Position numbers and translations under genes: made by a program
The notes under the pieces: model-generated
Told to the model about the DNA's origin: nothing
Database searches by the model: none
The model's input: the letters and a program-made list of their open reading frames with translations, nothing else
Shown here: piece after piece, positions 1-64,000 of the stretch
How positions within the stretch are numbered: position 1 is the stretch's first letter
How the letters are laid out: the number at the start of each line of letters is the position of its first letter
Assembly: GCA_038314665.1 (NCBI GenBank)
Contig: GCA_038314665.1_3677.1
Source of the DNA: a phage
Reading direction: 5' to 3' (one strand)
Length of the DNA stretch: 64,000 nucleotides

Positions 1-10
1 AAAAAAATTA

Positions 11-38
11 TTGACACGCTGCAAAATTAAAGTAAACT
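11..38 (+). promoter_or_regulatory. sigma70-like promoter (TTGACA-N16-TAAACT)
   Basis: TTGACA at 11-16, TAAACT at 33-38, followed by GC hairpin 49-67 and RBS before the ATG at 87. Confidence 0.5.
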
Positions 39-86
39 AGACACAAAAGGCGGGAATGTTTCCCGCCAACACAAAGGAAAAAGATC

Positions 87-482
87 ATGAATAAGAACGT
101 ACGCCGCATCATGAACGAACTGGCAAACGATGAAAAAATTATTGATATGCATTTGGTCAACATTTGCCGCCGTTGTGTAACATATAACAACCGCGCCGCA
201 AAAGCGCGTGAGATGAACGCAAAAGGCACCTTAAAGCCCTTTCAGGTGGTTGTAAAATCTATAGCTAATGCAGCAGGCCAGGCGCATGACCACAACAACG
301 AGAGCACTAATATTGATCCGTCTTACGTAATGAAACGGATCCGGACTTGCAAGAATAAAGAGCAGGTGTATAACGTCATAGATTGGCTGGACTCCATGGG
401 CGATGTGGTTTATAATAGGTTTTCTGCAGCTATCGAGATCCAGCTTGACAGACTGGACGGGAAAGTACTGAAAACTTACTGA
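87..482 (+). CDS. hypothetical early protein (131 aa)
   Basis: ORF with upstream promoter and AAAGGAAAAAG RBS; no recognisable domain. Confidence 0.6.
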   Translation: MNKNVRRIMNELANDEKIIDMHLVNICRRCVTYNNRAAKAREMNAKGTLKPFQVVVKSIANAAGQAHDHNNESTNIDPSYVMKRIRTCKNKEQVYNVIDWLDSMGDVVYNRFSAAIEIQLDRLDGKVLKTY

Positions 483-530
483 GTTTATTTTTAGATGGCC
501 TTGACTCCAGGGCCATCAATAAAGTAAACT
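483..530 (+). repeat. recurrent 48-bp intergenic element, copy 1 (palindrome GATGGCC-N10-GGCCATC around TTGACT, then TAAACT)
   Basis: near-identical copies at 1102-1149 and 4816-4866, degenerate copy at 1437-1487; each starts right after a stop codon. Confidence 0.7.
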
Positions 531-561
531 AACCACAGTTGAGCGGAAAGGGGGCTTAAAG

Positions 562-681
562 ATGAGTACTACACGCCAGCACACAAAGGTAACTATTATC
601 GTTTGCATCATTGGTTACATCCTGGCGCAAATGTTGATGGGTAGCGCCAACGGTATCGCAAAATTTTTCTTAAACTTTTAA
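562..681 (+). CDS. small hydrophobic peptide (39 aa)
   Basis: ATG at 562 after AAGGGGG RBS; hydrophobic core IIVCIIGYILAQMLMG; below the ORF-track size cutoff. Confidence 0.35.
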   Translation: MSTTRQHTKVTIIVCIIGYILAQMLMGSANGIAKFFLNF

Positions 682-709
682 TTGACAAGCTAACTTAGAT
701 CAGTATACT
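682..709 (+). promoter_or_regulatory. sigma70-like promoter (TTGACA-N16-TATACT)
   Basis: TTGACA 682-687, TATACT 704-709, hairpin GGGAAAACTTCCC and RBS before ATG 760. Confidence 0.6.
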
Positions 710-759
710 AAACACATAAACGGGAAAACTTCCCAGAACACACAAAAGGAGAAAACACC

Positions 760-1101
760 ATGACTACTATGACCGCCGCAGAAAAAGCTATGCAGATCGC
801 CGCGCTGAAAAAACAGATCGCAGACCTTGAGAACAAGATCGATAACTTTGAAATCGACGAGGACAAGTACGACGAAAACTATGATGAATGGTTAGACGAG
901 ATCTACGGCGAAATTATGATCGGAAACATTTCTTTTCTTCCGTCGCGTATCCTCAAGGAGCTAGATCCTATCGCTTACCGCTGCGGATTTAGCGACTACA
1001 TCGACAGCCTGGATATTGAGGACGATGAAGAATACCAGGAATTGCAGACAGAGCTTGAAGAAGTGAAAGAAGAGCTTTCAGAGCTGGAAGAAAACGAGTA
1101 A
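760..1101 (+). CDS. hypothetical highly acidic early protein (113 aa)
   Basis: ORF with RBS AAAGGAGAAAAC; Asp/Glu-rich, coiled-coil-like N-terminus. Confidence 0.6.
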   Translation: MTTMTAAEKAMQIAALKKQIADLENKIDNFEIDEDKYDENYDEWLDEIYGEIMIGNISFLPSRILKELDPIAYRCGFSDYIDSLDIEDDEEYQELQTELEEVKEELSELEENE

Positions 1102-1149
1102 ATTTATTTTTAGATGGCCTTGACTCCAGGGCCATCAATAAAGTAAACT
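1102..1149 (+). repeat. recurrent 48-bp intergenic element, copy 2
   Basis: AATTTATTTTTAGATGGCCTTGACTCCAGGGCCATCAATAAAGTAAACT. Confidence 0.7.
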
Positions 1150-1190
1150 TTATACCGTTAACACTGAACTAATACAGAGGAGTTAAAACC

Positions 1191-1436
1191 ATGGCAGCAC
1201 TAATCACCAAATATTACGCCCCTACCAACACCAAAAGCGCCCGTATCATGGTAAAAGGCTTCGGACGTAAAAAGGTTTACACCTGGGATTATTCCCTAGA
1301 CATGGAAGACAACTACACCAACGCGATGACCGATTTTATTAATGAACTAAATAAGCAGATCTTGACAAATTATAAAGTGACAGATATTGCTTATATAGGT
1401 GAAGGCGGGATCTGTTTTGTAGGCATTGTGAAATAG
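1191..1436 (+). CDS. hypothetical protein (81 aa)
   Basis: ORF with GAGGAG RBS. Confidence 0.55.
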   Translation: MAALITKYYAPTNTKSARIMVKGFGRKKVYTWDYSLDMEDNYTNAMTDFINELNKQILTNYKVTDIAYIGEGGICFVGIVK

Positions 1437-1487
1437 TTATTTTTTCGGTGGCCCTGGCTGCAGGACCATCTATAAAGATAATTTACT
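1437..1487 (+). repeat. degenerate copy of the recurrent intergenic element
   Basis: TTATTTTTTCGGTGGCCCTGGCTGCAGGACCATCTATAAAGATAATTTACT; same position after a stop codon, palindrome altered. Confidence 0.45.
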
Positions 1488-1511
1488 AACACCATGAAAG
1501 GAGAAAGTAAC

Positions 1512-1865
1512 ATGATCAGCGGGGCTAGTTTTATTATTGGCGCTATTGCTACGGCTTTAATTGTAAACAAGATCCAGGATAAAAAGGAAAGAGGAAGTAC
1601 CGCCCTTGCAGAATATCCATTTTGGACATTCAACGATAACGAAGATTATATTATAAAGTATAAAAATAAAGAAGGTGACCAAGTAACACCGCGACCGATC
1701 CCGGCTTACAAGATGCAGGAAACACTATACCGCCTGGAAGCGGGTGGCGCAAAAATTGTAGACTTTTGGGGATACGATCACACAGATCAGGAAGCTATAA
1801 AGCGACGTATCAGGGCTATTCAGGCCAATATTGAAGTTAGCAAGGGGGGAATATATGAAGATTAA
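1512..1865 (+). CDS. hypothetical protein with N-terminal transmembrane segment (117 aa)
   Basis: start moved to the ATG at 1512, which has an AAAGGAGA RBS 7 nt upstream (ORF track starts at 1494); N-terminus ISGASFIIGAIATALIV. Confidence 0.5.
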   Translation: MISGASFIIGAIATALIVNKIQDKKERGSTALAEYPFWTFNDNEDYIIKYKNKEGDQVTPRPIPAYKMQETLYRLEAGGAKIVDFWGYDHTDQEAIKRRIRAIQANIEVSKGGIYED

Positions 1866-2052
1866 TTTTGAGAAAATTGTAAAGCGATCTCATGATTCCG
1901 AAGAGCTGCCGGAACGCCGCCAGCGTAACAATAAACTGAATAAGCCAAAAAGATTTGGGAAGATCTGGCGGAATCATTATGATCGTAAATTGCCGGGCCT
2001 CCTTTTGGAACGTGAACGGCAGGCGGAACGATACCGCCACAAAGGCAACTAA
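1855..2052 (+). CDS. hypothetical basic protein (65 aa)
   Basis: ATG at 1855 after GGGGGGAA; ORF track gives a TTG start at 1831; followed by a terminator. Confidence 0.4.
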   Translation: MKINFEKIVKRSHDSEELPERRQRNNKLNKPKRFGKIWRNHYDRKLPGLLLERERQAERYRHKGN

Positions 2053-2062
2053 CAACCACAAC

Positions 2063-2091
2063 GCCCCGCCATCGTGCGGGGCTTTTTATTT
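2063..2091 (+). terminator. rho-independent terminator
   Basis: GCCCCGCC-ATCGT-GCGGGGC hairpin followed by TTTTTATTT. Confidence 0.7.
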
Positions 2092-2212
2092 CTACCGTAC
2101 GAATAGCGCCCCTGGTTGGCCCCACAACGCCCTAAAAGCCCCCTACCCATGCAATCCCATTTCTTAACCTGAAAACATCGTCAAAGGCTGTTTTAAAGCG
2201 TTAAAAATATTG

Positions 2213-2240
2213 TTGACATCTAAAATATTCTAGATATACT
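2213..2240 (+). promoter_or_regulatory. sigma70-like promoter (TTGACA-N16-TATACT)
   Basis: hexamers at 2213-2218 and 2235-2240, upstream of the CDS at 2276. Confidence 0.6.
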
Positions 2241-2275
2241 AATCACATCAAAGCGAGAAGTAAGGAGTAAACGAC

Positions 2276-2536
2276 ATGCGTAAATTGAAAAATTTTGATA
2301 AAGTCGATGTTGTCCTAAATAGTTTTTACTACTGCAATAATAAAGCCGTTTGGTGGCGTGATAGTTCCACCGATAAGGTTAAGGCGCGCTTTCTCCAGGG
2401 GCACTGGCAAGGCCGCCCAGTGATTAAAATCATGGGGCAATTGGTAGCGTTTAAAAATTGCCGCCGTGTTGATGACGTTGAGGAGATTTTAAACATTTTG
2501 CGCCACAATAATTTAAAAAATAGTGTTGACAAGTAA
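2276..2536 (+). CDS. hypothetical protein (86 aa)
   Basis: ORF with AAGGAG RBS. Confidence 0.55.
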   Translation: MRKLKNFDKVDVVLNSFYYCNNKAVWWRDSSTDKVKARFLQGHWQGRPVIKIMGQLVAFKNCRRVDDVEEILNILRHNNLKNSVDK

Positions 2537-2553
2537 ATCTCAATAAGTATAAT
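2526..2553 (+). promoter_or_regulatory. sigma70-like promoter (TTGACA-N16-TATAAT)
   Basis: consensus hexamers; followed by hairpin GGCGGGAAAACTTCCCGCC (2564-2582) and RBS. Confidence 0.65.
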
Positions 2554-2610
2554 TAAACACACAGGCGGGAAAACTTCCCGCCACTAACAAAGAAAACAGG
2601 AGAAAATATC

Positions 2611-3234
2611 ATGACCACCGTTAACATTACCACAGGTTACAATTTATCTTTCGACGTGCTGACCGACGAACAAAAAGAAAAAGCCATTGAAATGGTCCGC
2701 GAAAGAGAAGAACACAGCGGGGATGACTTTTTTGCAGAAAGTGTAATTGAACACTACAAAGAACAAGTTTTTCCAGAGTACGGCCTTGAAGATACCGAAG
2801 TACGTTGGTCCGGCTTTTGGTGCCAGGGTGACGGCGCGTCAATCAGTGCTGAAAACGTGGATTTAGAAAAATTCTTGCGTAAAGTCAAGGCCCTGACCAA
2901 GTTCCGATCAATTCGTCACTTGTTCGGTACAATGCGCGATGGCGAACTATCAGCCAGTGTTGAACGTATCCCGTTTAGCCATTATCACCACGAAAACACA
3001 ATAGGAGGGTGCATCGATACTAATTGGCTAGACCTGACCACCAAGCAAGAGGACAAAGTTGAAGAGCTGGAAGAGCTGATCACCGAGACGGTACGGGAGC
3101 TATCCCGCAAGGTTTACGTAGACCTGGAGGAGGCCTATCTAGAACAGTTCACTACCGAAAACCTGATCGGCCTTATTGAGGCCAATGATTGGCGGTTTGA
3201 TGTGGATGAATATGGGGAGATGAGTTTTTCATAA
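2611..3234 (+). CDS. hypothetical acidic protein (207 aa)
   Basis: ORF with RBS ACAGGAGAAAA; acidic; no confident family assignment. Confidence 0.6.
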   Translation: MTTVNITTGYNLSFDVLTDEQKEKAIEMVREREEHSGDDFFAESVIEHYKEQVFPEYGLEDTEVRWSGFWCQGDGASISAENVDLEKFLRKVKALTKFRSIRHLFGTMRDGELSASVERIPFSHYHHENTIGGCIDTNWLDLTTKQEDKVEELEELITETVRELSRKVYVDLEEAYLEQFTTENLIGLIEANDWRFDVDEYGEMSFS

Positions 3235-3241
3235 ATAAAGT

Positions 3242-3269
3242 GTTGCAATAATCTAAAAACCTGCTATAT
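3242..3269 (+). promoter_or_regulatory. sigma70-like promoter (TTGCAA-N16-TATATT)
   Basis: followed by hairpin GGGGCAAACGTCTTGCCCC and RBS. Confidence 0.5.
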
Positions 3270-3323
3270 TAAAAACTCAAGGGGCAAACGTCTTGCCCCA
3301 CACAAAACAAAGAGGATAACATC

Positions 3324-3704
3324 ATGAAAAACACTACCAAGGCTATTGACACCGTTATGTTTAACCTGGTTACATTCCGTGAAGATATGAAAGATCTTCC
3401 GCGTGAAACAGTGTGCGACCATATCGAAAACTATCGCAAACTGATCAAAGAGTTGCCTTTAAAACGTGATCAATATGCGGCTAACGCCATGCTTAATGCC
3501 ATGATCAAAAAGATGATCCAGTGTGATTTAACTCTGGCCTATGACTATGCGGGTGGTCGTTTTGCAGTATACAATCAGCCCGTGCCCGGTATGGGCACCA
3601 CCGAAGAATTGCACGCGCTCAATCTAAAACAAGACGTGTGGGATAGTATGCCCCGCGTGGTGGTGTGGGCAGAAAGCGGAAAGATTTACGGCGATAATTT
3701 TTAA
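3324..3704 (+). CDS. hypothetical protein (126 aa)
   Basis: ORF with AAGAGGA RBS. Confidence 0.6.
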   Translation: MKNTTKAIDTVMFNLVTFREDMKDLPRETVCDHIENYRKLIKELPLKRDQYAANAMLNAMIKKMIQCDLTLAYDYAGGRFAVYNQPVPGMGTTEELHALNLKQDVWDSMPRVVVWAESGKIYGDNF

Positions 3705-3768
3705 TCAGGTAACAGGCGGCATATTTGCCGCCTTATTGTTAAACAGAACTGCAAAAGAGGTACATAGA

Positions 3769-4140
3769 ATGGAATTTATTATTTTGGCTGTATTGGTTGC
3801 CTTGTTTAACGCCTGGATCGCTGGCAAGATGGGCAGGTCCGCCTTTTTATGGTTTATTATATCTATTTTCCTGGGGGTGGTTGCAACTATTGTATTGGTT
3901 ATCCTTGCAATTGTTGACAAGGGGAATAATAGAAAGGGTAAAGTATTTTCAGACCTGTACGACGCTCAAACGTTTGTCAACGCCTATTATAGTGATCTTC
4001 CAGTCTCCCTACGCTGCAGCCTGGCACAACAGGTTTTTGATGAGGCTAAAACCAGAGATCAAGCCCATGAGATATGTTTAACTGAGGCGGATCGCCTATT
4101 TGAGAGGAATAGAAAATATGTGGGCCAACCGTTTAAATAA
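3769..4140 (+). CDS. small membrane protein, two predicted TM helices (123 aa)
   Basis: start taken at the ATG with AGAGG RBS (MEFIILAVLVALF...); ORF track begins at 3736. Confidence 0.5.
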   Translation: MEFIILAVLVALFNAWIAGKMGRSAFLWFIISIFLGVVATIVLVILAIVDKGNNRKGKVFSDLYDAQTFVNAYYSDLPVSLRCSLAQQVFDEAKTRDQAHEICLTEADRLFERNRKYVGQPFK

Positions 4141-4363
4141 TGCCACGTTAATTAATCCCTTTAGTGAAGATTTGAAGCCAGCCGCCTGGCGTGACGGATT
4201 CAATAACGAACGCTTTATTTTCAGGCCTGATCTTGAGGAATTTTATAACAATGGATCGAACAACAGCGGAGATAATTTTTCTTGTGGTGTGTGTCGTGAT
4301 AGGACTCCTGGGGGCCATTGTAAACCACGTCACTACTACCAGAAGGAAAGGGGGAGACGATGA
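4118..4363 (+). CDS. hypothetical Asn-rich protein (81 aa), frame uncertain
   Basis: ATG after GAGAGGAATAG; an alternative overlapping frame (4251-4376) encodes a TM peptide; cannot be resolved by eye. Confidence 0.3.
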   Translation: MWANRLNNATLINPFSEDLKPAAWRDGFNNERFIFRPDLEEFYNNGSNNSGDNFSCGVCRDRTPGGHCKPRHYYQKERGRR

Positions 4364-4479
4364 CAACCAAGGATAAGCCCAGCACCGATAAGGTGCGCCG
4401 GGTTATGGTATGGCTGGAGATCATCGCCCTTGAAATATTGTTAGGCGTAGGGATGTACTTTATCGCTGTAAGTAACTAA
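4360..4479 (+). CDS. small membrane peptide (39 aa)
   Basis: ATG after AGGAAAGGGGGAG; hydrophobic WLEIIALEILLGVGMYFIAV; followed by a terminator. Confidence 0.4.
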   Translation: MTTKDKPSTDKVRRVMVWLEIIALEILLGVGMYFIAVSN

Positions 4480-4484
4480 GAACG

Positions 4485-4512
4485 GCCCCCGATCATGGGG
4501 GCTTATCTTTTT
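4485..4512 (+). terminator. rho-independent terminator
   Basis: GCCCCCGATCATGGGGGC hairpin followed by TTATCTTTTT. Confidence 0.7.
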
Positions 4513-4614
4513 AAAAATTTTTCTTCCGTGGTGTTGCAATCCGGTCCGGAATGTGGATAATAACAATCAACGGGGAGCTAATCCCCACCACAAAAACCAG
4601 AAAGGAGAAACAAA

Positions 4615-4815
4615 ATGAGCAACAATATCCGCGTTATTAACTTCAAAAAAGAAGAAAAAATTGCCGTGCTGATTGACGGTCAAGAAATCTTCAAGGGCGA
4701 CTATGAAGATCATCAAACGGCGATTAGTATCACTCGCGTGATTGGTTACCATAATTTTTACCCCCAAGGCGCTGAGGCAGCGGTTAAACGAATCAAAGAG
4801 ATTGTAGGCCTGTAA
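4615..4815 (+). CDS. hypothetical protein (66 aa)
   Basis: ORF with AAAGGAGAAAC RBS. Confidence 0.55.
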   Translation: MSNNIRVINFKKEEKIAVLIDGQEIFKGDYEDHQTAISITRVIGYHNFYPQGAEAAVKRIKEIVGL

Positions 4816-4866
4816 AATTTATTTTTAGATGGCCTTGACTCCAGGGCCATCAATAAAGTAAATTTA
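4816..4866 (+). repeat. recurrent 48-bp intergenic element, copy 4
   Basis: AATTTATTTTTAGATGGCCTTGACTCCAGGGCCATCAATAAAGTAAAT. Confidence 0.7.
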
Positions 4867-4899
4867 AACCCTGTTAAAATACCACGCAGTTAACAAGGA

Positions 4900-5208
4900 G
4901 TGATAGACATGTTTATCCAGGCTAATAATCTTTATTTCTTTGATGGTCAGATCGTAGATGGTGTGGAAGTGGAGATCACCGGGTGCCCTGGCGGTCAGGC
5001 TATGACTTTTCGGAATAATGCCTTTAATGATTCTCATATCGTTATGAGAATGGAAGTTACGAAGCTGGATGACAAGAAAACACTTATTGACTATTCTGTG
5101 AAAGATCATCCAGACTACCACATGATCTATGGTGATTTGTGCATTGTTGACCGTGACAAGGTGAGCGGCATTGTGATCGCTATTGTGAACGATGTTTTCT
5201 CAAACTAA
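4900..5208 (+). CDS. hypothetical protein (102 aa)
   Basis: ORF with AAGGAG RBS. Confidence 0.55.
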   Translation: MIDMFIQANNLYFFDGQIVDGVEVEITGCPGGQAMTFRNNAFNDSHIVMRMEVTKLDDKKTLIDYSVKDHPDYHMIYGDLCIVDRDKVSGIVIAIVNDVFSN

Positions 5209-5225
5209 TTTCAACAGGTGATTTT

Positions 5226-5576
5226 ATGAAAGTTAAATTATATTACCTTAATGAGCTTAACCCCCTTGCCCAGGTCCACGCCCTAGCTAATACCTTGATT
5301 TGTGAGAAATCTGTATATTGTGTTGAGCTTAACGCCATGCGTGAACGTCTCAAAGGTGGTTACTTTAACATCCATGCTGCAATCAACGGCCTGAATATGG
5401 AATTTATCCGTTTACGTAACAGCCGCCGGAATCTGGCAAGAATGGAACAAGATCCGGCCCACCTTCGTAAGCTGGTTATTGAAAATCATCTGATGTTTAA
5501 TGCCGAGGGTGATTATTACCATTTTCACCGCAAACGCTGGTACCGTGGCGGCAATACAGGCAAGAATGCAAAATAA
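5226..5576 (+). CDS. hypothetical basic protein (116 aa)
   Basis: ORF 18 nt after the previous stop. Confidence 0.5.
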   Translation: MKVKLYYLNELNPLAQVHALANTLICEKSVYCVELNAMRERLKGGYFNIHAAINGLNMEFIRLRNSRRNLARMEQDPAHLRKLVIENHLMFNAEGDYYHFHRKRWYRGGNTGKNAK

Positions 5577-5613
5577 GGCCCCAGGCAGGGCCTACAGCGA
5601 CCTAAACACTAGC

Positions 5614-5645
5614 AGGCTATGCGATTGCATAGCCTTTATTGTTTT
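5614..5645 (+). terminator. rho-independent terminator
   Basis: AGGCTATGC-GATT-GCATAGCCT hairpin followed by TTATTGTTTT. Confidence 0.6.
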
Positions 5646-5777
5646 GACGTTACAACGGCCCTAAGGCGCTTAAAAAATTTTTAAAGAAGTACTTGCATCA
5701 TTCCCGACAATATGGATAATAAGAGTTGTCGAGGGGGAGGCCCCCAATCATTGACCAGATAGATAGGAGTTAAAATC

Positions 5778-6062
5778 ATGGCTATTGTTACCGCTGGCGA
5801 TGTAGTAGAAATGGAAGCAAAATACTTAAAAGCGGGTATGCATATCCTACGGAATGATCAAGAGTTATTATTAACGATGGTTGACTATAATCCCGGCCAG
5901 GATTATCCAAGCATCGACTACTTTTTTGAGTATGTTAATGAAGAGTTGAAAGAGGATGAGGCCTACTGCGGTGAGTTCTGCAACTTCTTTTGTCCTGATG
6001 AGGTTGTAAAGGTTATTTATCAACCTGGCGTAGCTTTCCCGCTGCACGCTATCAATAAATAA
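5778..6062 (+). CDS. hypothetical protein (94 aa)
   Basis: ORF with TAGGAG RBS; promoter-like TTGCAT...TATGGATAAT upstream. Confidence 0.55.
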   Translation: MAIVTAGDVVEMEAKYLKAGMHILRNDQELLLTMVDYNPGQDYPSIDYFFEYVNEELKEDEAYCGEFCNFFCPDEVVKVIYQPGVAFPLHAINK

Positions 6063-6126
6063 ACCTGGCGGGGCCGAAAAGGCCCCTACAGCATAAAATT
6101 ATGAAAGTAAAGAGAGGTAAATCATC

Positions 6127-6360
6127 ATGATGGAACAAATTAAACGCACCGAGGCTATTAATGGCAATGTGATCTATTTTGTTAGCAATAACGAGAAAGG
6201 CGTACCATATGCGGCGGTAATAGTACAGCCTGACGGTGATTATTGGTTTACTGTATACGGATCTTATTCTTTCGGGCGTCCGGTGCATGATAGAATTTTG
6301 AAAGTAGCGAACCCTACCGGGAAGAATATCACAGCAGAAAAATTTTTTGAAAATAGTTGA
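6127..6360 (+). CDS. hypothetical protein (77 aa)
   Basis: ORF with AGAGAGG RBS. Confidence 0.5.
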   Translation: MMEQIKRTEAINGNVIYFVSNNEKGVPYAAVIVQPDGDYWFTVYGSYSFGRPVHDRILKVANPTGKNITAEKFFENS

Positions 6361-6384
6361 CATGACCATATAAAACTGTAATAT
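6357..6384 (+). promoter_or_regulatory. sigma70-like promoter (TTGACA-N16-TAATAT)
   Basis: followed by hairpin GGGGCCCAAGCCCC and RBS before the ATG at 6436. Confidence 0.55.
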
Positions 6385-6435
6385 ATAAATCAAAGAGGGG
6401 CCCAAGCCCCACCAACCACAAAGAGGATAAAAATC

Positions 6436-6615
6436 ATGGCTATTATTGCAAAGACCGAGATCGTAGGCTTAGATTCTATTCTCCTCGCATATGAGGAAGC
6501 TATAGAAATGTATGTGGTTTCCTATGGTGAGTATATCCGTGAATATGAATCTATTGATCTAGCTTTTGAATGTTATATTCGCCAGGTTAATAAAGCGTAC
6601 GATGATTATCGTTAA
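6436..6615 (+). CDS. hypothetical protein (59 aa)
   Basis: ATG at 6436 with the same leader architecture (CACAAAGAGGATAAAAATC-ATG); below the ORF-track cutoff. Confidence 0.5.
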   Translation: MAIIAKTEIVGLDSILLAYEEAIEMYVVSYGEYIREYESIDLAFECYIRQVNKAYDDYR

Positions 6616-6707
6616 AATAGTTTGACAACAAACAACCATCTAACAAAGCATAATACATAAGGTGGTAGAATGATCCGCCACCCCGGAACAAAGAAGAGGT
6701 AAACACC

Positions 6708-6953
6708 ATGAAAAGCAATAAAGGTTATAACGGTTACAAAAACAAAACTCATTGGAATGTAAGCCTTTGGATTAATAACGATGAGTCATTGTACCGGTTG
6801 GCCCAAGGCTTTATTAACGCTAATGCTAATCGTAATGATGCGGCGCGGGATATGATGCTTTTTCTGGAGCTAACCGGACAAGATAAGACCCCGGACGGCT
6901 TCAAGTACAGCACTACGGCGATCCGTGCCGCGATGGTTGGAATGAAACACTAA
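6708..6953 (+). CDS. hypothetical protein (81 aa)
   Basis: ORF with promoter TTGACA...CATAAT, hairpin GGTGG...CCACC and RBS. Confidence 0.55.
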   Translation: MKSNKGYNGYKNKTHWNVSLWINNDESLYRLAQGFINANANRNDAARDMMLFLELTGQDKTPDGFKYSTTAIRAAMVGMKH

Positions 6954-7144
6954 AAGCACATAGCCGCCTTACCCTGGGGCTGTGGTAGCGGCCCCATGAA
7001 TAAGGTTACTAACAGAAGAGAATAAACACCATAAAACAGAAATTAATCGATGCAGTGATCTTGATTATTGCCCTGGGTATTGGCCTGATTGCAACCATGT
7101 CTAATATGATCTTGTCTTCCAACGGTATCGGGTGAGGTTGGCAA

Positions 7145-7360
7145 ATGATCACTAACAAAACGGGCAAAACAGAATTTTTACGCAACTTACAGATCGGCAA
7201 GCCTGAGATCTGGTACTGCACTAAAACACCGCGTGACGAAATGAAAGACTTCACCGCCACGCTGCAACGGGTAAAGATATCTATCACGCAGAAAAAGGCC
7301 TTACTAGTGGTGGAAGGGGAGATCCCCCAAACCGTTGTTATAGTTGAGCGTACAGCATAG
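7145..7360 (+). CDS. hypothetical protein (71 aa)
   Basis: ORF only; weak RBS. Confidence 0.4.
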   Translation: MITNKTGKTEFLRNLQIGKPEIWYCTKTPRDEMKDFTATLQRVKISITQKKALLVVEGEIPQTVVIVERTA

Positions 7361-7451
7361 TTTAATTTATACCGATACCCGAAAATTAACCAACAAATCA
7401 TAAACAGGCGGTTACCGCCGCCTTAAACGTAGCAGAAAGAGGATAGACACA

Positions 7452-7742
7452 ATGAAAAAGATGATCGCAGTGGTTGCCCTGGTTGTTGGACTTAGTGCGC
7501 CTGCAATGGCTAATGAGCTGGCAAAAGAGGTTAATCTAACGGATATTCATGCCGTCAATCGAATCGGGGTTACTTATCGCTTATGCCTTGCCACTAAAAC
7601 TTTTAATGACGGTACAACAGAGTACTACGGATTCGAGGGTATCCGGTGCGGTGAACTTGCTCGCGACCTTAAGGAAGATCCAGACCTGGAAGATTTGCCG
7701 ATGACGGTAAACGGTAAAGCTTACGTAAACCGCCAACAATAA
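7452..7742 (+). CDS. small secreted protein with Sec-type signal peptide (96 aa)
   Basis: MKKMIAVVALVVGLSAPAMA-NE signal peptide; RBS AGAAAGAGGA. Confidence 0.6.
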   Translation: MKKMIAVVALVVGLSAPAMANELAKEVNLTDIHAVNRIGVTYRLCLATKTFNDGTTEYYGFEGIRCGELARDLKEDPDLEDLPMTVNGKAYVNRQQ

Positions 7743-7758
7743 GTAAGGGCGATGTAAA

Positions 7759-7950
7759 ATGAATACTGAACAAGTTAGAAAGGTATTGGCGGTACTGCGT
7801 TATCATAATCATAAAAAGGTGATAGACGATCCTGATTATGTAGATTCCAGCCTGGAAGAAGACACGCTACAAGCTATAGGCCATATGCAAGAATTGCTTA
7901 AACGCATGACAGAGAAAAACCGACCGGACTACATAGGGGGTAAAATATGA
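7759..7950 (+). CDS. hypothetical protein (63 aa)
   Basis: ORF with RBS. Confidence 0.5.
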   Translation: MNTEQVRKVLAVLRYHNHKKVIDDPDYVDSSLEEDTLQAIGHMQELLKRMTEKNRPDYIGGKI

Positions 7951-8258
7951 TCGCTATTACGCCAACCGTTTTAGATTGGTATCGGCAACGCATAGCGCCT
8001 CCACTGGCTATCTTCAAAGATGCGGAAGCAAAACAACGCCGGATCTCAATACATGAGATCATCAACCTTAACGCTGGAGGCACACCATACCGCCCAGGAC
8101 CTGGCCGTGAGATGGACAATACATTGGCGATCCTGAAGATACGCCGTAAACGGTCCTCCCTTACGCTGGATTCATTACACACAATGCAGTCTCCGTTCCA
8201 GGTGACTGGGAAACGGATCGCCAGGTCCTGGACAAAGGCCAATGACCGGACCGTATAA
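7947..8258 (+). CDS. hypothetical protein (103 aa)
   Basis: ATGA start/stop overlap with the upstream ORF. Confidence 0.5.
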   Translation: MIAITPTVLDWYRQRIAPPLAIFKDAEAKQRRISIHEIINLNAGGTPYRPGPGREMDNTLAILKIRRKRSSLTLDSLHTMQSPFQVTGKRIARSWTKANDRTV

Positions 8259-8476
8259 ATAAAAAGTGTTTTGGTACTGATTTTGGGGTTGACTTGTTCG
8301 GCCCCTTTTGCTATTCTTATTAAACGGGCGGCACTTGGAAACAGGTGGAGACAATCACCGGGCCTGCCTGTCATATAAGAACTATAAAAACCGTTGACAT
8401 CTGCCATGGGGTGGGGTAACATTTATCTTGAAGGGGCAAAGGTGCCCACACAACAACCAGAAGAGAGGAAAACACT

Positions 8477-8749
8477 ATGTCAAGCTGGATTAATCAAGAA
8501 GTCGAATCACGTTTTAATGCTATTTGGGATCTCATCGAAAAAGAAGACGGCACATCAAGCCCCTACCTCAACAATTTGGAATTCCATTTTGTGGAAGCGA
8601 TGAACGCAGAACATGATCACGAAGGTGGTGCGGACGAGTTCGCTAAAGGGTATGGCTTCAACAATGCCAACGAAATGATCGAGGCGGTTGTACTCCAGGC
8701 TGAGGAAGATTATCAATTAAAAACGCTTGAATTCTGCCGCCGTAAGTAA
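8477..8749 (+). CDS. hypothetical acidic protein (90 aa)
   Basis: promoter TTGACA (8395) and RBS AGAGAGGAAAAC; preferred over the overlapping ORF 8394-8603. Confidence 0.55.
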   Translation: MSSWINQEVESRFNAIWDLIEKEDGTSSPYLNNLEFHFVEAMNAEHDHEGGADEFAKGYGFNNANEMIEAVVLQAEEDYQLKTLEFCRRK

Positions 8750-8809
8750 TAAGATAATGACACGGGCCGGGAGGCCCACTAATCAGAACCACACAAAGAG
8801 GTAAACATC

Positions 8810-9073
8810 ATGAAACGTCTTGATCAGCTTAAACTAGTTCAGTACATGGCCTACAAAGTTCTTGAAGTCCAAAAAGGTAGCAAAAAAGAGGTTTGCGAGA
8901 AAGCATATAAGATCTTTACCCGTAAAAAAGATGATTGGATGTTACGCCAGACTAAAAAAGCCGATATCCTGGGGTACCTGGAAGAAGAGATCCGACTTGA
9001 AGAGCAAGAAGAGATCCGCCGCAGTGAGGCAGATTATCAGGCAGCCTGGGAAAACTGGATGAGTAACAAATAA
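8810..9073 (+). CDS. hypothetical protein (87 aa)
   Basis: ORF with RBS AAAGAGGTAAAC and hairpin GGGCCGGGAGGCCC in the leader. Confidence 0.55.
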   Translation: MKRLDQLKLVQYMAYKVLEVQKGSKKEVCEKAYKIFTRKKDDWMLRQTKKADILGYLEEEIRLEEQEEIRRSEADYQAAWENWMSNK

Positions 9074-9140
9074 TACAACAAGTTGCACGATCAGGGGGCA
9101 ATAAAGCCCCTTGATCACATAAAAATTATGCTATCCTTGG

Positions 9141-9169
9141 TTGACAAGGATCGGCAGTTTTGCTATATT
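9141..9169 (+). promoter_or_regulatory. sigma70-like promoter (TTGACA-N17-TATATT)
   Basis: upstream of the CDS at 9219. Confidence 0.6.
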
Positions 9170-9218
9170 CTTTTTTGAAGGGAAGTTGTAAGAAAATTAA
9201 CTAAGAGGTAAAAACACC

Positions 9219-9638
9219 ATGAACATTAAATCTAATAATCCGGCATATAGCTTTGATAACGCTTTTTGTCACGGTCCGGCGGCGAAAGGATTCGAAATCG
9301 ATGGTAAACTAATTATTGTCAATGTTGACGGGGAAGAGGTTGCAGTATATCCGGTGGCAGACGTAAAAAGCCGTTTACAATGCCGCATTGATGTTACCGC
9401 CTATCAGCTTGATCCGGTCCGCATAGTTGCCCTGGTCCTGGAAGAAGAAATTAAAGCCATGCACCATAGCAACAGGTTTATTGGTGACGCTCAGGATAAT
9501 ATGAAGGTGTGCCGCCATAAAGTTAATGAAGTGCTTAAAGAGTACGGTTATAAAGATCTGATGATCAAACGTGAGGAAAAATTCCGCTACCGTAACGACC
9601 TGGCAAATCGAATCTATGAAATATACGAATCATTATAA
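9219..9638 (+). CDS. hypothetical protein (139 aa)
   Basis: ORF with AAGAGG RBS; last gene of the plus-strand early block. Confidence 0.6.
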   Translation: MNIKSNNPAYSFDNAFCHGPAAKGFEIDGKLIIVNVDGEEVAVYPVADVKSRLQCRIDVTAYQLDPVRIVALVLEEEIKAMHHSNRFIGDAQDNMKVCRHKVNEVLKEYGYKDLMIKREEKFRYRNDLANRIYEIYESL

Positions 9639-9656
9639 TTTCTTAACTAAACTATC

Positions 9657-9685
9657 AGGGGCTTTAAAAGGCCCCTTTCTTTTTG
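9657..9685 (+). terminator. rho-independent terminator
   Basis: GGGGC-TTTAAAAG-GCCCC hairpin followed by TTTCTTTTTG. Confidence 0.7.
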
Positions 9686-10292
9686 TCTGTATTTCTCCTA
9701 CCACAAACGGCCCCACCTGGCAAGTGGAATAATTGACTAGCCATCAATCCCACACACTGTACAAACATACATGTAAAATAACTATTGCATAATTTTTCAT
9801 TGTGTGGTAGCAGGGCCATTTTTACCCGTTTTCTCTCTCAAAATTGCACGTAATGCCGCTATTGCACAAAATTTAACCTGATGCATATCTTCAATAGCTT
9901 GTCAACAACTAAAAATCTTTATAAGTCATACACTTACACACTCACAAAAGCGTGTTCTACGTGAAAAATCGAGTATAACTATAGCCGCCAGATCTCAGAA
10001 TTTACGTACGTTCACCATTCTATAGTCTGCTAAGTATTTATTCCAACCATAGAATAATGGAATAGTCAATACCTGCATAAAATAATTATTCGTATAAACT
10101 GCATAACATAAATCAGCTTAGGTGTCAACATTTTTCGTAAACAGCCTGAAATTATCACGGTGAGTTATCATAAACAGAGAAATCTTTAGTCGTCTAATGT
10201 TTACTGTACATTACTATACTTACTGGAATCATTAGATGACTAAGAGAAAGATAAGAAATAATTAACAATACAATTATTTTATATGTAACAAT

Positions 10293-10483
10293 AAGGCAAC
10301 TATGCAAACGAATGGCATGGCGCGACGGAGTCGCGACATAATATAAAAGCAGTAACCATCACCCCCGTGATAGTTTGTCTGCAATCTATTAATCAGATCA
10401 TAGTTGCCTTGTATTTAGTTAATCATGACATAACAAGCAAGGCAACTATAGATCTGCTAATAGTTGCCCTGCTTTTATATTAT
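10293..10483. repeat. nested inverted-repeat / hairpin cluster
   Basis: GGCAACTAT and ATAGTTGCC alternate four times; 15-bp inverted repeat ATAATATAAAAGCAG / CTGCTTTTATATTAT; palindromes CGCGAC..GTCGCG and GTGACTAAAGGTCAC; flanked by 20-bp direct repeats ATGCAAACGAATGGCATGGC (10303) and ATGCAAACGAATGTCATGGC (10609). Confidence 0.6.
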
Positions 10484-10629
10484 GTCATAGAAACACCCGA
10501 AGGGGTGACTAAAGGTCACCTGGCATAGCCAGTGAAAGATTATTAACCTGCTAATTGTCAGCTTATTGGCTGTTAGCTTGTCAATTGTTAACTTGTTAAT
10601 TGTTATCATGCAAACGAATGTCATGGCTT

Positions 10630-10800
10630 ATCATTTTTGTGTAAACAGTCAATCATGTAAATGATAAGTATGTGAACAGTTATCCATGTAAACTATTAGA
10701 TATGTAAACTATCGGTTATGTAAACAGTAAGAGCGTGAACAGTAAAGGGAGTGAATAGTAATAGCGTGAATAGTGACAGCGTAAACAGTCAGGCATGTCA
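10630..10800. repeat. tandem degenerate short repeats (ATGTAAAC / GTGAACAGT / GTGAATAGT units)
   Basis: at least ten units, roughly 11-14 bp period, visible by eye; non-coding. Confidence 0.6.
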
Positions 10801-11363
10801 ATTATGTTTAATGTGCCCAGTATGTCAAAGGTGTCATGTTATGTCACTATTGTGTCAGACAAGTTTTTCTCCTCTTTGTCAAGTGCTGCATGAAAAATTT
10901 ACAATCTGGTATGGTAGCATTTTTGCGGCCCTGTTTACATTCAGTTGTGTATGTATAATCCTTGTTGTGCGGGCGTTTGGACGTCTAGATGGTTGGAAGT
11001 CTGCAGGTCAATATCTAATCTATCGGCTGTTAACTATATCCCACACAAATAGTAAGAAATATAATTGTTATATGCGTAAACAGTAACTCATGTTATCAAT
11101 CCCTGTATGTATCGCCAGTGGTGCGCATAATGGGTATTATGTTAAATTGCCCGTAATGATAACTATTCTCACAATGATAGGTATTCTCATTCAATCCCAC
11201 AAGATAGGTTGCAAATGTTGTGCCACTGTGTGAACGGCCTCACCTATTAATTTGCCACACTGCCCCGATATTTGAGAATTGTTATAAGAATGAGAAGTAT
11301 TCCCATTTCGTCCGCCTGGCAGCACTCCAGTCGCTACCGCTTATGACAGGGCAGAGCTAGACC

Positions 11364-11512
11364 CTCTTCAGATATTTCTGGCTGACTCTTCAGGTCTGTG
11401 TGGGAAAAGCCAATCTCTCCGGCGGCGGGGAGGGGGTCAATTAAAAAATTTATGTGGTGTATGAAGCGCTCTTCAGGTAAGGCATGTATTATGGGATGAA
11501 ACCCTCTTCAGG
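11364..11512. repeat. cluster of CTCTTCAGG motifs
   Basis: copies at 11364, 11386, 11469 and 11504, with further copies at 11894 and 12544; interleaved G-rich GGCGGGGAGGGGGT (11421) and CCCGGCGGGGCAGGGG (11566). Confidence 0.5.
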
Positions 11513-12253
11513 TGATGATATTTGTGGGTGTGATATTTGCTGGAAAGTCAGATATGACGGGACTCCCGGCGGGGCAGGGGTAGTACAGACAGGGAAAATA
11601 TGGGGATGTAGTTGGGGAAATTGATCAGACAGGTGGAGTATAGTATATGTTACAAGTATGTTAAATAGAGAGGTTTAATATCTGTAAGATTTGTGTGTAA
11701 AATCAAAGACTTAAGTGGTGTTGTGGTATTTTCTATAAATAATTCAAGTTTAATAGGGAATATTTGTCAGAAAGGCAGGTTCAGGTTATTTAAAGTGGTA
11801 TTTCAGATGCATGTTTACAGAAGCAGGTAACCCCCCTCCCCCTTCGGCTACCATTCACCTTTTCCTCTGACTGGTACTTAAACACTTATTCAGACTCTTC
11901 AGGTTATCACCCATATATCATATGGCAGTGACTGGTGTCCTCCGGCCCCTCTTTCGTCACCCGTCCGCTTCGCCATGCTAATGCCATAGCCAGTGGTTCG
12001 GTTGTTCACCCTGTTCACTCAGGTGTATCTCCATACCCCTTCAAACCGAAGAGAACAGAAAACCCGAATTACTCGGTAAAAGAAAAGAGAAGAACTTAAT
12101 TTTATCAGGATAGGCAAGAATGTCAAGGCATGACTGCTCACTAAACAAGCAAACAGTCATGTGTGGGAGGTAAGTGATTGTGGTGGTAGGAAATTTAGTT
12201 GAAAGATGTGTTATGGGTGCTCCCAGCACTTTAGCCGGGCAATTAATTGTGTG

Positions 12254-12469
12254 TCAGTCCAGTGGTTCATCCCCTACTTCACTGAAATCGATGTTCATGG
12301 TCTCCTCCCAACCATCAATCTCAGCACCAGAGTAGAGATCTTTAGGACTTACTCCCAAAGCCTCAGCAACAGAGTCCATATTTAACACCTCTGGCAGGTA
12401 TGATTCATCGAATTCAAGGTAAATCAGGCCACGAGTGTTGTCAGCTCCACCAAATATTTCTATCTTCAT
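12254..12469 (-). CDS. hypothetical small acidic protein (71 aa)
   Basis: last ORF of the minus-strand array; acidic C-terminus. Confidence 0.5.
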   Translation of the reverse strand: MKIEIFGGADNTRGLIYLEFDESYLPEVLNMDSVAEALGVSPKDLYSGAEIDGWEETMNIDFSEVGDEPLD

Positions 12470-12590
12470 GAAATCTCCTCTGGAAATGAGAGTGTGAACA
12501 GGGTTTTATACGTCCCAATGCACAGGAATTATGCACGTTTGCCTCTTCAGGCCATGCTTTAGCATGAGGAACCTGTGTGGGCTCGGTGCT

Positions 12591-12896
12591 TCATAGTCTA
12601 CCACCCCTGAACTCTTCGTGCTCAGGCATAATAGAGAACCAGATAACTACGATGTCTTCCCACGTTAGGTCATCAGCCTCAGGATCTACCTGGAGTGAAG
12701 ATGGAGAATCTTCAGAATCGAAGTTTTCCTCTTGCACTGGCTCAGTCAAGGGACATACAGTCACTCCTTTGGATGTCTCTTCAGATGCATGTGTGTTTAT
12801 CATGTTCCACCCGTGAGTATTCCGGCAACAGCCGCTATGGACATAATGATCATCAGGATCACCACAAAAACCTCTGACAATGTTCTCATTGTGCAC
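12591..12896 (-). CDS. hypothetical acidic protein (101 aa)
   Basis: ORF only; start uncertain. Confidence 0.3.
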   Translation of the reverse strand: MHNENIVRGFCGDPDDHYVHSGCCRNTHGWNMINTHASEETSKGVTVCPLTEPVQEENFDSEDSPSSLQVDPEADDLTWEDIVVIWFSIMPEHEEFRGGRL

Positions 12897-13162
12897 TCCA
12901 TATTCTTCAGACTATGTGTGGATACTATCACTGGAGCGGTAATGTGTCAACAGAAACGCCGCGAGGGTTTGGTTAAAATCCGAGCGTATGGTGATTTGGG
13001 TCAAAACGGACGTGCGTTCTCGCTACGCTCGAAATAGAGAGTTGTTTGTAGAAAGCTCTTAAACGCTCTGTAATGAGATTATCTGTCCAAGGTATGCAAT
13101 CGTGCACCAGATAAAGAAAAGGACGCCACAGAGCGTCCTAGGTGTCTTAAATTTGATATTTT

Positions 13163-13474
13163 CTATACCCATGAGGGCTTATCAAGGTTGGAGTAGCTGA
13201 AAGGTGTCAAAAGGTGACTGTCAAAATCCCTCAAACTATCCAAATCTTTTTCCTCGTCCTGACACCATCTGTGCCTACATTTATTGTTGTAGTGCATGGA
13301 ATGCATAGCGTTCTGCAACTTAACAGGCACAAGTGATTCAGGAGTAGATAGTATTGCAGGGTATGCCAGAACCACCTCAAACAGTGGAAACACATCGAAA
13401 CTAAAGTCTACCTCTGCAGAGGTTGATGGCATGTAGGAGTATTTAGCCGCCTTTGTAGACATAATCCACCTCAC
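13163..13474 (-). CDS. hypothetical protein (103 aa)
   Basis: ORF overlapping the upstream stop. Confidence 0.4.
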   Translation of the reverse strand: MRWIMSTKAAKYSYMPSTSAEVDFSFDVFPLFEVVLAYPAILSTPESLVPVKLQNAMHSMHYNNKCRHRWCQDEEKDLDSLRDFDSHLLTPFSYSNLDKPSWV

Positions 13475-13797
13475 ACAGGTTTGATAATACCTTTACCGAA
13501 TAATTCTTCGTATCTAATCTTATCCGGATCCCACTCCTGGATAATTTCGAAGACAATATCCAACCCAGGGATAATCACTTCTCCAGTGTCAAGTTTGGCA
13601 AGAACAAAACCAGAAGGCTGAATGGTTTCCCAGTTGCGACGATTGGAATAGAAGACCTCGAAAATATCACCGACCTTGATCTGTTGATCAAGATGTTCAA
13701 GATTCTCTTTCATATAGACGCAGCGGATTTTTCGTGCAGGCCATAGACCACCTGCATCACGTTCATTCAATTCTTTTACAGTGATCGGCATACCCAT
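13471..13797 (-). CDS. hypothetical protein (108 aa)
   Basis: ORF with RBS; no domain recognised. Confidence 0.5.
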   Translation of the reverse strand: MGMPITVKELNERDAGGLWPARKIRCVYMKENLEHLDQQIKVGDIFEVFYSNRRNWETIQPSGFVLAKLDTGEVIIPGLDIVFEIIQEWDPDKIRYEELFGKGIIKPV

Positions 13798-13850
13798 CTC
13801 AAGTCTCCTTCATAGATAGTAAAAAGAGGGGCCCAAGCCCCTCTTTGTCA

Positions 13851-14156
13851 TTATTCTACAGAGCGTTTGAACAGAATGTCTGCCTCAGACATGTGCTCAA
13901 CCTCTTCTTCGATTTTAGCTCGACGTTTTTCCGCCTCATAGCGAATATCGAACTCGGTAGCCACCAGAGATTTGATGAATTTAGGAGAATACAGATGATC
14001 CTGCTTCTCAACGAGAATGATATCCTTAATGGCATCTTTCAGATCTTTAATCTGAAGTTGGAGTTCCACCAGTTCTTCGATTGTTTTGCGAAGGCGATCA
14101 CGCTCTGCAGTGTCAGAAGGAAGAGAGGTGAACAGTTCAACTTTAGATTTAGCCAT
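13851..14156 (-). CDS. hypothetical coiled-coil protein (101 aa)
   Basis: AAGGAGA RBS; heptad-like EELVELQLQIKDLKDAIKD. Confidence 0.55.
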   Translation of the reverse strand: MAKSKVELFTSLPSDTAERDRLRKTIEELVELQLQIKDLKDAIKDIILVEKQDHLYSPKFIKSLVATEFDIRYEAEKRRAKIEEEVEHMSEADILFKRSVE

Positions 14157-14184
14157 AGTAAGAGTCTCCTTATGTTGTTTTAAA

Positions 14185-14436
14185 TTAACGTTCTACAAAA
14201 ATACCGTTCAGTTCAATAACCAGGAATTTCTGGTCTTCACTATCGTCTCGTGCCAGCACCTCACAGACGTATCGGTCATCTCCATCATCATCGCAGTCAA
14301 ATACAAGACTGAGGACTTTATCATGATAAACCTTCGCCACTACCGCCTCGTAAGTATTGCCGATTGTGAATCCAAGATAATCTCCAATGCATTTGACAAC
14401 AACATGATCGCCAGCATTCAAGTCAATCTTCGTCAT
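14185..14436 (-). CDS. hypothetical acidic protein (83 aa)
   Basis: start taken at the internal ATG (MTKIDLNAG...) which has an AAGGAGCG RBS; ORF track extends to 14502. Confidence 0.5.
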   Translation of the reverse strand: MTKIDLNAGDHVVVKCIGDYLGFTIGNTYEAVVAKVYHDKVLSLVFDCDDDGDDRYVCEVLARDDSEDQKFLVIELNGIFVER

Positions 14437-14591
14437 TACTGCGCTCCTTGGGTAATAATACTGTATGTAAAACTTTAACCAGAGATGTGAATAACGCCCC
14501 AAAACACACCGATAGCGCTAAAACAGACAAGGCCATCATTAAAGCTTCAGTAAAATCAGTCACTCCTCACCTCTTGTTAGTCACTATACTG

Positions 14592-14855
14592 TCATTTATC
14601 CTTGCCGTCAAGAACTTTTTTAAATCTTTCAGGGATATCGCCTGTTCTTAGATAGCTCATGACCTCACAAGGTTCCCACTTGAATTTCTTACAAAGCAGG
14701 GCGGCTGAGATTGTTTCATTGCGAAAAGAAAGGATATTAATATCCCATTCTGAGAACCCCAACTTCCGAAGGGTAGCTACAGAAATCCTCACCGCAACCC
14801 AGCAGCAAAAACATGCAACAAACGCCACTGCTATAACCCACATCAGGATGTTCAT
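14592..14855 (-). CDS. small membrane protein (87 aa)
   Basis: N-terminal TM helix ILMWVIAVAFVACFCCWVAV. Confidence 0.5.
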   Translation of the reverse strand: MNILMWVIAVAFVACFCCWVAVRISVATLRKLGFSEWDINILSFRNETISAALLCKKFKWEPCEVMSYLRTGDIPERFKKVLDGKDK

Positions 14856-14944
14856 ACAAGCACCTCACTGAAATACAAGACACAGTGTTAAGGTTACAGA
14901 CCAGCAAATAATTAACAGTGCCGTTGCAACCTTGGCAAGATTTA

Positions 14945-15232
14945 TCATAGTGCCTCTAAGATTTCATATCCTTCGGGTCGGAATACAAGCCACTCCGTGG
15001 ATCCGTTTGGTCGATACGCTTTATACAGAACAACCTGATCTCGGCACATGCACATAGCTACATAGTTTTCATCCACACCTGCAGCCTGCATTGCAGCTTC
15101 TTCTCCGGCAACTGCTTTGCTTACAACCTCCTTAGTAGGCAGGTGTGCGATCAGCTCGTCACCATCATTAATTCCAAAATGGCTGAGTTCTCCATTGGTA
15201 TCTTTAATCTTAATCTTAACCAGATCTTTCAT
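14945..15232 (-). CDS. hypothetical small acidic protein (95 aa)
   Basis: overlapping stop/start with neighbours. Confidence 0.55.
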   Translation of the reverse strand: MKDLVKIKIKDTNGELSHFGINDGDELIAHLPTKEVVSKAVAGEEAAMQAAGVDENYVAMCMCRDQVVLYKAYRPNGSTEWLVFRPEGYEILEAL

Positions 15233-15561
15233 TAGTCTTCCTCCAGGTTCAAAGGCCCTAAGATTTCATATGCCAGATTAGAAGTTACCAAAGGATCTTC
15301 TGCATCTTTAGTATTGTACCACCCATGAATAACCAGGGTCCCACTTTGTTTCATGTCCAACTGGAACTCTTCTGCCGTTTCCTCATCCAGCTCCAAGATT
15401 TCCATAAGGTATTTGATGTTAGGAAGGTATGCAGCTGTTACAGTTCCCTCCACCAAACCTTCGGGCCAACCTACATCCGGATGACAAGTAGGAACCAAGT
15501 TGGTCAGCTTAATGGTGTACGCTTTTTCTGCACGAGCTTTCAGTAACTGGTCAATCTTCAT
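15232..15561 (-). CDS. hypothetical small acidic protein (109 aa)
   Basis: translationally coupled ORF. Confidence 0.55.
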   Translation of the reverse strand: MKIDQLLKARAEKAYTIKLTNLVPTCHPDVGWPEGLVEGTVTAAYLPNIKYLMEILELDEETAEEFQLDMKQSGTLVIHGWYNTKDAEDPLVTSNLAYEILGPLNLEED

Positions 15562-15911
15562 TATTCGTCCTCCTCTTCGGTGCCTGCTTCCAGTAATAAG
15601 TTAAGAATATCTTCTGCACAAGGCTCATAAAACTCTTGGCCTTCATTATCGATGATTTTGTAGTCATCTCCACGAATAATCAGGGGATCACTCTCAAAAT
15701 TATCAAGACCTTTAACAACGACAACACGATCGATTGCCATCATTGTAAGAACTTTATCGACATCTTCCTCTGCTACACCGTACTGCAGCAGAATGTCTTT
15801 GGTAGGAGGAACAGCATCCACCACAACACCGTTACCAAAACCTTCCGGAAGATTAGCTAAAATATCTTCCGGAACCACATTAACATCAAAACCAGTAATT
15901 TCTACTTTCAT
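15561..15911 (-). CDS. hypothetical small acidic protein (116 aa), C-terminal EEEDE tail
   Basis: translationally coupled ORF. Confidence 0.55.
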   Translation of the reverse strand: MKVEITGFDVNVVPEDILANLPEGFGNGVVVDAVPPTKDILLQYGVAEEDVDKVLTMMAIDRVVVVKGLDNFESDPLIIRGDDYKIIDNEGQEFYEPCAEDILNLLLEAGTEEEDE

Positions 15912-16172
15912 TTACAGCACCTCTTCGTCAACTACTTCATAAAAATGGCCTGGGATTGCAATAGCGTTCTCACCTTCACCTACAAACACAGTTCCGTCAA
16001 GAATCAACATCATAAGAATTTCTGGAATATCCTCTTCCGGAACGTTGCCAAAACCTTTAATCAGCTTGTAGGTTGGAAGATTTACCTCTAAGATGTCACC
16101 ATCTTTAGAGCGGAAATCAACACCATCCTGAATCTCTGCCATTTCAAGGTTTTTCAGTTTAATCTTCATCAA
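15912..16172 (-). CDS. hypothetical small acidic protein (86 aa)
   Basis: ORF with RBS. Confidence 0.55.
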   Translation of the reverse strand: MMKIKLKNLEMAEIQDGVDFRSKDGDILEVNLPTYKLIKGFGNVPEEDIPEILMMLILDGTVFVGEGENAIAIPGHFYEVVDEEVL

Positions 16173-16248
16173 TCAGTCTCCTGTCTTGTTAAGATGAAGG
16201 TATTATTTCACACAGGGTTGGTGTTGTCAACACCTGTGTGCAAGAAAA

Positions 16249-16644
16249 TTACTGAAACAGTGCGGATAAATTACCTTCTGGTGGGAACTTATCTGCCAAA
16301 AACGGTGTTAGCACAGTAGCCTTCTGAAGATCTGGGGTCCACTCGTTGTTCAGAACATCCCAGTAGTACGCAATGTTGCTGTGTGGGTGCCGCATTACGA
16401 ACTTTTTCCCTTCGTAATCATCTGAAACCTCTACAGAAGAAATAACAACAGAATCTTCAAGGGTTTCTTCATAGAAAGATCCGCCTTCAAATTTCCAACG
16501 AGATGCAAGAGCTCCTGCCTTGAACGCTGCAGATAAAGGACTGTCGGCAAGAACATACATTTCTTGCACTCTGTCGCTGCGATCTTTGCTTCTTACGTTG
16601 TATACAGTATCTGAGCTATACTCGACACGGTATAGGCTTATCAT
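16249..16644 (-). CDS. hypothetical protein, paralog family B (131 aa)
   Basis: shares FVMRHPHS..YYW....WTP with the ORF at 18457-18855. Confidence 0.55.
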   Translation of the reverse strand: MISLYRVEYSSDTVYNVRSKDRSDRVQEMYVLADSPLSAAFKAGALASRWKFEGGSFYEETLEDSVVISSVEVSDDYEGKKFVMRHPHSNIAYYWDVLNNEWTPDLQKATVLTPFLADKFPPEGNLSALFQ

Positions 16645-16976
16645 TACCGCACCTCCTCAATAACTTCCACATCTGAACCAACAACAAATGCAAAAGGACA
16701 GGTTTCATGAAAGACATCCGGATCGCCGCCAAGCTTGCTAACAATTTCTCCACCATTAATAAACACAAGCTCACCAATATTCATCAGATTGCTGAAATAG
16801 TATCCATAATGATTAAAGAATGCAGCGGGGTCAGGTAGACTAGTGGCCTCAAGTTCTACATCGGTTGAGATTACTTTCTTATCATAACCTCTCGCCTTCT
16901 GAGATGCAAGATCTGCAGAATCTTCAGGCGACCGGAGATGCACAGGAATTGTTTCACCAATAAAGCGTACTTTCAT
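16644..16976 (-). CDS. hypothetical protein (110 aa)
   Basis: start taken at the ATG (MKVRFIG...) 4 nt after the upstream stop; ORF track uses a TTG at 17003. Confidence 0.5.
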   Translation of the reverse strand: MKVRFIGETIPVHLRSPEDSADLASQKARGYDKKVISTDVELEATSLPDPAAFFNHYGYYFSNLMNIGELVFINGGEIVSKLGGDPDVFHETCPFAFVVGSDVEVIEEVR

Positions 16977-16980
16977 ATTA

Positions 16981-17244
16981 TCACCCAACAACCATAGCTT
17001 CAAAAGGGGTCATGAACGAATAAACGGCATCATCATCTGCTTCAGGGAATGCTCCCAAAGACTTCATGTCTGAGCCCTTGACAAATACAAGGTTTTGATC
17101 AAAAGCTTCTTGGGGGTCAATCCGATACATATTTCGTAGAATATCACCTACCTCTTCATCAAGAGGTGAGTATGCTGTGCACGTTTTTCCGATCAAGCTT
17201 TGAGAATCAGGGTATCCACCTGAAGTTTTAAAATAAACAATCAT
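16981..17244 (-). CDS. hypothetical small acidic protein (87 aa)
   Basis: ORF only. Confidence 0.5.
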   Translation of the reverse strand: MIVYFKTSGGYPDSQSLIGKTCTAYSPLDEEVGDILRNMYRIDPQEAFDQNLVFVKGSDMKSLGAFPEADDDAVYSFMTPFEAMVVG

Positions 17245-17338
17245 ATAGTATCACCTCTGGTAAGAGATTGGGATTCCTTTCCCACAAATAATTACAAACT
17301 TCTCTTTTTATTGAGGAAGCATGCTAATCCAAGCAGGA

Positions 17339-17608
17339 TTACTCTTCTACAATCTCATACACATCAGGGGTTACAATCAACTCTTCTCCGTTACCCGGTG
17401 CAACAAACACCACCATGCCTTCAGGTGTGTGCTTTTTAGCCATCTCGATAACATCTTCTCGCAGAGCTGGTTCCATCAGATCAAAACCTTCACCCAAGGC
17501 ATCACGAACTACCTTCATGTAGTCTACTGGTTGTGCTTCAACGATCATGCCTTCAACCAGTCCACAGTTTTTGTCTGCCAGCTCGGTTTTGAATAATTTA
17601 ATTTTCAT
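17339..17608 (-). CDS. hypothetical small acidic protein (89 aa)
   Basis: ORF with GGAGACC RBS; C-terminal EIVEE. Confidence 0.55.
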   Translation of the reverse strand: MKIKLFKTELADKNCGLVEGMIVEAQPVDYMKVVRDALGEGFDLMEPALREDVIEMAKKHTPEGMVVFVAPGNGEELIVTPDVYEIVEE

Positions 17609-17745
17609 TTAGAGGTCTCCTCAATTATTTGATATTAATAGCCGTAACCTAACACATTAACTACAACTGCGATTGCAAACATAATTTCAAAGCATGCAAT
17701 CTCTACACTTGGGACTAATTTCTTAATCACGCCCATTGTAGCACC

Positions 17746-18063
17746 TCATTCTCCAAAGTCAATCTTTACTTTTCCTTTCCCTTTACCTTTCTTTCCACCG
17801 CATTTAGCCAGTTGACGTGCTGCAACATCTACCATACGGTCAGTTGCCTCGTAAGCATCACTGCCTTTAGCCTTGGCAATAACTTCTTTTCCAGAATTGT
17901 CAAAAATGAACGCCATAACTTCCTGGTGATCATTTTCAACTTTTACACTCACACGTGCATAGTTGGCAGAGGGGTGCAAACGCTCCAGCTTGGACATTTT
18001 GTGGGAAATGAAAGACACCATACCTTCAGTGATTTCTACGTTGCCAGTGATTTCAATTTGCAT
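17746..18063 (-). CDS. hpf: ribosome hibernation promoting factor / RaiA (YfiA) family homolog with Lys/Gly-rich C-terminal tail (105 aa)
   Basis: MQIEITGNVEITEGM...KLERL...ARVSVKVE...AKAKGSDAYEATDRMVDVAARQLAK matches the HPF/YhbH pattern MQLNITGxNVEITEAL..F..KLE..V.LKVEK...A.G.DMYAAID.L.DKL.RQL.K, recalled from memory. Confidence 0.7.
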   Translation of the reverse strand: MQIEITGNVEITEGMVSFISHKMSKLERLHPSANYARVSVKVENDHQEVMAFIFDNSGKEVIAKAKGSDAYEATDRMVDVAARQLAKCGGKKGKGKGKVKIDFGE

Positions 18064-18148
18064 AACGTGCTCCTTTTAAGGAAGAGAGTAACAACCATCT
18101 CTCTTTGAAAACAATAATACTACAGCTGAAGCATTGTGTCAACAGTTT

Positions 18149-18439
18149 TTACAGATTGTTGTCGATAGTATTTAAAATATCTACAGCAAGATCTGCCATT
18201 TTTCGAACATACTCTGCAAACTCAACAGGATCCTTGATCAAAGAATTCACAGGGTCGTACCCTAGAGCGTTCAAAATGGCTGCAGCATCTACAACCTTTT
18301 CATCGTTTGCAGAGATCTCTCCGTCAAACTTATATGTCCATTTTGAGTCAATCTTGGCAGGGCATGGTTTGTCTATGCTTGTTACACCATCGTCTTTAAC
18401 CTCTCCTGCGTTATCAATATTCAGAACTAAATCCATCAT
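18149..18439 (-). CDS. hypothetical acidic protein (96 aa)
   Basis: ORF with RBS. Confidence 0.5.
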   Translation of the reverse strand: MMDLVLNIDNAGEVKDDGVTSIDKPCPAKIDSKWTYKFDGEISANDEKVVDAAAILNALGYDPVNSLIKDPVEFAEYVRKMADLAVDILNTIDNNL

Positions 18440-18456
18440 AGTGGAACCTCACTGTT

Positions 18457-18855
18457 TCAGTTTAGCTTTTCTTCAACAACCCCATAGCTCGGGGCAGAGT
18501 CAAGAGCTTTTTGGTTTAAAAGTGGTGTAGCAGAATCTGCAAACGGTGTCCAAGTTTTTGTTCTGGCATTCCAATAATGCTTCACTCTGGAATCTGGATG
18601 CACTATAACAAAAACTTTTTCACTTGTCAACACATTAATCTCTTCTACACCCTTGCTGATAATTTCTCCGTCATAGCCCCCAGTCTGGTATCCTTCGTAC
18701 CAGGTTCTTGCATAGGCATAGCCAGCCTGCCAGCATGCAGCCTCCTCCGAGGTGGAGACTACGTAGAAGTGTTTCTCAAATTCTGGGATACGCCCTTGCT
18801 TTACGCTCCAAGCTCCGCGAATTTTCATTGTAACTTTGAACAGTTTATTTTTCAC
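18457..18855 (-). CDS. hypothetical protein, paralog family B (132 aa)
   Basis: FVIVHPDSRVKHYWNARTKTWTP aligns with the ORF at 16249-16644. Confidence 0.55.
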   Translation of the reverse strand: MKNKLFKVTMKIRGAWSVKQGRIPEFEKHFYVVSTSEEAACWQAGYAYARTWYEGYQTGGYDGEIISKGVEEINVLTSEKVFVIVHPDSRVKHYWNARTKTWTPFADSATPLLNQKALDSAPSYGVVEEKLN

Positions 18856-18867
18856 AACGGTTACCCA

Positions 18868-19122
18868 TCACAGCTCTACAATATCTGCATCTGACCCTGC
18901 CCCAAAGGCATAATATGAGTCCTCTCCGAAATAATACTCCGGGGCACCAGCCGCGATCAGGTCTGATCCCAAGATGAACACCACATTGTGGCCTACATAG
19001 CTGTGATTTTGCCGCACAGGATCATCCCACGGCAACCCTTCGAAGTATACAGCAGGTACTACCTTTCCTTTCAGGAAGGATTGTCCCAAGTAGACATTAG
19101 AATCAAGAATTTTAACCTTCAT
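18868..19122 (-). CDS. hypothetical protein, paralog family A (84 aa)
   Basis: MKVKILD...Y.GQ..L.GKV...DLIAAGA shared with the ORFs at 19112 and 22765. Confidence 0.55.
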   Translation of the reverse strand: MKVKILDSNVYLGQSFLKGKVVPAVYFEGLPWDDPVRQNHSYVGHNVVFILGSDLIAAGAPEYYFGEDSYYAFGAGSDADIVEL

Positions 19123-19339
19123 GATCGTCCTCCACTATCTCTACATCCTCACCTAGGGCAAAGTTGTAGGTCCACTGACTGTCAAAGCATTCCTGAGATG
19201 CACCAGCGGCAATAAGATCTGCCCCTTTTATTTTTAAAAGGTCAGGGTAATCTTCGTTAGGGACAGCAGTAAACACTTTCCCTACTAAAGGCTCCTGACC
19301 AATATAGAAGCTTGAATCTAAAACTTTAACTTTCATCAA
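19112..19339 (-). CDS. hypothetical protein, paralog family A (75 aa)
   Basis: MMKVKVLDSSFYIGQEPLVGKV...GADLIAAGA; overlaps the downstream start. Confidence 0.55.
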   Translation of the reverse strand: MMKVKVLDSSFYIGQEPLVGKVFTAVPNEDYPDLLKIKGADLIAAGASQECFDSQWTYNFALGEDVEIVEDDHEG

Positions 19340-19623
19340 CGGTCTCCATCAGGTGGTTGTGGGACGTAAACACTGTTACGAATATCGTCCGCAGTATAGT
19401 AATAAGTGTCTCCAACCCTATCTCTGGCTGCAATGTACTCTGCTATACCAATAAGTGCCATTGATTTGGTGGCGTATCTTCCCAACTCGTTAGCTCCCCA
19501 ATAGAATTTAGACCAATAGGGAATAAGACCGAACAAATATACCTTTTGACGAACTTCCCAGTAAGTGCCTTTCCCGACAAGTTTAAACTCGACTTCACCA
19601 CTGTTAATCTTTTTCATTATCAA
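19336..19623 (-). CDS. hypothetical protein (95 aa)
   Basis: ATGA-coupled ORF. Confidence 0.5.
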   Translation of the reverse strand: MIMKKINSGEVEFKLVGKGTYWEVRQKVYLFGLIPYWSKFYWGANELGRYATKSMALIGIAEYIAARDRVGDTYYYTADDIRNSVYVPQPPDGDR

Positions 19624-19916
19624 TCTCCCTCCACCGTGGTCGGATTGTCAGTAAGAAATTGAGCATTAGCTGGAGGCACACCTGACATTTTCCACACAAC
19701 CATAAGTTTGTAACCAGGCACTCTATTAAGTGCAGATCGAGTAGAGTTTGTGCACGTATACTTTCGCTTTCCAAACCCGTTCTCCATCATAATCCAGTAC
19801 CCAGTATCTTTGTCACCAGGTATTGGTAGACCACCTTCATCAACCCACTGAATGGACCACGGCACGATGGCTACAGCTTTATATTTAAACTTTTTAAACC
19901 ACTCAAAAAGTTTCAT
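19620..19916 (-). CDS. hypothetical protein (98 aa)
   Basis: ATGA-coupled ORF. Confidence 0.5.
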   Translation of the reverse strand: MKLFEWFKKFKYKAVAIVPWSIQWVDEGGLPIPGDKDTGYWIMMENGFGKRKYTCTNSTRSALNRVPGYKLMVVWKMSGVPPANAQFLTDNPTTVEGD

Positions 19917-20011
19917 AATTCAGCCTCGCATAGACATAATCACTATAAACAGGCAAACAATGAATCCGAATGCCACGCCACCCATAAACGTTAATATTGA
20001 TGCAATCATAG

Positions 20012-20197
20012 TCAATCAGCCTCGCTTGGCAACTCTTCTACCTTAACATGCCGAAAAGTGTTACCGTAATGGTTGATCCATGACATCAGCTCGCTTTCTT
20101 GCTCTTTCTCTGGGATGCACTCTCGAATGCTGACAAGTTTTAAGAAAACCCAATCACAATCTGCACCCATTCTACCAGATAGACAATAGTGCTTCAT
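20012..20197 (-). CDS. hypothetical protein (61 aa)
   Basis: ORF only. Confidence 0.4.
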   Translation of the reverse strand: MKHYCLSGRMGADCDWVFLKLVSIRECIPEKEQESELMSWINHYGNTFRHVKVEELPSEAD

Positions 20198-20215
20198 AAA
20201 ACCCTCTACCTTGGT

Positions 20216-20416
20216 TTAGAATACTGCCTCTTTTAATGATCCAAGGAGCAGTAGGTGTGAAATCTGATCCACATTCATGGTAGATTCAATCTCCTCTTTT
20301 TTGAAAGGTTCTCTGCAAAACAGTACTACATTTGGGTTTTCGCTACGCACTATATAATACAGATCGTTCAAATCATTCTCATAGTAGGTATTAAATTTAA
20401 GAATTTTGTCACTCAT
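20216..20416 (-). CDS. hypothetical protein (66 aa)
   Basis: ORF only. Confidence 0.45.
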   Translation of the reverse strand: MSDKILKFNTYYENDLNDLYYIVRSENPNVVLFCREPFKKEEIESTMNVDQISHLLLLGSLKEAVF

Positions 20417-20700
20417 TTTTTGGTCCTCTTCTTAGATTTTTGGGAAGAAACGCTTTCTGCAATACGAGACAAACGTTCTTCTGAAGCCTTACCTATCCCA
20501 GGTTTTTTGAGTGGATTATCTTTATGACCACAATCCAGCTGGATATTGGATACCTCTCCAACTTTGTAAGTCAATTCTAGCAAAAGGTTGTCGTCCTTGT
20601 CAAATGTTTTTACGATAAATTTTTTATCGTCCTCCTGAACTTCATACCTGGTACCTGCAGTATACAGCATGGTGCCATCAGCATAGGATATCCAGATCAT
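20413..20700 (-). CDS. hypothetical protein with basic C-terminal tail (95 aa)
   Basis: coupled ORF. Confidence 0.5.
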   Translation of the reverse strand: MIWISYADGTMLYTAGTRYEVQEDDKKFIVKTFDKDDNLLLELTYKVGEVSNIQLDCGHKDNPLKKPGIGKASEERLSRIAESVSSQKSKKRTKK

Positions 20701-21044
20701 TGATCCTCCTTCTGCTGCAACAGCATTAACTCTTTGTTAGAGATCTTTACTGCTGTTTTTATTGTTCCATCTTCACGGAACCACGACCAGAACTCTACAG
20801 TGTCACCACTGTCAAGCAAAGCATGCCCATGGTAAAAATCTTTGTCCTTAGACAGTTTCTCATCTATATCTGCATCAACACATTCGTGATCCATAGCGTT
20901 TTGCCTGAACGCATCGGTTATGCCAATGCACGCCTTGCTCTCAAGACTGGTATATCCGATATCTTTTAATTCAGTTTCCCAAGTCCAGTACCCTATAAAA
21001 GCCACAACAGCTACCCACATTAATATCGATTTAATCTTTGGCAT
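20697..21044 (-). CDS. membrane-anchored or secreted protein (115 aa)
   Basis: N-terminal hydrophobic segment ILMWVAVVAFIGYWTW. Confidence 0.5.
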   Translation of the reverse strand: MPKIKSILMWVAVVAFIGYWTWETELKDIGYTSLESKACIGITDAFRQNAMDHECVDADIDEKLSKDKDFYHGHALLDSGDTVEFWSWFREDGTIKTAVKISNKELMLLQQKEDQ

Positions 21045-21104
21045 TCTCTCTACCTCTTTCTTAGTTTATTTAGTTATGGCACATCCTCTGTGCCTTATTG
21101 CACA

Positions 21105-21566
21105 CTACTTAAACAACAGTTCAAGATAGTGCAAAATTAACAGAAGTTGAATTACGCCCAGCACAACGGCAAGTATGTTAATCTTAGAATCAAAAAACTT
21201 CTTAACTTTTACCCTAAAAGGTTCCTTAATGTCCTTTACGATCCTATCTATAGATGACCTCATATCTCTGATTACCATCCTGAACATTAAAGACGGATGC
21301 TCACTCTCTGTAACGGAATCGAAAACATACTCTCTTCGGTCATAAGGGCCGCCAGCTCTGCGTATTAACCTCTCCACAGATACCTCGAACGTCACACCTG
21401 TAACGTAATCATCTATAACAAGTAGTGACGGATCTTTACTGTCAAGAGGTATCAAAGTTATCTTTCCAGATTTTGTTAAAATTTCTCCTTTTTCAAGCAA
21501 GGTGTACCAATGCTCTCTGCCAAGGCTGTTGAGGCACGTTTTTACATATTTAACAAACATCGTCAC
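21105..21566 (-). CDS. hypothetical protein with C-terminal TM anchor (153 aa)
   Basis: C-terminus ILAVVLGVIQLLLILHYL. Confidence 0.5.
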   Translation of the reverse strand: MTMFVKYVKTCLNSLGREHWYTLLEKGEILTKSGKITLIPLDSKDPSLLVIDDYVTGVTFEVSVERLIRRAGGPYDRREYVFDSVTESEHPSLMFRMVIRDMRSSIDRIVKDIKEPFRVKVKKFFDSKINILAVVLGVIQLLLILHYLELLFK

Positions 21567-21766
21567 CCCTCATCGCACGTCTGATATAACCACTCTATAA
21601 AATCTTGATACCATTCACCCTCTGAGCGCTCCGTAGGCCAATAATCTTCACCCTCTCGTGCATTAAAATCTGAGTATTCAACTTTCCACTCCTTTACCAG
21701 CTCGTGGAGAAGGTTTTCAGCCTGCTCTAAAGATTTATTTTTTACCATTGCTGTCTCCTTTTTCAA
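21563..21766 (-). CDS. hypothetical acidic protein (67 aa)
   Basis: coupled ORF. Confidence 0.45.
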   Translation of the reverse strand: MKKETAMVKNKSLEQAENLLHELVKEWKVEYSDFNAREGEDYWPTERSEGEWYQDFIEWLYQTCDEG

Positions 21767-21967
21767 GATAGTTATACATCAGAACTGCACCACCTAAGAT
21801 GGCTACCAGTAACAATACCCCGGATAGCATTTCAATAAACATGGCTTGAAACACTGGAAGATCTCCCTAAATTAATGCACCATTTTAAATACATGCTCTT
21901 TTCCCATAAAGGTGCCTGGCTAAGATCTGCGTAGAACGCAATCTCTTTAAGAACAGTATAAACAGTT

Positions 21968-22204
21968 TTAGGTGCGGTCTCCATCCCTGCTCTCCTTTTT
22001 CTCCTTACGGGTATTCTTGTAGTAATCAACTAGGCACATTATTACGATGAAGATAACAACAGGCCAAAAAGGTGCAGCAGTGATGATGGTGATAAAATCA
22101 TCAAACTTCACCCTTCGTCTGGACACGATGCATACACCTGTCAAGAATACTGCCGTTATAACGGCTATTACCAGGTAACCTATTAGCGCAACATCTATAC
22201 TCAT
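21968..22204 (-). CDS. small membrane protein, two TM helices (78 aa)
   Basis: hydrophobic segments IGYLVIAVITAVFLTGVCIV and FWPVVIFIVIMCLV. Confidence 0.45.
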   Translation of the reverse strand: MSIDVALIGYLVIAVITAVFLTGVCIVSRRRVKFDDFITIITAAPFWPVVIFIVIMCLVDYYKNTRKEKKESRDGDRT

Positions 22205-22234
22205 TAGTCCTCCCTTTGTAGGTTAAATTATATA

Positions 22235-22768
22235 CTACAGATGGTTGCTGATGGTGTCAAGAAAATTATCTCGTTCTTTCTCGGAGTTTTCACGGGTGTA
22301 GTTGAAAAACATATCTAGAATAACCTTATTGATATATTCCAGCTCCTCTGTGTTCAGGTATTTAGCAGGATCTACAATGACATCCCAAGTCTCATACAGA
22401 CCACACTCATGATACCCCCAACGCTGCTCAATTGTCAAACTGATCGGCAAAGCTTTACCGTCACAAACAACCTTCCATCTGCAAATGCTGGTATCTGGGC
22501 GTACCTGTGCACGGTATACCTGCACAAAATCCAATTTGAATTTGAGATACTCGTCATACAATTTAAGTACAAAGCTCTCGATTTGTGGAGACACTTTTGC
22601 AGAAAACTGTGCGTATTTGTACTTGCACTGGATAATCTTTCTGCGTTTCGCAGTTAAATTTTTTGCAGCCAGTTGTTCTTCAGTATATCTCCATCTACGA
22701 TCAACAAACGCAACAGGGTCTTTGTCCCCATAGAGATCTTCCCAGTTAATAAGAAGCATACCTGTCAC
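22235..22768 (-). CDS. hypothetical protein (177 aa)
   Basis: ORF; no domain recognised. Confidence 0.55.
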   Translation of the reverse strand: MTGMLLINWEDLYGDKDPVAFVDRRWRYTEEQLAAKNLTAKRRKIIQCKYKYAQFSAKVSPQIESFVLKLYDEYLKFKLDFVQVYRAQVRPDTSICRWKVVCDGKALPISLTIEQRWGYHECGLYETWDVIVDPAKYLNTEELEYINKVILDMFFNYTRENSEKERDNFLDTISNHL

Positions 22769-22998
22769 TCCTCCACAACTTCAAGGCCTTTGCCGCCTCG
22801 TTCTGGTAGATTACTTAAAGATAGGTAATATGTATAGTCAGGAGAGATCCTGCCAGACTCTGCACCTGCGGCTAGTAAATCCTTTCCCTTAACCAGGACA
22901 ACATTCTCGTTTGCAGATAGCCGTTTTGCTTCCACAATTTTACCAACGCAGTCAACCAAGGAAGGGTACCCTAAATCTGTAAGAAATTTAACTTTCAT
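22765..22998 (-). CDS. hypothetical protein, paralog family A (77 aa)
   Basis: start taken at the ATG (MKVKFLTDLGY...) preceded by an AGGAGG RBS; ...GKDLLAAGA...EVVEE. Confidence 0.55.
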   Translation of the reverse strand: MKVKFLTDLGYPSLVDCVGKIVEAKRLSANENVVLVKGKDLLAAGAESGRISPDYTYYLSLSNLPERGGKGLEVVEE

Positions 22999-23037
22999 GC
23001 TACCTCCTGCTTCTACCGTCCCTGGCAAGATAAATTA

Positions 23038-23436
23038 TTACTGAACAGAGCGTGGGGCTGGGAAGGATAACTCTTCTAAGGAGAAGATTTCATTTCCTAC
23101 CACCCAAGTTGCTGGATCATCTGGATCAACAGGTTTAATAATCATTACCTCATCCGCCTCGCACACACGTTTCCCACCTGTAGTGTGGTCAGCCACCAGC
23201 ATGCGCGGTTCTTCAGAAATGCACAGGTAGCCTCCTCGGCCCACTGTTCCTTCCACGGGATCCTGCCCTTTGACCACAATGAATACCTTCTCTCCTGTGG
23301 AGATATTACTTTTCACACTAACAGTTTGACCAACTTTAGATGTACCGATCTTGGTGGCTTCAAACATTAAATCCCGAATTACTGTTGCATAGCTGCCGGA
23401 CACTTTCTTACCTTCTTTAGTAATCTCAATCTTCAT
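23038..23436 (-). CDS. hypothetical protein (132 aa)
   Basis: ORF with AAGGAG RBS. Confidence 0.55.
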   Translation of the reverse strand: MKIEITKEGKKVSGSYATVIRDLMFEATKIGTSKVGQTVSVKSNISTGEKVFIVVKGQDPVEGTVGRGGYLCISEEPRMLVADHTTGGKRVCEADEVMIIKPVDPDDPATWVVGNEIFSLEELSFPAPRSVQ

Positions 23437-23708
23437 AATCTAGGCTCCTTAAATGAATCTATGTAATCAATTAAATCCCAAGCATCGCGATGGGCTGTCA
23501 GAGGGTATACTTCTCCGAGGGGGATCATAGCAATAAGTCTATCAAAAACCCAGTCTGGACGCAACATTTTATGGTGATATTCCCACTCACCTTCCACAGA
23601 TTTTTTCTGAGTGATCAGGATCTCTGTGTAGTGTTTCGCCTGTCTTGAGTAGATTGAAAATGACTTGTACATAAATGACCCCCTCTTGTTGAAAACAACA
23701 ATACACAA
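23433..23708 (-). CDS. hypothetical protein (91 aa)
   Basis: coupled ORF. Confidence 0.5.
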   Translation of the reverse strand: MCIVVFNKRGSFMYKSFSIYSRQAKHYTEILITQKKSVEGEWEYHHKMLRPDWVFDRLIAMIPLGEVYPLTAHRDAWDLIDYIDSFKEPRL

Positions 23709-24023
23709 CTACCAAGTTACTGTCAAGTAGGCAACCGTATTATTTTTCTCTGGGGAGATGCCAACAACATCTACCTGCAGACCTCCTGCCCTTAAATCTC
23801 CAACAATGTGCGGGAAGTAATCTGAGAGATGCGAGGGTAGATTTATCGAAAATCCGCACCCCAGAAAGCCTGCTAACGCTTTATTTTGTATCTCCCCTAC
23901 AATCGCATCATAAATGGAGTTAAGCTCGTCAGGGAGCGTTACAGGGCGTTTTAGCGCTAGCTGGTGTAATTTGTCCTTAGCACTCATTTTCATTTCAGGT
24001 CTACCTCTGGGGGTGCCAACCAC
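23709..24023 (-). CDS. hypothetical protein (104 aa)
   Basis: ORF only. Confidence 0.45.
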   Translation of the reverse strand: MVGTPRGRPEMKMSAKDKLHQLALKRPVTLPDELNSIYDAIVGEIQNKALAGFLGCGFSINLPSHLSDYFPHIVGDLRAGGLQVDVVGISPEKNNTVAYLTVTW

Positions 24024-24523
24024 ATAAACGGCGGCAAGTCTAAACGGTTTTTCTTATCCCACACAAAATATGCATATGCTTGCCCGTCAGTTCTGCCGTT
24101 TGATTGAAATGATGGACGCTTAGATATTGTGATCACAGTAGTAGGTGCATTATCAAGCCACCATTCAAATCTGGCTTTGCTTTCCAGAAAATTAAGACGC
24201 AAAAGCATAATAACTACGTCAGCATCTTTCAACGCCTTGTCTACAAACTCACGAGCCAGGCTGTATGGTGGGTTGGTGATAATACAGTCAACATGGTTGT
24301 ATTCTGTATTCAGATAGTCAACACCTTCTTGTATTTCTCCCCATGCAGATCCTAACGGCATACGGGAGTAGAACACACCTGAGGCACTATTCCTGCAAGG
24401 CTCTAAGTAGGTCCAGTCTTCTGGGAACGGAATAAGGTCATACAGCCCTTCTGCACACCACTCCGGTGTCACATACTCATCGTAGGCGTTACGTTGTTCA
24501 TCAGGTTTTCTAGCACAAGTCAT
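23990..24523 (-). CDS. DNA N6-adenine (or N4-cytosine) methyltransferase, small NPPY type (177 aa)
   Basis: catalytic motif IV ITNPPY. Confidence 0.65.
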   Translation of the reverse strand: MTCARKPDEQRNAYDEYVTPEWCAEGLYDLIPFPEDWTYLEPCRNSASGVFYSRMPLGSAWGEIQEGVDYLNTEYNHVDCIITNPPYSLAREFVDKALKDADVVIMLLRLNFLESKARFEWWLDNAPTTVITISKRPSFQSNGRTDGQAYAYFVWDKKNRLDLPPFMWLAPPEVDLK

Positions 24524-24574
24524 GCAAATCTCCAGATCATAAAAGCCCTCCGAAGAGGGCTTTAGAATTAATGT

Positions 24575-25624
24575 TTAAGCTTCTTCGACAATTCCTGCAC
24601 CCAGGATTTTTTCATTGAGCTCTTTTGCTGTTTTAATAATATTGTCCACCAGACGCTTGCGAGTCTTATCTTTCACCTTAACCTCTTCACCGCCGTTCAG
24701 AGTAGTCTTCAATTGAGACAGAATATCCTGAAGTTCGACGACAGAGAATCGCTGCAGATCTTCTAAAGTAATTTCACCCAGGGCGATCCGGACGGTCTCG
24801 CCACTTTCCATCTGCAGATTCAGGAACACAGTGTGAACATCGCCTTTCATACCATTTGCTTTTGCAGACTCAACAGCATGAACCAGCTCGTCCAGAGATG
24901 TGCATTGGTGAATCTCTGGCAGGCCTGCTTCGCCTAGCACACCTTCTTCATCACTTTTTGCCAAAAGCTTTTTCGGTTTCTGTCCATTCTGAATGCGATG
25001 AATGTTTTCATCGTCCAGAATGATAGCACCAGTTCTAGATGCCAGCTCTTCTCCATCTAACCACACTTCACCGCCAGCTGTGATGGATGCTATCTCATCT
25101 TCTGTTAACACCCCACCGTAGTATTTTTCGATCAGGCGTTCAAAACGTTTCTTCCAGTAGTTGATCTGGGTATTCATGTTCACACCGTTACCATAGGTGC
25201 CACCTTGGTAGTAGTGGAACATAAACTCTGTGTCCGGAGCAACAGTGCGCTCTTTGCAACCCAGCCATAAGATTGTTCCAGCAGAGCAGCACATCCCTTC
25301 AGCATGTGCAACAACGCTTGCCTGAGACTCACGGAATGCCTGCAGATAAGCCATTGCAATGTGCACGCAACCCCCAGGGCTATTGATGATCACTCGAATG
25401 CTTTCTTCCGGCTGAGCCATACGGATCGTCTGCAGACGAGACATATGATCTTGTAAGTCTTCCAAATCGTCGATATAAAGAACGTGGTCAACAACTGGTG
25501 TTGGGTAGCTGTATGTTTCCATAATACCACCTGGCATACCAAACATTTTATTACTCATAGGTTCGAAACCGTTCTGTTTTTCTTTCATGCCGTGTACCAT
25601 GGTGCTGCGAGGTGTTAAATTCAT
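24575..25624 (-). CDS. ClpP-family (S14-like) serine peptidase with ~150-aa C-terminal extension (349 aa)
   Basis: RVIINSPGG and GMCCSAG resemble ClpP INSPGG and the catalytic Ser motif. Confidence 0.65.
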   Translation of the reverse strand: MNLTPRSTMVHGMKEKQNGFEPMSNKMFGMPGGIMETYSYPTPVVDHVLYIDDLEDLQDHMSRLQTIRMAQPEESIRVIINSPGGCVHIAMAYLQAFRESQASVVAHAEGMCCSAGTILWLGCKERTVAPDTEFMFHYYQGGTYGNGVNMNTQINYWKKRFERLIEKYYGGVLTEDEIASITAGGEVWLDGEELASRTGAIILDDENIHRIQNGQKPKKLLAKSDEEGVLGEAGLPEIHQCTSLDELVHAVESAKANGMKGDVHTVFLNLQMESGETVRIALGEITLEDLQRFSVVELQDILSQLKTTLNGGEEVKVKDKTRKRLVDNIIKTAKELNEKILGAGIVEEA

Positions 25625-25683
25625 GAGAAATCCTTAATATTGGAAGTTGAAAGCTATTTATTAAACCTGATTCACATTTACCT

Positions 25684-25995
25684 TTATTTAGCAATCACTA
25701 TAGAATACTTACGATTGTCAGAAGCATCACAACTCAATGATTGCCAGTCTACCACATACCACGTATCATTGTCAACAATTACTTTATCGCCTGTTCTGTA
25801 GCAGGTGCTGCTTTCAATAATCCGAGACTCGATAAAGAATCTGTGTCGGCGCTCACGTAGCAACGCTAAGTTGATTATATTACCACCACTGTCCTTGATC
25901 CATACATTCTTGGATCCTTTATATGCCAGAATTGTCTCGCCGTTATAGACAAACAGGCAGTATATTTTATTCAGTTTCTCTTGTACTGTAGCCAT
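25684..25995 (-). CDS. hypothetical protein (103 aa)
   Basis: ORF only. Confidence 0.5.
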   Translation of the reverse strand: MATVQEKLNKIYCLFVYNGETILAYKGSKNVWIKDSGGNIINLALLRERRHRFFIESRIIESSTCYRTGDKVIVDNDTWYVVDWQSLSCDASDNRKYSIVIAK

Positions 25996-26093
25996 ACTAT
26001 CTCCTTCTCCTTGTCCGATAATAATATCTAAAGCTTACCTGTTTGTCAACAAATGTTTTAGATATCTAAGGGTGGAATAACCACCCTTCTGTG

Positions 26094-26882
26094 TTACTCG
26101 GAAACAGGGGTCCAAATATGATTTGCACGATCCTCAATAAGATTGAGTGCAATCTGACGACCCAATCCGGAACGAACGACATCGTCTGGACTATCAAAGC
26201 TGATCATTCCAACCTCAGGATCTGGATGACGAGTAAAGAAATCCGTCACCCATGCAAGTCCAGATTTACCAGGGATGTCACGTTGGCTATTATCGCCCAT
26301 GATTACAAGGGTGGCCTGATCAGAGATCCTTGTGATAATTGACAACATTTCTTCAGGGTTAGTTTGCTGTGCCTCGTCAATCAGGACAAAGCACCGCTCA
26401 TCGAAACTACGACCACGAATGCTTTCAACCTCACAAATCTCGATACGGCTGTTCTGACCATCTCCCAGCATTGCGGCAAAAGCACCTTTGCCAACACGAC
26501 GACAAATAGTGTCCATCATGCTTCGAAGATAAGGCCACAGTTTCTGCATTGCATTACCGGGTTTAAATCCTGAAGTCTTTCCTGTCTGAACGTAAGGACG
26601 TGCAACAATGATCTTATCAATCTCGTTCTTACGCAGAAGATCACCTGCATATGCAGATGCCATGAATGTCTTACCGGATCCAAACACACCGTTTACAATA
26701 ATAATCTTACGTGACCCTAGATAATCAAGATACTTTTGCTGCTTCTTATTCATTGGTCGGAGAGCTGGAGCGGTGTGCTCTCGTTCGTCAGCAAATTTCT
26801 CAGCAGCCTTACGCAGGCGATCAGATTTGCGAGCCTCTCTAGCTTCATCACGCATGCGTTTTGTTTCTTTAGCTCGACCCAT
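26094..26882 (-). CDS. phoH: PhoH-like ATPase (262 aa)
   Basis: P-loop GVFGSGKT and Walker B LIDEAQ in a PhoH-like arrangement. Confidence 0.7.
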   Translation of the reverse strand: MGRAKETKRMRDEAREARKSDRLRKAAEKFADEREHTAPALRPMNKKQQKYLDYLGSRKIIIVNGVFGSGKTFMASAYAGDLLRKNEIDKIIVARPYVQTGKTSGFKPGNAMQKLWPYLRSMMDTICRRVGKGAFAAMLGDGQNSRIEICEVESIRGRSFDERCFVLIDEAQQTNPEEMLSIITRISDQATLVIMGDNSQRDIPGKSGLAWVTDFFTRHPDPEVGMISFDSPDDVVRSGLGRQIALNLIEDRANHIWTPVSE

Positions 26883-26920
26883 GTTGGGACTCCTTTCAGA
26901 TTGAGATGTGCCAAGTACTT

Positions 26921-27271
26921 TTACTGCAACAGTTTTTCAATAGCCGCCTCCATGCTGCTTGCAACAGCCTGAACTCGGATATTCATCTCTTCTTGGTGGA
27001 TCAGCTCCTTAAGCTCTTTAATGGTAAATTCTTTAGAGAAACCTTCCACCATAATCTTGTGTAAGGCTTCTTGCGTGCCTACTTGCAAGAACTTTTCCAG
27101 TTTGTTGGCAGAGGCTTCTAAATCAGCCCGAATACGAGGGTCATCTGTGCGATTCAGCATTAGGCGTAAGCCATCAAGATTAGTAGAAATAGCGTCTGCA
27201 TGTTGAGTAACTAACCGTGGCAAAATGAGATCTACAAACTTATTAGCCAAATCGATACGTTCTTGTGTCAC
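26921..27271 (-). CDS. hypothetical protein (116 aa), GTG start
   Basis: GTG start overlaps the stop of a small upstream ORF (GTGA). Confidence 0.5.
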   Translation of the reverse strand: MTQERIDLANKFVDLILPRLVTQHADAISTNLDGLRLMLNRTDDPRIRADLEASANKLEKFLQVGTQEALHKIMVEGFSKEFTIKELKELIHQEEMNIRVQAVASSMEAAIEKLLQ

Positions 27272-27381
27272 TGTTGCACCCCCTCTTCATCCTCATGATA
27301 TTTCTTTTCACGCTTGTGTTTTTTCTTAAGCTCAAGCGCAATTTCTTTTTTGTACGCCTTCTTCAAGGCTTTTTTAGCCAT
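27268..27381 (-). CDS. small highly basic protein (37 aa)
   Basis: strong RBS GGAGGTG; Lys-rich; coupled to the downstream gene; below the ORF-track cutoff. Confidence 0.4.
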   Translation of the reverse strand: MAKKALKKAYKKEIALELKKKHKREKKYHEDEEGVQQ

Positions 27382-27445
27382 TTGGCACCTCCTCCGCTTT
27401 CATTTTACGATAATTATACCTATCTAAACAAAACTTTGTCAACAA

Positions 27446-27919
27446 CTAGTCTACCTGAACCCAACCGCCTGGTACTTTTTTAAACATTCTTTGGTTATCA
27501 CTGCCTCGGAACGGTTTCTTGGTTGGTAAATCTTTTACATACTTACCGTCAATGATGATATCAGCCAGTTTAAGAACATCACTAGAGATATGGTCAAATG
27601 TGAACCCAGTATATACAAGAATAGTTTTCTTGTCACCAAATTTTTCCTTAATTTTCTCCATCAAGCTAATAATATCTGGCTCATTATAGTATGCTAAGGG
27701 TTCTCCCCCCAGCAGAGAGATACCGCACACAGATGGGTTATCTAAATCTGACAAGATTTTTTGTAAATCTTCTTCAGTGAACTCTCTCCCCTTATCTTTT
27801 GACCAAAATGCCTGATTAAAGCAACCAGGGCAAGCGTGTGGGCACCCAGATACCCACAAGGCAGTTCTAATACCTGGCCCTTCGGTGTAAGATATTTCTG
27901 CGTATCCGACAATATTCAT
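27446..27919 (-). CDS. nrdG: anaerobic ribonucleotide reductase activating protein (radical SAM), 157 aa
   Basis: CPHACPGC cluster; start taken at MNIVGY (ATGA overlap with the small upstream ORF). Confidence 0.8.
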   Translation of the reverse strand: MNIVGYAEISYTEGPGIRTALWVSGCPHACPGCFNQAFWSKDKGREFTEEDLQKILSDLDNPSVCGISLLGGEPLAYYNEPDIISLMEKIKEKFGDKKTILVYTGFTFDHISSDVLKLADIIIDGKYVKDLPTKKPFRGSDNQRMFKKVPGGWVQVD

Positions 27920-28032
27920 AGATACTCCGCATCGCATTCAGGGCAATGCCAAATAAAATCGTCCAGTGCCTTGCACCAACGAAGATTGCAACGACAACCG
28001 CACTTGCAAATTTTATAAATACCTGTAGACAT
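27916..28032 (-). CDS. small Cys-rich putative zinc-ribbon protein (38 aa)
   Basis: strong RBS AGGAGG; KICKCGCRC...HCPEC; coupled to nrdG. Confidence 0.4.
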   Translation of the reverse strand: MSTGIYKICKCGCRCNLRWCKALDDFIWHCPECDAEYL

Positions 28033-28093
28033 ACTGTACCTCCTAACTCGCTGTGCCAACAATATGCCACATCCTTGTGGATTTTGTCAAGTA

Positions 28094-29356
28094 TCAGCAA
28101 CCACAACTTCCGTAGTGCTTAACCCGTTCTATAACTTCCGCTTGCTTACCTTTATTGTAAGGACGGGAGTTTGGACTAGACAGGTACCCGGATACACGTC
28201 TGATCACACTGATCGTTCCCTCTTCATGGTTTCCACACTCTGGGCATACAAAGCCTTTAGCTGTTGCACTAAACTCACCAGAGAAACCACACTTGAGACA
28301 TTTATCCACAGGTTGGTTAATACCAAAATACATAATGTGTTTATACCCGAAGTCAACAAGAGCCTCTAAAGCATCTAAATTGTTTTTCAGATTTGGTGTC
28401 TCTACGTATCCGATGTTGCCGCCAGAGGAGATCATAGCAAAACCCTCCTCATACTCCCACTTATCAAAAGGAGAACTATTGATCCACACTGGCTGATGGA
28501 AACTGTTGGTGAGATATTCATGCTCGTGCTTCAACACTTCAGGATATTCACGATCCAGACAGGTTGCAGCTTTATAGCATAGACTCTCAGAAGGGGTGCC
28601 GTACAAGCTAAACGCTAGTCTACTTTCCTTCTTGTATCGCTCACAAGCATCTCTCATGTGCTGGAGTATTCCAAGAGCTAAAGCCTTGTCACCCTCCCTG
28701 CCCAAAATCTGACAGGTTTCATACACACCAATATACCCAATACTGATGGAAGCGTACCCGTCATAGAAGAGTTTATCAATACTCTCTTCAGGATCCAGGC
28801 GAGCAAGAGCGCCTTCACACCACATGATAGGGTTCTGCCCTGCTTTGGTGCCTTTCAGACGGTTAACCCTTACAAGGTGAGCTTCATATGCCAAATCCAG
28901 ATACTCGTCAAGAACGGCAAAGAAATCAACACCTTCCGTCTTAGCTTTTGCCGCAATCATTGGCAGGTTAAGACTAACAACACCCAAGTTGAATCTGCCG
29001 AGGTATTTCTCCTCACCTGTTTCCAAGTCATTGTATTTGCTAAGAAAACTCCGGCAACCCATGCTCGTTACTTTGCCATCTGTCGAGCCTGTCACTTTAC
29101 GATTTAGTGGAACAGAAACAAAGTCAGGATAAATCCTCTCTGCAGAGCATTCCAGAGCTAATCGTTTCAAATCATAGTTAGGATCTCCAGGGTTCATGTT
29201 GACACCCTCTTCTAGGAAGAACAGCACTTTAGGGAACACAGGTGTGATACGTTCTTCACCAAGACCCATTTTGTGGACTTTCAAGTAGTTTTTGGTAATC
29301 ATTCTACCAAAGACTGAGGTATCCAGTCCTAAACTTAATGTGATGAATGGAGTCTG
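28094..29356 (-). CDS. nrdD: anaerobic ribonucleoside-triphosphate reductase, exon 2 (C-terminal part)
   Basis: TPFITLSLGLDTS...EGVNMNPGDPNYDL and C-terminal CxxC..CPEC zinc ribbon plus RVSGY Gly-radical region; exon start inferred from frame, preceding G and alignment to NrdD. Confidence 0.75.
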   Translation of the reverse strand, partial: QTPFITLSLGLDTSVFGRMITKNYLKVHKMGLGEERITPVFPKVLFFLEEGVNMNPGDPNYDLKRLALECSAERIYPDFVSVPLNRKVTGSTDGKVTSMGCRSFLSKYNDLETGEEKYLGRFNLGVVSLNLPMIAAKAKTEGVDFFAVLDEYLDLAYEAHLVRVNRLKGTKAGQNPIMWCEGALARLDPEESIDKLFYDGYASISIGYIGVYETCQILGREGDKALALGILQHMRDACERYKKESRLAFSLYGTPSESLCYKAATCLDREYPEVLKHEHEYLTNSFHQPVWINSSPFDKWEYEEGFAMISSGGNIGYVETPNLKNNLDALEALVDFGYKHIMYFGINQPVDKCLKCGFSGEFSATAKGFVCPECGNHEEGTISVIRRVSGYLSSPNSRPYNKGKQAEVIERVKHYGSCGC

Positions 29357-30154
29357 CTGTCTCCTCCCCTGTGTTTCCACAGGGCCAGACTATCTCTTAC
29401 TCTACTTCAATAAGATAATAACCCTTTATTGTGAGATGCTTACCTTCGGCATTTCCTTCGATAGCCCTATGAACGTTACCTACGTTCAAATTTAAGGCTT
29501 TTGCACAGGCATAGAGTGAAGGATATTCACCCACCAAGGTTTTCCCTTTGTATGCCTGTACTTTCCTATAGCACTTACCTGGACAAAGTCCTGTTCGGAA
29601 AGCATGTCTCTTATTATCTTCCGGCAAAACCCACTCTAGGTTAGACGGATGATCATTCAATGTATTGCCATCTTTATGATTCACTTCCCAGTTTTCAGGG
29701 TCTTCTGGGACATCTGGCAAACAATACAAGGCAACAATCCTTGAGGTTTGGATTCGAATCTTTTTACCTTTGTGGTTGAAAGAGTACATATAACGGCGTT
29801 TAACATGCTTGTTACCTTTTCCATAACCTCCCCACAATATTGGGTGTAGCATTCCACGTTTTCCGTATACGTTTCCGACCTCATCAATCACATAGTTTGA
29901 TTCTTCACCATTAAGAATGATCTTTTTCATAGAGCCTCTCCATTTCGAAGTTAGTATTTCAACTAACCCCTACACTACTTGGTTCAGAAATGTTTGTCAA
30001 GCATCTCTGCCTTTCGTTAGTCGTTACAACCGTTCCAACTCCTGTAAGAACTAGTCACGGGATTGGCATAGCTTTCGCCTTAGCGTTCCCCGTTAGCCGG
30101 ATTTACCGACCCCTCTTATGAGGTTAGGAGAGTTTTACAACGGCCAGTTTGTTA
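29357..30154 (-). other. group I self-splicing intron (IA-like) in nrdD, carrying an HNH homing endonuclease ORF
   Basis: 5' exon ends in U then UAA; guide GCCGUUG complementary to exon end CAACGGU; R-like GTTGTAACGACTAACGAAAG (30011-30030); S-like AAGAGATAGTCTGG (29385-29398); GNRA hairpin CCCTGTG-GAAA-CACAGGG. Confidence 0.75.
29397..29930 (-). CDS. intron-encoded HNH homing endonuclease (177 aa)
   Basis: HNH motif EVNHKDGNTLNDHPSNLEWVLPEDNKRHA; sits between the two halves of nrdD. Confidence 0.75.
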   Translation of the reverse strand: MKKIILNGEESNYVIDEVGNVYGKRGMLHPILWGGYGKGNKHVKRRYMYSFNHKGKKIRIQTSRIVALYCLPDVPEDPENWEVNHKDGNTLNDHPSNLEWVLPEDNKRHAFRTGLCPGKCYRKVQAYKGKTLVGEYPSLYACAKALNLNVGNVHRAIEGNAEGKHLTIKGYYLIEVE

Positions 30155-31015
30155 ACCGTTGACAGAGGTTAACGTATTGATTTGATAGAGCAACGTCTGC
30201 ATGCTGTCAAACACGTCTTTATCTGTCATTTGCATTGCAACAGTCTCAGCATCTGGCAACCAGTGCTCCTGGCAAAATTTAAGATTCTTCTCATAGGTCG
30301 CCTCAGCATACTGTGCCAGATAATGATCAATATGGCTCATAGTCTGACCTCCATATTGAGCACTAGCTACTGCACTAGAGATTTGGCTAAGGATTGTTGT
30401 TGCAACCCCTATTGACTTCGGCTTACTGACATGGGCGTTGCCAATGTTGAATCCGTTTTCCAACATATCTGGATAATTTACCAAACAACAGTTTGTTAAC
30501 GGACTGATCAAGTAGTCAAGATCATGCACATGGATGAAGCCTTTATTGTGCTCTTCTGAGACACGGTCTGGCAGGATCTGTGTTGATGCAAGGTGTTTGC
30601 TAAGGATGCCTGCAAGCAGGTCACGATGAGTGTGTACATGATTGGTAGGCTTATTTGCGTTTTCTTTTGTAAATTCATCACAAGTGCGATCCAAGAAGCC
30701 ACTAATATCTGCAAGCAGTTTTCCACCTGCCTCTCTGTTATTATCTCTTGTCTGCCTATACTGGATGTATTCTCTGGCTGCACATTTTAAACCCATATCC
30801 ATAAGAGCGTCTTCAACAAGGATATGGATATTTTTTACAGAGATCGTGCACTGGTCGGTTGGTAGATTGTTAGCAACAACTTCATTAACCGCGCAGGCGA
30901 TCCGGTAAGCTTCTTCTTCAGTATGTCCAGACTCAAGTAAGGCGGACTCTGCCGCCTTGATCACCTTAATTCCGTTATAGACCTCTTCTCTACCGTCCCG
31001 TTTTACAACTTTCAC
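30155..31015 (-). CDS. nrdD: anaerobic ribonucleoside-triphosphate reductase, exon 1 (ATP-cone N-terminal part)
   Basis: VVKRDGREEVYNGIKV ATP-cone start; ORF ends at the UAA that begins the intron. Confidence 0.75.
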
Positions 31016-31290
31016 TTTTTCTCTCCAAAATCATTCTTAACAAAAGAGATGAAATCGTCGGCACCACCTACATGGACACTATCAAGATCGCTTTCTAAGA
31101 AGATCTGCGGTAACGTTCTTGGGACGATTGGACTACACTTCTCAATAAGCTCTTCTTTTGTGTATCCCTCTCCAAGTGTCTTATATACAAAAGGCAGACC
31201 TTTACTGACTGCAAATTCTTTTGCTCTTACACAATGTGGGCAGTTATCTTTACCGTAAATAATAAAGAAAAAAGATTTTTCACAGCTCAT
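31012..31290 (-). CDS. glutaredoxin / NrdH-like redoxin (92 aa)
   Basis: CPHC active site in a thioredoxin-fold context, adjacent to nrdB. Confidence 0.7.
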   Translation of the reverse strand: MSCEKSFFFIIYGKDNCPHCVRAKEFAVSKGLPFVYKTLGEGYTKEELIEKCSPIVPRTLPQIFLESDLDSVHVGGADDFISFVKNDFGEKK

Positions 31291-31293
31291 ATA

Positions 31294-32382
31294 TTAAAAC
31301 TCCCAAATTTCTTCTTCAGCGTCGTTAACAGTTGTGTTGACTCGGTAGTCGGTGTTCGACATTTCCTGGTTAGCCGTCTGTTGCAATGAAGGTTTCATCC
31401 ACACCTGCATAAACGGTAGCGGGTCCTTTGTTGGCGGCACAAAATCTTTGTCGATGTCGTAGTAATCATAAATCGGTGAGCAGTTATAGTCAACCCATTC
31501 TTTAAGCAACGGTGAGTTAAGACCTATAATCGCTCTTCCTTCGCTGAAAATATAGTCACTCCAACCGTACTCCTTGGTTCGTACTTCATCAAGAATCTCT
31601 TTTAACTCTCCCTTTATCTCAAGGAAGCTTTTCTCCCATGCTGGATCATTAAGCAGGATATCAATGATGGCAAAATCACCTTTCGAATGCAGCATTTCGT
31701 CAAGCATGATTTTTTGAACAAGCTGCGCCACCTGAACAAAAATACCCTGTTCAGCTACTGCGAAAGTGCATGCAAAACTTGCAATAAACTCAATACTCTC
31801 TAGAGCTAAAAGTGCAAAAAGCGCTCTAAGAATGCATTTCCGCACAGTATCTTCTTCAACACTAGAAGGATCCAGTCGATATTTTGCACCAATAATCTCA
31901 AGCTCTTGCATGTATTTGACAATAACTCCAGATCTGCTCAGTACGTTCTGGTTTTCCTGAATCTCTTCTATAATCTCCCGAGCATTAGGAAGGCATTGTC
32001 TAACAATCTCTGAGTAGGTTAGTGCGTGAAGAACTTCAATCTCTGACTGTTTCATCAATAGAGTGAAAAGCTCACTATTAGTGATGAATGGTGAAAAGAG
32101 GCAGATGATCGATCTTGCCGCAACGCTATCAGCCTCCCATTGCCACATCAAGGTCTGCACCATCACGTCATAAGTTGACTTGGAGCATGTTACAAAATCT
32201 GAAATAGATTGCGACAAATCCACTTCATCCTCTGCCCAGTCTTGTTCTTTTTGTTTTTTGTACAGTTCGAACAGTTGTGGATATTTTTTGTTAATAGAGT
32301 CGTACATACCCATTTGCTGTCCTAAAAACAGCGGATAGTCACCAGTTTTATGAGCAGTGTTCTCAGCATTAAATACAGCCAT
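31294..32382 (-). CDS. nrdB: ribonucleotide reductase class Ia beta subunit (362 aa)
   Basis: di-iron/tyrosyl radical region SFACTFAVAEQG...DEMLH resembling NrdB. Confidence 0.85.
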   Translation of the reverse strand: MAVFNAENTAHKTGDYPLFLGQQMGMYDSINKKYPQLFELYKKQKEQDWAEDEVDLSQSISDFVTCSKSTYDVMVQTLMWQWEADSVAARSIICLFSPFITNSELFTLLMKQSEIEVLHALTYSEIVRQCLPNAREIIEEIQENQNVLSRSGVIVKYMQELEIIGAKYRLDPSSVEEDTVRKCILRALFALLALESIEFIASFACTFAVAEQGIFVQVAQLVQKIMLDEMLHSKGDFAIIDILLNDPAWEKSFLEIKGELKEILDEVRTKEYGWSDYIFSEGRAIIGLNSPLLKEWVDYNCSPIYDYYDIDKDFVPPTKDPLPFMQVWMKPSLQQTANQEMSNTDYRVNTTVNDAEEEIWEF

Positions 32383-32421
32383 TATTCTACCTCTAAGACA
32401 GGGGCCGAAGCCCCTTTAAAA

Positions 32422-34737
32422 TTACAGTGCACAGCTTTCGCAATACGGATCTTCAACTGAACTATCTGCAATCAAAGGATAGTTCTTTCTGGTTTCATCT
32501 TCAGCCTGTTTCTTGGCATGAAGTTCCTCTGCCAAGGAGTCACCAGCACCAACCCTGGAGTTTAAATAATACCATGTCTTCATCCCGAATTTAGTGGCAC
32601 GGATAAGGTACCCTAGCTGCTCCTTCATTGAAATTTTACCATCTTTCAACTTGGTGTAGTCTATGTATAAATCCGCGCTGATTGCCTGGCCTGTGAATTT
32701 TTGAATCACAGCATACATATCGATCATGTCGTTAGTATCAACGTCCCAAGCCGAAGTGTAATACTCTTTCAGCTCATCGTATTCAGGAACGATAAACAGC
32801 ACCTGCCCTTGTGGCGATTTTTTAAAGATAATGTGCTCACGGACAGGATAAACACCGTTAGTGGTGTTTGTTGCCAGCGAAGAGCTTTCATTAGGCATAT
32901 ATGCTTCAAGAACGCTATTACGTAGCCCACCATTTTCAATGATTTCTTTACGTAACCCTTCCCAATCCTGTTTAAGAGAAGGATCTTTCACCACGCTATC
33001 GACCTCTTTGTTATAGGTGTCGATTGGTAACCAACCTTCTGGATATTTTGTTTTATGCATCCACTCGCAGACACCACGCTCTTTTGCCAACCGTAAACTT
33101 GCCTTATGCAAGCTGTAGCTGTGAAGTTCTGCAAGATCGTGAACAAGCTGTTTACTTTCAGGAGATCCGTAAGTAACCTTGTGGCTGGCAATAAAATGTG
33201 CAACATTGGTAAGGCCAACCCCGATGGATCTGCGTTTTTTAACAGTACTCTCCATATTTTCATATGGATATGTCATGATTTCCATAACATTGTCAATCAT
33301 AAGCACCGTATAGTATGCAACATCCTCATACTCCTCTGGGGTAACCCTTCCAGCTACAAGAGATGACAGGAAGCACAATGCAACCTCACCATCATCAACA
33401 TCGTACTTGAAGATATTACGCATATCTGAATAGCCTTTTGTCGGGAGGGCTATTTCTGCACACAGGTTACTTGAATAGATCACATCTTTAAAAGGTGTAT
33501 GTCTATTCATCTCATCTGTCCAGTATACGTACAGCCTTCCCACTTCGGTACGCTGTGTGATCAGCTCAACAGCAAGATCTCTAGCTCGGATCCATGTTTT
33601 AGGAATACTGTCATCTTTAGCGATACGATCAACCTCTGCATCAAACTCCTCCATAGACATGGTGAAGATACCTTCATGCAGTTGAGGCGCGTGCTTATAA
33701 GAAACAAGCATCCAATCTAAATTCTTAGCCACACGGTTGATAAACGACCTGTTAATACCTATAGAGTAATCCATGGTGTTGATTCTTTTTGAAGCAACAG
33801 TCATAGGGTTTCTCAAACGGATTAGCTCATCAATCTGCGGGTCTAGTGCAAGGAATGATACTGTTGCAGAACCGCCACGTGATTGTTGTCTGTTCTCCTT
33901 AACCCCAGCATCAATACCTCGATAATATGGAATCTTACCCATGTGTTTAATAGTGTTACCACGAACACCATCGCCTGCAGATCTTGACGATAAATAGTAG
34001 CCGATACCTGCTTGGTTAACCGTCATTGTGTACGCAACTTCACGTGCCACACCAATAGATTTTGCTGTATCGTCAGCTTTTATTACACAACAAGATGCAT
34101 ACCCTGTCTTACCTGTGCGCAGCCCGTTTAAGTACGGTGTCGGAGCATTGATCTTTAAGTCGGACAGATAATTGTATAATTTTACAACATCGTTGATACG
34201 ACGTTCTTTCGGCATATTCTTCATGACAGCCATTGCTATCCCCATAAACATCATCTGGGGAGATTCAAACAGGGTGTCTTTAAGAGTATCCTTGATCCCG
34301 TATTTGTCGCGAAACTGTTTAAGGACTGCATAGCCGTAACCGAGATCTTTACTGTGGTCAATAACAGCGCCTAAAGTATTTAGCTCGGTAAAGCTATAAC
34401 CCATATCCTCCCAATACCCTTTCTCAACCATGGTATTGTAAAATGATGGTAATGAAGGGATCTTTGTAAACCCTCCAAAAGCCTCCTTATAAATCTGACC
34501 AATAAGAACACGACCAGCCATACGGGAATGTGCTTCGTCTTTACGGCTAACACAGGAGTCTATGATAGCTTGGTTAACTTCTTTGGTCGTACATCCATCA
34601 TACAGTCGTTTGTATGCATCCAGTGCAATGTGTGACCAATTGCCGTTACCGTCGTCACCGAAAATAGCTGCCTTATTTAAACGTTCTGGATCGAATGCCA
34701 CTTCACATCCGTTGCTTTTAATTACCTTGGTGATCAA
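32422..34737 (-). CDS. nrdA: ribonucleotide reductase class Ia alpha subunit (771 aa)
   Basis: ATP-cone N-terminus and active-site region SNLCAEIALPT. Confidence 0.9.
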   Translation of the reverse strand: MITKVIKSNGCEVAFDPERLNKAAIFGDDGNGNWSHIALDAYKRLYDGCTTKEVNQAIIDSCVSRKDEAHSRMAGRVLIGQIYKEAFGGFTKIPSLPSFYNTMVEKGYWEDMGYSFTELNTLGAVIDHSKDLGYGYAVLKQFRDKYGIKDTLKDTLFESPQMMFMGIAMAVMKNMPKERRINDVVKLYNYLSDLKINAPTPYLNGLRTGKTGYASCCVIKADDTAKSIGVAREVAYTMTVNQAGIGYYLSSRSAGDGVRGNTIKHMGKIPYYRGIDAGVKENRQQSRGGSATVSFLALDPQIDELIRLRNPMTVASKRINTMDYSIGINRSFINRVAKNLDWMLVSYKHAPQLHEGIFTMSMEEFDAEVDRIAKDDSIPKTWIRARDLAVELITQRTEVGRLYVYWTDEMNRHTPFKDVIYSSNLCAEIALPTKGYSDMRNIFKYDVDDGEVALCFLSSLVAGRVTPEEYEDVAYYTVLMIDNVMEIMTYPYENMESTVKKRRSIGVGLTNVAHFIASHKVTYGSPESKQLVHDLAELHSYSLHKASLRLAKERGVCEWMHKTKYPEGWLPIDTYNKEVDSVVKDPSLKQDWEGLRKEIIENGGLRNSVLEAYMPNESSSLATNTTNGVYPVREHIIFKKSPQGQVLFIVPEYDELKEYYTSAWDVDTNDMIDMYAVIQKFTGQAISADLYIDYTKLKDGKISMKEQLGYLIRATKFGMKTWYYLNSRVGAGDSLAEELHAKKQAEDETRKNYPLIADSSVEDPYCESCAL

Positions 34738-34985
34738 TTTGCTTCCTCCACTTCATTAACGTATTTATCAAGGCAGGTATCAGTATCTTGCTGGATAAAG
34801 GTATCCTCTTCTACAGAGATATTTATAATTTTACCTGTATACTCGTCATAATAAACATCATCATACATTTTAATATCGTTTGTCAGACCGTTGAACCAAA
34901 GCCAACCAACATACTCTGCCCGACTTGCAAAACCAAGATCCTTCCACTTGGAGCTATGACTCATCTTCACCACCTTAGCTTTCAA
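34734..34985 (-). CDS. hypothetical protein (83 aa)
   Basis: coupled ORF. Confidence 0.5.
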   Translation of the reverse strand: MKAKVVKMSHSSKWKDLGFASRAEYVGWLWFNGLTNDIKMYDDVYYDEYTGKIINISVEEDTFIQQDTDTCLDKYVNEVEEAN

Positions 34986-35475
34986 TACCGAATAATTTTT
35001 CTAGGCGATGCAGATCTTCAAAATTGAAAGGTTCATCAACAATATGAATATCTTCAGCCTTTTCAGATTGTTTTGTATACTTTCTTACATTAACACGATC
35101 TTCTACTGGGATATCATACGGAAGATCTTGAACAAGCATTGCCTCACCAGGTGCTTTATCTACATCTAAAATATCTACACCGTTATACATTTGTGGGTAT
35201 CTAAAGTCTGCACGCATGACACCAGCAAATACATCTGCCTTTCGATAATGGGTTGGCTTATTTTTGCATCGAACGTTTTTTCCACGGAGAACATCAATAT
35301 TTTTTAAATCAAAGCCTACGGCGAAGAGTGCAGCTCTGAGACCGTTTCGTGTGCGAACGTTAAACCCAGGTACGGTAGATAGGAAATCTAAAGTAACTGA
35401 AATAAATGTCTTTTTAGGAATCATAACATTACTCATATCTGTCTCCATTTCTGGCTCACCAACAAAGTGAGCCAT
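34975..35475 (-). CDS. hypothetical protein (166 aa)
   Basis: ORF; no domain recognised. Confidence 0.5.
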   Translation of the reverse strand: MAHFVGEPEMETDMSNVMIPKKTFISVTLDFLSTVPGFNVRTRNGLRAALFAVGFDLKNIDVLRGKNVRCKNKPTHYRKADVFAGVMRADFRYPQMYNGVDILDVDKAPGEAMLVQDLPYDIPVEDRVNVRKYTKQSEKAEDIHIVDEPFNFEDLHRLEKLFGIES

Positions 35476-35534
35476 TATTATAGATTATCTGATAATATTA
35501 GTCAACACAAAAGTTACCTATCGCTGTGATAGGA

Positions 35535-36518
35535 TTAACCTTTCACGAAGTGGTTATTAAGCAGTTGTCTGTGCTGAACCCACCCACAAAAGTTGGCAGA
35601 CCAGAATTTACCATCACGGTCTTGATGGGTTACACCTTCCTGCCAAACACAGCTGTCTTGTGTGATTTCACATGAAGATAGATAGTAGTTTAAACGTTCC
35701 ATTGCGTTATCGTGATCCATAGGTGTTGCCTGGTGCTCGTAAGGGCTTGCATGAATACGATCCCCACCAATCAATTTTTTAGCCACACTATCTGCCTTTT
35801 CAAACGTGCTGTCAATATTTCGATAAGATACTTGTGCACAGCAACTAGCACTAATAGACAGAGCTTCTTTAGTATCGAGAATACAGAGCTTTCCTTCTGT
35901 GTCACGTACAGCGTAGTTAAACTCTCCGTCCAAATAAACGTGCTCTACATATGGTGTGTGCCATTGACCAGGTTTAAGGATTTCAGGAGTGCTATTCACA
36001 AGAGCCTCCCACATGCAATTAGCCAACATCTGAATAGTAGGGTCAGCATCGTGCCAGCAACGGAGATGGAAGAAATTATTCCACTCTGTGCTTGTTACAA
36101 CTGTTTTCATGCGCTGAAACGGCTCCACTAAGCGGTTACATACTTGCTTATGGTAACCAGCAAGGGCGAACTTCTCTGCATGCCAAGCGGCGTTTTTTGC
36201 AGCTTCTTTCCAAAACTCTTCAGGAGTTAGCTCCATGTCGGTGTACTCTACACGGATCTTTTGATCGTGTTCCCCGCCATCTTCCATCCCCCGCTTATTT
36301 ACACCGAAGCGGGCTGGCATTGCCGGATTCTCCACAATCTGTTGCAGCATCTTGCCGACAGGCACTGCACGGGAAGACATGGCGTTTCGGCTGAACACTC
36401 GGTGCGTCATAAGCTCTGAGTGAATAATTCGAGGATACTCTAGCTCAAAAGTGGTGATACGCTTACCTTTCTCGGAAATGCTGTCAGCAATGATCTTTGC
36501 AGTGCACAGTTTTAGCAT
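35535..36518 (-). CDS. thyX: ThyX-like flavin-dependent thymidylate synthase (327 aa), motif variant
   Basis: THR-X7-S (MTHRVFSRNAMSSR) resembles the ThyX signature RHR-X7-S but with Thr for the first Arg. Confidence 0.55.
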   Translation of the reverse strand: MLKLCTAKIIADSISEKGKRITTFELEYPRIIHSELMTHRVFSRNAMSSRAVPVGKMLQQIVENPAMPARFGVNKRGMEDGGEHDQKIRVEYTDMELTPEEFWKEAAKNAAWHAEKFALAGYHKQVCNRLVEPFQRMKTVVTSTEWNNFFHLRCWHDADPTIQMLANCMWEALVNSTPEILKPGQWHTPYVEHVYLDGEFNYAVRDTEGKLCILDTKEALSISASCCAQVSYRNIDSTFEKADSVAKKLIGGDRIHASPYEHQATPMDHDNAMERLNYYLSSCEITQDSCVWQEGVTHQDRDGKFWSANFCGWVQHRQLLNNHFVKG

Positions 36519-36718
36519 TATTTAGCTCTCCTTGTTTTAATTTTGGAAATTTCGTCTGGGCTTATGTTAGCCTTAAATGCAAGGTATCTGTTAAACATAT
36601 CAGAGCACATGTCTTGGGTGATCCTGGAGGCATACACTAGCTTGCCTCCCAGATCATATACCTCCAGCCAGTCACCGTATCTGACTACAGGATCGCCACC
36701 TTTAGAACATCTGCCCAT
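36518..36718 (-). CDS. hypothetical protein (66 aa)
   Basis: coupled ORF. Confidence 0.4.
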   Translation of the reverse strand: MGRCSKGGDPVVRYGDWLEVYDLGGKLVYASRITQDMCSDMFNRYLAFKANISPDEISKIKTRRAK

Positions 36719-36719
36719 T

Positions 36720-37313
36720 TCAAATACCTTCTAAAAACTTCCCTATTTTATACCAGCTATTAGCGGTATAGTCAACACTGACCTTTAACTCCTCGAATTG
36801 CTCATAAGGTGTGTCTTTTAGGATTTTAATAACTTCAGGTCGTGAAGCGAATTGGTTCAGGTATTCATGCCTGTCGTCAATTATAACATCTACAGCCACA
36901 TTACCTTTGAAATGTGTGGCGTAGAAGCCGTGACCCTGGGTGTGATCATCCAGATCCATAAAATCACTGGTCCAACGCTTTAAGAACCTTGATTTAGATG
37001 CCAGGTGACCTTTCTTGCATACCGAGATAAATGCGAGCTTGTGACCGCGAGCCACCAAATCTTTCATAACCTCAATAGCCCCCTCTTCAGGCTTAAGAAA
37101 GTCGTAGAGGAACGGATCACTCCAGAAATCAAAAGGTCCTATGATGTTTTCTTTGGGGCGATCAGGCCAATACTTTGATAGATCGTAATACATCAGCCCA
37201 TTAGAAGGTTTAACAACTGTCTTACTGGCTGGACCATACAAACGCTCCAACCACTCCCACCATGCTGTTCCTGAATCTACCAGTGTCAAATCTACATCAA
37301 TTCCGATTAACAT
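36720..37313 (-). CDS. HAD-superfamily phosphatase, likely 5'-deoxynucleotidase (197 aa)
   Basis: HAD motif I IGIDVDLT and motif IV VIIDDR. Confidence 0.6.
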   Translation of the reverse strand: MLIGIDVDLTLVDSGTAWWEWLERLYGPASKTVVKPSNGLMYYDLSKYWPDRPKENIIGPFDFWSDPFLYDFLKPEEGAIEVMKDLVARGHKLAFISVCKKGHLASKSRFLKRWTSDFMDLDDHTQGHGFYATHFKGNVAVDVIIDDRHEYLNQFASRPEVIKILKDTPYEQFEELKVSVDYTANSWYKIGKFLEGI

Positions 37314-37924
37314 TCTTCTTGGGCCTCTTTAGCATCAATATACTTGCACACAATCTCCGATGCACATTCCCAAGGTGCACCTTCAGGATTTACAACATCG
37401 AACTCAATCCCTTTTATTCCGTTCTTTTCCAGACTTAGATAGGTTCTGGAATCATTTCCCCAGTCATATCCGACACGGTGAATACGGAACAACAACAGAT
37501 CTCCACCTGTGCTGTATGCGTACTCACTAAGGCACGCCAGCTCCTCTTTAAATCCACCATCGGAGTAAACAACAACCCCTTTACCTTTAGGGAAATCTTT
37601 CTTCAATGATGTGACTGCGGCCTTACCGAAAGCATCTTCACCAAAGATAGGTTTAATCAGATTTTCACTACAATGGATCATCCACTCTCGCGGAGAAACA
37701 TGCTTGCCGTCTATCATTAAGAAAGGGCAAGGCTCTTCTTTGTAGTGGCGGTCATAAAGTGCATTCCAGAGTTGAGGAGTTACACCAGCTGCCTTAATTG
37801 CCACGCTGAAGAGCATCTCCTTAACCTCACGATGGTGTGAGTTAGGAATAGCTTCCAACAAGAGATCTGCAATGTGATCCTTACCACTGCTGGGTGGGGC
37901 GTTAAGAACAATAATATCCATCAA
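37307..37924 (-). CDS. deoxynucleoside monophosphate kinase (205 aa)
   Basis: IVLNAPPSSGKDHIADL resembles the T4 gp1 dNMP kinase N-terminus IFLSGVKRSGKDTTADF. Confidence 0.65.
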   Translation of the reverse strand: MMDIIVLNAPPSSGKDHIADLLLEAIPNSHHREVKEMLFSVAIKAAGVTPQLWNALYDRHYKEEPCPFLMIDGKHVSPREWMIHCSENLIKPIFGEDAFGKAAVTSLKKDFPKGKGVVVYSDGGFKEELACLSEYAYSTGGDLLLFRIHRVGYDWGNDSRTYLSLEKNGIKGIEFDVVNPEGAPWECASEIVCKYIDAKEAQEEC

Positions 37925-38124
37925 AAACCTCCGTGGTATTCTTCAACTGCATCAATAATACTTTTACACTTATCTACTAGCTCGTTAGCCACTACAGCAT
38001 CGTCTTCCCAAACAGCTTCCTCAATCTGATCAAGCAATGATCGCATCTTACCCATCATTTCTGGGATAAAGTTTTCTGAAAATCTGTCTGGAATTGTTAA
38101 CTTTAGTGTCATTGCGGTCTCCAA
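37921..38124 (-). CDS. hypothetical protein (67 aa)
   Basis: coupled ORF. Confidence 0.4.
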   Translation of the reverse strand: METAMTLKLTIPDRFSENFIPEMMGKMRSLLDQIEEAVWEDDAVVANELVDKCKSIIDAVEEYHGGF

Positions 38125-38139
38125 TCATACTATGCGTTA

Positions 38140-38598
38140 TTAGAAGTTTGTTTTTACACGTCCCTTTTCATCAACTTCGTTGTTAGCTAAAAGCGTTACA
38201 AAGTCTGTGAAACGGACATGAAGAACTCTTTTCTTATCAAGGTATCCTAAAGCCACCCCTGAAAAATTTAGCATCAAGGGGGCTAAAGAAGCTCTAGCAC
38301 TGAAATGCTGTTGTTCTACTCTTCCAACACCCTTAGTGTAGGATGGGTTAAGATTGTAAGTTCTGAATCCCAGTTTTGTTGGAGCTTTAGAATTAAAAAC
38401 AACTTTATAGCGTTTCTTACTCAACTTATGCTCCAGGATAAGAATTCCCTTATCACCTTTGATAAGTTGAAAATCTGTAAAGTGCTCTTTTAAGACGAAA
38501 GGTAGTGCCAGTCCCATAGCCTGGCCTCTTTGTACCGCTGTCTCACCAAAAGCTTTTGCATCAGTAAGTTCTTTGGTCAAGTCTATGCTTTTGATCAT
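38140..38598 (-). CDS. hypothetical protein (152 aa)
   Basis: ORF; no domain recognised. Confidence 0.5.
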   Translation of the reverse strand: MIKSIDLTKELTDAKAFGETAVQRGQAMGLALPFVLKEHFTDFQLIKGDKGILILEHKLSKKRYKVVFNSKAPTKLGFRTYNLNPSYTKGVGRVEQQHFSARASLAPLMLNFSGVALGYLDKKRVLHVRFTDFVTLLANNEVDEKGRVKTNF

Positions 38599-39409
38599 AC
38601 CGGGTCTCCAAAATGTATTGTAGTTCTTTCTTGCCTATACTCTTCATTCCAGCAGTCTTACCTGCTTCTTCTTGAAAAGAAGAATAGCATTCAGCAAACA
38701 CTCTGTCAACACCGTCAACTAAAGATTTTATGAAATATGTAGATTCTTCAGATTTTGGATCATCATCGCCCAATACTTTTCCAGCGTTATACCCAACACG
38801 TCTTACACAGAAGTCGTAGTCATCCGGTGTGCTAAAAGAAAATAACTTATTCTCTCCAATCTCTACAGGATCCCTATTGCACGCCTTTTTCTCCCAAATT
38901 TGGAAAACACATGGCACGTCATAAGGTTTGCCATTAAGTAAAAACGAGTTCTTAGGGCACCTTTCGCTGTGGACAAGGTGCATAGACATGTCCAGTTTGT
39001 TTGCAAAAAATATTTTTTCAAATGTCCGTGGCAAGATGAAGGCTATAGCCCCGCCAAGCTCTAGCAACGATGCACAATGGTTAAAGAATTTGCAAGCTAA
39101 AGATGAATTCTTACCAAATGGTGGGTTACCTATGAAGACATCTGCCTTGGGATGAACCTCCAAGAAGTTTGCCTGAATGCATGGTATTGGTCCTTCAAAT
39201 TCAGGATCTGGTACTAGATCGTACGACAGTATCTCTGAAAATAGTTTTGAAAAAGAACCCCTTCCAGCAGAAGGCTCAACGTATGCACAATTCCCATACT
39301 TGTCTTTTACTCTACCAACAAGATATTCTGCATACTCAGGGTTTGTGTAGTATTTGTCGTTAGACTCTTTCTTGCTCAAAGTGCCTCCAAAAGGAAAAGG
39401 GAGGCGCAA
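38561..39409 (-). CDS. DNA N6-adenine methyltransferase, gamma-class-like (282 aa)
   Basis: motif I EPSAGRGSF and motif IV IGNPPFG; N-terminal YYTNPEY. Confidence 0.65.
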   Translation of the reverse strand: MRLPFPFGGTLSKKESNDKYYTNPEYAEYLVGRVKDKYGNCAYVEPSAGRGSFSKLFSEILSYDLVPDPEFEGPIPCIQANFLEVHPKADVFIGNPPFGKNSSLACKFFNHCASLLELGGAIAFILPRTFEKIFFANKLDMSMHLVHSERCPKNSFLLNGKPYDVPCVFQIWEKKACNRDPVEIGENKLFSFSTPDDYDFCVRRVGYNAGKVLGDDDPKSEESTYFIKSLVDGVDRVFAECYSSFQEEAGKTAGMKSIGKKELQYILETRYDQKHRLDQRTY

Positions 39410-39424
39410 GCCTCCCTCTCCTTG

Positions 39425-40408
39425 TTAGATTATCTGAATCAGGGTGTTTTTCATCTCTTCTCTGGTACGGATGTTGTTACGATCACGAACAACAGATCCA
39501 CAACCTTCACAGCGGTATGTTTTAAATGCACTCAGCTGAGTATATGCCAAAGCTTCTTCCTCGTGAAGGTGTTCTCCACCACAGCGTGGGCAACGAACCT
39601 TTGGCTCCTCGTCCTGGTAGTACAATGACATGTTTGGGTGCTGCTTAGCAAACGGGCGAGCCAGCAAATACAGTCCTTCCAGAGACAGGATATCACCAAC
39701 ATTATACTCCCGCATCTGTTTAAATGCCTCAATATCACCATGGACACACTTGATCCACATTTCAAATGTGTGATCAATCAGTTTCTGTCGGGCCAGTTGG
39801 AAGTATTTGCATGCATACTCCAAAGTGTTTGCATTCAAACGGAATGCCTTTTTGATCATTTTAAGGGTGTCAACCTCTTTGTAGGGGCTTGTTGGAGGCA
39901 ACCCGTGAAATGCAAATCGTTGGTTGGCCCACCCGCAGTCAAAACCTGAATTGTGGGCTACTGCGACATCGCATTTATCCAGATAATACCACAAATCCTG
40001 AATCAATTCGAGATCATTGTGAATATCCTCATCCCACATTTTGTAATCGGGAAGAGCGCAGTCAACCACACTAGGGCTGTCTAACCACTTACCTGCGAAA
40101 GTCAGCATATAAGGCATAACTTCAATACCACAGGTTTGAATGTTGGTCTTATAGTGCCCAAAAAACCAGCCGTTTGTTGGGGATGTCTCTGTATCATACA
40201 CCCAAACTTTAGCGCCTTTGTGCTCTTCAAGGAAGCGCTCCGTTGCTTCTCCTACAATCTCTGACATATTCTCTTGTGCACGTTTAAGCTGTAGTCGGAT
40301 CCAGCTCTCACGTGACTCACGGCCTAAAAATTCACGAGCAATTTGTCTATTAGTGTATCCCTGTTGCTTTAGTGTTAAAATTTGCTCAAGAGTTAACTTT
40401 GTCATCAT
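39425..40408 (-). CDS. DEDD-type 3'-5' exonuclease with N-terminal HTH and C-terminal zinc ribbon (327 aa)
   Basis: Exo I VYDTET, Exo II AHNSGFD; CPRCGG...CEGCG. Confidence 0.55.
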   Translation of the reverse strand: MMTKLTLEQILTLKQQGYTNRQIAREFLGRESRESWIRLQLKRAQENMSEIVGEATERFLEEHKGAKVWVYDTETSPTNGWFFGHYKTNIQTCGIEVMPYMLTFAGKWLDSPSVVDCALPDYKMWDEDIHNDLELIQDLWYYLDKCDVAVAHNSGFDCGWANQRFAFHGLPPTSPYKEVDTLKMIKKAFRLNANTLEYACKYFQLARQKLIDHTFEMWIKCVHGDIEAFKQMREYNVGDILSLEGLYLLARPFAKQHPNMSLYYQDEEPKVRCPRCGGEHLHEEEALAYTQLSAFKTYRCEGCGSVVRDRNNIRTREEMKNTLIQII

Positions 40409-40420
40409 CGTTAAGATTCC

Positions 40421-40642
40421 TTAGTAAAACTGAAGAATGTCTTTTAAAGCGAAGTCACGATATTCGCCCTTGTCTACATCGAAGGCACGCATCAACCACT
40501 GCTCTTCTTTATGATACTCTGTAGAGCCAAACCATAAATTAGGCTCAGTAACGCAGCGATCTGCAACAACACCTTTCCAGTTACGGTATTTCATCCTGAT
40601 CAGGACTGAGTCGCAAGGATTGAATACCTTTTTCATCCCCAT
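40421..40642 (-). CDS. hypothetical protein (73 aa)
   Basis: ORF only. Confidence 0.45.
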   Translation of the reverse strand: MGMKKVFNPCDSVLIRMKYRNWKGVVADRCVTEPNLWFGSTEYHKEEQWLMRAFDVDKGEYRDFALKDILQFY

Positions 40643-41060
40643 AGAAATCTCTCTCCTCAGTTTTCTTTATAAACTCCTGCATGTAGAACTCAATAGCCTC
40701 ATGCTTGGTGCACTCCGGATTAATGACAAGATTGAGATCTGATTCTGCTCGTGCAATAATCGTAGCTTTAGAGCATCTCCTCAAGAACTTTGTCATATCA
40801 TCTCTGTAGTTTTTGTGGAGCGGGAAGTCGCTGTAGTCTTTCTCCAAATAGTCAGCCATCCGGCGCAACGCCTCTGATAAACTGCAATCTGTATACTCGT
40901 TACAGTATTTCATCCAGTATTTAAGCACATACCCCTCAAAGGTATTAGTGCACTGAGACAAAACACCCCTGCAACGACCAGTCAGATGATCATGATCTAA
41001 ACAAGGCTTACGAAGTGGCTCGCACAAGATCGGATCAAGACCATCCTGCTCATCTGACAA
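40581..41060 (-). CDS. endonuclease VII-like recombination junction resolvase (159 aa)
   Basis: LDHDHLTGRCRGVLSQCTNTFEG resembles T4 gp49 HLDHDHELNGPKAGKVRGLLCNLCNAAEG. Confidence 0.65.
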   Translation of the reverse strand: MSDEQDGLDPILCEPLRKPCLDHDHLTGRCRGVLSQCTNTFEGYVLKYWMKYCNEYTDCSLSEALRRMADYLEKDYSDFPLHKNYRDDMTKFLRRCSKATIIARAESDLNLVINPECTKHEAIEFYMQEFIKKTEERDFYGDEKGIQSLRLSPDQDEIP

Positions 41061-41137
41061 TTCTTTTCGAAAGTTGGCTATGTCCTTAGAATCTTTTAAC
41101 CACCCGTTATGAACTGGGGCTTTGACAGCTTTCTTTC

Positions 41138-41767
41138 TTATTTTACGCTTTGCGATAATCCCTCCAGATGAGCCCTACCTATCCAATAAGCATCTGCGAG
41201 ATCGGCCTTACCTTGTACCAAATTGATCCCGTCTAGGAACCCAGGTTCAGATACTTCGCAGGCCTTAACCATCAACTTTTTATCCATTGTAACAGGTTTC
41301 TTCACAGTATGCTCTTTACCTGTCTTTTTGTCAAGCTTTTTCTTCTCCTCAAAAGCAAGTTCTTCAGGAAGATGACTACGAGCAAACTTTTTGGCAGTTG
41401 TTGGTGTCACTGTGTGGACCTTAAACAGGCCGTCATTTGCACAATCAGCTAAGGCATCCCAAAGCATAATTTCAAGACCGTAAAACAACCCGGCCAGTTC
41501 ACGTGTGGCATCCCCGCGTGATCCAAAGGAAAGCCCTTCCATAACCACGGTGTCAACTCCGTGCGTGTGGATATAATATCTGACCTGTTTGCAGATCCAG
41601 TCAATACGCTCAGCAGCTGTTGCAAAAGAAACCGTCCCTGGTTTCTTTTCTTTTGCAGATGAGCTTTGAGTTCGTAACACAACCTTATGAACAGGCTTTC
41701 CATCGTCCCATACAACGCAGGCTGTGTGGGTAAGAGACTGATCTATAGACAGCAGTCTTTCTCTCAT
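41138..41767 (-). CDS. RuvC-like Holliday junction resolvase-fold nuclease (209 aa)
   Basis: LLSIDQSLTHTACVV and LADAYWI resemble RuvC catalytic regions. Confidence 0.5.
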   Translation of the reverse strand: MRERLLSIDQSLTHTACVVWDDGKPVHKVVLRTQSSSAKEKKPGTVSFATAAERIDWICKQVRYYIHTHGVDTVVMEGLSFGSRGDATRELAGLFYGLEIMLWDALADCANDGLFKVHTVTPTTAKKFARSHLPEELAFEEKKKLDKKTGKEHTVKKPVTMDKKLMVKACEVSEPGFLDGINLVQGKADLADAYWIGRAHLEGLSQSVK

Positions 41768-42090
41768 ACTGTTTCCTCTTCATCTGGGGAATAAGCTTTG
41801 TCTTTGAACAGCACAAGAGAGCAAAGCTTAACGTCTGTTTCCACGCTGGTAAACATGCATAGCCGCTCGCCCTCAATCAGCTCACAATCCTCTTTTAACA
41901 CAGCAGACCATACACGATCATCTGCGTAATCATCAGTATACAAGATGTATGCAATAGTGTCATCTTCATACAACCGCCACATACCTGTGGCAACAATAAA
42001 TGTATTTTTTGTTTTAAGGGCTCCTGTTGTATGATCATCCTCAAAAACAGCTTCCATAATTGCACTATCTACAGAATTTTTAGTCATCAA
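41764..42090 (-). CDS. hypothetical acidic protein (108 aa)
   Basis: coupled ORF. Confidence 0.5.
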   Translation of the reverse strand: MMTKNSVDSAIMEAVFEDDHTTGALKTKNTFIVATGMWRLYEDDTIAYILYTDDYADDRVWSAVLKEDCELIEGERLCMFTSVETDVKLCSLVLFKDKAYSPDEEETV

Positions 42091-43226
42091 ATTGCTCCAA
42101 CATTTCTAAGAACGTTAACAAGTTTTGTTTGATCATTGAATGTTCTCTTCATATACAAACAGTCAAAAATTATACTCATCCATTGACCTACGGAAATTCT
42201 ACGATCAATACCATTGAAATCAGTATACTTAACAACACCTTTCGGGAACCACTTCTTGTACTGATCAATAATAGCCACCCACATCTCCTTTGGAGTGCTG
42301 CACTGAGACAGTAGGTAGAATGCTGAGGCATCCCCGAACTTACCCTTACCGATAAGTCCTTGATACGGCTTGATATTGTCAGCAGAGTCACCACACAGCA
42401 TTTGGTATCCAAAGAACAGCATTCCGTAACCACCAACCTCTCCATTAGGCTTCATGAAGATGTTCCCCATACCGTTATCGATCAGCATAGGGGTTTCCCT
42501 TACAAAATCTCCCTTATCGTTTCGCATGGGATCGAACACAAGCCCCGGTAGTGTTCTTTGGTCCTTATCAATAGAGATAATAAACTTGTTGAACTTACCT
42601 GTTTTTTGGTAGTGGTTCCAACCTTCAAATTGCTGGATAGCTAACCAGTCGTCAGCCTCGATACCATTGATCACTTGAGCATTATACTGCTTTTGGAGAT
42701 ACTGTCTTGCATCTTCAAGCAGCAGTGGTCGAAGAGTATTGTTACGGTTAGCTTTGTATCTTTCCGGCATTGGAAGATCCAGTCTGAAGTTACCTGTGCC
42801 TCCCAACACCCCGACACATCGCTCTTCCGGAATACCAAGATAGTTAAGAACTGCATTTGCCTTACATTTTATTGTGTGCAAGCAGTTCTCTACAGGGTCA
42901 GGTGTTTGGATATCCAAGACATCAAAATCTTCACGTGTCCACGGAATAAACTCCTTACCAGACTTTTTACATGCGGCTTCACGGTTGGTATTCTCAGCTT
43001 TTAACCAACCACCAACGGTGTTCTTCTGCCTCCCCCAGAACTCTGTTCGTGTTTTAAACATCTTCTTACGTCCGGAGGCTTTGTGTGTTACCTCAATTGT
43101 CCTTTTTTCACAACTTGCCGCAGCTTGATATGCAACCTGGTCGAAGTCATAATAAACTATAGCGTCAGGTTCGAGAAGATCAGCAAGACAATCTACAGAT
43201 TCAATAAGTGGATATTCTCTACTCAA
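42087..43226 (-). CDS. 5'-3' exonuclease / flap endonuclease (379 aa)
   Basis: IEADDWLA and CGDSADNI resemble FEN/T4 RNase H-type motifs. Confidence 0.65.
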   Translation of the reverse strand: MSREYPLIESVDCLADLLEPDAIVYYDFDQVAYQAAASCEKRTIEVTHKASGRKKMFKTRTEFWGRQKNTVGGWLKAENTNREAACKKSGKEFIPWTREDFDVLDIQTPDPVENCLHTIKCKANAVLNYLGIPEERCVGVLGGTGNFRLDLPMPERYKANRNNTLRPLLLEDARQYLQKQYNAQVINGIEADDWLAIQQFEGWNHYQKTGKFNKFIISIDKDQRTLPGLVFDPMRNDKGDFVRETPMLIDNGMGNIFMKPNGEVGGYGMLFFGYQMLCGDSADNIKPYQGLIGKGKFGDASAFYLLSQCSTPKEMWVAIIDQYKKWFPKGVVKYTDFNGIDRRISVGQWMSIIFDCLYMKRTFNDQTKLVNVLRNVGAI

Positions 43227-43527
43227 AGCCCCTCCTGTTAGTTATTCTGCAAGATGGTTGGATGCTGTAATGAAATGCATCATCACTCTCTGCAATAAGT
43301 GACTCAACATCCCAATACTTTTCAAAAAGGAACGGATTAGACCCCCAGTGGTGGGTTATTTTCATCAAGGAGTCTGGTATCATATAACCACAGATCTTAA
43401 TTACATCGCCCGGTTGAATTGTGTTTTCATGAAGGTTTTTTGCCTTCTTCAGAATCATACCTTTGTGATTCTCATTTGCATACAACTGGACAATATCTTT
43501 ATCTTCAACAATAAAAATTTTAAGCAT
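43219..43527 (-). CDS. hypothetical protein (102 aa)
   Basis: coupled ORF. Confidence 0.5.
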   Translation of the reverse strand: MLKIFIVEDKDIVQLYANENHKGMILKKAKNLHENTIQPGDVIKICGYMIPDSLMKITHHWGSNPFLFEKYWDVESLIAESDDAFHYSIQPSCRITNRRGFE

Positions 43528-43586
43528 ACCTAGTTCTCCTAGTTAATAAATAGTTAACTGATAATATCAGATCAGAGACTCATTTG

Positions 43587-43880
43587 TCAAGACTTTTTAG
43601 TCTTTCTTGGAGAGCTTTTTGTTGATCTTTTTCTTTTGTGGTAAATTCCAAGTGCAGCATTTTCTTGGGCACACGTTTTAACGGTTTTTAGATCAGAGCT
43701 TTCAGCTTTAGGTAGATTAAGCTCCCACCAACCCAACCAGTAAAGCTCTGATTCCGACAGCTGCTCAGATTCAGACTTCCGATACAAGGCTTGCATACCT
43801 CTGATGATATCGTCCAAAGGTGTATCGAATACAAAAGCTGTCTTATCAAATTTCTCTTTTACAGGTTTCTTAGCCATCAA
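43587..43880 (-). CDS. hypothetical protein with basic C-terminal tail (97 aa)
   Basis: ORF only. Confidence 0.45.
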   Translation of the reverse strand: MMAKKPVKEKFDKTAFVFDTPLDDIIRGMQALYRKSESEQLSESELYWLGWWELNLPKAESSDLKTVKTCAQENAALGIYHKRKRSTKSSPRKTKKS

Positions 43881-44334
43881 GGTAACCCTCTATCCACGAA
43901 AAGTCAGTCTTCCATTCTGGGACTTTACTAAGCTCACGCCACTCTGCAAAGCAGTCTCGGTAATACGCCTCTGCCATACCCTTGGTGATCTTATTCACCT
44001 TAGCCAACTGATTAACTGCCTGAGCATACTTTCCACGGATATTTGCTAACCCAGGATGCACCGATGTGTGACAATCTGGGCACAACGCTATCAGTCCGAC
44101 AAGCCGGATCACTCCCTCTTCGAAAGTGTAAAGTTCATGACACTCCACCGGATGTTTGCTGCCTTTACCTCCGCACACCTCACAAGTGTAGTTGGCTTCT
44201 CTGTAGCACTTCTTACGGATCTTATCCCACTCACTCTTCTTCACAGCGTTTCGTAGGTTATTATACCAAGCGGTTTCTGGGATCAGTTGCACAATAAGCC
44301 TGCGTTCAGACTTCATTAAACGTCCGTCTTCCAC
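43870..44334 (-). CDS. putative HNH-like zinc-finger nuclease (154 aa)
   Basis: CEVCGG...HPVECHE...LCPDCHTSVH. Confidence 0.4.
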   Translation of the reverse strand: MEDGRLMKSERRLIVQLIPETAWYNNLRNAVKKSEWDKIRKKCYREANYTCEVCGGKGSKHPVECHELYTFEEGVIRLVGLIALCPDCHTSVHPGLANIRGKYAQAVNQLAKVNKITKGMAEAYYRDCFAEWRELSKVPEWKTDFSWIEGYLDG

Positions 44335-44343
44335 GTATTCTCC

Positions 44344-44550
44344 TCATTCAAAGAAATGGGTGCGAGGACAAGATCCAGCCTCGCCTTGTTTCACAAGCTC
44401 GTAGAGCTCACCTTGACTTGTCTCATAAAGGCAAATACGTTTACCATTGTCCCGATATACATCGACAAGATACGCTGTCTCACCTGCAAACACGACACCA
44501 CAGGCCAGACATGCTGCCATGAACAAAATTGCCAACAGAAAATCTTTCAT
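44344..44550 (-). CDS. small membrane or lipoprotein-like protein next to the endolysin (68 aa)
   Basis: N-terminal hydrophobic LLAILFMAACLACGVVFAG. Confidence 0.45.
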   Translation of the reverse strand: MKDFLLAILFMAACLACGVVFAGETAYLVDVYRDNGKRICLYETSQGELYELVKQGEAGSCPRTHFFE

Positions 44551-44613
44551 GGTTAAACCCTCCTAAACGTTTTATGAGGCAACAATACCACGTCCATGTG
44601 GTTATGTCAATGA

Positions 44614-45084
44614 TCAATCAAGGACAACACCGCCTGCCTTTTTAAACACCTCGATCAACTTCTCGATCTTCTGTTCATGCTGACCATATCCAGCACCAGG
44701 TAACGAAGCCCAGCGGGAACGGCATTTATGGATAGCCTCGTGGATACGCCCTTCGTCAATGTCGGAGAGAGCCTTGCACTCACGGATCAGTTGCAACGCA
44801 ATCTTGTCCTGACTGGCAGGGCCAAAATCTGGCAATCCTAACTGTTCCATGTAGTGTTTAGCAAACTTCTCCAAAACCTGGTAACGCCCAGCAGCGGATG
44901 AGGTAAGTTTAGCATTTAGCTTAACGTACACACCTGGATGCTTGCTGTAATCGCTAAACAGCTTGCCACCAACTATGACATCATAGCCCCGATCCTTGGT
45001 GGGTTGTCTACCATTATCTGTACCTTCTGAATATGCGATCATATCCAAGAAAGCTTTTTGTTGAACATTTTTATCAAGTTTCAT
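44614..45084 (-). CDS. endolysin, lambda R-type lytic transglycosylase (156 aa)
   Basis: QQKAFLDMIAYSEGTDNGRQPTKDRGYDVIVGG closely matches lambda R NQRKAFLDMLAWSEGTDNGRQKTRNHGYDVIVGG. Confidence 0.9.
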   Translation of the reverse strand: MKLDKNVQQKAFLDMIAYSEGTDNGRQPTKDRGYDVIVGGKLFSDYSKHPGVYVKLNAKLTSSAAGRYQVLEKFAKHYMEQLGLPDFGPASQDKIALQLIRECKALSDIDEGRIHEAIHKCRSRWASLPGAGYGQHEQKIEKLIEVFKKAGGVVLD

Positions 45085-45208
45085 TTTTCATACTCTCCAG
45101 TTTACTCATAACTAACCAGATCAACAACACTACGCAGTGTGGTTATGTAGGTGCCAATTGAAAAACCATCATTCGATTGGCTACCGTTACCTACTAAACC
45201 TTCCTACA

Positions 45209-46492
45209 TCATTCCAGAACCTCCCAAGTGTCTGGGTTAACATTTCGGACGCAGATACCGACAGGGAATTGGTAGTTGTTGTCTTCTGTCCTTGATTGAT
45301 ATTTGAAGGTGACAAACTTGCCGATCATTTCCTGCATCCTGTCATAGCTACGCTCCTCGTGCGTGCCTTTCATCTTCATTTTAACAATAACACCTTCCTT
45401 GTCAACACAGATAAGAACACCTTCGTCATTCTTATCTTTCTCAACGTCAATAACTTTCACCTCTGCGTCGTTGAACTTTTTCCATTTCAATGCTTCAGAT
45501 GTTCGCTGACCGTACTCGTATTTACCGCAGAAATTACGCATGATAGTACCTTCATATCCTTCGGACATGAATATACCAACAGAGTCTTCGCAATGATCAA
45601 CTGTGTACGCAAGCTCTGCGTCAACAACCTTGATATGATCAAGCATCAGAGTGGTAACGGTATCCTCTGCATCCATAAGATCCTTGCAGCGTCCAGACTC
45701 TGTTTCTGGATCCCACCACACCTTGTCGCTAGGAATATCAAAAATGTGATACTCCAGATCGTAGCTACAGTACCCACCGTAACGCAAATCATCACGAACA
45801 GGCTCAACATCGACAGGAATATCTACCTTGTTGAAGTTTTTATATGTTGATAAGCCTGCCTTAATTGCGGCATGACGGCGTTTTTTATCTGCCTCATAGT
45901 CTTTATCGATCTCGGCCTGAATCTCTTCTTGTGTGCGCCACCGTTTAGCAAGAGATACTATTTTCTGCAAAGGAAGACCATGAATGTATAGTTCCCCATC
46001 AAGTTGTTTAATCCCAGTGGTAGAATGGAAAGAACGAAGTTGCTCTAAAAGCTTTCCTTGAATAGGGTAGGACTTATTACCACGGGAAATAAATTTAGGC
46101 TCACCATTTTGGAAAACAACAAGCAGACGAAGGCCATCTAACTTACGCAAGATCCAGCAAGGTAATTTAAGTGCCTTGCCACGCTTCAGGTAGTCATGCA
46201 CCAGCATGGGTAAAAGGTCAACACCCTGCTCGCAATCTTCCATGTTTTCAACATACCCCAGACGGACTTGTTTTTCCCACTTACTGATCGCTTCCAGCTC
46301 GGCCTGTTGCTCAGCTGTAGTTTCATTGGCACGACCAACGTTCTTAGGTGTGCAGATCGTCTCTTTGTATTGCAGTTTACCATCAAGCTTGCCAAACTCT
46401 ACGATAACCTTATCACCATCCGTGAATACTTTCCACTGTTGGTAGCTGCCATCTTTATTCAGTGCGTACAGTGTTGTTTTGATCTGATGCAT
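45209..46492 (-). CDS. ATP-dependent DNA ligase (427 aa)
   Basis: nucleotidyltransferase motif I KLDGLR. Confidence 0.65.
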   Translation of the reverse strand: MHQIKTTLYALNKDGSYQQWKVFTDGDKVIVEFGKLDGKLQYKETICTPKNVGRANETTAEQQAELEAISKWEKQVRLGYVENMEDCEQGVDLLPMLVHDYLKRGKALKLPCWILRKLDGLRLLVVFQNGEPKFISRGNKSYPIQGKLLEQLRSFHSTTGIKQLDGELYIHGLPLQKIVSLAKRWRTQEEIQAEIDKDYEADKKRRHAAIKAGLSTYKNFNKVDIPVDVEPVRDDLRYGGYCSYDLEYHIFDIPSDKVWWDPETESGRCKDLMDAEDTVTTLMLDHIKVVDAELAYTVDHCEDSVGIFMSEGYEGTIMRNFCGKYEYGQRTSEALKWKKFNDAEVKVIDVEKDKNDEGVLICVDKEGVIVKMKMKGTHEERSYDRMQEMIGKFVTFKYQSRTEDNNYQFPVGICVRNVNPDTWEVLE

Positions 46493-46761
46493 TACTCGGC
46501 CTCTTCCTTAAAAATTTTAAACATCTCTTCTTTACTCATTACCAACCAGTCTCCCATAAAGTCAACTAGCCAATCTCCCTGGTACAAGACAAGGTTACCA
46601 AAAGGCTCGACAAGCTCACACATGCGACGAAGATCTCTGGTCCGAACAGGTGACGATGTAAACACACCTGTATCAATCCACCGTTGCAGATCAGATACTG
46701 ATGAAGAGCTTCCGTCAAACTGGTGGGCTTCTACAGGTTTAGCAAGATTAAATAACGGCAT
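46492..46761 (-). CDS. hypothetical protein (89 aa)
   Basis: coupled ORF. Confidence 0.45.
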   Translation of the reverse strand: MPLFNLAKPVEAHQFDGSSSSVSDLQRWIDTGVFTSSPVRTRDLRRMCELVEPFGNLVLYQGDWLVDFMGDWLVMSKEEMFKIFKEEAE

Positions 46762-47056
46762 TGCAGTCCTCCTTCTGTAGTAGGTCTTTTATAGGATAAA
46801 CAAGTAAGTGTGGATCGGAATAACGTATAGTCCTATTCTGCCACACTATGAACTTTATTACAACCAAATTTACAATATCTTTATCACCATGTAGCCCAAC
46901 ACACACATTTGTCCATATTTTGTGGTTGAAGATCTTGCTATCGATGTAGATTTTAGTGTCAAACTTATCTTCCATTCTACCAATAAGTTTGATCAGCTCC
47001 TTCATCTGGTCGCCAAACACAGCATCTTTTTCAAGATCTCTGGAATGCTTGTACAT
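46748..47056 (-). CDS. hypothetical protein (102 aa)
   Basis: ORF only. Confidence 0.45.
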   Translation of the reverse strand: MYKHSRDLEKDAVFGDQMKELIKLIGRMEDKFDTKIYIDSKIFNHKIWTNVCVGLHGDKDIVNLVVIKFIVWQNRTIRYSDPHLLVYPIKDLLQKEDCNAVI

Positions 47057-47118
47057 AACTAACTACCTCACTGCATACTTTCCATAATAAGTAAAGCCGG
47101 GTAATCCCGGCTATGTTG

Positions 47119-47832
47119 TTAAATATACTCTGTTACATCCTTGAAGCTCGAAGGCTTCATAATCTTACCTTTACTGTCAAGGAATATAATAACTTTATTG
47201 CCGTTGTAGAACTCCTCTTTAGCAACGAAACCTTCGTAGCGACCACCAAAACGACGCTCAAGATCTTTAATCTCCAACTCGATGAGTTGTTCAGCAGGCA
47301 TATCTGCACTGGCACCGTGTGAATGCCGTAGATGGTTGATCCGTGCAAACTTACTGTCATTAGATTTTAGAACCTTCCGCATCATCCCACACACATCCCC
47401 GCTAAGCTGGAACAGCAAAGCTGTTGACAACTCTGCTAAGCGGTAAGCTGACGCTCTTTGCTTGGATGTGTTTTTCGCAGCGATCAGTGTATCATAGAAC
47501 TCACCGATCTTGAACTTAAGACCTCGTGGATTATCAAACAGGTTTGACCACTTTTCGTGATTGTCATTAACAAGATAAGCTGCATAACTTGTGACAACGT
47601 GAAGATCGCAGGCCTCTTTTAGCAGGTGATCTCCACCATCACCTTTCTCCAGCTCTTCCAAAACCTCATTGAACTCTTCCTCAATGAAGCTAAGCTGTAA
47701 TTCGAATGGTGTGTATGATTTCTTCACTTTAGCTGCCACACGGTTCCAGTTTTCCACCCAGTTGGCAGACCAAAGGTAGTTTTCAGGCTGAGACAGTTTT
47801 TCCAGGTTGTCGATCAGTTTAGTATTTAGCAT
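47119..47832 (-). CDS. putative MazG-like NTP pyrophosphohydrolase (237 aa)
   Basis: EExxE-type helix FIEEEFNEVLEELEKGD; weak assignment. Confidence 0.4.
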   Translation of the reverse strand: MLNTKLIDNLEKLSQPENYLWSANWVENWNRVAAKVKKSYTPFELQLSFIEEEFNEVLEELEKGDGGDHLLKEACDLHVVTSYAAYLVNDNHEKWSNLFDNPRGLKFKIGEFYDTLIAAKNTSKQRASAYRLAELSTALLFQLSGDVCGMMRKVLKSNDSKFARINHLRHSHGASADMPAEQLIELEIKDLERRFGGRYEGFVAKEEFYNGNKVIIFLDSKGKIMKPSSFKDVTEYI

Positions 47833-47846
47833 TAAAAGGTCACCTC

Positions 47847-48608
47847 TTACAGTTCCATAAAGTTTTCTACAGTTTCAATAAATTCTTTATCAGAGAAAGC
47901 GTCAACAGCACCGTTAAACCATACAGGGATCCCGCGATCCTCATATTGATAAAGGTCGCTACGTGAAATGCCACTTCCATCTGCACTCTGCGAATCATAC
48001 TTGTTTACAATCAGCAGTTTTGTGCCTTTACAAGTAGCAGGAAACAATTCCCAGTTAAAATTAATAACTGTGTTAGAACAACCTACCAGGATCACCATAT
48101 CATTGCTGGTAAGAGATGTCAACAGGTCATACATGTCTGTATACTTAGGAGCAACCTCACCGAAGAACACTACATTGGGCTTAACCCAGGTATACTTGCC
48201 TGTATCTACCTCAGTGTATCCGATATTTTTAATTACATCATTACCTTCAGCATCTTCGTAGGTGATTTCAGGCAAATACCCGTGGACATGTAAAATATCT
48301 TCATGTTTTACACCAGCACGCTCCAGCAAATCATCTACATTGGTAGTAAGGTTGATTACACGACCAGACCAGCGGGAATACCACTCAGCGATCCGAAGAT
48401 GTGCAAGGTTAGGATCAACACTGCCAAGAGCTACACGACGTGCATTGTAAAAGTCATGCACCTTATAGTAGTTCTTGGCAAAGGTGTGGATATTGCACAC
48501 CTCATCGATGCTGAAATTCTCCCACATTGCAGTGCTACCAGATCGGAAAGTGGGAATACCAGATTCAGCGCTCAAACCAGCACCGGAGATAATAATCAGT
48601 CGTCGCAT
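47847..48608 (-). CDS. Sir2-family NAD-dependent deacylase / ADP-ribosyltransferase-like protein (253 aa)
   Basis: Sir2 motif ISGAGLSAESGIPTFRS. Confidence 0.65.
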   Translation of the reverse strand: MRRLIIISGAGLSAESGIPTFRSGSTAMWENFSIDEVCNIHTFAKNYYKVHDFYNARRVALGSVDPNLAHLRIAEWYSRWSGRVINLTTNVDDLLERAGVKHEDILHVHGYLPEITYEDAEGNDVIKNIGYTEVDTGKYTWVKPNVVFFGEVAPKYTDMYDLLTSLTSNDMVILVGCSNTVINFNWELFPATCKGTKLLIVNKYDSQSADGSGISRSDLYQYEDRGIPVWFNGAVDAFSDKEFIETVENFMEL

Positions 48609-48616
48609 AAGTGTCC

Positions 48617-48967
48617 TCAGTAGATGTTTTGTTTAATCTCTATTCCAAACTTCTTGAATGAGTCAGCAGCAAGCATAAATTTACGAGCTGCCGATGGATT
48701 AGAAGTATGCACGAAAATAATCACGTTGTCAATAAGTGGTGGCTTTCCGAATACAAGTTTCTCCTCTAGCGCAGAGAAGCAGTCGTACCCTTCAAACACT
48801 TCACCTAGATCATTGTCAAAATACCACTCAGATACGCGTCTGTAGAGCTTTCTCTTATCATTAAGAAAATCCATAAACTCAGAAGAATTCTTTAGCCACA
48901 GAGCGTCTGGGAGTCCATAATCTGACGGATCTCTAAAATCATCAAGCCACACAATCCACTTCTTCAT
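48617..48967 (-). CDS. hypothetical protein (116 aa)
   Basis: coupled ORF. Confidence 0.45.
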   Translation of the reverse strand: MKKWIVWLDDFRDPSDYGLPDALWLKNSSEFMDFLNDKRKLYRRVSEWYFDNDLGEVFEGYDCFSALEEKLVFGKPPLIDNVIIFVHTSNPSAARKFMLAADSFKKFGIEIKQNIY

Positions 48968-49899
48968 TGCATATAGTCCTCGTTGTGGAAATAGTAGTCC
49001 AGTATCTCACGACGCTCCTGCTCTAATAAGCAATTCCACACATCTTCTGTATAGTTGCTACGAATAAATTTTACCATACCGTAAAACTCTTCGTCAACAC
49101 GTTTAAAGATATCATCATCCCAAATCTTCCAAGCTTTACCCCTCATTACGGCCTTCCGTGCCAGATAGTATGGAGACTTGATCTTCAGCTGCAGATCATA
49201 AGGGTAGTAAGGCTTACGAATCATATACCCTTCACCTCTTGTTTCTGCAGCTAATTCTTTTGCATAGCTGAACGGAATTTCACGCACAGTGTGAGGACGT
49301 TTTGCACCAAGGTATTTGGCAATCCCATCTAAAGCTGCTTCTGGTAGCATTATTCCAGAATCATTATATCTGCAACCTATCAAATATGCGCCATGATCTT
49401 CCTGAACAATATGCGGATCTGAAGGGTGGCAAATTTCAAACATGAATGTCATGTTTTCATTGCCCATAACCTTCTTGATAAGATCTAAATTACCACATTG
49501 CTCCCTGATGGTTTCTTTTGCGAGGTTACAATATGGGGAATCAAGAGACCCGGTTGTTGAGAACAACAGTTCACCTTTATGAGATGATACCACACCGAGG
49601 AATCCGTTCTTTTTCTCTACCGCAGTAACAAGTTTACTGTCCGGTAGGTTGGTGGAGTTTTCTCCTAAGTTGAATACTTTTGTGAAAGGCCATGCCACAA
49701 CATTCCCCTCATTGCCAACAACAATACCTCGGCACTCCAGTAAACGCGGAGACAAATGCCACAGATTGTTGTAGAATACTTTTCTGGCATATTTATAGAT
49801 CTTTAATCCAAGATCTGGATAATACCGACTGGTTACAAGACCTTTGTCTACTAGGTCATCTGCATTAAAATACTTCATCATACGTTCCTCATTTGTCAT
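48964..49899 (-). CDS. RNA ligase, T4 Rnl1-like (311 aa)
   Basis: LLECRGIVV and EKKNGFLGVV resemble T4 RnlA ALECRGIMF and the KEDGSL adenylation motif. Confidence 0.6.
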   Translation of the reverse strand: MTNEERMMKYFNADDLVDKGLVTSRYYPDLGLKIYKYARKVFYNNLWHLSPRLLECRGIVVGNEGNVVAWPFTKVFNLGENSTNLPDSKLVTAVEKKNGFLGVVSSHKGELLFSTTGSLDSPYCNLAKETIREQCGNLDLIKKVMGNENMTFMFEICHPSDPHIVQEDHGAYLIGCRYNDSGIMLPEAALDGIAKYLGAKRPHTVREIPFSYAKELAAETRGEGYMIRKPYYPYDLQLKIKSPYYLARKAVMRGKAWKIWDDDIFKRVDEEFYGMVKFIRSNYTEDVWNCLLEQERREILDYYFHNEDYMQ

Positions 49900-49999
49900 T
49901 TTGTCAGTCTATCTTGCCACACAAATAACCTAGTGTCAACACTTGAAATTAACAAAACAGTTAGGTATACTATCATTAAAATTAAAACGGAGGATTGCT

Positions 50000-50410
50000 A
50001 TGTCTAAAATGCTATATATCGTGCGTGGTCTGCCAGGGTCTGGCAAATCAACACTGGCAAATGCGCTATCTTTAGAAGGCCTGTATCCACATTTTGAGAA
50101 CGACATGTTCTGGTATGACGATGACGGCAATTACAACTGGGATGCAAGTAAAGTAACACTCGCAGCAAAATGGTGCAAAGATAACGTAGAAGATATGATG
50201 CGTATGGGATACGACCGTATCGTGGTAAGTAATACGTTTACAAAAGAAAAACATGTGCAGGAATATGTTGACATGGCAATCAGTCATGGGTATAGTTATA
50301 CCGTGATCGTGGTTGAAAACCGCCACGGTAATAAAAGCATTCATGATGTTCCAGACAAGATTGTGGATCGTATGGAACGCCAGCTTAAAAACTGCATTAA
50401 ACTTAAATGA
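50000..50410 (+). CDS. polynucleotide 5'-kinase domain protein (136 aa)
   Basis: start taken at the ATG with GGAGG RBS; P-loop GLPGSGKST as in the T4 Pnk kinase domain GCPGSGKST. Confidence 0.65.
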   Translation: MSKMLYIVRGLPGSGKSTLANALSLEGLYPHFENDMFWYDDDGNYNWDASKVTLAAKWCKDNVEDMMRMGYDRIVVSNTFTKEKHVQEYVDMAISHGYSYTVIVVENRHGNKSIHDVPDKIVDRMERQLKNCIKLK

Positions 50411-50417
50411 GGAATGT

Positions 50418-50972
50418 ATGAAATACTTTGTAACAAGCGATACGCACTTTCTCCACCAGCGGGTCATGGAGTTTGAGTCATGTCAAAAACACAGATCTCA
50501 GTATGATCACAATCTTGATAGTATGAATGCTGGAATCATCACCGAGTGGAACTCTGTTGTGTCACCTGCAGACACTGTGTTCCACCTGGGAGATATTGCG
50601 TGCACTAATGATAAGAATATCAACAACTTACTTCCAGATATTCTAAATATGTTGAACGGACATATTATTCTTGTTCGTGGCAACCATGACACAAGAACGA
50701 CTGTCAGAATTATGAAAGAGTTCGGTCATGAGGTTGTAGATTATTACGAGCTTCGCCACAACAAGAATTTGATCTGTATGAGCCATTACCAGTTTGCAAA
50801 GTGGAACAGAAAGCCTCACGGATCAGTCCAACTGTTCGGTCATGCTCACGGAACCACACAACAGTTGTTTGGCAGGCAGCTTGATGTCGGTTGGGATGTG
50901 TGGGGGAGACTCTTACCATTAGAAGAGGCATACCGTATTGCAATGAGTTTTGATATTGACAGCAGGGAGTAA
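50418..50972 (+). CDS. calcineurin-like metallophosphoesterase (184 aa)
   Basis: start taken at the ATG after AGGAA; DxH...GD...GNHD metallophosphatase motifs. Confidence 0.6.
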   Translation: MKYFVTSDTHFLHQRVMEFESCQKHRSQYDHNLDSMNAGIITEWNSVVSPADTVFHLGDIACTNDKNINNLLPDILNMLNGHIILVRGNHDTRTTVRIMKEFGHEVVDYYELRHNKNLICMSHYQFAKWNRKPHGSVQLFGHAHGTTQQLFGRQLDVGWDVWGRLLPLEEAYRIAMSFDIDSRE

Positions 50973-51019
50973 TCCCTGCTATTTTAAAGAAAATTGCCAC
51001 ACAAGGAGAATCAGGAGAT

Positions 51020-51370
51020 ATGAAAGATGGGGATAAGCTGCTATATCTTAAAGTCCCCCTTGAAATACTATCTATGTCAAAAGTTTTGAATGACACAACT
51101 GGGGAGGTTGTTGTTCTTGACTTGTATGACAAGATTGTATACTGCTACCTGCACAACTGGTATAAGCTTGGAGGAAATTCACACTTCACACCAAGCACAA
51201 GGAAAATTGCAGCAGATGTTGGGATAAAGAAAACAAAAGCAGCAGCGTGCGTTAAAACTTTAGAATGTGCAGGAGTTGTTGAAACATCCACACAAGGGAG
51301 AGGTAAAAGATGCACATTTTCCAAAGTTTTGCCACCAGAAGAAGTTATTCGAATGTCAACAACTGGTTAG
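51020..51370 (+). CDS. putative DNA-binding protein (116 aa)
   Basis: helix-turn-helix-like STRKIAADVGIKKTKAAACV; lies just upstream of the iteron array. Confidence 0.45.
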   Translation: MKDGDKLLYLKVPLEILSMSKVLNDTTGEVVVLDLYDKIVYCYLHNWYKLGGNSHFTPSTRKIAADVGIKKTKAAACVKTLECAGVVETSTQGRGKRCTFSKVLPPEEVIRMSTTG

Positions 51371-51444
51371 ACCAGTAAAAACTTAAATATCTGTACTATA
51401 AGTATTTGTATGTTTTATGTTCACCATGGAACAGAAACTATTAA

Positions 51445-51526
51445 CTGTCCGTGATACGGACACTACTGCCCGTCACGCGGACACATCTGTCCGTAATACG
51501 GACACTAACTGTCCGTGATACGGACA
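51445..51526. repeat. four tandem 21-bp palindromic iterons (CTGTCCGT-N3-ACGGACAC)
   Basis: units at 51445, 51466, 51487 and 51508, followed by an AT-rich palindromic stretch to about 51660. Confidence 0.7.
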
Positions 51527-52030
51527 CATAAAGAATATAACTAAAATAACTAAATAATAAAAAATAAAAGATCTAGTACTTATGGTACTAAGTACATATA
51601 CTTAACTTATGTAGAATATACTAGATCCTAAGTACCATGTTTTAAATTTATTACTTTCTATAGGTAGTGTCGGCCCTTCATTGGCACTCGCCTACGAGGG
51701 GCGAGATGCCGGGCCTCCATAGTGCACACAATAACAGAAGTGCATACATGCAGGTCTGTTAACATGTGTGGGAGCGAAGCGATAGCGCAGGCCAAAGGCC
51801 GAGCACTAATGTGGACCACCGACGAAAGCTTGCCAGCGCCGTAAGGAGTCGGTTGAGAGCCTCCAGCGCGAGTTTGGATAAAGTTTATGTGTGGAAACGG
51901 ACAATGAGGCCCCTAAATCGCTCCACAGCCATATAAACTATACCAAGTAAGGCAATCGCACCAGTTTGATAGAAAAGCTCGTTACAAAGCGATACAGTGA
52001 GTTTTTCTATAACTTGAAGAGGAGGCAGCT

Positions 52031-52609
52031 ATGAGTCCACGCAAAGATGACCGTGAAAAGATTGCAAAACGTTATCAGAATGAAGAGCAGATGGAGAAAA
52101 CTTTCAAGTGGAAGCCAGGTTTCCAGCGTAATCATTCTAACGCTCGTGATCGTAAGCATCCGGATAAGTGGTTAACACCGCCAAATGATGGCATGCAGGT
52201 TGGTGATGAGAAGGAGCTGTCACCTGGAAAAGATGGCAACTACATTCGCACTAAGGAAGCAGGTCCAAAGGATGACAGCTATCTTGTAGATAAGGTTCTT
52301 GATGGTATTGATGTAGATGTTGACACTGCACGAAACCTTTTTCTTGGTTGGTATCGTACAGGGTTTTTCGACATCAAGGCTATTCGTCGTGTTTGCGATA
52401 TTAAAAAGTCTGCCTATGATGATGACTCTCTACATCGCACTCTGAGACAATACTCAGAGAGATACGGTCATCCAGTTATCACTCTTGACGATATTAACGA
52501 AGTGATGTATCATGCAGAGGTTGTTGCAGGTAGATTCGGTGATGCATATTTCAGTATTCTTTCTGCAAAAGATGAGGTAATGTTAAATAAGATTTACCAT
52601 GAACGCTGA
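52031..52609 (+). CDS. hypothetical protein (192 aa)
   Basis: ORF with GAGGAGG RBS. Confidence 0.55.
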   Translation: MSPRKDDREKIAKRYQNEEQMEKTFKWKPGFQRNHSNARDRKHPDKWLTPPNDGMQVGDEKELSPGKDGNYIRTKEAGPKDDSYLVDKVLDGIDVDVDTARNLFLGWYRTGFFDIKAIRRVCDIKKSAYDDDSLHRTLRQYSERYGHPVITLDDINEVMYHAEVVAGRFGDAYFSILSAKDEVMLNKIYHER

Positions 52610-52619
52610 GGAGTGCTTA

Positions 52620-52808
52620 ATGAACAACCCGGTAGCAAAGAACTGTAATAAGTTCAACAAGTCTGCAATTCACACTGACAGGAAAAAGAGCTGGTCTCCT
52701 GACATTGACGAGGAGCTTGAGAGTTACTTTGAATACCTGGTCACTAATGCAGATGAGGTTGCGATTAAAGAATACGCAGACAGGAAGGATAAGGCCGGAA
52801 TCTGTTGA
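52620..52808 (+). CDS. hypothetical protein (62 aa)
   Basis: start taken at the ATG after GAGGAGTG. Confidence 0.4.
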   Translation: MNNPVAKNCNKFNKSAIHTDRKKSWSPDIDEELESYFEYLVTNADEVAIKEYADRKDKAGIC

Positions 52809-52884
52809 CAAAAATAGTGTTACCTGATAAGATCTGCAATATGATGTGATGCAATTTTAACTTACGAGGTCTACAGGTAATGCT

Positions 52885-53127
52885 ATGTTTAAGGTTAAGC
52901 TCGTTTTTCGTTCCATGAATGAGGATTATTTAGAAGATGAAGGTGAATTTCGTGCACTGGATGATGCAATAGATTTTGCCAACGACTTAGCTTGTATGAA
53001 TACAGGTTATGGGCTATGCTGTTGGGATGGTGGTGTTCAGATCGGTGATAGCAAGATCTTCTACTTCTACCCTGAGCCTGATAACAAACAAATTAAGTAT
53101 GTTTTATTTATTTGTGCTTTACAATGA
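52885..53127 (+). CDS. hypothetical acidic protein (80 aa)
   Basis: ORF with RBS. Confidence 0.5.
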   Translation: MFKVKLVFRSMNEDYLEDEGEFRALDDAIDFANDLACMNTGYGLCCWDGGVQIGDSKIFYFYPEPDNKQIKYVLFICALQ

Positions 53128-53416
53128 GGTTGTTTTCGTGTATCATGATGAATATCCAATTTAAAGATGAATTTGATGGCTTTATCTCCGGATGCTTTGA
53201 AACAGGGTTCGGAGAAGACTGAGTTCCCCTTAGAGGGCTTGATAGTGCACCACACTTAAAATGGTAGGGGCAGCCAGCACATGACGATGTGACCCCAGCC
53301 AACCTGTAACAAGGTCGAGCCGAAGCGCGGGTAATAGGCCTCTGGTAACCCACTTGTTGGGTCTTGCTGGTCCAGGACGCTGGACAAGTCGCAGGGAATA
53401 CCACCCTGCGGCGAAC

Positions 53417-53445
53417 TTGACAATCAGTATTTGCTATGATAAAAT
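53417..53445 (+). promoter_or_regulatory. sigma70-like promoter (TTGACA-N17-TAAAAT) with palindrome TATCACGTGATA downstream
   Basis: upstream of the CDS at 53474. Confidence 0.55.
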
Positions 53446-53473
53446 CCACCTATCACGTGATAATGGAGGAAAC

Positions 53474-53812
53474 ATGGCGGATACAACTAAAAAGCGTCGC
53501 CGTAGAGGCAGACCTCTGAAAGAGGAGTCCAACGCCATTCAGCTAGAGAAGAACATCCTTGATATGAAGGAATCTTTTATAGCGATGGTTCCAGAAGCTC
53601 ACAAAGTTTTAAGAGAGCTGATGTTGGACCCGAAAACCAAACAAAATATTCGTCAAAGCATTGCAGAGTATGTTCTTGATAAGGCAGACCGAATGCAGGA
53701 AGAATATGATGAGATGTTTGGTGAAGAGGAAGAGGTGGTAGTAGAAGAGGCTGAAAAACCAGCACCTTTTATGCCATTTACCACAGAAATACAGCCTGTT
53801 AGCAATAGCTAA
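53474..53812 (+). CDS. hypothetical protein with N-terminal basic patch KKRRRRGRP (112 aa)
   Basis: ATG after GGAGGAAAC; ORF track extends upstream to 53354. Confidence 0.5.
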   Translation: MADTTKKRRRRGRPLKEESNAIQLEKNILDMKESFIAMVPEAHKVLRELMLDPKTKQNIRQSIAEYVLDKADRMQEEYDEMFGEEEEVVVEEAEKPAPFMPFTTEIQPVSNS

Positions 53813-53821
53813 AATATTTTC

Positions 53822-53850
53822 TTGACAAACTTTGCTTAACAGTGTAATAT
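53822..53850 (+). promoter_or_regulatory. sigma70-like promoter (TTGACA-N17-TAATAT) for the tRNA cluster
   Basis: about 60 nt upstream of the first tRNA. Confidence 0.6.
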
Positions 53851-53908
53851 TGTAAACATGGTCTCCCACCTTTTCTGGCGGCTAAGGTGTAAAAGAAAGC
53901 CACCCAGT

Positions 53909-53983
53909 GCCCTGTTAGCTTAGTGGATAAAGCAGCGGCCTTCTAAGCCGTTGACACTGGTTCGAGTCCAGTACGGGGTGCCA
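53909..53983 (+). tRNA. tRNA-Arg (anticodon TCT)
   Basis: manual cloverleaf: acceptor GCCCTGT/ACGGGGT, anticodon loop CTTCTAA, T-loop TTCGAGT, encoded CCA. Confidence 0.75.
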
Positions 53984-54113
53984 AGTTCTTTTTAATGTAG
54001 CTTACTTTAGCAGAGTAAATCTTCGGCAAGTGGCGGTAACCACTTTACCGATACCTCATAGTTAGTGGTGAGAACACTAGCTATTTTAAAAAGAATTTAA
54101 ATATTAGTATTTA

Positions 54114-54201
54114 GGTGAGTTAATTCCGTAGGGGTAGCGGGGCAGACTGTAAATCTGTTATCATTGCGATTCGGGTGGTTCGACTCCATCACTCACCACC
54201 A
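54114..54201 (+). tRNA. tRNA-Tyr (anticodon GTA)
   Basis: acceptor GGTGAGT/ACTCACC, anticodon loop CTGTAAA, long variable arm, CCA. Confidence 0.8.
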
Positions 54202-54315
54202 AATTTATATTTTTAAATGCATAAATCATACAGATAATGGCATTGATATTTATCGTCGTTTATACTAGTCACTAACTGCTCGAAAATCAGTGTCATTATC
54301 AGTATAATTTATAAA

Positions 54316-54406
54316 GGAGGGTAGGGAGCAATGGTGCTCAAGCGGTCTTGAAAACCGTCCCATTGAGGATGACTCGATGATGGTTCGATTCCATTACTCT
54401 CCGCCA
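54316..54406 (+). tRNA. tRNA-Ser (anticodon TGA)
   Basis: acceptor GGAGGGT/ACTCTCC, anticodon loop CTTGAAA, long variable arm, CCA. Confidence 0.75.
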
Positions 54407-54504
54407 CATTGTTGACCTTGTAATTAAGCGAAAGCCGGAAGCAGAACCGGATTATCAAATGTTACAGTCGTCATCGCCGACTAGCAACATGGTCAACATA
54501 CTGA

Positions 54505-54603
54505 GCTAGGTAAGCCCTTTGGCAAGGGCGAGGATTTTTAATCCTGAAAATAGACGAGGTAGTCGTTGAATACATAGGTGGTTCGATTCCACCGCCTAGC
54601 ACC
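54505..54603 (+). tRNA. atypical tRNA-like gene (99 nt), anticodon possibly TTT
   Basis: acceptor GCTAGGT/GCCTAGC and T-arm GGTGG-TTCGATT-CCACC are clear; loop TTTTTAA on a short stem; about 30 nt between anticodon arm and T-arm. Confidence 0.4.
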
Positions 54604-54608
54604 TTTTT

Positions 54609-54684
54609 GCTGATGTAGCACAATTGGCAGTGCAATTGATTTGTAATCAATAGGTTGCAGGTTCAAGTCCTGCCATCAGCACCA
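54609..54684 (+). tRNA. tRNA-Thr (anticodon TGT)
   Basis: acceptor GCTGATG/CATCAGC, anticodon loop TTTGTAA, T-loop TTCAAGT, CCA. Confidence 0.8.
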
Positions 54685-54685
54685 A

Positions 54686-54760
54686 GGCCCTGTAGCTGGA
54701 AGGTTCAAGCAAGCGACTCATAATCGCCAGACGGTGGTTCAATTCCACCCAGGGCCACCA
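54686..54760 (+). tRNA. tRNA-Met (anticodon CAT; elongator Met or Ile2 type)
   Basis: acceptor GGCCCTG/CAGGGCC, anticodon loop CTCATAA, CCA. Confidence 0.7.
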
Positions 54761-54771
54761 AATGGTAAATA

Positions 54772-54848
54772 CTCCGCGTAGCTCAGCTTGGTAGAGCGCC
54801 TGATTTGGGATCAGGAGGTCGAGTGTTCGAATCACTCCGTGGAGACCA
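54772..54848 (+). tRNA. tRNA-Pro (anticodon TGG)
   Basis: acceptor CTCCGCG/CGTGGAG with C1-G72, anticodon loop TTTGGGA, T-loop TTCGAAT, CCA. Confidence 0.8.
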
Positions 54849-54894
54849 CTTTCAGTTATACTTTAAACATATACACACAAAAGGAACCTTTAAA

Positions 54895-55164
54895 ATGTAT
54901 ACACTTAAAATTGTAGAGCGTGTAAATCCAACAAATACTGTAGATTTTCGTGACGATTTCAATCCTCTGGCTGTAAATCTTCGAGAGTCATATCATGAAC
55001 TCAGCTGCGATGCAGTGGTGGTCTTTTTTGAAGACAACTCTGAAGGGGCGGTAGCTTGTGTTGTTGATAGTGAGCAGAAGTTTTATATTTACAGAGATGT
55101 AGATGCATACTTGATGAATGAAAATGCAGTTACTGTTAGAATCATCCACCGAGTGCCTCGATAA
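54895..55164 (+). CDS. hypothetical protein (89 aa)
   Basis: ATG after AAAAGGAACC; followed by a strong terminator. Confidence 0.5.
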   Translation: MYTLKIVERVNPTNTVDFRDDFNPLAVNLRESYHELSCDAVVVFFEDNSEGAVACVVDSEQKFYIYRDVDAYLMNENAVTVRIIHRVPR

Positions 55165-55216
55165 GTATTAGTCTCCTTTTAGTTAGTTTCGATCTATTTA
55201 GGTTACTAAATTTTAA

Positions 55217-55252
55217 CCCGCCCCGTTAGCTGTATAGCTGCGGGGTTTTTTC
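55217..55252 (+). terminator. rho-independent terminator
   Basis: CCCGCCCCG...CGGGG hairpin followed by TTTTTT. Confidence 0.75.
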
Positions 55253-55269
55253 GTTTCTGGAGCCTTAAA

Positions 55270-55668
55270 ATGATTTCAGGTTTAACATGGCTTAGTAGGT
55301 ATAGAGGGATCATAAAAGGTTTAGTTTTTGCAGCGGCTATAGGTACAGCTTATCTTGGGGCCGTGTATTGGTTTAACTCTAAGCTTAATGATGCCTACCA
55401 AGAGGGTGTGTCAGCAACAGAGTTAAAGTGGGAACGGATCCTTGATCAGCAACAAAAGCAGGCCGACAAAATTAAAATGGGCCACGCAGAGGAGGTTAAA
55501 AACCTTGAAAAATCTCTTTCTGATCTGCAGGATAAATTAAATATAGCTGAGAGGGCAGGTAGAGAAAAGCAGATTATCTACCTCCAATCATCTGAAGGTA
55601 AGAAGTCAACACTTCCTGATCAGCTTATAGATATTTATAATGAGAGTATCAATCAGGAGGATCGATGA
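55270..55668 (+). CDS. i-spanin (Rz-like), 132 aa
   Basis: N-terminal TM helix followed by a coiled-coil periplasmic domain; immediately upstream of a lipoprotein ORF. Confidence 0.65.
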   Translation: MISGLTWLSRYRGIIKGLVFAAAIGTAYLGAVYWFNSKLNDAYQEGVSATELKWERILDQQQKQADKIKMGHAEEVKNLEKSLSDLQDKLNIAERAGREKQIIYLQSSEGKKSTLPDQLIDIYNESINQEDR

Positions 55669-55952
55669 GAGTTGCTACACTGTTTATTGTGTGCTTGTTA
55701 TTATGTGGGTGTGCAACCAGCGTTGAGAGAGAATACAGGATTGACACTCCAGATGTAGGAAGGTTGATTGTTAAACCCCCAGAAGGTGCCATGAAACCAC
55801 CTGCTAGAGCTATGCCTTTGAAGAAAGGTGCGCCAGATGCGGTGAATTCTGGCATTATGAGGGATAATAATCTGTCTTGTAGCAATGATAGAGCTAAATT
55901 GATCATTTTGCAAGACTATATTAGAACACTGTTTCCAAAGGAGAGAGGTTAA
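55665..55952 (+). CDS. o-spanin (Rz1-like outer-membrane lipoprotein), 95 aa
   Basis: lipoprotein signal FIVCLLLCGC, Pro-rich mature part; ATGA overlap with the i-spanin. Confidence 0.65.
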   Translation: MRVATLFIVCLLLCGCATSVEREYRIDTPDVGRLIVKPPEGAMKPPARAMPLKKGAPDAVNSGIMRDNNLSCSNDRAKLIILQDYIRTLFPKERG

Positions 55953-56377
55953 TGTCTAAGATTTACGGACCGTGTTCTGAAAAGCAGAAGATGATCCTAG
56001 AAAACGATGCAGATATTTTGGTAATCGGAGGTGCCGCAGGGTCTGGCAAGTCGTTCCTCTTGCAGTTGATGCCACTTAAAATTATTGATGACCCCCACAG
56101 CTCTGTGGTTATGTTCCGAAGAACAACCCCACAGTTGGAAGGTGAGGGTGGACTATGGCCTAAAGCAGTAGCTATTTATAGTGATCTGCCTGAAAACATT
56201 AAGCCAAAGTTCAGAGAGAAGGATCATAAGTTCATTTTTCCACGGTTTGATCCGAACACTGGTAAGTGGGATAGAAGCAAAAAGGGGGCTGTTGTAAAAT
56301 ACTGCCACATGGAGTATGTACAAGATAAGCTTAACCACCAGGGGCTTGAGTACACCATGGTTTGCTTCGATGAGGGT
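55952..56377 (+). CDS. terL: terminase large subunit, exon 1 (ATPase N-terminal part)
   Basis: Walker A GGAAGSGKS and Walker B MVCFDE; ORF ends at the UAA that begins the intron. Confidence 0.8.
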
Positions 56378-56696
56378 TAATTTGTAGCTCTCGTAAAACC
56401 TCCCTAATTGCGGGGAAATCTTTATTATTGACACCACCAACCTGTTATGGTAACATAATAGAGGCTTCGAAGAGAGATCGAAGGTATGGTAACAGTGTGT
56501 TAATTTAGATAATCCGCAGCGAAGCATCCGATAGGATGAACGTTCAACGACTAGTCGAAAGACGTAGAATCAAGCGATTCGAAACGGGAGGGTAAGCGGT
56601 TGTTGTCGCTTATAAGATATAGTCTGGTCTGCATGGAGACATGCAGCTGCCTGAAAATGGCGGGGCAAGACTAGCGACCTTGCCCGAACATAAACG
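56378..56696 (+). other. group I self-splicing intron (IA-like, no ORF) in the terminase large-subunit gene
   Basis: P-like AATTGCGGGGAAA 56406-56418, Q-like AATCCGCAGC 56511-56520, R-like GTTCAACGACTAGTCGAAAG 56542-56561, S-like AAGATATAGTCTGG 56614-56627; guide GCTCTC 56387-56392; ends in G. Confidence 0.8.
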
Positions 56697-57818
56697 ACAC
56701 AATTCGAATGGGAGCAGATAGACTATCTGATGTCTCGTCTGCGATCTCAGTCAAAGTATCCATCAAGGATGGTTATCAGCTGTAACCCCGATTCAGAACA
56801 CATGCTTGCCAAACTGGTTAGATGGTGGTTGGACGATGAAGGGTATCCAGATCCGGAGAAGTGCGGTAAGAAAAGATATTTTATCCGACGCGACGGTGAA
56901 TTTATTTGGGGAGACTCTAAGGAAGAGTTGATAGAGAAATACACCACGGTTAACGGACTGGGTGTAGAGATCAAGCCAAGACCGTTGTCATTCTCGTTCA
57001 TAGGCGCAACAATATTCGATAATCCTGTCTGTTTGAGAGACAACCCAGAATACCTTGCTTTCCTCGAAGGTCTACCAGAGCTGGAAAAAGCTCAGCTTCT
57101 CCATGGTAACTGGTTTGCAAAGCCTGAGGGTGCAAACTATTTTCAAAGATCTTTCCTTCGTGATGCCGATAGAGTACCCCTTGGATCAGTATCTTGCAGG
57201 GCATGGGATAAGGCAGGAACCGAGAGAACTTCTGGCAATAAATTTCCTGACTTTACTGCCAGTATTAAGGTAAGTAAAGATAGCGACGGCTTTTATTACC
57301 TGTCAGGGGATTATTGTCCTGAAAACGTGGATGACGGGAGGTATTCCACAGGTCTGGAAGGCAAGTTCTGTAAAAAGGCTGGTGAACGAGATGTGATCAT
57401 CAGGAAACAGGCGCAGTTTGATGGTGATGATTGCATAATCGTATTCTCTGTGGACCCTGGTCAGGCAGGTAAGAGTGAGTTCTTAACCTCATCCAGATCC
57501 TTGCTCGCAGAAGGGTTCAGGGTTGAAGAAGACCCAATGCCTTCCAACAAGTCTAAACTGACAAGGTTCTCACCTTTTGCCAATCTTGCCCAACAAGGGA
57601 TGGTGAGGATTGTAAAATCCAGTTTCCATCCTGATACTCTGGAAGCATTTCTGACCGAACTTGAAAAATTCAACGGGGAAAGATCAACATTTAACAGAAA
57701 AGACGACTGGGCTGACTGTGTAGCTTCTGCAATTAATTTCCTGGAGAAAGAGGAGGTAGCACTTCCTTGTGTGATTCCATCAATCTCATCACCTTCTATG
57801 TTCAAGCGTTTTATCTAA
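56697..57818 (+). CDS. terL: terminase large subunit, exon 2 (ATPase coupling motif plus nuclease domain)
   Basis: ISCNP coupling-type motif and nuclease-domain-sized C-terminus; exon 2 start inferred from frame, preceding G and continuity after Walker B. Confidence 0.75.
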   Translation, partial: TQFEWEQIDYLMSRLRSQSKYPSRMVISCNPDSEHMLAKLVRWWLDDEGYPDPEKCGKKRYFIRRDGEFIWGDSKEELIEKYTTVNGLGVEIKPRPLSFSFIGATIFDNPVCLRDNPEYLAFLEGLPELEKAQLLHGNWFAKPEGANYFQRSFLRDADRVPLGSVSCRAWDKAGTERTSGNKFPDFTASIKVSKDSDGFYYLSGDYCPENVDDGRYSTGLEGKFCKKAGERDVIIRKQAQFDGDDCIIVFSVDPGQAGKSEFLTSSRSLLAEGFRVEEDPMPSNKSKLTRFSPFANLAQQGMVRIVKSSFHPDTLEAFLTELEKFNGERSTFNRKDDWADCVASAINFLEKEEVALPCVIPSISSPSMFKRFI

Positions 57819-57920
57819 GTGTTGCCAATCTTAATTAGATGTGGTAGAATAGATTAATCGGAGATACTAGCCCTCTAACACGAGGGCTATTTTGTTATAC
57901 TGTTTTGAGGGGTAAAGCTT

Positions 57921-59477
57921 GTGTCCAAAAAGAACCGCAGGAAACACAACGCCACAGCCAAAACTGTGAATAAATCTGGGAACGCAGGCGCACCAACTCA
58001 TAATGTTCGTATGAGTGAGATCGGTTCTGGCGCACTTTCCCAAATTATGGCAGAATCGCAATCTATGATGGTTGAGGAATTGCGTTGGCCTCAGCTGATT
58101 GCTACAGTGGAGACTATGAAATGTGATTCCACAGTTGCTACTGCCTTAGATACAAAATATGTTTTCATCACGAAAGCATTTAATGATTTTAAGATCCTTT
58201 ATAATGTTAAAAGTGAAGACTCTAAGAAAGCTGCCGAGCTTATAGAGTATTCTTTGCGTAATTTGGCAAACCAACAAACCCTTCGGGATATTGCAAGAAG
58301 CGCAGCTACCTTTAACGAGTATGGTTTTTCACTGTTTGAGAAAGTATACCGCAGAGAGAAAGAAGGTAAATATGCCGGGATGCTTCTTATTGATAAAATT
58401 GCATTCCGACCTCAGGCCAGTCTGTCCAGATCAGAGCCGTTTGTCTTTGACAAGAATAGTAGAACACTGACAGGTATTTATCAGTCACCTAATGCATTTC
58501 TAAACACTCAGAATGCACGCTGGGCTGGACCTCTTGCTGCAATGCCTTCAAAAGGCTTTAATGAGCCTGAAATTTTCATCCCTGCTAAAAAGCTTATGCT
58601 CATGACCCTGTCAGGAACAGAATCTAACCCTGCAGGTGTGTCACCTATGATAGGTTGCTACAGATCTTTCCGTGAGAAAGTTCTGATTGAAAACCTTGAG
58701 GTTGTTGGCTGTTCCAAAGACCTTGGTGGTGTGCTTGAGCTGAAAATTCCTTCCAATATTTTGAACAAGGCCAGCATTGACCCGAATTCAATGGAAGGGA
58801 GAATGGTTGCAGATCTTATGCTTGACGCAGCAAACGCCCATAGTGGTGAGCAAAGTTTCTTTATACTTCCGTCTGATAGAGATAAGTCTGGTAAAGAGCT
58901 TTACTCCATGACCCTGAAGGGGGTTGACGGTATGGGTAAGCAGTATTCCACTAAAGATTTGATTGATGCCCGTAAGAAGGCGATTCTTGACCGTTTCGGT
59001 GCTGGCTTTATTAACCTCGGTAACGATAACGTTGGATCCTTCTCTCTGTCTGAGTCAAAACAGTCTATCCATGGTCATTTTGTTCAGCGTGATATAGATA
59101 TTATCACTGAAGCCTTCAATAAAGATCTTATTCCACAGCTTCTGGCATTGAATGGTATCATCCTTGAAGATGATGATATGCCTAAACTGAAACCTGGTCT
59201 GATTGAAGAGGTGGACATGGAGAGCTTCTCCAAGTTTGTCCAGAGGATCGGTGCTGTAGGTTACTTGCCAAAAACTCCTGCAGTAATTAATAAGATTCTT
59301 GAAGTAGGTGGGTTTGATGAAAGATTTGACGAGGACATGGATCAGGAAGAGCTGATGAAGCTCTTGGGCCAGGACATTAGTAGAGCTGGTGATGGAATGG
59401 CTGCAGGATCCACTGGTAACGGCACTTCTAAGATGTCATCAACCAGAGATAATTCCATATCCAACATGGAAAATTAA
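57921..59477 (+). CDS. putative portal protein (518 aa), GTG start
   Basis: size and position directly downstream of terL; no motif confirmed by eye. Confidence 0.5.
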   Translation: MSKKNRRKHNATAKTVNKSGNAGAPTHNVRMSEIGSGALSQIMAESQSMMVEELRWPQLIATVETMKCDSTVATALDTKYVFITKAFNDFKILYNVKSEDSKKAAELIEYSLRNLANQQTLRDIARSAATFNEYGFSLFEKVYRREKEGKYAGMLLIDKIAFRPQASLSRSEPFVFDKNSRTLTGIYQSPNAFLNTQNARWAGPLAAMPSKGFNEPEIFIPAKKLMLMTLSGTESNPAGVSPMIGCYRSFREKVLIENLEVVGCSKDLGGVLELKIPSNILNKASIDPNSMEGRMVADLMLDAANAHSGEQSFFILPSDRDKSGKELYSMTLKGVDGMGKQYSTKDLIDARKKAILDRFGAGFINLGNDNVGSFSLSESKQSIHGHFVQRDIDIITEAFNKDLIPQLLALNGIILEDDDMPKLKPGLIEEVDMESFSKFVQRIGAVGYLPKTPAVINKILEVGGFDERFDEDMDQEELMKLLGQDISRAGDGMAAGSTGNGTSKMSSTRDNSISNMEN

Positions 59478-59544
59478 AAATTATCAACACAGGGGGTTGC
59501 AAAACCTCCTTTGGCGTGATAAAATAATCCACATGGGGAATAAG

Positions 59545-59964
59545 ATGCCACAGGAAGAAATGATTTCCTACGAAATCATCTACGAGCCTGACACTAAAGA
59601 TGCTCACGGTGAGTGGATGAGTAAAGACACCATCAAAAAGGCTAAAGATAACTGGGACGCAGCATACGCCGCAGGACTAGTTTCTGAAAACCTTTTTCAC
59701 TTGACCTCTACAGATGCTTTCACTATTGAAAAGACGTGGATTCAAGAAGAGTTTGATGTTGTAGTAATTGGCACTGAGCAGGTCATCAAGGCTGGCTCTT
59801 GGGTTGCTAAAGTTAAATACAATAATCCTGAATTATGGGAAGCTAAGAAGGCTGGTATTGTTGGTGGCCTAAGCATTCAGGCAACTGGTAATGTTGATGA
59901 AGAGACTGGTGAAATTACCAACGTAAACTTCGGGATCAGTGTTGTAGAAGAGGGCAATGAATAA
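59545..59964 (+). CDS. putative head maturation protease-like protein (about 139 aa)
   Basis: motif YEIIYEPDTKDAHGEWM resembles XkdF/S78-type prohead proteases; start uncertain (in-frame ATGs at 59533, 59545, 59560). Confidence 0.35.
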   Translation: MPQEEMISYEIIYEPDTKDAHGEWMSKDTIKKAKDNWDAAYAAGLVSENLFHLTSTDAFTIEKTWIQEEFDVVVIGTEQVIKAGSWVAKVKYNNPELWEAKKAGIVGGLSIQATGNVDEETGEITNVNFGISVVEEGNE

Positions 59965-60941
59965 TGTCTGAAAAAACGATTACTATTAAAGAGAAGGGGA
60001 TTGCCCTGTGCCATAAGGCTCAAGGCTATAGCGCTAACAACAGACCTGTATCCCTTCTGATGAAGAGTGATCTTCGGCCTGAGCAATTAACAGAGGATAT
60101 TGTTAAGGCACTTCGCCAAGTTACTGTGGAGCTTAGTTTTGAAGAATACCTGCGTCGTTTCTTCGATATGTGGTATGATGATGCTAAAGCACTTGCACAC
60201 ATGCTTGGCTTTGAGATTGAAGAAGAGGCTTGGGCTAAAGAGCATCCTGATTGGGAATGGGCGCAAGCTGACGCAGAGTCTTGTATTGCATGGCTGGAAG
60301 AGCGTTGTGATAACGTGACCATTCATAAAGCTGCAAAAGAAGGCAAGCAGCTTAGTGTGGTAGATCAATACAGTCTGTTAAAAACACAACAGATTTTTGA
60401 ACAAGTAACCGCTGATCTCTTCGATAAAGAAGGGAACCTGATTAAGGCGGTACAGGAACCTGCTGAGGTGGATAAAACTACCGAGGCGGATGATATTGAA
60501 AAATCCGCAAATACCGAGGAGAATCCGGTGGACGTAACCAAAACCAAAGAGTACCTGGACCTGCTGAAGCAAGTAGAAGAGCTGAAAGCGACCCAGAGTA
60601 AAGCTGAAGAAATTATTAAGGCCCAGGTTGAAGTTGAAAAAGCTAAAATGCTGACTAAGGCTCAAGCTTTAAGCTTTGTTGGTGAAGAAGATCATGCAAC
60701 CTTGGTTGACTTCATGCTGGAAAAAGCTAACGAACCTATCGTAGCTATGCTGGAGAAAGCTCAAGCAAAAATTGAAGAGCTGGAAGCAGAGGTGCATAAA
60801 ACTAAAGAAGAGTTTGCCACCACTGAACATGGTAATGATGGCGAACCTGTTGTGGATGATATTGCAAAATCCGCAGAAGAAATTCTTGCTGAAAACGTTG
60901 CAAAAGCACTTGCTCGTGCACGTGCAGAATCTAACAAATAA
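59964..60941 (+). CDS. putative scaffolding protein (325 aa)
   Basis: acidic, long predicted coiled-coil; located between the portal and capsid genes. Confidence 0.5.
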   Translation: MSEKTITIKEKGIALCHKAQGYSANNRPVSLLMKSDLRPEQLTEDIVKALRQVTVELSFEEYLRRFFDMWYDDAKALAHMLGFEIEEEAWAKEHPDWEWAQADAESCIAWLEERCDNVTIHKAAKEGKQLSVVDQYSLLKTQQIFEQVTADLFDKEGNLIKAVQEPAEVDKTTEADDIEKSANTEENPVDVTKTKEYLDLLKQVEELKATQSKAEEIIKAQVEVEKAKMLTKAQALSFVGEEDHATLVDFMLEKANEPIVAMLEKAQAKIEELEAEVHKTKEEFATTEHGNDGEPVVDDIAKSAEEILAENVAKALARARAESNK

Positions 60942-60961
60942 GACATTAACGGGGGAAATAA

Positions 60962-61351
60962 ATGATTACCGCTCAATATTCTGATATCGTGCTCGGCAAA
61001 GTTGATTCTAGCGATGCTGGCTACAATTTTAAAGAGATGGAAATTACACTGACAGAGCACCATCATGCTGGCACGGTTGTGACCAAAGATGGTAGCATTG
61101 CCAATCAGGACGGTTCAGACGCCTATGGCGTTCTGGTGGATCGTGCTTTAATTCCGGACGCTGCTGGTAAAGTACATATCGCTGAACCTCTTGGCACAAA
61201 GAAATATAAACTGGTTGTTGCTGTGCGTGGTGTTACTTTTGCCAAGGATAAATTGCTGGCAACTGGTGGTGCTAAAGCAGAACAGGCTGTGTTAGACAAG
61301 CTTGAGGCTCTGGGTAACAAGGTTCAGGTCCAGACTCTTGGTGAAGAGTAA
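60962..61351 (+). CDS. putative head decoration or accessory head protein (129 aa)
   Basis: immediately upstream of the major capsid gene, as in lambda D-E order; no sequence match confirmed. Confidence 0.4.
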   Translation: MITAQYSDIVLGKVDSSDAGYNFKEMEITLTEHHHAGTVVTKDGSIANQDGSDAYGVLVDRALIPDAAGKVHIAEPLGTKKYKLVVAVRGVTFAKDKLLATGGAKAEQAVLDKLEALGNKVQVQTLGEE

Positions 61352-61399
61352 GCCCTAAATTGTTCGGGAAAATATTTAAGTTTTACTTTGGAGAAATAA

Positions 61400-62410
61400 A
61401 TGATTACTCGTAAAGATGAATTTGGCATTGTTGATTTAGGTGCTACTCTGGACCTTGTTCCGCGTCAATTCCGACTGATTACTGGTATGGATCTGTTCGA
61501 AACCCGTCTCGGCACCTCAACGATTGCTCAGATCGAGCGTGTTGATGAAGTTGTAACCGACATTCCGGCACGCCGTCGTGGTGGTGAGCGTAACTACGTT
61601 GGTAATGAACGTGCTCAGGTTAAAAACCTGAACATCCCGTTCTTCCCTCTGGACAAAGGCATCACCGCCGCAGATGTTCAGAACTTCCGTCGTTACTTCA
61701 CCCCTGATGCTCCGAAAACTGTTCAGGACGTAGTAACCCGCGTTGTTCGTCGTATCCGTGTTTCCCATGAAGCACTGCGTGAGAAAGCGCTGTTCCAGGC
61801 TATTCTTGGTAAATCCTATGCACCTGGTGACGCTACCTGCCAGTATGATTACTACACTCTGTGGGGCGTAGAGCAGAAATCTGTAGAAATCGATCCTGCA
61901 AAAGCAGATCAGGACCCGATGGAAGTTCTGGAAGACGCTCGTCTGCATATCGCCCTGCAAGCTGGTGACAACGCTGCTGGCTACCGTATCGTGGCTCTGT
62001 GCTCTCCTGAGTTCTTCAGTGCAGTCACTCACCACCCGCTGGTAGAGCTGGCATACACCTACTACGGCTCTGCTCAGGAACCTCTGCGTCGTCGTCTGGG
62101 TGCTGGCGGTCAGGACAGCGTTTATCGTGTGTTCGAACATAAAGGTATCACCTTTATCGAAGATATCTCTGGCAATATTCCTAAGAAAGAAGCTCGCATT
62201 CTGCCGATGGGTATTGATCAGATGTTCCAGCTGCACTTTGCTCCGGCAGATGATGTTAACGAAGCAAATACCCCGGCACAGGAACTGTATATGTGGTATA
62301 AACACTCTGCATACCTGCGTGAAGAGAAGATTGAATCTGAAACTTCTATGCTGGCAGTTAACACCCGTCCAGAGCTGGTTGTTAAAGCAACTCTGAAAGG
62401 TGGTGAATAA
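61400..62410 (+). CDS. putative major capsid protein (336 aa)
   Basis: size and position in the head module, strong RBS GGAGAAATAA, strong terminator immediately downstream. Confidence 0.6.
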   Translation: MITRKDEFGIVDLGATLDLVPRQFRLITGMDLFETRLGTSTIAQIERVDEVVTDIPARRRGGERNYVGNERAQVKNLNIPFFPLDKGITAADVQNFRRYFTPDAPKTVQDVVTRVVRRIRVSHEALREKALFQAILGKSYAPGDATCQYDYYTLWGVEQKSVEIDPAKADQDPMEVLEDARLHIALQAGDNAAGYRIVALCSPEFFSAVTHHPLVELAYTYYGSAQEPLRRRLGAGGQDSVYRVFEHKGITFIEDISGNIPKKEARILPMGIDQMFQLHFAPADDVNEANTPAQELYMWYKHSAYLREEKIESETSMLAVNTRPELVVKATLKGGE

Positions 62411-62434
62411 TCACTGAGGTGATTCATCCCATAT

Positions 62435-62467
62435 GGGGAGGGGGTTCTCCCCCTCCCCTTTTTATTT
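62435..62467 (+). terminator. rho-independent terminator
   Basis: GGGGAGGGGG-TTCT-CCCCCTCCCC hairpin followed by TTTTTATTT. Confidence 0.8.
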
Positions 62468-62491
62468 ATTAGGGTTTAACAGGAGTGCCCC

Positions 62492-63316
62492 GTGAAGAGA
62501 GCCGTATATCCAGTTGAGTATGATCCTCTATTAAGAGTTTTCAACAATCAGTTAAGTTTTTATCAATTTTTAGCACAATATAATCCAGAAATCAATGTTG
62601 GTTTATCAGCCCTTCTGCCACCAACAGAATTCGTTATTGGCAGTGTTCACTATCCATGTAGAACGATTGTAGACTTCTTCGAGAAGATTGCAAAACATAC
62701 AGGTCTGCCAATTGATACTGGTATTTCAACTATCCGTATGGGTGTTATTCTTCTGTTCTTCACAGAAAACCTTGATGAAAGCACTTTAACACTTCAAAGT
62801 GGTGATGTCAACATTACACTTACCCCTTCAGTGTTTAAAGAGGTAGATGCTGCTTTCAAGGTTTCCGTGGCAGAGGGCCATCTATGGGACCCTGCAGGAA
62901 TGCCTAAAAAAGTGACCATAAACGATGAGCAATGCAACATTGTTTATGAAGAAGATACCCAAACTTTCACCATTGAGTGGCCTAAGAAACGTTCTCAGGT
63001 TATAAATCTGGGTTTGACTTCTACAGTAGCACCTGAACCAGAACCTGAGCCTGAACCAGAGCCTGAGCCGCCTGGAGAGGGTGACGGTGAAGGTCCTGCA
63101 GCAGATCCACAAGATGTGGCTGTAGCCTCTTTCGCATCTGCAGCTGTTGAGAATAAGGATGAAATCCTTAAACAGGCCGCAGCTCTTAACAACGAAGATG
63201 ACAAAAGTGGTTCAAAAGATGCACTCCAAACCTTCGCTAAAGAGTACGGTGTTACCTTAAGTAAGGCAAAAACTTTCCAAAATATGATGAAAGATTTTGA
63301 GGCTGCACTGGCATAA
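62492..63316 (+). CDS. hypothetical head-associated protein with (Pro-Glu)7 linker (274 aa), GTG start
   Basis: PEPEPEPEPEPEPP encoded by a tandem hexanucleotide repeat at 63032-63070. Confidence 0.5.
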   Translation: MKRAVYPVEYDPLLRVFNNQLSFYQFLAQYNPEINVGLSALLPPTEFVIGSVHYPCRTIVDFFEKIAKHTGLPIDTGISTIRMGVILLFFTENLDESTLTLQSGDVNITLTPSVFKEVDAAFKVSVAEGHLWDPAGMPKKVTINDEQCNIVYEEDTQTFTIEWPKKRSQVINLGLTSTVAPEPEPEPEPEPEPPGEGDGEGPAADPQDVAVASFASAAVENKDEILKQAAALNNEDDKSGSKDALQTFAKEYGVTLSKAKTFQNMMKDFEAALA

Positions 63317-63325
63317 TTTTGTTAA

Positions 63326-63360
63326 GGCCCCTTCCAAATCAGGAATGGGGCTTTATTTTT
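63326..63360 (+). terminator. rho-independent terminator
   Basis: GCCCCTTCC...GGAATGGGGC hairpin followed by TTTATTTTT. Confidence 0.6.
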
Positions 63361-63375
63361 ACGAGGTATTTTCAA

Positions 63376-63996
63376 ATGGCATGGTATGAAGATGAAGAGA
63401 TTATCCCGTCCCCGCCTAACCATGATGGTGTAGTCGATACCCCAGCAGAGCCACCAAAAGAAGATCCTGTACCTCCGGAACCTGATCCAGACCAACCTCT
63501 TATTAATATTATGAGGTTGTTGCTTGGCAATGTTGATGAGGAAACCCTCCCTGATGAGGTAATTAAAACATTCCTTGACATGGAGAAGTTAAAACTAAAT
63601 TATCCGGCAGATCCTGATAAGCTTCCCCTACTTAAGTACAATGTGCTTGTGCAGCTTGTGCGGTGGCTGATGATGCAGGAAGTGTCCAGCGGTAATGCAA
63701 GTATAACTTCCCGTCTGGAAAAAATAGGTGATGAGACCATAGAGATTCGTGGTGGATCTTCCTACGCCCAATGGAAAGATTTCCTTGATTGGCTGCTGGC
63801 ACACCCAGACTATGTAGATTCTGAGCTAGATGCTTACAGCAGAATGATTATCATTGGTGGTGTTCGTGTAGATGAAGGAATTCGGGTTAAATTTAATGAA
63901 AACAGCAACGGGCCGTTCGATGTCCAGGGTATTACACCTATCAGTGGTCTAAATAACCAACCTCCTCGCCACCCAAGACGCAAACGCAGTTTTTAA
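63376..63996 (+). CDS. hypothetical structural-module protein (206 aa)
   Basis: start taken at the ATG downstream of the terminator; ORF track extends to 63319. Confidence 0.5.
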   Translation: MAWYEDEEIIPSPPNHDGVVDTPAEPPKEDPVPPEPDPDQPLINIMRLLLGNVDEETLPDEVIKTFLDMEKLKLNYPADPDKLPLLKYNVLVQLVRWLMMQEVSSGNASITSRLEKIGDETIEIRGGSSYAQWKDFLDWLLAHPDYVDSELDAYSRMIIIGGVRVDEGIRVKFNENSNGPFDVQGITPISGLNNQPPRHPRRKRSF

Positions 63997-64000
63997 AAAT

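Follow-up and report, generated by a model that had tools for sequence, protein, structure and literature searches.

A ClpP-fold protease encoded in the DNA-metabolism block of an rV5-like Vequintavirus is likely a second, non-structural phage protease

Does a ClpP-like protease whose gene lies far from the head genes of its phage act in head maturation, or does it serve another purpose during infection? This question is raised by the gene for a 349-aa protein at positions 24575..25624 (minus strand) of the 64,000-nucleotide window, the whole stretch of phage DNA that we analysed (contig GCA_038314665.1_3677.1 of assembly GCA_038314665.1). The initial annotation of this DNA had described most phage ClpP-like proteins as prohead proteases, and had proposed that this one is either a host-targeting protease or a head protease that has been relocated. 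We consider it likely that the protein is a non-structural, self-compartmentalising ClpP-fold peptidase of the early or middle phase of infection, which would operate without canonical ClpX/ClpA docking and use its C-terminal extension for targeting or gating.

The phage of this window is an rV5-like Vequintavirus. A 2.9-kb region around the ClpP-like gene shares 98.5% identity with Escherichia phage LL12 and approximately 96% with phage rV5, at least 80% of the region is covered by 110 phage records, and the gene itself is 96-99% identical to ClpP-like protease genes in more than 100 Vequintavirus genomes. It is rV5 gp117 (ORF122), which has been named 'ClpP ATP-dependent protease subunit' ever since the rV5 genome was deposited; curated BASEL phages carry the same gene as 'ClpP-like protease'. 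The gene is already known as an annotation and is ordinary as a discovery. Our literature search, which covered phage ClpP homologs in general as well as those of ICP1 and Vequintavirus, found no functional data, and the PAK_P3 transcriptome paper gives no per-gene information on a Clp homolog.

Membership of the 349-aa protein in the ClpP fold (MEROPS S14/PF00574) is solid, as judged from profile matches and a predicted structure. The open reading frame, with an AAGGA Shine-Dalgarno sequence approximately 7 nt 5′ of M1, encodes a protein matched by Pfam CLP_protease (PF00574) at E=1.6e-12 (48.1 bits; gathering cut-off 20.2), by phrog_5410 ('ATP-dependent protease') at E=5e-154 over residues 24-345, a span that includes the C-terminal module, and by phrog_1827 at E=2.9e-40. 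PDB ClpP chains match the protein at E~1e-7 in sequence searches, and the top matches of the AF2 model in a Foldseek search against the PDB are all ClpP (E~1e-9, target-normalised TM ~0.68, ~20% identity). The INSPGG and CCSAG motifs cited in the initial annotation occupy residues 80-85 and 112-116, respectively.

The N-terminal region (residues 1-44; 25493..25624, minus strand) is predicted to be disordered (AF2 pLDDT ~30), contains the conserved residues F28-G29 and Y40-P41, and, in the alignment with E. coli ClpP, falls at the axial-loop region. It precedes the ClpP-fold protease domain (residues 45-215; 24980..25492, minus strand; pLDDT ~90), an acidic, variable and mostly disordered linker (residues 216-263; 24836..24979, minus strand; pLDDT <50 at 222-240 and 258-263), and a folded C-terminal module of ~85 aa (residues 264-349, folded to ~343; 24578..24835, minus strand; pLDDT 70-92). 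The linker is poorly conserved and differs in length among family members. The charged C-terminal domain of about 150 aa that had been described for this protein is indeed rich in charge (31% of residues 200-349, comprising 18% D+E and 13% K+R), and it resolves into the disordered linker (~216-263) and the folded module (~264-343). AF2 predicts this module to form a beta-hairpin followed by a helix, a long loop and a second helix; F293, E297 and R322 are invariant, and residues 315-334 constitute a basic patch with eight Lys or Arg residues in 20.

Homology of the module was assessed by searching the collected homologs locally with an HMM; a profile search had returned not even family members and was for that reason uninformative. 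By the local search, the extension is absent from about half of the clade that is represented by phrog_5410 and phrog_1827. Many members of this clade terminate in Lys/Arg-rich tails. No recognisable relative of the module emerged. Comparison with SAP, HeH and Rho_N domains yielded no significant sequence or structural match, a SAP/HeH-like resemblance falling below significance. A scaffold-like or capsid-binding domain was likewise rejected, as hhalign comparison with the phage's own scaffold gave a probability of 0.14%.

The catalytic residues correspond to Ser114 (codon 25283-25285), His137 (codon 25214-25216) and Glu186 (codon 25067-25069), all on the minus strand, with the conserved Gly85 of INSPGG contributing the oxyanion position. 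Ser114 and His137 align with E. coli Ser97 and His122 and are invariant in 30 of 30 close family members; both residues and the oxyanion glycine are also invariant across several hundred divergent homologs. The position of E. coli D171 is Glu186 in this protein, and among the close relatives it is Glu in 5 of 30 and Gln in the other 25, whereas more distant short homologs have Asp. A comparison of the catalytic residues by alignment had been set beforehand as a check, and it upholds the serine and histidine while revealing a substituted acid. The presence of Asp in the distant homologs implies that the ancestral triad was canonical and that the acid has been relaxed in this branch, and activity could be reduced because the acid is Glu here and Gln in most close relatives.

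In E. coli ClpP, the pocket for the IGF/IGL loops is formed by L23, L48, F49, A52, Y60, Y62, F82, I90, M92, F112, L114 and L189 (10.1101/820209). We mapped these 12 residues through an alignment of ~20% identity in which the INSPGG, GxxxS and P-x6-H motifs, all ungapped, serve as anchors, and by this mapping the hydrophobic apical pocket for ClpX/ClpA is not conserved. L23 corresponds to P43 and A52 to M69 (the latter counted by hand from the alignment), and L48 and F49 fall within a five-residue deletion, helix B being shorter by 5 residues than in E. coli ClpP. The remaining positions, from Y60, Y62, F82 and I90 to M92, F112, L114 and L189, are occupied in the same order by R77, I79, E99, H107, E109, T127, A129 and L203, of which R77, E99, H107 and E109 do not vary within the family. 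The replacement of the docking pocket by conserved polar residues makes the 'ATP-dependent' label doubtful; the database name 'ATP-dependent Clp protease subunit', transferred from cellular ClpP, probably misleads. No ClpX/ClpA-like unfoldase is listed for rV5, which has only a distant MoxR-type ATPase encoded far away.

The placement of the gene between a methyltransferase gene and PhoH, away from the head genes, was borne out, with one small ORF also intervening before PhoH. Directly downstream, as in 17 of 17 related loci, is a DNA N6-adenine methyltransferase gene (rV5 gp118 homolog; 23990..24523, minus strand; phrog_799, E=8e-67). On the upstream side, a 103-aa ORF (rV5 gp116 homolog; 25684..25995, minus strand; phrog_5456) separates the ClpP-like gene from that of a PhoH-like ATPase (26094..26882, minus strand; Pfam PhoH, E=3.6e-47); in more distant relatives, the small ORF is 30-36% identical or undetectable. 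A predicted sigma70-type promoter, TTGACA-17-TATTAT (26021..26049, minus strand), which is a consensus match only (11 of 12 positions), lies upstream of the unit comprising the small ORF, the ClpP-like gene and the methyltransferase gene, and corresponds to P121 as annotated in rV5. The promoter and the company of metabolism genes thus point to expression in the early or middle (replication) phase rather than during head assembly.

In 16 of 17 related viral loci, in ICP1 and in two ICP1-like metagenomic contigs, PhoH precedes the ClpP-like gene by 0-2.3 kb on the same strand, and in the Otagovirus-like Pseudomonas phage Pyxpy02 the upstream PhoH gene and the ClpP-like gene overlap by 8 nt. PhoH is not a universal partner, as the two genes are unlinked in KVP40-like phages (155 kb apart), in Pakpunavirus, in Sugarlandvirus and in five jumbo-phage or other contigs. 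All of the PhoH-linked lineages have the same XkdF-type head module, and inherited synteny therefore accounts for the linkage no less well than functional coupling.

At 50% identity, clustering of the ClpP-like clade gives at least 3,239 representatives. The clade spans Vequintavirinae, ICP1, Pakpunavirus, Otagovirus, KVP40-like phages and jumbo phages, with membership marked by a full-length profile match and by a gene position amid the replication and nucleotide-metabolism functions of large lytic phages. The 326-aa homolog of ICP1 adjoins the genes for RNR, PhoH and DNA ligase, and in the KVP40-like (T4-like) phage phi-pp2 the homolog is situated at 3.8 kb, between frd and uvsX. Homologs in Pakpunavirus, Sugarlandvirus and Otagovirus-like phages reside among genes for dCMP deaminase, ligase and dNMP kinase and small early-type genes. 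We also examined 17 related IMG/VR loci, which are near relatives recovered by a pattern-based locus search with the closer subset of the protease alignment; these carry no portal, XkdF-type protease, scaffold or capsid homologs within 8 kb. Similarly, eight metagenomic contigs with diverse homologs have no head gene within 7 kb, the neighbours being RNR, PhoH, ligase, primase, UvsW, clamp loader, RegA and DNA polymerase. Together with five annotated phage lineages other than rV5, these sets make up approximately 30 sampled loci, and in none of them does a portal, capsid or terminase gene occur within 3.5-8 kb of the ClpP-like homolog.

The head module of the phage itself, from portal to major capsid protein, occupies 57921..62410 on the plus strand, about 33 kb from the ClpP-like gene and on the opposite strand; its large terminase gene is interrupted by a group I intron. 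The portal gene (57921..59477) is followed by a gene for an XkdF-type (Peptidase_S78_2) protease (59533..59964; Pfam E=1.1e-17, 64.6 bits, cut-off 24), whose called start at 59389 overlaps the portal gene and whose real start is probably 59533 or 59545. Next in order on the same strand are genes for an acidic, scaffold-like protein of 325 aa (59964..60941), a decoration protein (60962..61351) and a lambda-E-type major capsid protein (61400..62410). The same arrangement of portal, XkdF protease, scaffold, decoration and capsid genes recurs in AlexBoehm, ICP1, Otagovirus M5.1, Justusliebigvirus BME3 and an Arthrobacter phage. A scaffold gene is annotated in the ICP1 module, and the function of the ICP1 scaffold has been confirmed experimentally (PMC10945586). 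Five divergent XkdF-type homologs share an invariant D-x-H-G motif, H56 and GxS114, such that the histidine precedes the serine, as it does in T4 gp21, whose catalytic residues are H85 and S140 (as cited in 10.64898/2026.03.04.709575). BASEL phages carry the gene as 'prohead protease' and ICP1 genomes as 'capsid protease', and it is mislabelled 'DNA methyltransferase' in the RefSeq rV5 record and some others, a label that follows phrog_1530. An XkdF-type gene with conserved His and Ser residues, lying between portal and scaffold, is a head-protease candidate of the canonical kind at the position where one is expected, and these sequence features make it likely that its product is the true head-maturation protease of the phage.

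That the ClpP-like protein itself matures the head, or contributes as a co-protease, from a gene remote from the head genes and with its module targeting capsid or scaffold, seems to us very unlikely. Its HMM scores place it closer to phage head-maturation families (phrog_1684 at E=1.5e-22, phrog_94 and phrog_2976) than to cellular ClpP as represented by Pfam, C-terminal targeting or scaffold domains are frequent in head proteases, with helical extensions occurring in T1-like protease-scaffold fusions, and the XkdF-type protein belongs to an only 'putative' protease family. Even so, phi-pp2 carries a full T4 head module, in which gp21, the 'prohead core scaffolding protein and protease', is encoded at 224.6 kb, some 220 kb from its ClpP-like homolog. 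The lack of the extension in about half of the clade, the dissimilarity of the module to the phage scaffold, the predicted sigma70 promoter with the location in the DNA-metabolism block, and the lack of linkage to head genes in any sampled lineage all argue in the same direction. The general rule by which a phage ClpP-like protein is expected to be a prohead protease does hold for other ClpP-type families: weaker ClpP-type matches that are annotated as head proteases, in Vibrio phage K254 and Gordonia phage JuJu, served as positive controls and sit in terminase-portal-protease-capsid arrays. It does not hold for the phrog_5410/phrog_1827 clade.

Virion proteomics, which had been suggested as a check, is available for rV5 as one shotgun proteome of mature virions, and neither ORF122 nor ORF63 is among the 19 proteins of its mass spectrometry table. 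A transient presence in proheads is compatible with this result, and the XkdF-type protease was likewise undetected; the scaffold-like ORF62 appears only at trace level, with 2 spectra as compared with 2,030 for the capsid protein. In the same phage, the mature capsid protein retains residues 5-22, which indicates that no N-terminal delta domain is removed and thus that there is none for such a protease to process. Taken together, the phage's own head-module protease, the contexts of the sampled loci, the virion proteome and the promoter disfavour a relocated head protease.

A reading closer to the database name is that of a true ATP-dependent ClpP, which would dock onto host ClpX/ClpA or form mixed tetradecamers with host ClpP and thereby redirect or poison host Clp proteolysis. 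We regard this as decidedly unlikely, even though the fold has a handle region of normal length and the N-terminal segment is of ClpP-like length. Known heteromeric ClpP1P2 complexes bind the ATPase through one ring only, and to that extent a ring devoid of the pocket is not disqualifying. However, five of the eight same-protomer pocket residues have become conserved charged or polar residues, F82 of the neighbouring protomer is replaced by Glu, and L48 and F49 are deleted. A Keio screen with LL12 recovered LPS genes only, such that no clpX, clpA or clpP appears among the host requirements, and, as judged from ClpP topology, seven C-terminal extensions per ring would be expected to crowd the apical face on which the ATPase docks. 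There is still less to suggest that the protein is a catalytically weakened ClpP-like binder, acting as a decoy, inhibitor or assembly factor rather than as a protease, and we consider this highly improbable. Invariance of Ser114, His137 and the oxyanion glycine among so many divergent homologs would be unexpected for a non-enzyme, and Ser-His dyads suffice in other serine peptidases. What favours such a binder is the change of the triad Asp to Gln in most close relatives, along with the presence of inactive ClpR-type paralogs in plastids.

The preferred reading is therefore a second phage protease, a ClpP-fold serine peptidase that is non-structural and predicted to be cytoplasmic. It would be expressed from a promoter recognised by host RNA polymerase (sigma70), together with PhoH, the DNA methyltransferase and nucleotide-metabolism genes. 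By analogy with ClpP, the protein would most likely form rings with the Ser114-His137(-Glu186) active sites on the inside. Loss of the ClpX/ClpA docking pocket implies that the peptidase is probably independent of those unfoldases, and its putative substrates would be peptides, unstructured proteins or directly recruited partners. Some non-canonical contact with host ATPases would be compatible with the altered pocket. The extension is predicted to depart from the protease domain on the apical face, at the exit point of the ClpP C-terminus, and its flexible acidic linker and small, family-specific module with a basic patch would most plausibly constitute a targeting, recruitment or gating device. 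A host-targeting role, the other option raised in the initial annotation, is compatible with all of the evidence, and we treat it as a hypothesis.

A more specific proposal, which we put forward tentatively and judge unlikely as it stands, is that the clade constitutes a distinct class of phage enzyme: a chaperone-independent ClpP-fold peptidase that is tethered to a polyanion, most plausibly DNA or RNA, through a basic patch or tail at its C-terminus, and that is active in the replication phase of large lytic phages. Such an enzyme might clear nucleic-acid-bound host proteins, and might do so together with the syntenic PhoH ATPase.

The ClpP-like clade is widespread and is found in several genera of therapeutic phages, and its biological role is the main remaining interest of this locus. 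The presence of two proteases in rV5-like phages, the ClpP-like protein and the XkdF-type head-protease candidate, also has a bearing on host defence. According to a 2026 preprint, cleavage by a phage protease activates a CBASS immune sensor that restricts Vequintavirinae, where the cleavage specificity differs from that of T4 gp21, and the responsible protease was not identified (10.64898/2026.03.04.709575). Because the sensor responds to protease cleavage, which of the Vequintavirinae proteases is active, and when, is relevant to phage sensing. If the proposal of a polyanion-tethered peptidase were true, the ClpP-like protein, and not the head protease, could be the activity that is detected by protease-sensing CBASS CD-NTases in Vequintavirinae.

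Among known systems, the closest counterpart is the rV5 gp117 clade, which represents the same gene: the C-terminal module and the neighbourhood running from PhoH through the ClpP-like gene to the methyltransferase are shared, and nothing of substance is different. With cellular ClpP (E. coli ClpP, PDB 1tyf/6wr2), the protein has in common the alpha/beta fold, the handle helix, the INSPGG oxyanion motif and the register of Ser and His, whereas it differs in its low sequence identity (~20%), in the replacement of Asp171 by Glu or Gln, in its polar docking pocket, and in its additional 135-aa C-terminal linker and module. The ClpP/S49-type head-maturation proteases, exemplified by gp4 of Vibrio phage K254 and gp4 of Gordonia phage JuJu, have a related protease domain (tblastn E ~5e-6, in addition to the matches to phrog_1684, phrog_94 and phrog_2976), and in the T1-like protease-scaffold fusions, too, an N-terminal protease is followed by a helical extension at the C-terminus. 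Those head proteases are encoded between portal and capsid genes, however, whereas the gene described here resides in a DNA-metabolism block and its extension is unrelated to scaffold. Although Lon is not homologous to the ClpP-like protein, which has no AAA+ domain, it offers a functional analogy as a DNA-associated cytoplasmic serine protease, and the basic patch or tails and the replication context of the phage proteins would fit a comparable polyanion tether.

The ClpP-like gene (24575-25624, minus strand) lies a short distance downstream of a gene for a PhoH-like ATPase (window positions 26094-26882), an arrangement that recurs in the Vequintavirinae and their allies, in ICP1 and two ICP1-like contigs, and in an Otagovirus-like phage. 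Loci with this linkage, besides that of the window, include three designated L003, L026 and L027 as well as that of the Otagovirus-like Pseudomonas phage Pyxpy02 (L008, 2651-4019), in which the PhoH and ClpP-like genes overlap by 8 nt. KVP40-like, Pakpunavirus, Sugarlandvirus and jumbo-phage loci lack this linkage. In the window, the small ORFs ahead of PhoH have upstream of them a sigma70 promoter (27413-27442, minus strand) with a perfect consensus (TTGACA-18-TATAAT, 12/12), which corresponds to the annotated P118 of rV5. In a metagenomic T4-like contig (L030, 6185-7606), a phage-encoded peptide deformylase gene is followed by a 93-aa ORF and then by the ClpP-like gene, a proximity hinting that the latter is tied to the handling of nascent or N-terminal peptides.

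C-termini rich in Lys and Arg recur throughout the non-structural ClpP-like clade (homologs P0040-P0303), and some of these tails are made up of AKP/H1-like repeats. At least 8 Lys/Arg residues per 20-aa window are found within the last 40 residues of 35% of the homologs, and the mean count per 20-aa window is 6.2 in the tail versus 2.4 internally. In the ClpP-like protein of the window, the basic stretch comprises residues 315-334 (24623-24682).

The head module encodes its own XkdF-type protease (Peptidase_S78_2; 59389-59964, plus strand), the counterpart of rV5 NC_011041 55883-56455. This gene is named "DNA methyltransferase" in the RefSeq rV5 entry and several further records, a label taken over from phrog_1530; the BASEL and ICP1 curators name it a prohead or capsid protease. 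Read from the listed start at 59389, it shares 89 nt with the portal gene, and the true start is probably 59533 or 59545. The mass spectrometry table for rV5 virions (PMC3606486, Additional file 5) includes a peptide of the mature major capsid protein that begins at residue 5, indicating that this protein does not undergo N-terminal processing, and shows the scaffold-like ORF62 only in trace amount (2 spectra).

Nineteen GenBank records labeled "Campylobacter phage" (for example, MG065635, MG065653, MG065654 and MG065666) share ~96% identity with rV5-like phages of E. coli in the ClpP-like gene region, which suggests host misattribution or contamination in these deposits.

Whereas rV5 carries an undivided 2,124-nt gene for the anaerobic ribonucleotide reductase NrdD, in the window this gene (28094-31015, minus strand) is divided into N-terminal (30152-31015, 287 aa) and C-terminal (28094-29380, 428 aa) ORFs by an HNH-type endonuclease ORF inserted at 29397-29930; Rfam detected no group I intron at this locus at the gathering threshold. 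The coding sequence of the large terminase is split into two exons, 55952-56380 and 56730-57818 (plus strand), by a group I intron (56368-56646, plus strand; Rfam RF00028, 84 bits). In rV5, TerL occurs in three pieces with an HNH endonuclease, and the second of these insertions seems to be missing from the window. Five clustered tRNA genes (53909-54845, plus strand), which lie a short way ahead of the genes for spanin and terminase, form the counterpart of the annotated rV5 tRNA block.

Follow-up and report, generated by a model that had tools for sequence, protein, structure and literature searches.

Evidence for a mobile group I intron carrying an HNH endonuclease gene in nrdD of a Vequintavirus

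One described system close to the locus reported here is the nrdD (sunY) intron of phage T4, a group I intron of subgroup IA that interrupts the same gene within the same conserved part of NrdD. Its first bases are UAA, its leader reads GUAAAAUCUGCC-UAA, and helices lie between P7 and P3′, features that the intron described below has as well. The T4 intron is 1033 nt long, its ORF lies near the 3′ end and not in P8, and its product I-TevII is annotated as a member of the GIY-YIG family, not as an HNH protein. For the endonuclease, the best relative of solved structure is I-HmuI from the DNA polymerase intron of Bacillus phage SPO1, which is a strand-specific nicking enzyme. In a survey of phage ribonucleotide reductase genes, nrdD was the gene most often split (PMC3653736). 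HNH introns in terL, the DNA polymerase gene, nrdA and nrdB of the related Certrevirus CB7 splice as judged by RT-PCR, and one HNH insertion of the same phage does not splice (PMC7344957), so that an HNH insertion in a gene is no guarantee of splicing. For the rV5-like phages, the rV5 genome paper described introns in terL only (PMC3606486), and the authors of the BASEL collection annotated intron boundaries via genome comparison (PMC8594841). The BASEL GenBank records give nrdD as a joined coding sequence at exactly the junction described here, together with a 'putative homing endonuclease'. Our literature search returned no paper that describes how the RNA of the Vequintavirus nrdD intron folds or shows that it splices.

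The analysed stretch of phage DNA (the window, 64,000 nt) belongs to an rV5-like E. coli phage of the genus Vequintavirus. About 120 records of rV5-like E. coli phages, such as MaxBurger, FFH2, FV3 and slur16, share 94-98% identity with the window over the nrdD region (28000-31100). The neighbourhood on the minus strand consists of nrdG, nrdD, a glutaredoxin gene, nrdB and nrdA, and all nrdD features given below lie on this strand. Exon 1 of nrdD (30155-31015, from the ORF list) encodes the ATP-cone and the first part of the NRDD domain. It starts with a GTG at 31015, which overlaps the glutaredoxin stop, and ends with UCU GUC AAC GGU (...SVNG) at 30155, followed by an in-frame UAA at 30154-30152. 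Exon 2 (28094-29356) encodes the catalytic and glycyl-radical part, begins with CAG ACU (QT...) and is collinear with T4 NrdD (...SSNGQTPF...). Pfam recognised the ATP-cone (54.5 bits) and positions 1-154 of the NRDD profile in exon 1, and positions 155-562 together with Gly_radical in exon 2; the NRDD profile thus continues unbroken over the splice junction, from 154 to 155.

The intervening 798 nt (29357-30154) open with the in-frame UAA and have G as their last base. This stretch is exactly missing from the intron-less alleles of the sister phages C15 and DrSchubert, and in the alignment with C15 both flanks match and exactly 798 nt are absent. Joining 30155 to 29356 produces UCUGUCAACGGU/CAGACUCCAUUC (here and below the slash marks the junction), which is in frame and encodes SVNG/QTPF. 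The C15 junction, UCUGUCAACGGG/CAAACUCCAUUC, has the same length as the spliced junction of the window and also encodes SVNG/QTPF. The 50 codons around the junction encode an identical protein in all six alleles compared, of which three contain the HNH intron, two an ORF-less intron and one no intron. The MaxBurger and AlexBoehm proteins spliced at this junction correspond letter for letter to GenBank QXV82698.1 and QXV75731.1. The boundaries at 29357-30154 are therefore confirmed far beyond chance, and removal of the insert restores a conserved reading frame. The first-pass annotation had put the intron at exactly these positions and the true start of exon 2 at 29356, giving VNG/QTPF. The former agrees with the C15 alignment, the Pfam continuity and the joined GenBank proteins, the latter with the intron-less alleles and with T4 NrdD (SSNGQTPF), and the comparison with intron-less homologues (C15 and DrSchubert) mapped the insertion to the very base proposed.

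The insertion site is not that of T4. The T4 intron splits the Tyr codon of ...QAYE-Y-EVNTLFSSNGQTPF, 32 nt upstream of the site in the window, which follows the Gly of the aligned ...TLLYQINTLTSVNG/QTPF. The two ribozymes are only weakly alike: in global alignments against shuffled sequences the nrdD intron reached z 3.0-4.5 with T4 sunY-type introns. The T4 and window introns entered this conserved stretch by separate insertions. The parallel with T4 drawn earlier holds in that T4 has an intron in nrdD, and fails for the site and for the endonuclease, which are different.

The elements of the ribozyme listed in the first-pass annotation (junction, guide, R and S elements, GAAA-capped hairpin and ORF) were all found where it had placed them on the minus strand. 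P1 is formed by the last 7 nt of exon 1, CAACGGU (30161-30155), and the internal guide GCCGUUG (30138-30144), fully complementary to them over 7 bp and leaving a U·G pair at the 5′ splice site. P1 covaries, as type B (ORF-less) alleles have AAACGGU in the exon and GCCGUUU in the guide, a compensatory change from C:G to A:U. In type A alleles, the exon CAG at +1 to +3 could pair with CUG beside the guide as a putative P10. The 5′ strand of P3, CUCUCC (30127-30132), pairs with GGAGAG at 29941-29936. Two extra hairpins, CCUC-AUAA-GAGG and GUCGG-UAAAU-CCGGC (30096-30123), both of them covarying, stand between P3 and J3/4. They are followed by the P4-P5 domain, ACGGGG ... GGC-GAAA-GCU ... UCCCGU (30057-30093), which matches low-GC phage introns at 85-93% and shows a compensatory change from G:C to U:A in P5a. 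The P6/P6a hairpin (30032-30056) comes from the minimum-energy folds; its stem differs between the two types and pairs in each, as GUUCUUAC/GUUGGAAC in type A and GCUUCAC/GUGAGGC in type B.

The R element and the 5′ strand of P7, GUUGUAACGACUA followed by ACGAAAG, lie at 30011-30030, where GACUA pairs with UAGUC at 29392-29388. P7 and P4 are invariant in all six introns of the alignment described below. Peripheral helices occupy 29947-30009, between P7 and P3′, and include an 8-bp hairpin (30009-29985) and P7.2 (29970-29947). P7.2 is clear in the window intron, and seven of its nine pairs are double-changed across the six introns; P7.1 is weak in this copy, consisting of just C-GAAA-G, with the extra 8-bp hairpin after it. 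The 3′ strand of P3, GGAGAG (29936-29941), is at the same time the Shine-Dalgarno-like sequence of the HNH ORF, which sits in the loop of the P8 stem formed by GCUCUAU (29935-29929) and GUAGAGU (29405-29399). The S element with the 3′ strand of P7, AAGAGAUAGUCUGG (29385-29398), was aligned to the Rfam consensus AAGAUAUAGUC and overlaps the UAA stop codon of the ORF (29399-29397). The intron closes at 29357-29384 with P9, CCCUGUG-GAAA-CACAGGG (hairpin 29384-29367), and the 3′ tail GAGGAGACAG, which ends in the terminal G at 29357. In P9, six of the seven pairs are double-changed across the six introns.

To Rfam the intron is a faint target. At gathering thresholds, the search of the window recovered the terL intron and five tRNAs and missed the nrdD intron. 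Model RF00028 gave 27.7 bits for the window intron, under the gathering score of 50, in an alignment distorted by the 534-nt ORF, and the permissive alignment is informative for the S element and P9 only. Rfam was the check that the first-pass annotation had proposed. The ORF-less AlexBoehm allele (257 nt) matched the full model with 29.8 bits (E 2.6e-4), a score that also falls short of 50. Free of its ORF, the intron measures about 257-282 nt. Minimum-energy folding without guidance, applied to this ORF-less allele and to the window intron minus the ORF interior, recovered P1, P3, P4-P5, P6, P7.2, P8 and P9, including the long-range P3, with GAAA loops in P4-P5 and P9 of both. Against shuffled sequences the folds had z scores of -4.0 (ORF-less allele) and -5.7 (ORF-deleted window intron).

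For covariation, we aligned six introns: that of the window, two ORF-less variants and three low-GC phage introns found via the common P4-P5 domain. The alignment was registered helix by helix by hand between invariant anchors, with N padding, and so leans towards the proposed helices. All 333 of 333 cells were standard pairs, a value that is partly due to this construction, and 33 of the 67 pairs were double-changed, a count that in P3, P7.2, P8, P9 and the extra hairpins is not. When the 3′ partners were slid by one to three columns, at most seven double changes were left, and in 500 shuffles values as high as those observed never occurred. In P3, four of the six pairs were double-changed. 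An intein was considered and rejected, since the insert opens with a stop codon and its ORF has a start of its own and is flanked by non-coding structured RNA. In line with the first-pass annotation, we conclude from the U·G pair in P1, the terminal G and the covarying P3-P9 core that the insert in nrdD belongs to the group I introns and, within these, to phage subgroup IA. This second assignment is looser than the first, as P7.2 is clear and P7.1 weak.

The 177-aa ORF in the P8 loop (29397-29930, minus strand) encodes an HNH homing endonuclease, as had been proposed. It matched Pfam HNH_3 with 29.3 bits (cut-off 24.8), contains the motif sequence NHKDGN...SNLEW...EDN and belongs with PHROG 59 (E 1.5e-26). 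The closest solved relative is I-HmuI (PDB 1U3E), aligned near end to end (residues 8-160 of our protein with 8-159 of the 174 aa) and with the HNH core ...HKDGN...NL.W... in both. The similarity is distant (E 2.7e-4), and the match to the NUMOD-like C-terminal domain of I-HmuI is weak, with 18.4 bits under a cut-off of 27. The identical protein was found on 138 contigs. Copies with at least 95% identity occur in Vequintavirus nrdD only, and the next relatives are 30-40% identical.

The ORF is tightly embedded in the ribozyme. Its AUG overlaps the 5′ strand of P8, and its last two codons form the 3′ strand (GUAGAG), with the UAA right after. The only Shine-Dalgarno-like sequence upstream of the AUG is the GGAGAG of P3, whose GGAG core lies 8 nt before the start codon, and no sigma-70-type promoter for the ORF was recognised within the intron. 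Once the ribozyme has folded, the ribosome-binding site and the start codon should be inaccessible. With the ribosome-binding site in the 3′ strand of P3 and the start and stop in P8, the RNA is expected either to be translated into endonuclease or to fold into the ribozyme, and not to do both at once. Concealment of the ribosome-binding site or start by intron folding is a known theme for intron-encoded endonucleases (PMC3984707).

Taken together, a mobile group I intron of phage subgroup IA very probably occupies 29357-30154 in a Vequintavirus nrdD. The analysis shows its boundaries, its fold, the domains of its protein and its variable presence among relatives. From the sequence we infer its splicing, the activity and target of the endonuclease, and homing; most likely, the intron splices to yield a 707-aa NrdD and spreads by homing. 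In the folded RNA, CAACGGU at the exon end would pair with the guide GCCGUUG, and a free guanosine bound at P7 would attack on the 3′ side of the U at 30155. In a second step, the terminal G (29357) would replace this guanosine at P7 and the exons would be ligated as GGU/CAG, giving an mRNA for the full 707-aa NrdD. On unspliced RNA, ribosomes would be halted by the in-frame UAA with which the intron opens. In a mixed infection, the I-HmuI-like endonuclease would nick or cut an intron-less nrdD near NG/QTPF, and repair from the intron-bearing genome would copy the intron together with adjacent exon bases.

A different explanation is that a free-standing HNH gene has split nrdD and that two products assemble without any splicing, for which the NrdA of Aeromonas phage Aeh1, split by mobE, has been discussed as a precedent (PMC7344957). 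Splicing at our locus is deduced from sequence, many GenBank records annotate two nrdD fragments, the Rfam scores are below threshold, and CB7_245 is a reported HNH insertion that does not splice. Against these points, a 257-nt element without ORF occupies the identical site and has the same 5′ half, the RNA flanking the ORF has a covarying group I core, and the boundaries of the insert coincide with the U·G pair of P1 and the terminal G. Moreover, a separately translated exon 2 would lack a plausible start codon. The ORF list begins it with the GTG at 29380, which has no ribosome-binding site and falls inside the P9 stem, so that it does belong to intron structure as the earlier reading had it, and the next in-frame ATG is 20 codons into conserved sequence. 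We consider such a split gene very unlikely.

Similarly unlikely is a decayed intron that no longer splices, with nrdD persisting as a pseudogene that is tolerated since the aerobic nrdAB is present. The weak P7.1, the extra hairpin and the low Rfam scores would suit this explanation, and nrdA and nrdB are indeed intact next door. However, all exon differences near the site are synonymous among the six alleles, both exons keep full Pfam domain matches, and the core helices pair in every aligned intron and covary. The identity of the HNH protein across its 138 contigs also speaks against decay.

The state of the nrdD site varies among close relatives, in keeping with the mobile intron that we favour. 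About 76 sister genomes are intron-less at this site, next to 28 with the HNH intron and 14 with the ORF-less one, and genomes with differing intron state are about 94-98% identical over the nrdD region. MaxBurger (MZ501093), FFH2, FV3 and slur16 have the same HNH ORF at the same site and no substantive difference from the window; the 3′ tail of the MaxBurger intron lacks 1 nt. The AlexBoehm-type ORF-less intron (257 nt, 14 records) shares the site, the architecture and P9 with the window intron. Its first approximately 139 nt are 86% identical and its P7′/P9 end is also alike, whereas the region from P7.1 to P8 is unalignable, and compensatory changes are seen in P1, P3, P6 and P9. A simple deletion of the HNH form as its origin was rejected, as the likeness is confined to the approximately 139-nt 5′ part and the P7′/P9 end.

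The exon bases beside the site differ with intron state. Every intron-bearing allele examined has GGT at -1, and the U·G pair depends on this U. In the three intron-less alleles that were read (C15, A12a by identity, and DrSchubert) the codon is GGG and the junction GGG CAA. All intron-less records have at least two mismatches to the spliced junction, and the two in DrSchubert are exactly at -1 and +3. A scan of IMG/VR with a degenerate pattern for intron-less junctions gave no match, and this collection is apparently poor in Vequintavirus nrdD. In alleles with the ORF-less type, synonymous changes are dense near the site, from about 35 nt upstream of it to 12 nt downstream, as one would expect if neighbouring exon sequence moved along with the intron. 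For site-specific cleavage of the intron-less allele, these linked exon changes and the variable presence of the intron are indirect evidence.

The terL gene of the window is also interrupted. Rfam placed its intron at 56368-56646 (84.3 bits), and comparison with the intron-less terL of AlexBoehm fixed it at 56378-56696, 319 nt. It directly follows the Walker B residues (...MVCFDEG/TQFEW), and synonymous differences between the alleles lie at -1, +3 and +6. The first-pass annotation had described the nrdD and terL introns as one family shared within the genome, the latter without a homing gene. The second statement applies to the copy in the window and not to this intron as such, because sister phages carry an endonuclease VII-like ORF in it. 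The first one is not supported. In global alignments against shuffles, the nrdD intron (either type, ORF-free) reached z 1.5-1.7 with the terL intron, whereas the terL intron reached z 11.4 with T4 sunY and 7.8 with the second nrdD intron of sequence L008. In blastn searches of the nrdD or terL intron against 50,697 phage records, neither ever matched the other, and many of these records carry both. The GGU/UAA junction, the leader GUAAAAyCUsCC-UAA and the R and S elements are likewise present in the T4 nrdD (sunY) intron; the motifs that the nrdD and terL introns have in common are generic to phage subgroup IA introns. The two also segregate independently: FV3 has the nrdD HNH intron and no terL intron, C15 has a terL intron with ORF and no nrdD intron, and AlexBoehm has the ORF-less nrdD intron without the terL intron. 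That the two are recent copies of one intron spread within the genome, as the common GGU/UAA start, the leader GUAAAAC(C)UCC then UAA, the similar R and S elements and the helices between P7 and P3′ might suggest, is the least probable explanation of all in view of these alignment scores, the missing blastn cross-matches, the leader and junction of T4 sunY, the independent segregation, and the two hairpins between P3 and P4 and different P4-P6 domain of the nrdD intron.

These two hairpins are an unusual part of the structure. They are not known to belong to the IA2 pattern, and we know of no helices described between P3 and J3/4. A literature search for a name of helices between P3 and P4 ('P3.1') found none in the papers covered. 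The same pair is present in introns of Bacillus phage S4-2, of two IMG/VR contigs (L009 and L010) and of Enterococcus phage ECP3, and is absent from the introns of terL, T4 sunY, Bacillus phage W.Ph. and Vibrio phage K470, several of which carry the same P4-P5 module. The S4-2, ECP3 (in a ribonucleotide reductase gene) and two IMG/VR introns have P4-P5 domains 85-93% identical to that of the nrdD intron. These low-GC phage introns follow the same order of P3, two hairpins, UAA and P4, and have P7.2, P8 and P9 like the nrdD intron. They differ in lying in other host genes, in having GIY-YIG or HNH ORFs in P6 and not in P8, and in their canonical P7.1.

It is possible, and we put it forward tentatively as the less likely outcome, that the nrdD intron represents a structural subclass of phage subgroup IA introns that has yet to be described and in which, in addition, the use of the P3 3′ strand as ribosome-binding site makes translation of the endonuclease and splicing mutually exclusive. 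If so, its mark would be the two covarying hairpins between the P3 5′ strand and J3/4, joined to a P4-P5 module that conventionally built introns contain as well. The subclass would be common to E. coli Vequintaviruses and to Bacillus and Enterococcus phages, and would suggest that ribozyme parts have been exchanged as modules and introns transferred across host phyla.

As a whole, the nrdD intron is an ordinary kind of phage mobile element that is already annotated in sister genomes; its novelty is low and it leaves current understanding unchanged. It fits the familiar pattern of homing introns that target conserved motifs of phage ribonucleotide reductases and terminases. For annotation, the two nrdD ORFs and the HNH ORF of the window are better given as one spliced 707-aa NrdD and an intron-encoded endonuclease, a point that matters as many public records list two or three nrdD fragments. 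The Vequintaviruses are a convenient group for study, as they offer intron-less, ORF-less and endonuclease-bearing (HNH) alleles of nrdD, and likewise of terL, many of them in the BASEL collection. These alleles would allow direct tests of homing, of the co-conversion of flanking exons and of the role of the extra hairpins.

The terL gene of the window is interrupted by a group I intron of 319 nt (56378-56696, plus strand), which is inserted just past the Walker B residues (...MVCFDEG/TQFEW) and here carries no ORF. In sister phages this intron occurs in three states: it is absent, it is ORF-less as in the window, or it is about 564 nt longer and contains an endonuclease VII-like ORF. The insertion site reads GGT/ACA CAA in the window, whereas the intron-less allele has GGC ACG CAG. 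The intron resembles the T4 nrdD (sunY) intron with a z score of 11.4, and the likeness extends to the 3′ tail past P9. Five tRNA genes (Rfam, 39-77 bits) form a cluster at 53909-54845 on the plus strand, upstream of the terminase region.

Some Vequintaviruses have a second nrdD intron at ...TSMG/CRSF..., next to what we take to be the conserved active-site cysteine. It encodes a 170-aa ORF in phage phita32 (about 2344-3140 of the phita32 sequence, L004) and is ORF-less, at 251 nt, in an IMG/VR contig (L008). The latter form shares 79% identity with the T4 sunY ribozyme, but the T4 intron is inserted at a different site. The window lacks the second intron, and its empty site lies between 29057 and 29056.

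Regarding the start region of nrdD (30802-31015, minus strand), the records of the BASEL phage collection begin at an internal ATG, giving 636 aa. The ORF extends upstream to GTG 31015, which overlaps the glutaredoxin stop, and the first 91 residues from this codon form a clear ATP-cone domain (54.5 bits). A 707-aa form of NrdD is annotated in other records (phage nimi).

About 19 GenBank MG0656xx records (e.g. phage C15) are named 'Campylobacter phage', are marked UNVERIFIED and have no annotation. Those read were at least 95% identical to the nrdD region of the window, and the records are classified under Vequintavirus (FFH2). The Campylobacter host label looks doubtful.

The window nrdD intron is 798 nt long, versus 797 nt in MaxBurger and phita32; comparison with a sister-phage sequence (L001) placed a one-G length difference in the 3′ tail, directly past P9 (29357-29366, minus strand). 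Two covarying hairpins (30096-30123, minus strand) lie between the P3 5′ strand and J3/4, where, to our knowledge, no group I helices have been described. The P4-P5 module recurs without them in two other introns (L013 and L014). The same two-hairpin arrangement was found in four related introns (L007, L009, L010 and L012), and hairpins at this position are common to the window nrdD intron and introns from Bacillus and Enterococcus phages.

Follow-up and report, generated by a model that had tools for sequence, protein, structure and literature searches.

The window analysed here is a stretch of 64,000 nucleotides of DNA. With Escherichia phage LL12, a member of the genus Vequintavirus, the region shares 98.7% identity; this bears out the original prediction that the genes lie in a phage and places the window in that genus as rV5-like. 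A Sir2-family protein of 253 aa is encoded on the minus strand at 47847..48608, precisely where it had been predicted. The adjoining gene that had been read as MazG-like is also there, 14 nt downstream on the same strand (47119..47832), and codes for a protein of 237 aa of the all-alpha NTP pyrophosphohydrolase superfamily (MazG/HisE/dimeric-dUTPase; "MazG-like" in the following). The pair of a Sir2 protein and a MazG-type pyrophosphatase in an rV5-like E. coli phage is real and confirmed. It is already widely annotated, with this gene carrying a Sir2 annotation in over 100 genomes, so that as a discovery it is ordinary, and its function has been predicted only.

Two further genes precede the pair on the minus strand. 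The stop codon of a cREC (cyclic-phosphate processing receiver) protein (116 aa, 48617..48967; Pfam cREC_REC, E = 1.2e-13, 51.9 bits, cut-off 27) lies 8 nt upstream of the Sir2 start, and the gene of a T4 Rnl1-type RNA ligase (311 aa, 48964..49899; Pfam RNA_lig_T4_1, 9.3e-15; PHROG 562, 1.2e-65) overlaps the cREC start by 4 nt. Given this overlap and the spacers of 8 nt and 14 nt that follow it, the layout of Rnl1, cREC, Sir2 and the MazG-like gene is operon-like, and the four genes are apparently co-transcribed. Seven nucleotides past the MazG-like stop codon there is a GC-rich hairpin on the minus strand (AGCCGGG-ATTA-CCCGGCT, 47095..47112), a candidate intrinsic terminator that may close this unit. 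The curators of the phage Murica record annotated a terminator at the equivalent position; terminator-like sites are no more numerous in the region than chance would give.

Transcribed divergently, on the plus strand, are a P-loop kinase and a calcineurin-like metallophosphoesterase. The kinase (50000..50410) is polynucleotide-kinase-like (Pfam AAA_33, 4.6e-10; PHROG 2071/505 "polynucleotide kinase", which is also its name in the BASEL record), and its translation probably begins at the ATG at 50000, which has GGAGG in front of it. The metallophosphoesterase (50418..50972; Pfam Metallophos_2, 1.7e-6, and Metallophos; PHROG 547, 8e-53) probably starts at the ATG at 50418 (MKYFVTSDTHF), with gene limits as in related records. 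An RNA ligase, a 5'-kinase, a phosphoesterase and cREC, the components of a heal-and-seal module, are thus all found within 3.9 kb.

On the other side of the pair, an ATP-dependent DNA ligase (45209..46492, minus strand; Pfam DNA_ligase_A_M and OB_2; PHROG 114) accompanies both the module and the MazG-like gene as a conserved neighbour in every lineage that we examined. Between it and the MazG-like gene are two small conserved minus-strand ORFs with no assigned function (46748..47056, phrog_7684; 46492..46761, phrog_14585), which are found together with the module at 10-12 IMG/VR loci. A cluster of phage tRNA genes found with ARAGORN and Rfam (53909..54848, plus strand) lies about 3 kb from the kinase and phosphoesterase genes and contains an atypical tRNA-like gene of 97-99 nt at 54505-54601.

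The gene cluster around the phage Sir2 is already known from the literature. Iyer, Burroughs, Anantharaman and Aravind (Viruses 2022, section 3.7.3; PMC9503650) described the same neighbourhood in Escherichia phage V5 and Proteus phage Mydo and read it as a predicted NAD-dependent RNA repair system of type 2, with the sirtuin acting like Tpt1/KptA. Apart from this computational prediction of 2022 we found no work on phage sirtuins in the literature, and none that was experimental. What we add is the status of the sirtuin at the level of residues (zinc ligands lost, YxxR kept, a Q-to-T change) together with its CobB-like fold, the dimeric-dUTPase-like fold of the MazG-like protein, the candidate terminator bounding the unit, and the finding that the direct adjacency of Sir2 and MazG is specific to one genus.

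Sequence and fold of the two proteins

The Sir2 protein begins with MRRLIIISGAGLSAESGIPTFRS, so that the NAD-binding motif quoted in the original prediction corresponds to residues 9-23. That prediction depended on a Sir2 profile match and on the catalytic His and Asn, and both were found. Pfam SIR2 (PF02146) matches with E = 6.9e-28 (98.2 bits, cut-off 24) over profile positions 1-178 of 180, that is, over the whole catalytic core of the superfamily, and PHROG 2162 "Sir2" matches with E = 1.5e-108. Bas49 EmilHeitz, a Vequintavirus of the BASEL collection, has a protein that is 99.6% identical. H109 (in HVHG) and N90 (in TTNVD) are invariant in 51 diverse homologs with 45-93% identity, as are GAGxS, D92 and FGE. 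The NAD loop (G9AGLS13...G17IPTFR22, with G9-A-G-x-S13 and F21-R22 as its key residues) is invariant or nearly so in the same set. The other key residues are Y54/R57 (YxxR), T88-T89-N90-V91-D92, H109-G110, F148-F149-G150-E151 and G176-C-S178.

Two sets of observations place the protein relative to known deacylases. The YxxR motif of class III sirtuins is kept (F53, Y54, R57, R58; invariant in the 51 homologs), and in the alignment the stretch FYNARR is identical in CobB. In the comparisons of sequence and of structure alike, CobB and SIRT5 come out on top, which agrees with class III: the best sequence match in the PDB is E. coli CobB (1s5p, E = 3e-21), and a Foldseek search with the AF2 model (pLDDT 89.8) has CobB 1s5p (TM 0.85), Af1 and SIRT5 as best matches with E of about 1e-18. 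The 50 best Foldseek matches listed are all sirtuins. On the other hand, the Cys4 zinc-binding small domain of canonical deacylases (classes I-IV and U) is lacking. Residues 111-142, between HG and FGE, include neither Cys nor His, and the four zinc cysteines of CobB align with non-Cys residues or with gaps. Among 91 homologs scored, the zinc segment contains no Cys in 64 and a single one in 25. Furthermore, the Gln of TQNID is replaced by Thr (TTNVD) in 118 of 120 homologs. The NCBIfam CobB models NF001753 and NF040867 give 122.6 bits (cut-off 243) and 104 bits (cut-off 320), and since these scores are far under the cut-offs, the phage sirtuin is not a CobB ortholog. Judging from its residues, we regard the 253-aa protein as a catalytically competent, zinc-less sirtuin that is derived from the CobB/SIRT5 type (class III). 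It belongs to a phage-specific clade, which is found in about 1,000 phage records (some 2% of the collection) and is acidic (median pI 5.1, range 4.6-6.05, comparing the overall pI).

The MazG-like protein carries the EExxE(12-28)ExxD metal-binding signature of its superfamily on a four-helix core. With Pfam MazG/PRA-PH the copy in the window reaches 13.8 bits (E = 0.081; gathering score 21.3), and its orthologs in phAPEC8 (28.2 bits) and Mydo (25.8 bits) are above the threshold. Its homologs match Pfam PRA-PH and MazG, and all 17 of the 17 close ones match PRA-PH at E<=1. We were not able to find a significant match to a solved structure with phmmer or with two profile searches (best PRA-PH 1yvw, E = 0.11). 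By structural comparison the closest folds are dimeric dUTPases; Pfam dUTPase_2 is absent among the matches listed at E<=1, and a search for a canonical trimeric dUTPase, run without a positive control, gave no match. The protein also has a conserved C-terminal extension (SNDSK ... GKIMKP) with a beta-hairpin.

Gene neighbourhood in other phages

Potentially, Sir2 and the MazG-like gene could form a conserved two-gene unit. We rejected this after comparing the phages Mydo, PVP-SE1, ZCKP1, phAPEC8, SE11 and EmilieFrey and 69 IMG/VR loci, which show that adjacency is a matter of genus. Only Vequintavirus has the two genes directly side by side. In Mydovirus and Seunavirus the DNA ligase and 2-5 small genes separate them, in Phapecoctavirus they are about 26 kb apart, and in T5-like phages no MazG-like homolog was detectable within 10 kb of Sir2. 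Where Sir2 sits elsewhere, the MazG-like gene stays with DNA ligase and exonuclease genes. The functional Sir2/MazG pair that had been proposed finds no support in these contexts; the conserved partners of Sir2 are enzymes that heal and seal RNA ends.

The RNA-repair module surrounds Sir2 also in Mydovirus and Seunavirus, and in 15 of the 69 IMG/VR loci, which correspond to 5-7 of 23 Sir2 lineage groups. At the remaining 54 loci we found no homolog of the window's RNA ligase, kinase, cREC, phosphoesterase, MazG-like protein or DNA ligase within 10 kb of Sir2. However, 28 of these 54 loci are T5-like and carry instead a HAD_SAK_2 "Swiss-army-knife RNA repair" phosphatase (1.2e-18) about 1 kb downstream of Sir2. 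An Rnl1 ligase (2.7e-28) is encoded two genes upstream of Sir2 on a 608-kb jumbo contig, and a CCA-adding enzyme with an HD domain directly downstream of it on a 285-kb contig. In Stephanstirmvirinae the module is intact and Sir2 lies about 26 kb off, among genes without assigned function; its conserved neighbours there have no Pfam matches and belong only to PHROGs of unknown function (8514, 9509). In the distant cREC contexts that we inspected, neither KptA nor another enzyme was seen in place of Sir2, and in one related phage the cREC/MazG-like module adjoins NAD-salvage genes.

The proximity of tRNA genes failed as independent support for a role of Sir2 in RNA metabolism, as it follows the ligase module and not Sir2. 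Within 10 kb of Sir2, tRNAs occur only at loci with the ligase module and at three others, and we treat them as neutral evidence.

Possible functions of the phage sirtuin

For phages, RNases that cleave tRNA or other RNA (PrrC, RloC, PARIS, retron- and HEPN-type nucleases) are a serious obstacle, and to our knowledge phage countermeasures other than T4 Pnkp/Rnl1 are poorly characterised. Our preferred reading, held tentatively and at somewhat less than even odds, follows Iyer et al. 2022: the sirtuin would be part of a heal-and-seal module for RNA (probably tRNA), with an NAD-dependent role in repair. The identity of its conserved partners, all of them enzymes that heal or seal RNA ends (Rnl1, cREC, the P-loop kinase and the metallophosphoesterase), points to RNA repair (PMC9503650), and the RNA-end-processing neighbours of Sir2 in T5-like and jumbo phages support it independently.

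The module would consist of two arms, Rnl1-cREC-Sir2-MazG-like on the minus strand and the divergent kinase and metallophosphoesterase. We infer every substrate and the order of the steps in the following scheme. A host anticodon nuclease or another metal-independent RNase would cut RNA and leave a 2',3'-cyclic phosphate. The cyclic end would be opened by cREC and/or the phosphoesterase, the 5'-OH phosphorylated by the polynucleotide-kinase-like protein and the break sealed by Rnl1. The sirtuin, using NAD+, would then remove the residual 2'-phosphate in the manner of Tpt1/KptA, with nicotinamide and ADP-ribose 1'',2''-cyclic phosphate as products. The chemistry of sirtuins is compatible with such a reaction, in which an oxygen nucleophile of the substrate would attack C1' of the nicotinamide ribose and the His-activated ribose 2'-OH would next attack the adduct. 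The MazG-like protein might degrade a by-product derived from ADP-ribose or, at least as likely, be a DNA-ligase-linked house-cleaning enzyme of the dUTPase/dCTPase type. In its most specific form, in which a phage-recruited, CobB-derived, zinc-less sirtuin strips the 2'-phosphate from repaired tRNA as a non-homologous replacement of Tpt1/KptA while cREC and the MazG-like protein clear the by-product, the scheme appears doubtful.

Several observations count against RNA repair, and some of them favour the main alternative as well, that the sirtuin is a true NAD-dependent lysine deacylase (a deacetylase or desuccinylase like CobB and SIRT5) acting on host or phage proteins. The low pI of the Sir2 clade is not what one would usually expect of an enzyme gripping RNA and resembles that of the CobB core. 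The Stephanstirmvirinae, in which Sir2 stands apart from an intact module, also speak against RNA repair. The 54 of 69 loci without module genes near Sir2, in a clade with so many phage records, do so too and speak for a deacylase, whose presence among the RNA-repair genes would then be a matter of regulation or of chance. The metallophosphoesterase of the module could fully remove the cyclic phosphate, as in the T4 and Clostridium Pnkp pathways, and would in that case leave no 2'-phosphate that needs removal. Indeed, the T4 Pnkp-Rnl1 pathway needs no such step, and we know of no sirtuin for which removal of a 2'-phosphate from RNA has been shown. Since the YxxR pair (Y54, R57), to which the acidic acyl group binds in SIRT5 and CobB, does not vary and the nearest relatives are lysine deacylases, a role as protein deacylase is equally parsimonious; the protein also keeps its FGE loop and catalytic His. 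In hosts with a heavy load of acyl-lysine, a deacylase might for instance preserve the activity of enzymes that depend on lysine, among them the neighbouring RNA and DNA ligases or host proteins of metabolism and translation. All the same, we consider a deacylase rather unlikely: the small domain, which helps to form the peptide groove, has lost its four zinc cysteines throughout the clade, the Gln of TQNID has become Thr, the CobB models score far too low, and RNA-end-processing genes recur beside Sir2 in four unrelated phage lineages.

The original prediction had linked the protein to Sir2 effectors of NAD-depleting defences and had suggested that it might, with the MazG-like protein, modulate NAD or alarmone pools or ADP-ribosylate host targets. 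The two identities, a catalytically intact Sir2-family protein and a member of the MazG superfamily, have stood; nothing that we tested supports the modulation of NAD or alarmones, the ADP-ribosylation of host targets or the link to defence. A PADLOC scan of the Sir2, MazG-like and cREC proteins (E<=0.01) gave no match to a defence model, and we rejected a defence-type Sir2 (Thoeris ThsA, DSR, SIR2-HerA, SIR2-pAgo), as the protein is of the CobB/SIRT5 type by sequence and fold, has a single domain and has RNA-repair neighbours. Defence-style NAD depletion by the phage sirtuin thus finds no support. Certain sirtuins do act as ADP-ribosyltransferases or NADases (PMC9503650), and one could think of such an enzyme in host takeover or counter-defence, paired with a MazG-like enzyme that degrades alarmones or signalling nucleotides. 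The residues that cleave off nicotinamide (N90, D92, H109) are intact, the lost zinc module and the Q-to-T change depart from canonical deacylases, in Vequintavirus the two genes lie side by side and seem to be co-transcribed, and there is the related phage with NAD-salvage genes beside its module. We nevertheless find it improbable, with a fold nearest to deacylases and not to ThsA, DSR or HerA-type Sir2, no PADLOC match, an adjacency confined to one genus, a neighbourhood without a macro-domain or another typical partner of sirtuin ADP-ribosylation systems, a phage genome without NAD-salvage genes to offset the consumption of NAD, and a MazG-like fold that points to dNTP house-cleaning.

Such house-cleaning may well be all that the MazG-like protein does, and we put this only slightly below an even chance: it would be functionally unrelated to Sir2 and serve as the phage's enzyme of the dimeric dUTPase/dCTPase type, which would provide the phage thymidylate synthase with dUMP and prevent uracil from entering DNA. 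The gene's proper company would then be the DNA ligase and exonuclease genes, and that it adjoins Sir2 in Vequintavirus would be an accident of local gene order.

The groups that carry the sirtuin clade include therapeutically used rV5-like, T5-like and phi92-like phages. If the protein is an RNA 2'-phosphotransferase, it would extend sirtuin chemistry to nucleic acids, as the first sirtuin with a demonstrated action on a phosphate of nucleic acid, and define a new route of repair; rV5-, T5- and phi92-like phages would gain a yeast- or plant-style tRNA repair against anticodon-nuclease defences. Should it instead be a deacylase, we would have a clear example of the acyl-lysine proteome being edited by a virulent phage.

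Comparison with known systems

With CobB and SIRT5 the phage sirtuin has the fold in common at about 27% identity (Foldseek E of about 1e-18, TM up to 0.85), and also the GAGxSxxSGIxTFR NAD loop, FYNARR (YxxR), the catalytic HG, xNxD and FGE. Unlike them it has no zinc-binding cysteines, reads TTNVD for TQNID, has a C-terminal extension of about 45 residues and is phage-specific, in an RNA-repair context. The defence Sir2 NADases (ThsA, DSR1/2, SIR2-HerA, SIR2-pAgo) share with it the Rossmann core, the Asn/His pair and the absence of a zinc ribbon. It differs from them as a single domain of 253 aa without SLOG, HerA, pAgo or the long DSR repeats, and in that its nearest structures are deacylases and it is encoded by a virulent phage, not in a host defence island. 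The MazG-like protein shares the helical bundle with the acidic EExxE...ExxD metal site with the MazG/HisE (PRA-PH)/dimeric dUTPase-dCTPase superfamily; the differences are that the copy in the window stays under the Pfam thresholds, has no significant sequence match among solved structures and carries the conserved C-terminal SNDSK...GKIMKP region.

The heal-and-seal systems with Tpt1/KptA (fungal and plant Trl1) and T4 Pnkp-Rnl1 use the same kinds of partners that we see here, namely an Rnl1-type ligase, a 5'-kinase and an end-healing enzyme. The role proposed for the sirtuin, in which a 2'-phosphate is removed at the expense of NAD+ and nicotinamide is set free, would be that of Tpt1/KptA by functional analogy only; SIR2 is the only Pfam family that the protein matches, and the Tpt1/KptA fold is unrelated to that of sirtuins, with no relationship in sequence or structure. 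The closest counterpart is the type 2 neighbourhood of PMC9503650, which has the same genes as the window (sirtuin, T4-like RNA ligase, cREC, kinase, MazG-superfamily pyrophosphatase and phosphoesterase), comes from the same phage lineage and is of the same kind.

The Sir2 and MazG-like proteins

The original prediction placed a Sir2-family protein next to a MazG-like pyrophosphohydrolase, and the interval is filled exactly by two adjacent minus-strand ORFs. One (47847..48608) encodes 253 aa with the N-terminus MRRLIIISGAGLSAESGIPTFRS; the other (47119..47832) encodes 237 aa and starts 14 nt past the end of the Sir2 ORF. The Sir2 identity is borne out by the Pfam SIR2 profile, which spans the entire catalytic core (E = 6.9e-28; 98 bits, the cut-off being 24), and PHROG 2162 "Sir2" matches as well (E = 1.5e-108). 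Over this region the identity to Escherichia phage LL12 is 98.7%, and among the 122 phage records that match, 121 exceed 90%; nearly all are rV5-like Vequintavirus, where the gene is labelled Sir2 or NAD-dependent deacetylase. Since the profile matches are strong and the gene is annotated in related phages, the Sir2 observation is correct, well above chance, and not new; the prediction of an RNA-repair system is also in the literature already.

Some database labels deserve a remark. The MazG-like gene is mislabelled "putative Sir2-like protein" in several genomes (LL12, naswa, nomo and others), and a 92-aa ORF labelled "Sir2" in the T5-like phage SE11 (L004:6221-6499) has the RNA-repair phosphatase HAD_SAK_2 as its domain match (E = 8.3e-6). 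Roughly 18-25 GenBank MG0656xx records named "Campylobacter phage" (host Campylobacter jejuni) are ~98% identical to rV5-like coliphages here; the host assignment is open to doubt, or contamination of the stocks may be the cause.

By sequence, the solved structures closest to the sirtuin are E. coli CobB (1s5p, E = 3e-21), archaeal Sir2-Af1 and human and zebrafish SIRT5. Aligned to CobB, it keeps the NAD loop, the FGE loop and the xNxD motif (N90, D92), and both the catalytic HG (H109) and the Asn N90 are present. The stretch FYNARR, identical in the two proteins, holds the class III YxxR pair (Y54, R57). The Gln of TQNID in CobB is replaced by Thr (TTNVD), and all four CobB zinc cysteines lie opposite non-cysteine residues or gaps. 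TTN is found in 118 of 120 retrieved homologs, and the zinc segment of the 91 sequences scored has no Cys in 64 cases and one in 25. Catalytic and YxxR residues are invariant in a 51-sequence alignment (52-93% identity to the window protein). A confident AlphaFold model from this alignment (pLDDT 89.8, pTM 0.88) has CobB as its nearest Foldseek match (E ~1e-18, TM up to 0.85, ~27% identity), followed by Af1 and SIRT5. The protein scores far beneath the NCBIfam cut-offs for CobB orthologs. These comparisons make it a phage-specific, zinc-less offshoot of the CobB/SIRT5 type whose nicotinamide-cleaving machinery is intact. Nothing supports the suggested relationship to NAD-depleting defence Sir2 proteins: no PADLOC defence model matches, and the nearest folds are CobB, Af1 and SIRT5.

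For the MazG-like protein, Pfam gave nothing above threshold with the window copy (PRA-PH, E = 0.081), and no solved structure matched by sequence. The label holds at superfamily level through PHROG 671 "nucleotide pyrophosphohydrolase" (1.9e-21), Pfam matches of close homologs (PRA-PH in 17/17, MazG in 15/17) and a conserved acidic signature, EExxE(x16)ExxD, in which E52, E53, E56 and D76 do not vary even in homologs of only 26% identity. The phAPEC8 and Mydo orthologs score above the PRA-PH gathering threshold. The closest architecture is the dimeric dUTPase branch; an extra C-terminal region is strongly conserved (SNDSK...GKIMKP).

Gene neighbourhood and its conservation

The minus-strand order begins with an Rnl1-type RNA ligase (48964..49899), which overlaps by 4 nt a cREC "cyclic-phosphate processing receiver" protein (48617..48967); Sir2 follows after 8 nt, and the MazG-like gene after the 14-nt spacer. 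A GC-rich hairpin (47112-47095, minus strand) lies 7 nt past the MazG-like stop codon; it is a consensus match only, terminator-like sites of the region being no commoner than in shuffled sequence, but the phage Murica record has a curator-annotated terminator at the equivalent place. Two small conserved ORFs and an ATP-dependent DNA ligase come next, and just past these, on the same strand, an HNH endonuclease-like ORF (43870-44334) and an endolysin (PHROG 90; 44614-45084). Related genomes carry several homing endonucleases, some inserted in DNA polymerase and NrdD genes. A P-loop AAA_33/polynucleotide-kinase-like gene (likely start 50000, GGAGG RBS) and a calcineurin-like metallophosphoesterase point away from the RNA ligase on the opposite strand, and the phage tRNA cluster lies ~3 kb beyond them.

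A plus-strand tRNA-like gene of 97-99 nt (54505-54601), to which ARAGORN could assign no anticodon, only just exceeds the Rfam tRNA gathering score (31 against 29 bits); it lies 3.5 kb away from the predicted RNA-repair module. By eye it has a UUU (Lys) anticodon loop followed by a ~30-nt insertion, and its EmilHeitz counterpart is annotated tRNA-Lys(AAA). PrrC-type anticodon nucleases classically target tRNA-Lys(UUU). Another tRNA (54114-54198, plus strand; Rfam 39 bits), missed by ARAGORN, seems to have the anticodon GUA (Tyr), which agrees with the tRNA-Tyr reported for rV5. The T5-like Proteus phage vB_PMC-PL1 (Demerecviridae; L083:4962-5309) carries a cREC homolog within its tRNA gene cluster, which fits a tRNA-related role of cREC.

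By tblastn, 1,012 phage records contain the Sir2 clade; the MazG-like protein occurs in 326 and cREC in 355, and the host breakdown of these last two is nearly identical. Outside the genus, the Vequintavirinae Mydo and PVP-SE1 have the order phosphoesterase, Rnl1, cREC, kinase, Sir2, DNA ligase, several small genes, MazG-like. Phapecoctavirus keeps Rnl1, kinase, DNA ligase, MazG-like and RdgC together, with Sir2 ~26 kb off. The immediate adjacency of Sir2 and the MazG-like gene is a local Vequintavirus feature.

We sampled 69 Sir2-clade loci from IMG/VR with flanks of up to 10 kb on each side (some contigs being shorter); at 70% identity they cluster into 23 lineage groups. Sir2 is found together with the ligase/kinase/phosphoesterase/MazG-like set in 15 of these loci, representing 5-7 groups. 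In 28 T5-like loci, a phosphatase matching HAD_SAK_2 ("Swiss-army-knife RNA repair", 1.2e-18) lies ~1 kb downstream of Sir2. An Rnl1 ligase lies two genes upstream in a 608-kb jumbo contig (L067:7576-9720), and a CCA-adding enzyme with an HD domain directly downstream in a 285-kb jumbo-phage contig (L072:10718-11941). Many lineages have Sir2 without any repair gene nearby, its Stephanstirmvirinae neighbours are genes of unknown function, and tRNA genes within 10 kb go with the ligase module, not with Sir2. The association of the sirtuin clade with RNA-end processing recurs in several unrelated lineages and is real guilt-by-association evidence.

In the 608-kb contig an arginase-family protein also precedes the Sir2-clade gene, beside Rnl1. 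In Klebsiella phage phi1_175008 (L082:1-9600), a module of cREC, phosphoesterase, DNA ligase and MazG-like genes adjoins divergent NAD-salvage genes (nicotinamide phosphoribosyltransferase and ribose-phosphate pyrophosphokinase), a layout that hints at a tie to NAD metabolism in some Stephanstirmvirinae.

Possible functions

In sirtuin chemistry, a substrate oxygen attacks C1' of the nicotinamide ribose, and the adduct is in turn attacked by the ribose 2'-OH, activated by His. A phosphate oxygen acting as the nucleophile would make this formally the Tpt1 reaction, yielding ADP-ribose 1'',2''-cyclic phosphate. Known sirtuin mechanisms make such chemistry plausible. Iyer, Burroughs, Anantharaman and Aravind (Viruses 2022, PMC9503650, section 3.7.3) described this neighbourhood in Escherichia phage V5 and Proteus phage Mydo and proposed that this distinct viral sirtuin clade acts like KptA/Tpt1. 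The sirtuin would strip the 2'-phosphate left after a 2',3'-cyclic phosphate end opens; opening that end, or handling the ADP-ribose cyclic-phosphate product, would fall to the other enzymes. We found no experimental test of this proposal in the literature.

We rank the RNA-repair role first, tentatively. The analysis establishes the protein identities, residues, fold, gene layout and context, and from these we infer the substrates and the order of steps. The acidic pI of the clade (median 5.1) counts against it, as does the position of Sir2 away from repair genes in many lineages; the metallophosphoesterase could also make 2'-phosphate removal needless. A further point against it is the invariant YxxR pair with the overall likeness to CobB, which a lysine desuccinylase or deacetylase role, in our estimate somewhat less likely, would explain just as simply. 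The original reading as NADase, ADP-ribosyltransferase or alarmone control is improbable, and nothing testable here supports it.

The MazG-like protein is no less likely to have a housekeeping role than to be a partner of Sir2. Dimeric dUTPases are its nearest folds. A BASEL phage of 98% identity, whose genome is complete, encodes thymidylate synthase and two ribonucleotide reductases but has no annotated dUTPase and no NAD-salvage genes. The rV5 genome paper does not mention a dUTPase, and tblastn with an approximate E. coli Dut sequence, run without a positive control, gave no match. Where Sir2 sits elsewhere, the gene keeps company with DNA ligase and exonuclease genes. On the other hand, its phyletic distribution is that of cREC, and in Vequintavirus it sits inside the Rnl1-cREC-Sir2 unit.

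In summary, the pair of Sir2 and MazG-like genes is real and correctly identified, yet already annotated and placed in a predicted RNA-repair system; the remaining interest lies in the enzymology of the sirtuin clade, which occurs in ~2% of sequenced phages. Its proposed role would be the same as that of Tpt1/KptA, namely NAD-dependent removal of a 2'-phosphate.
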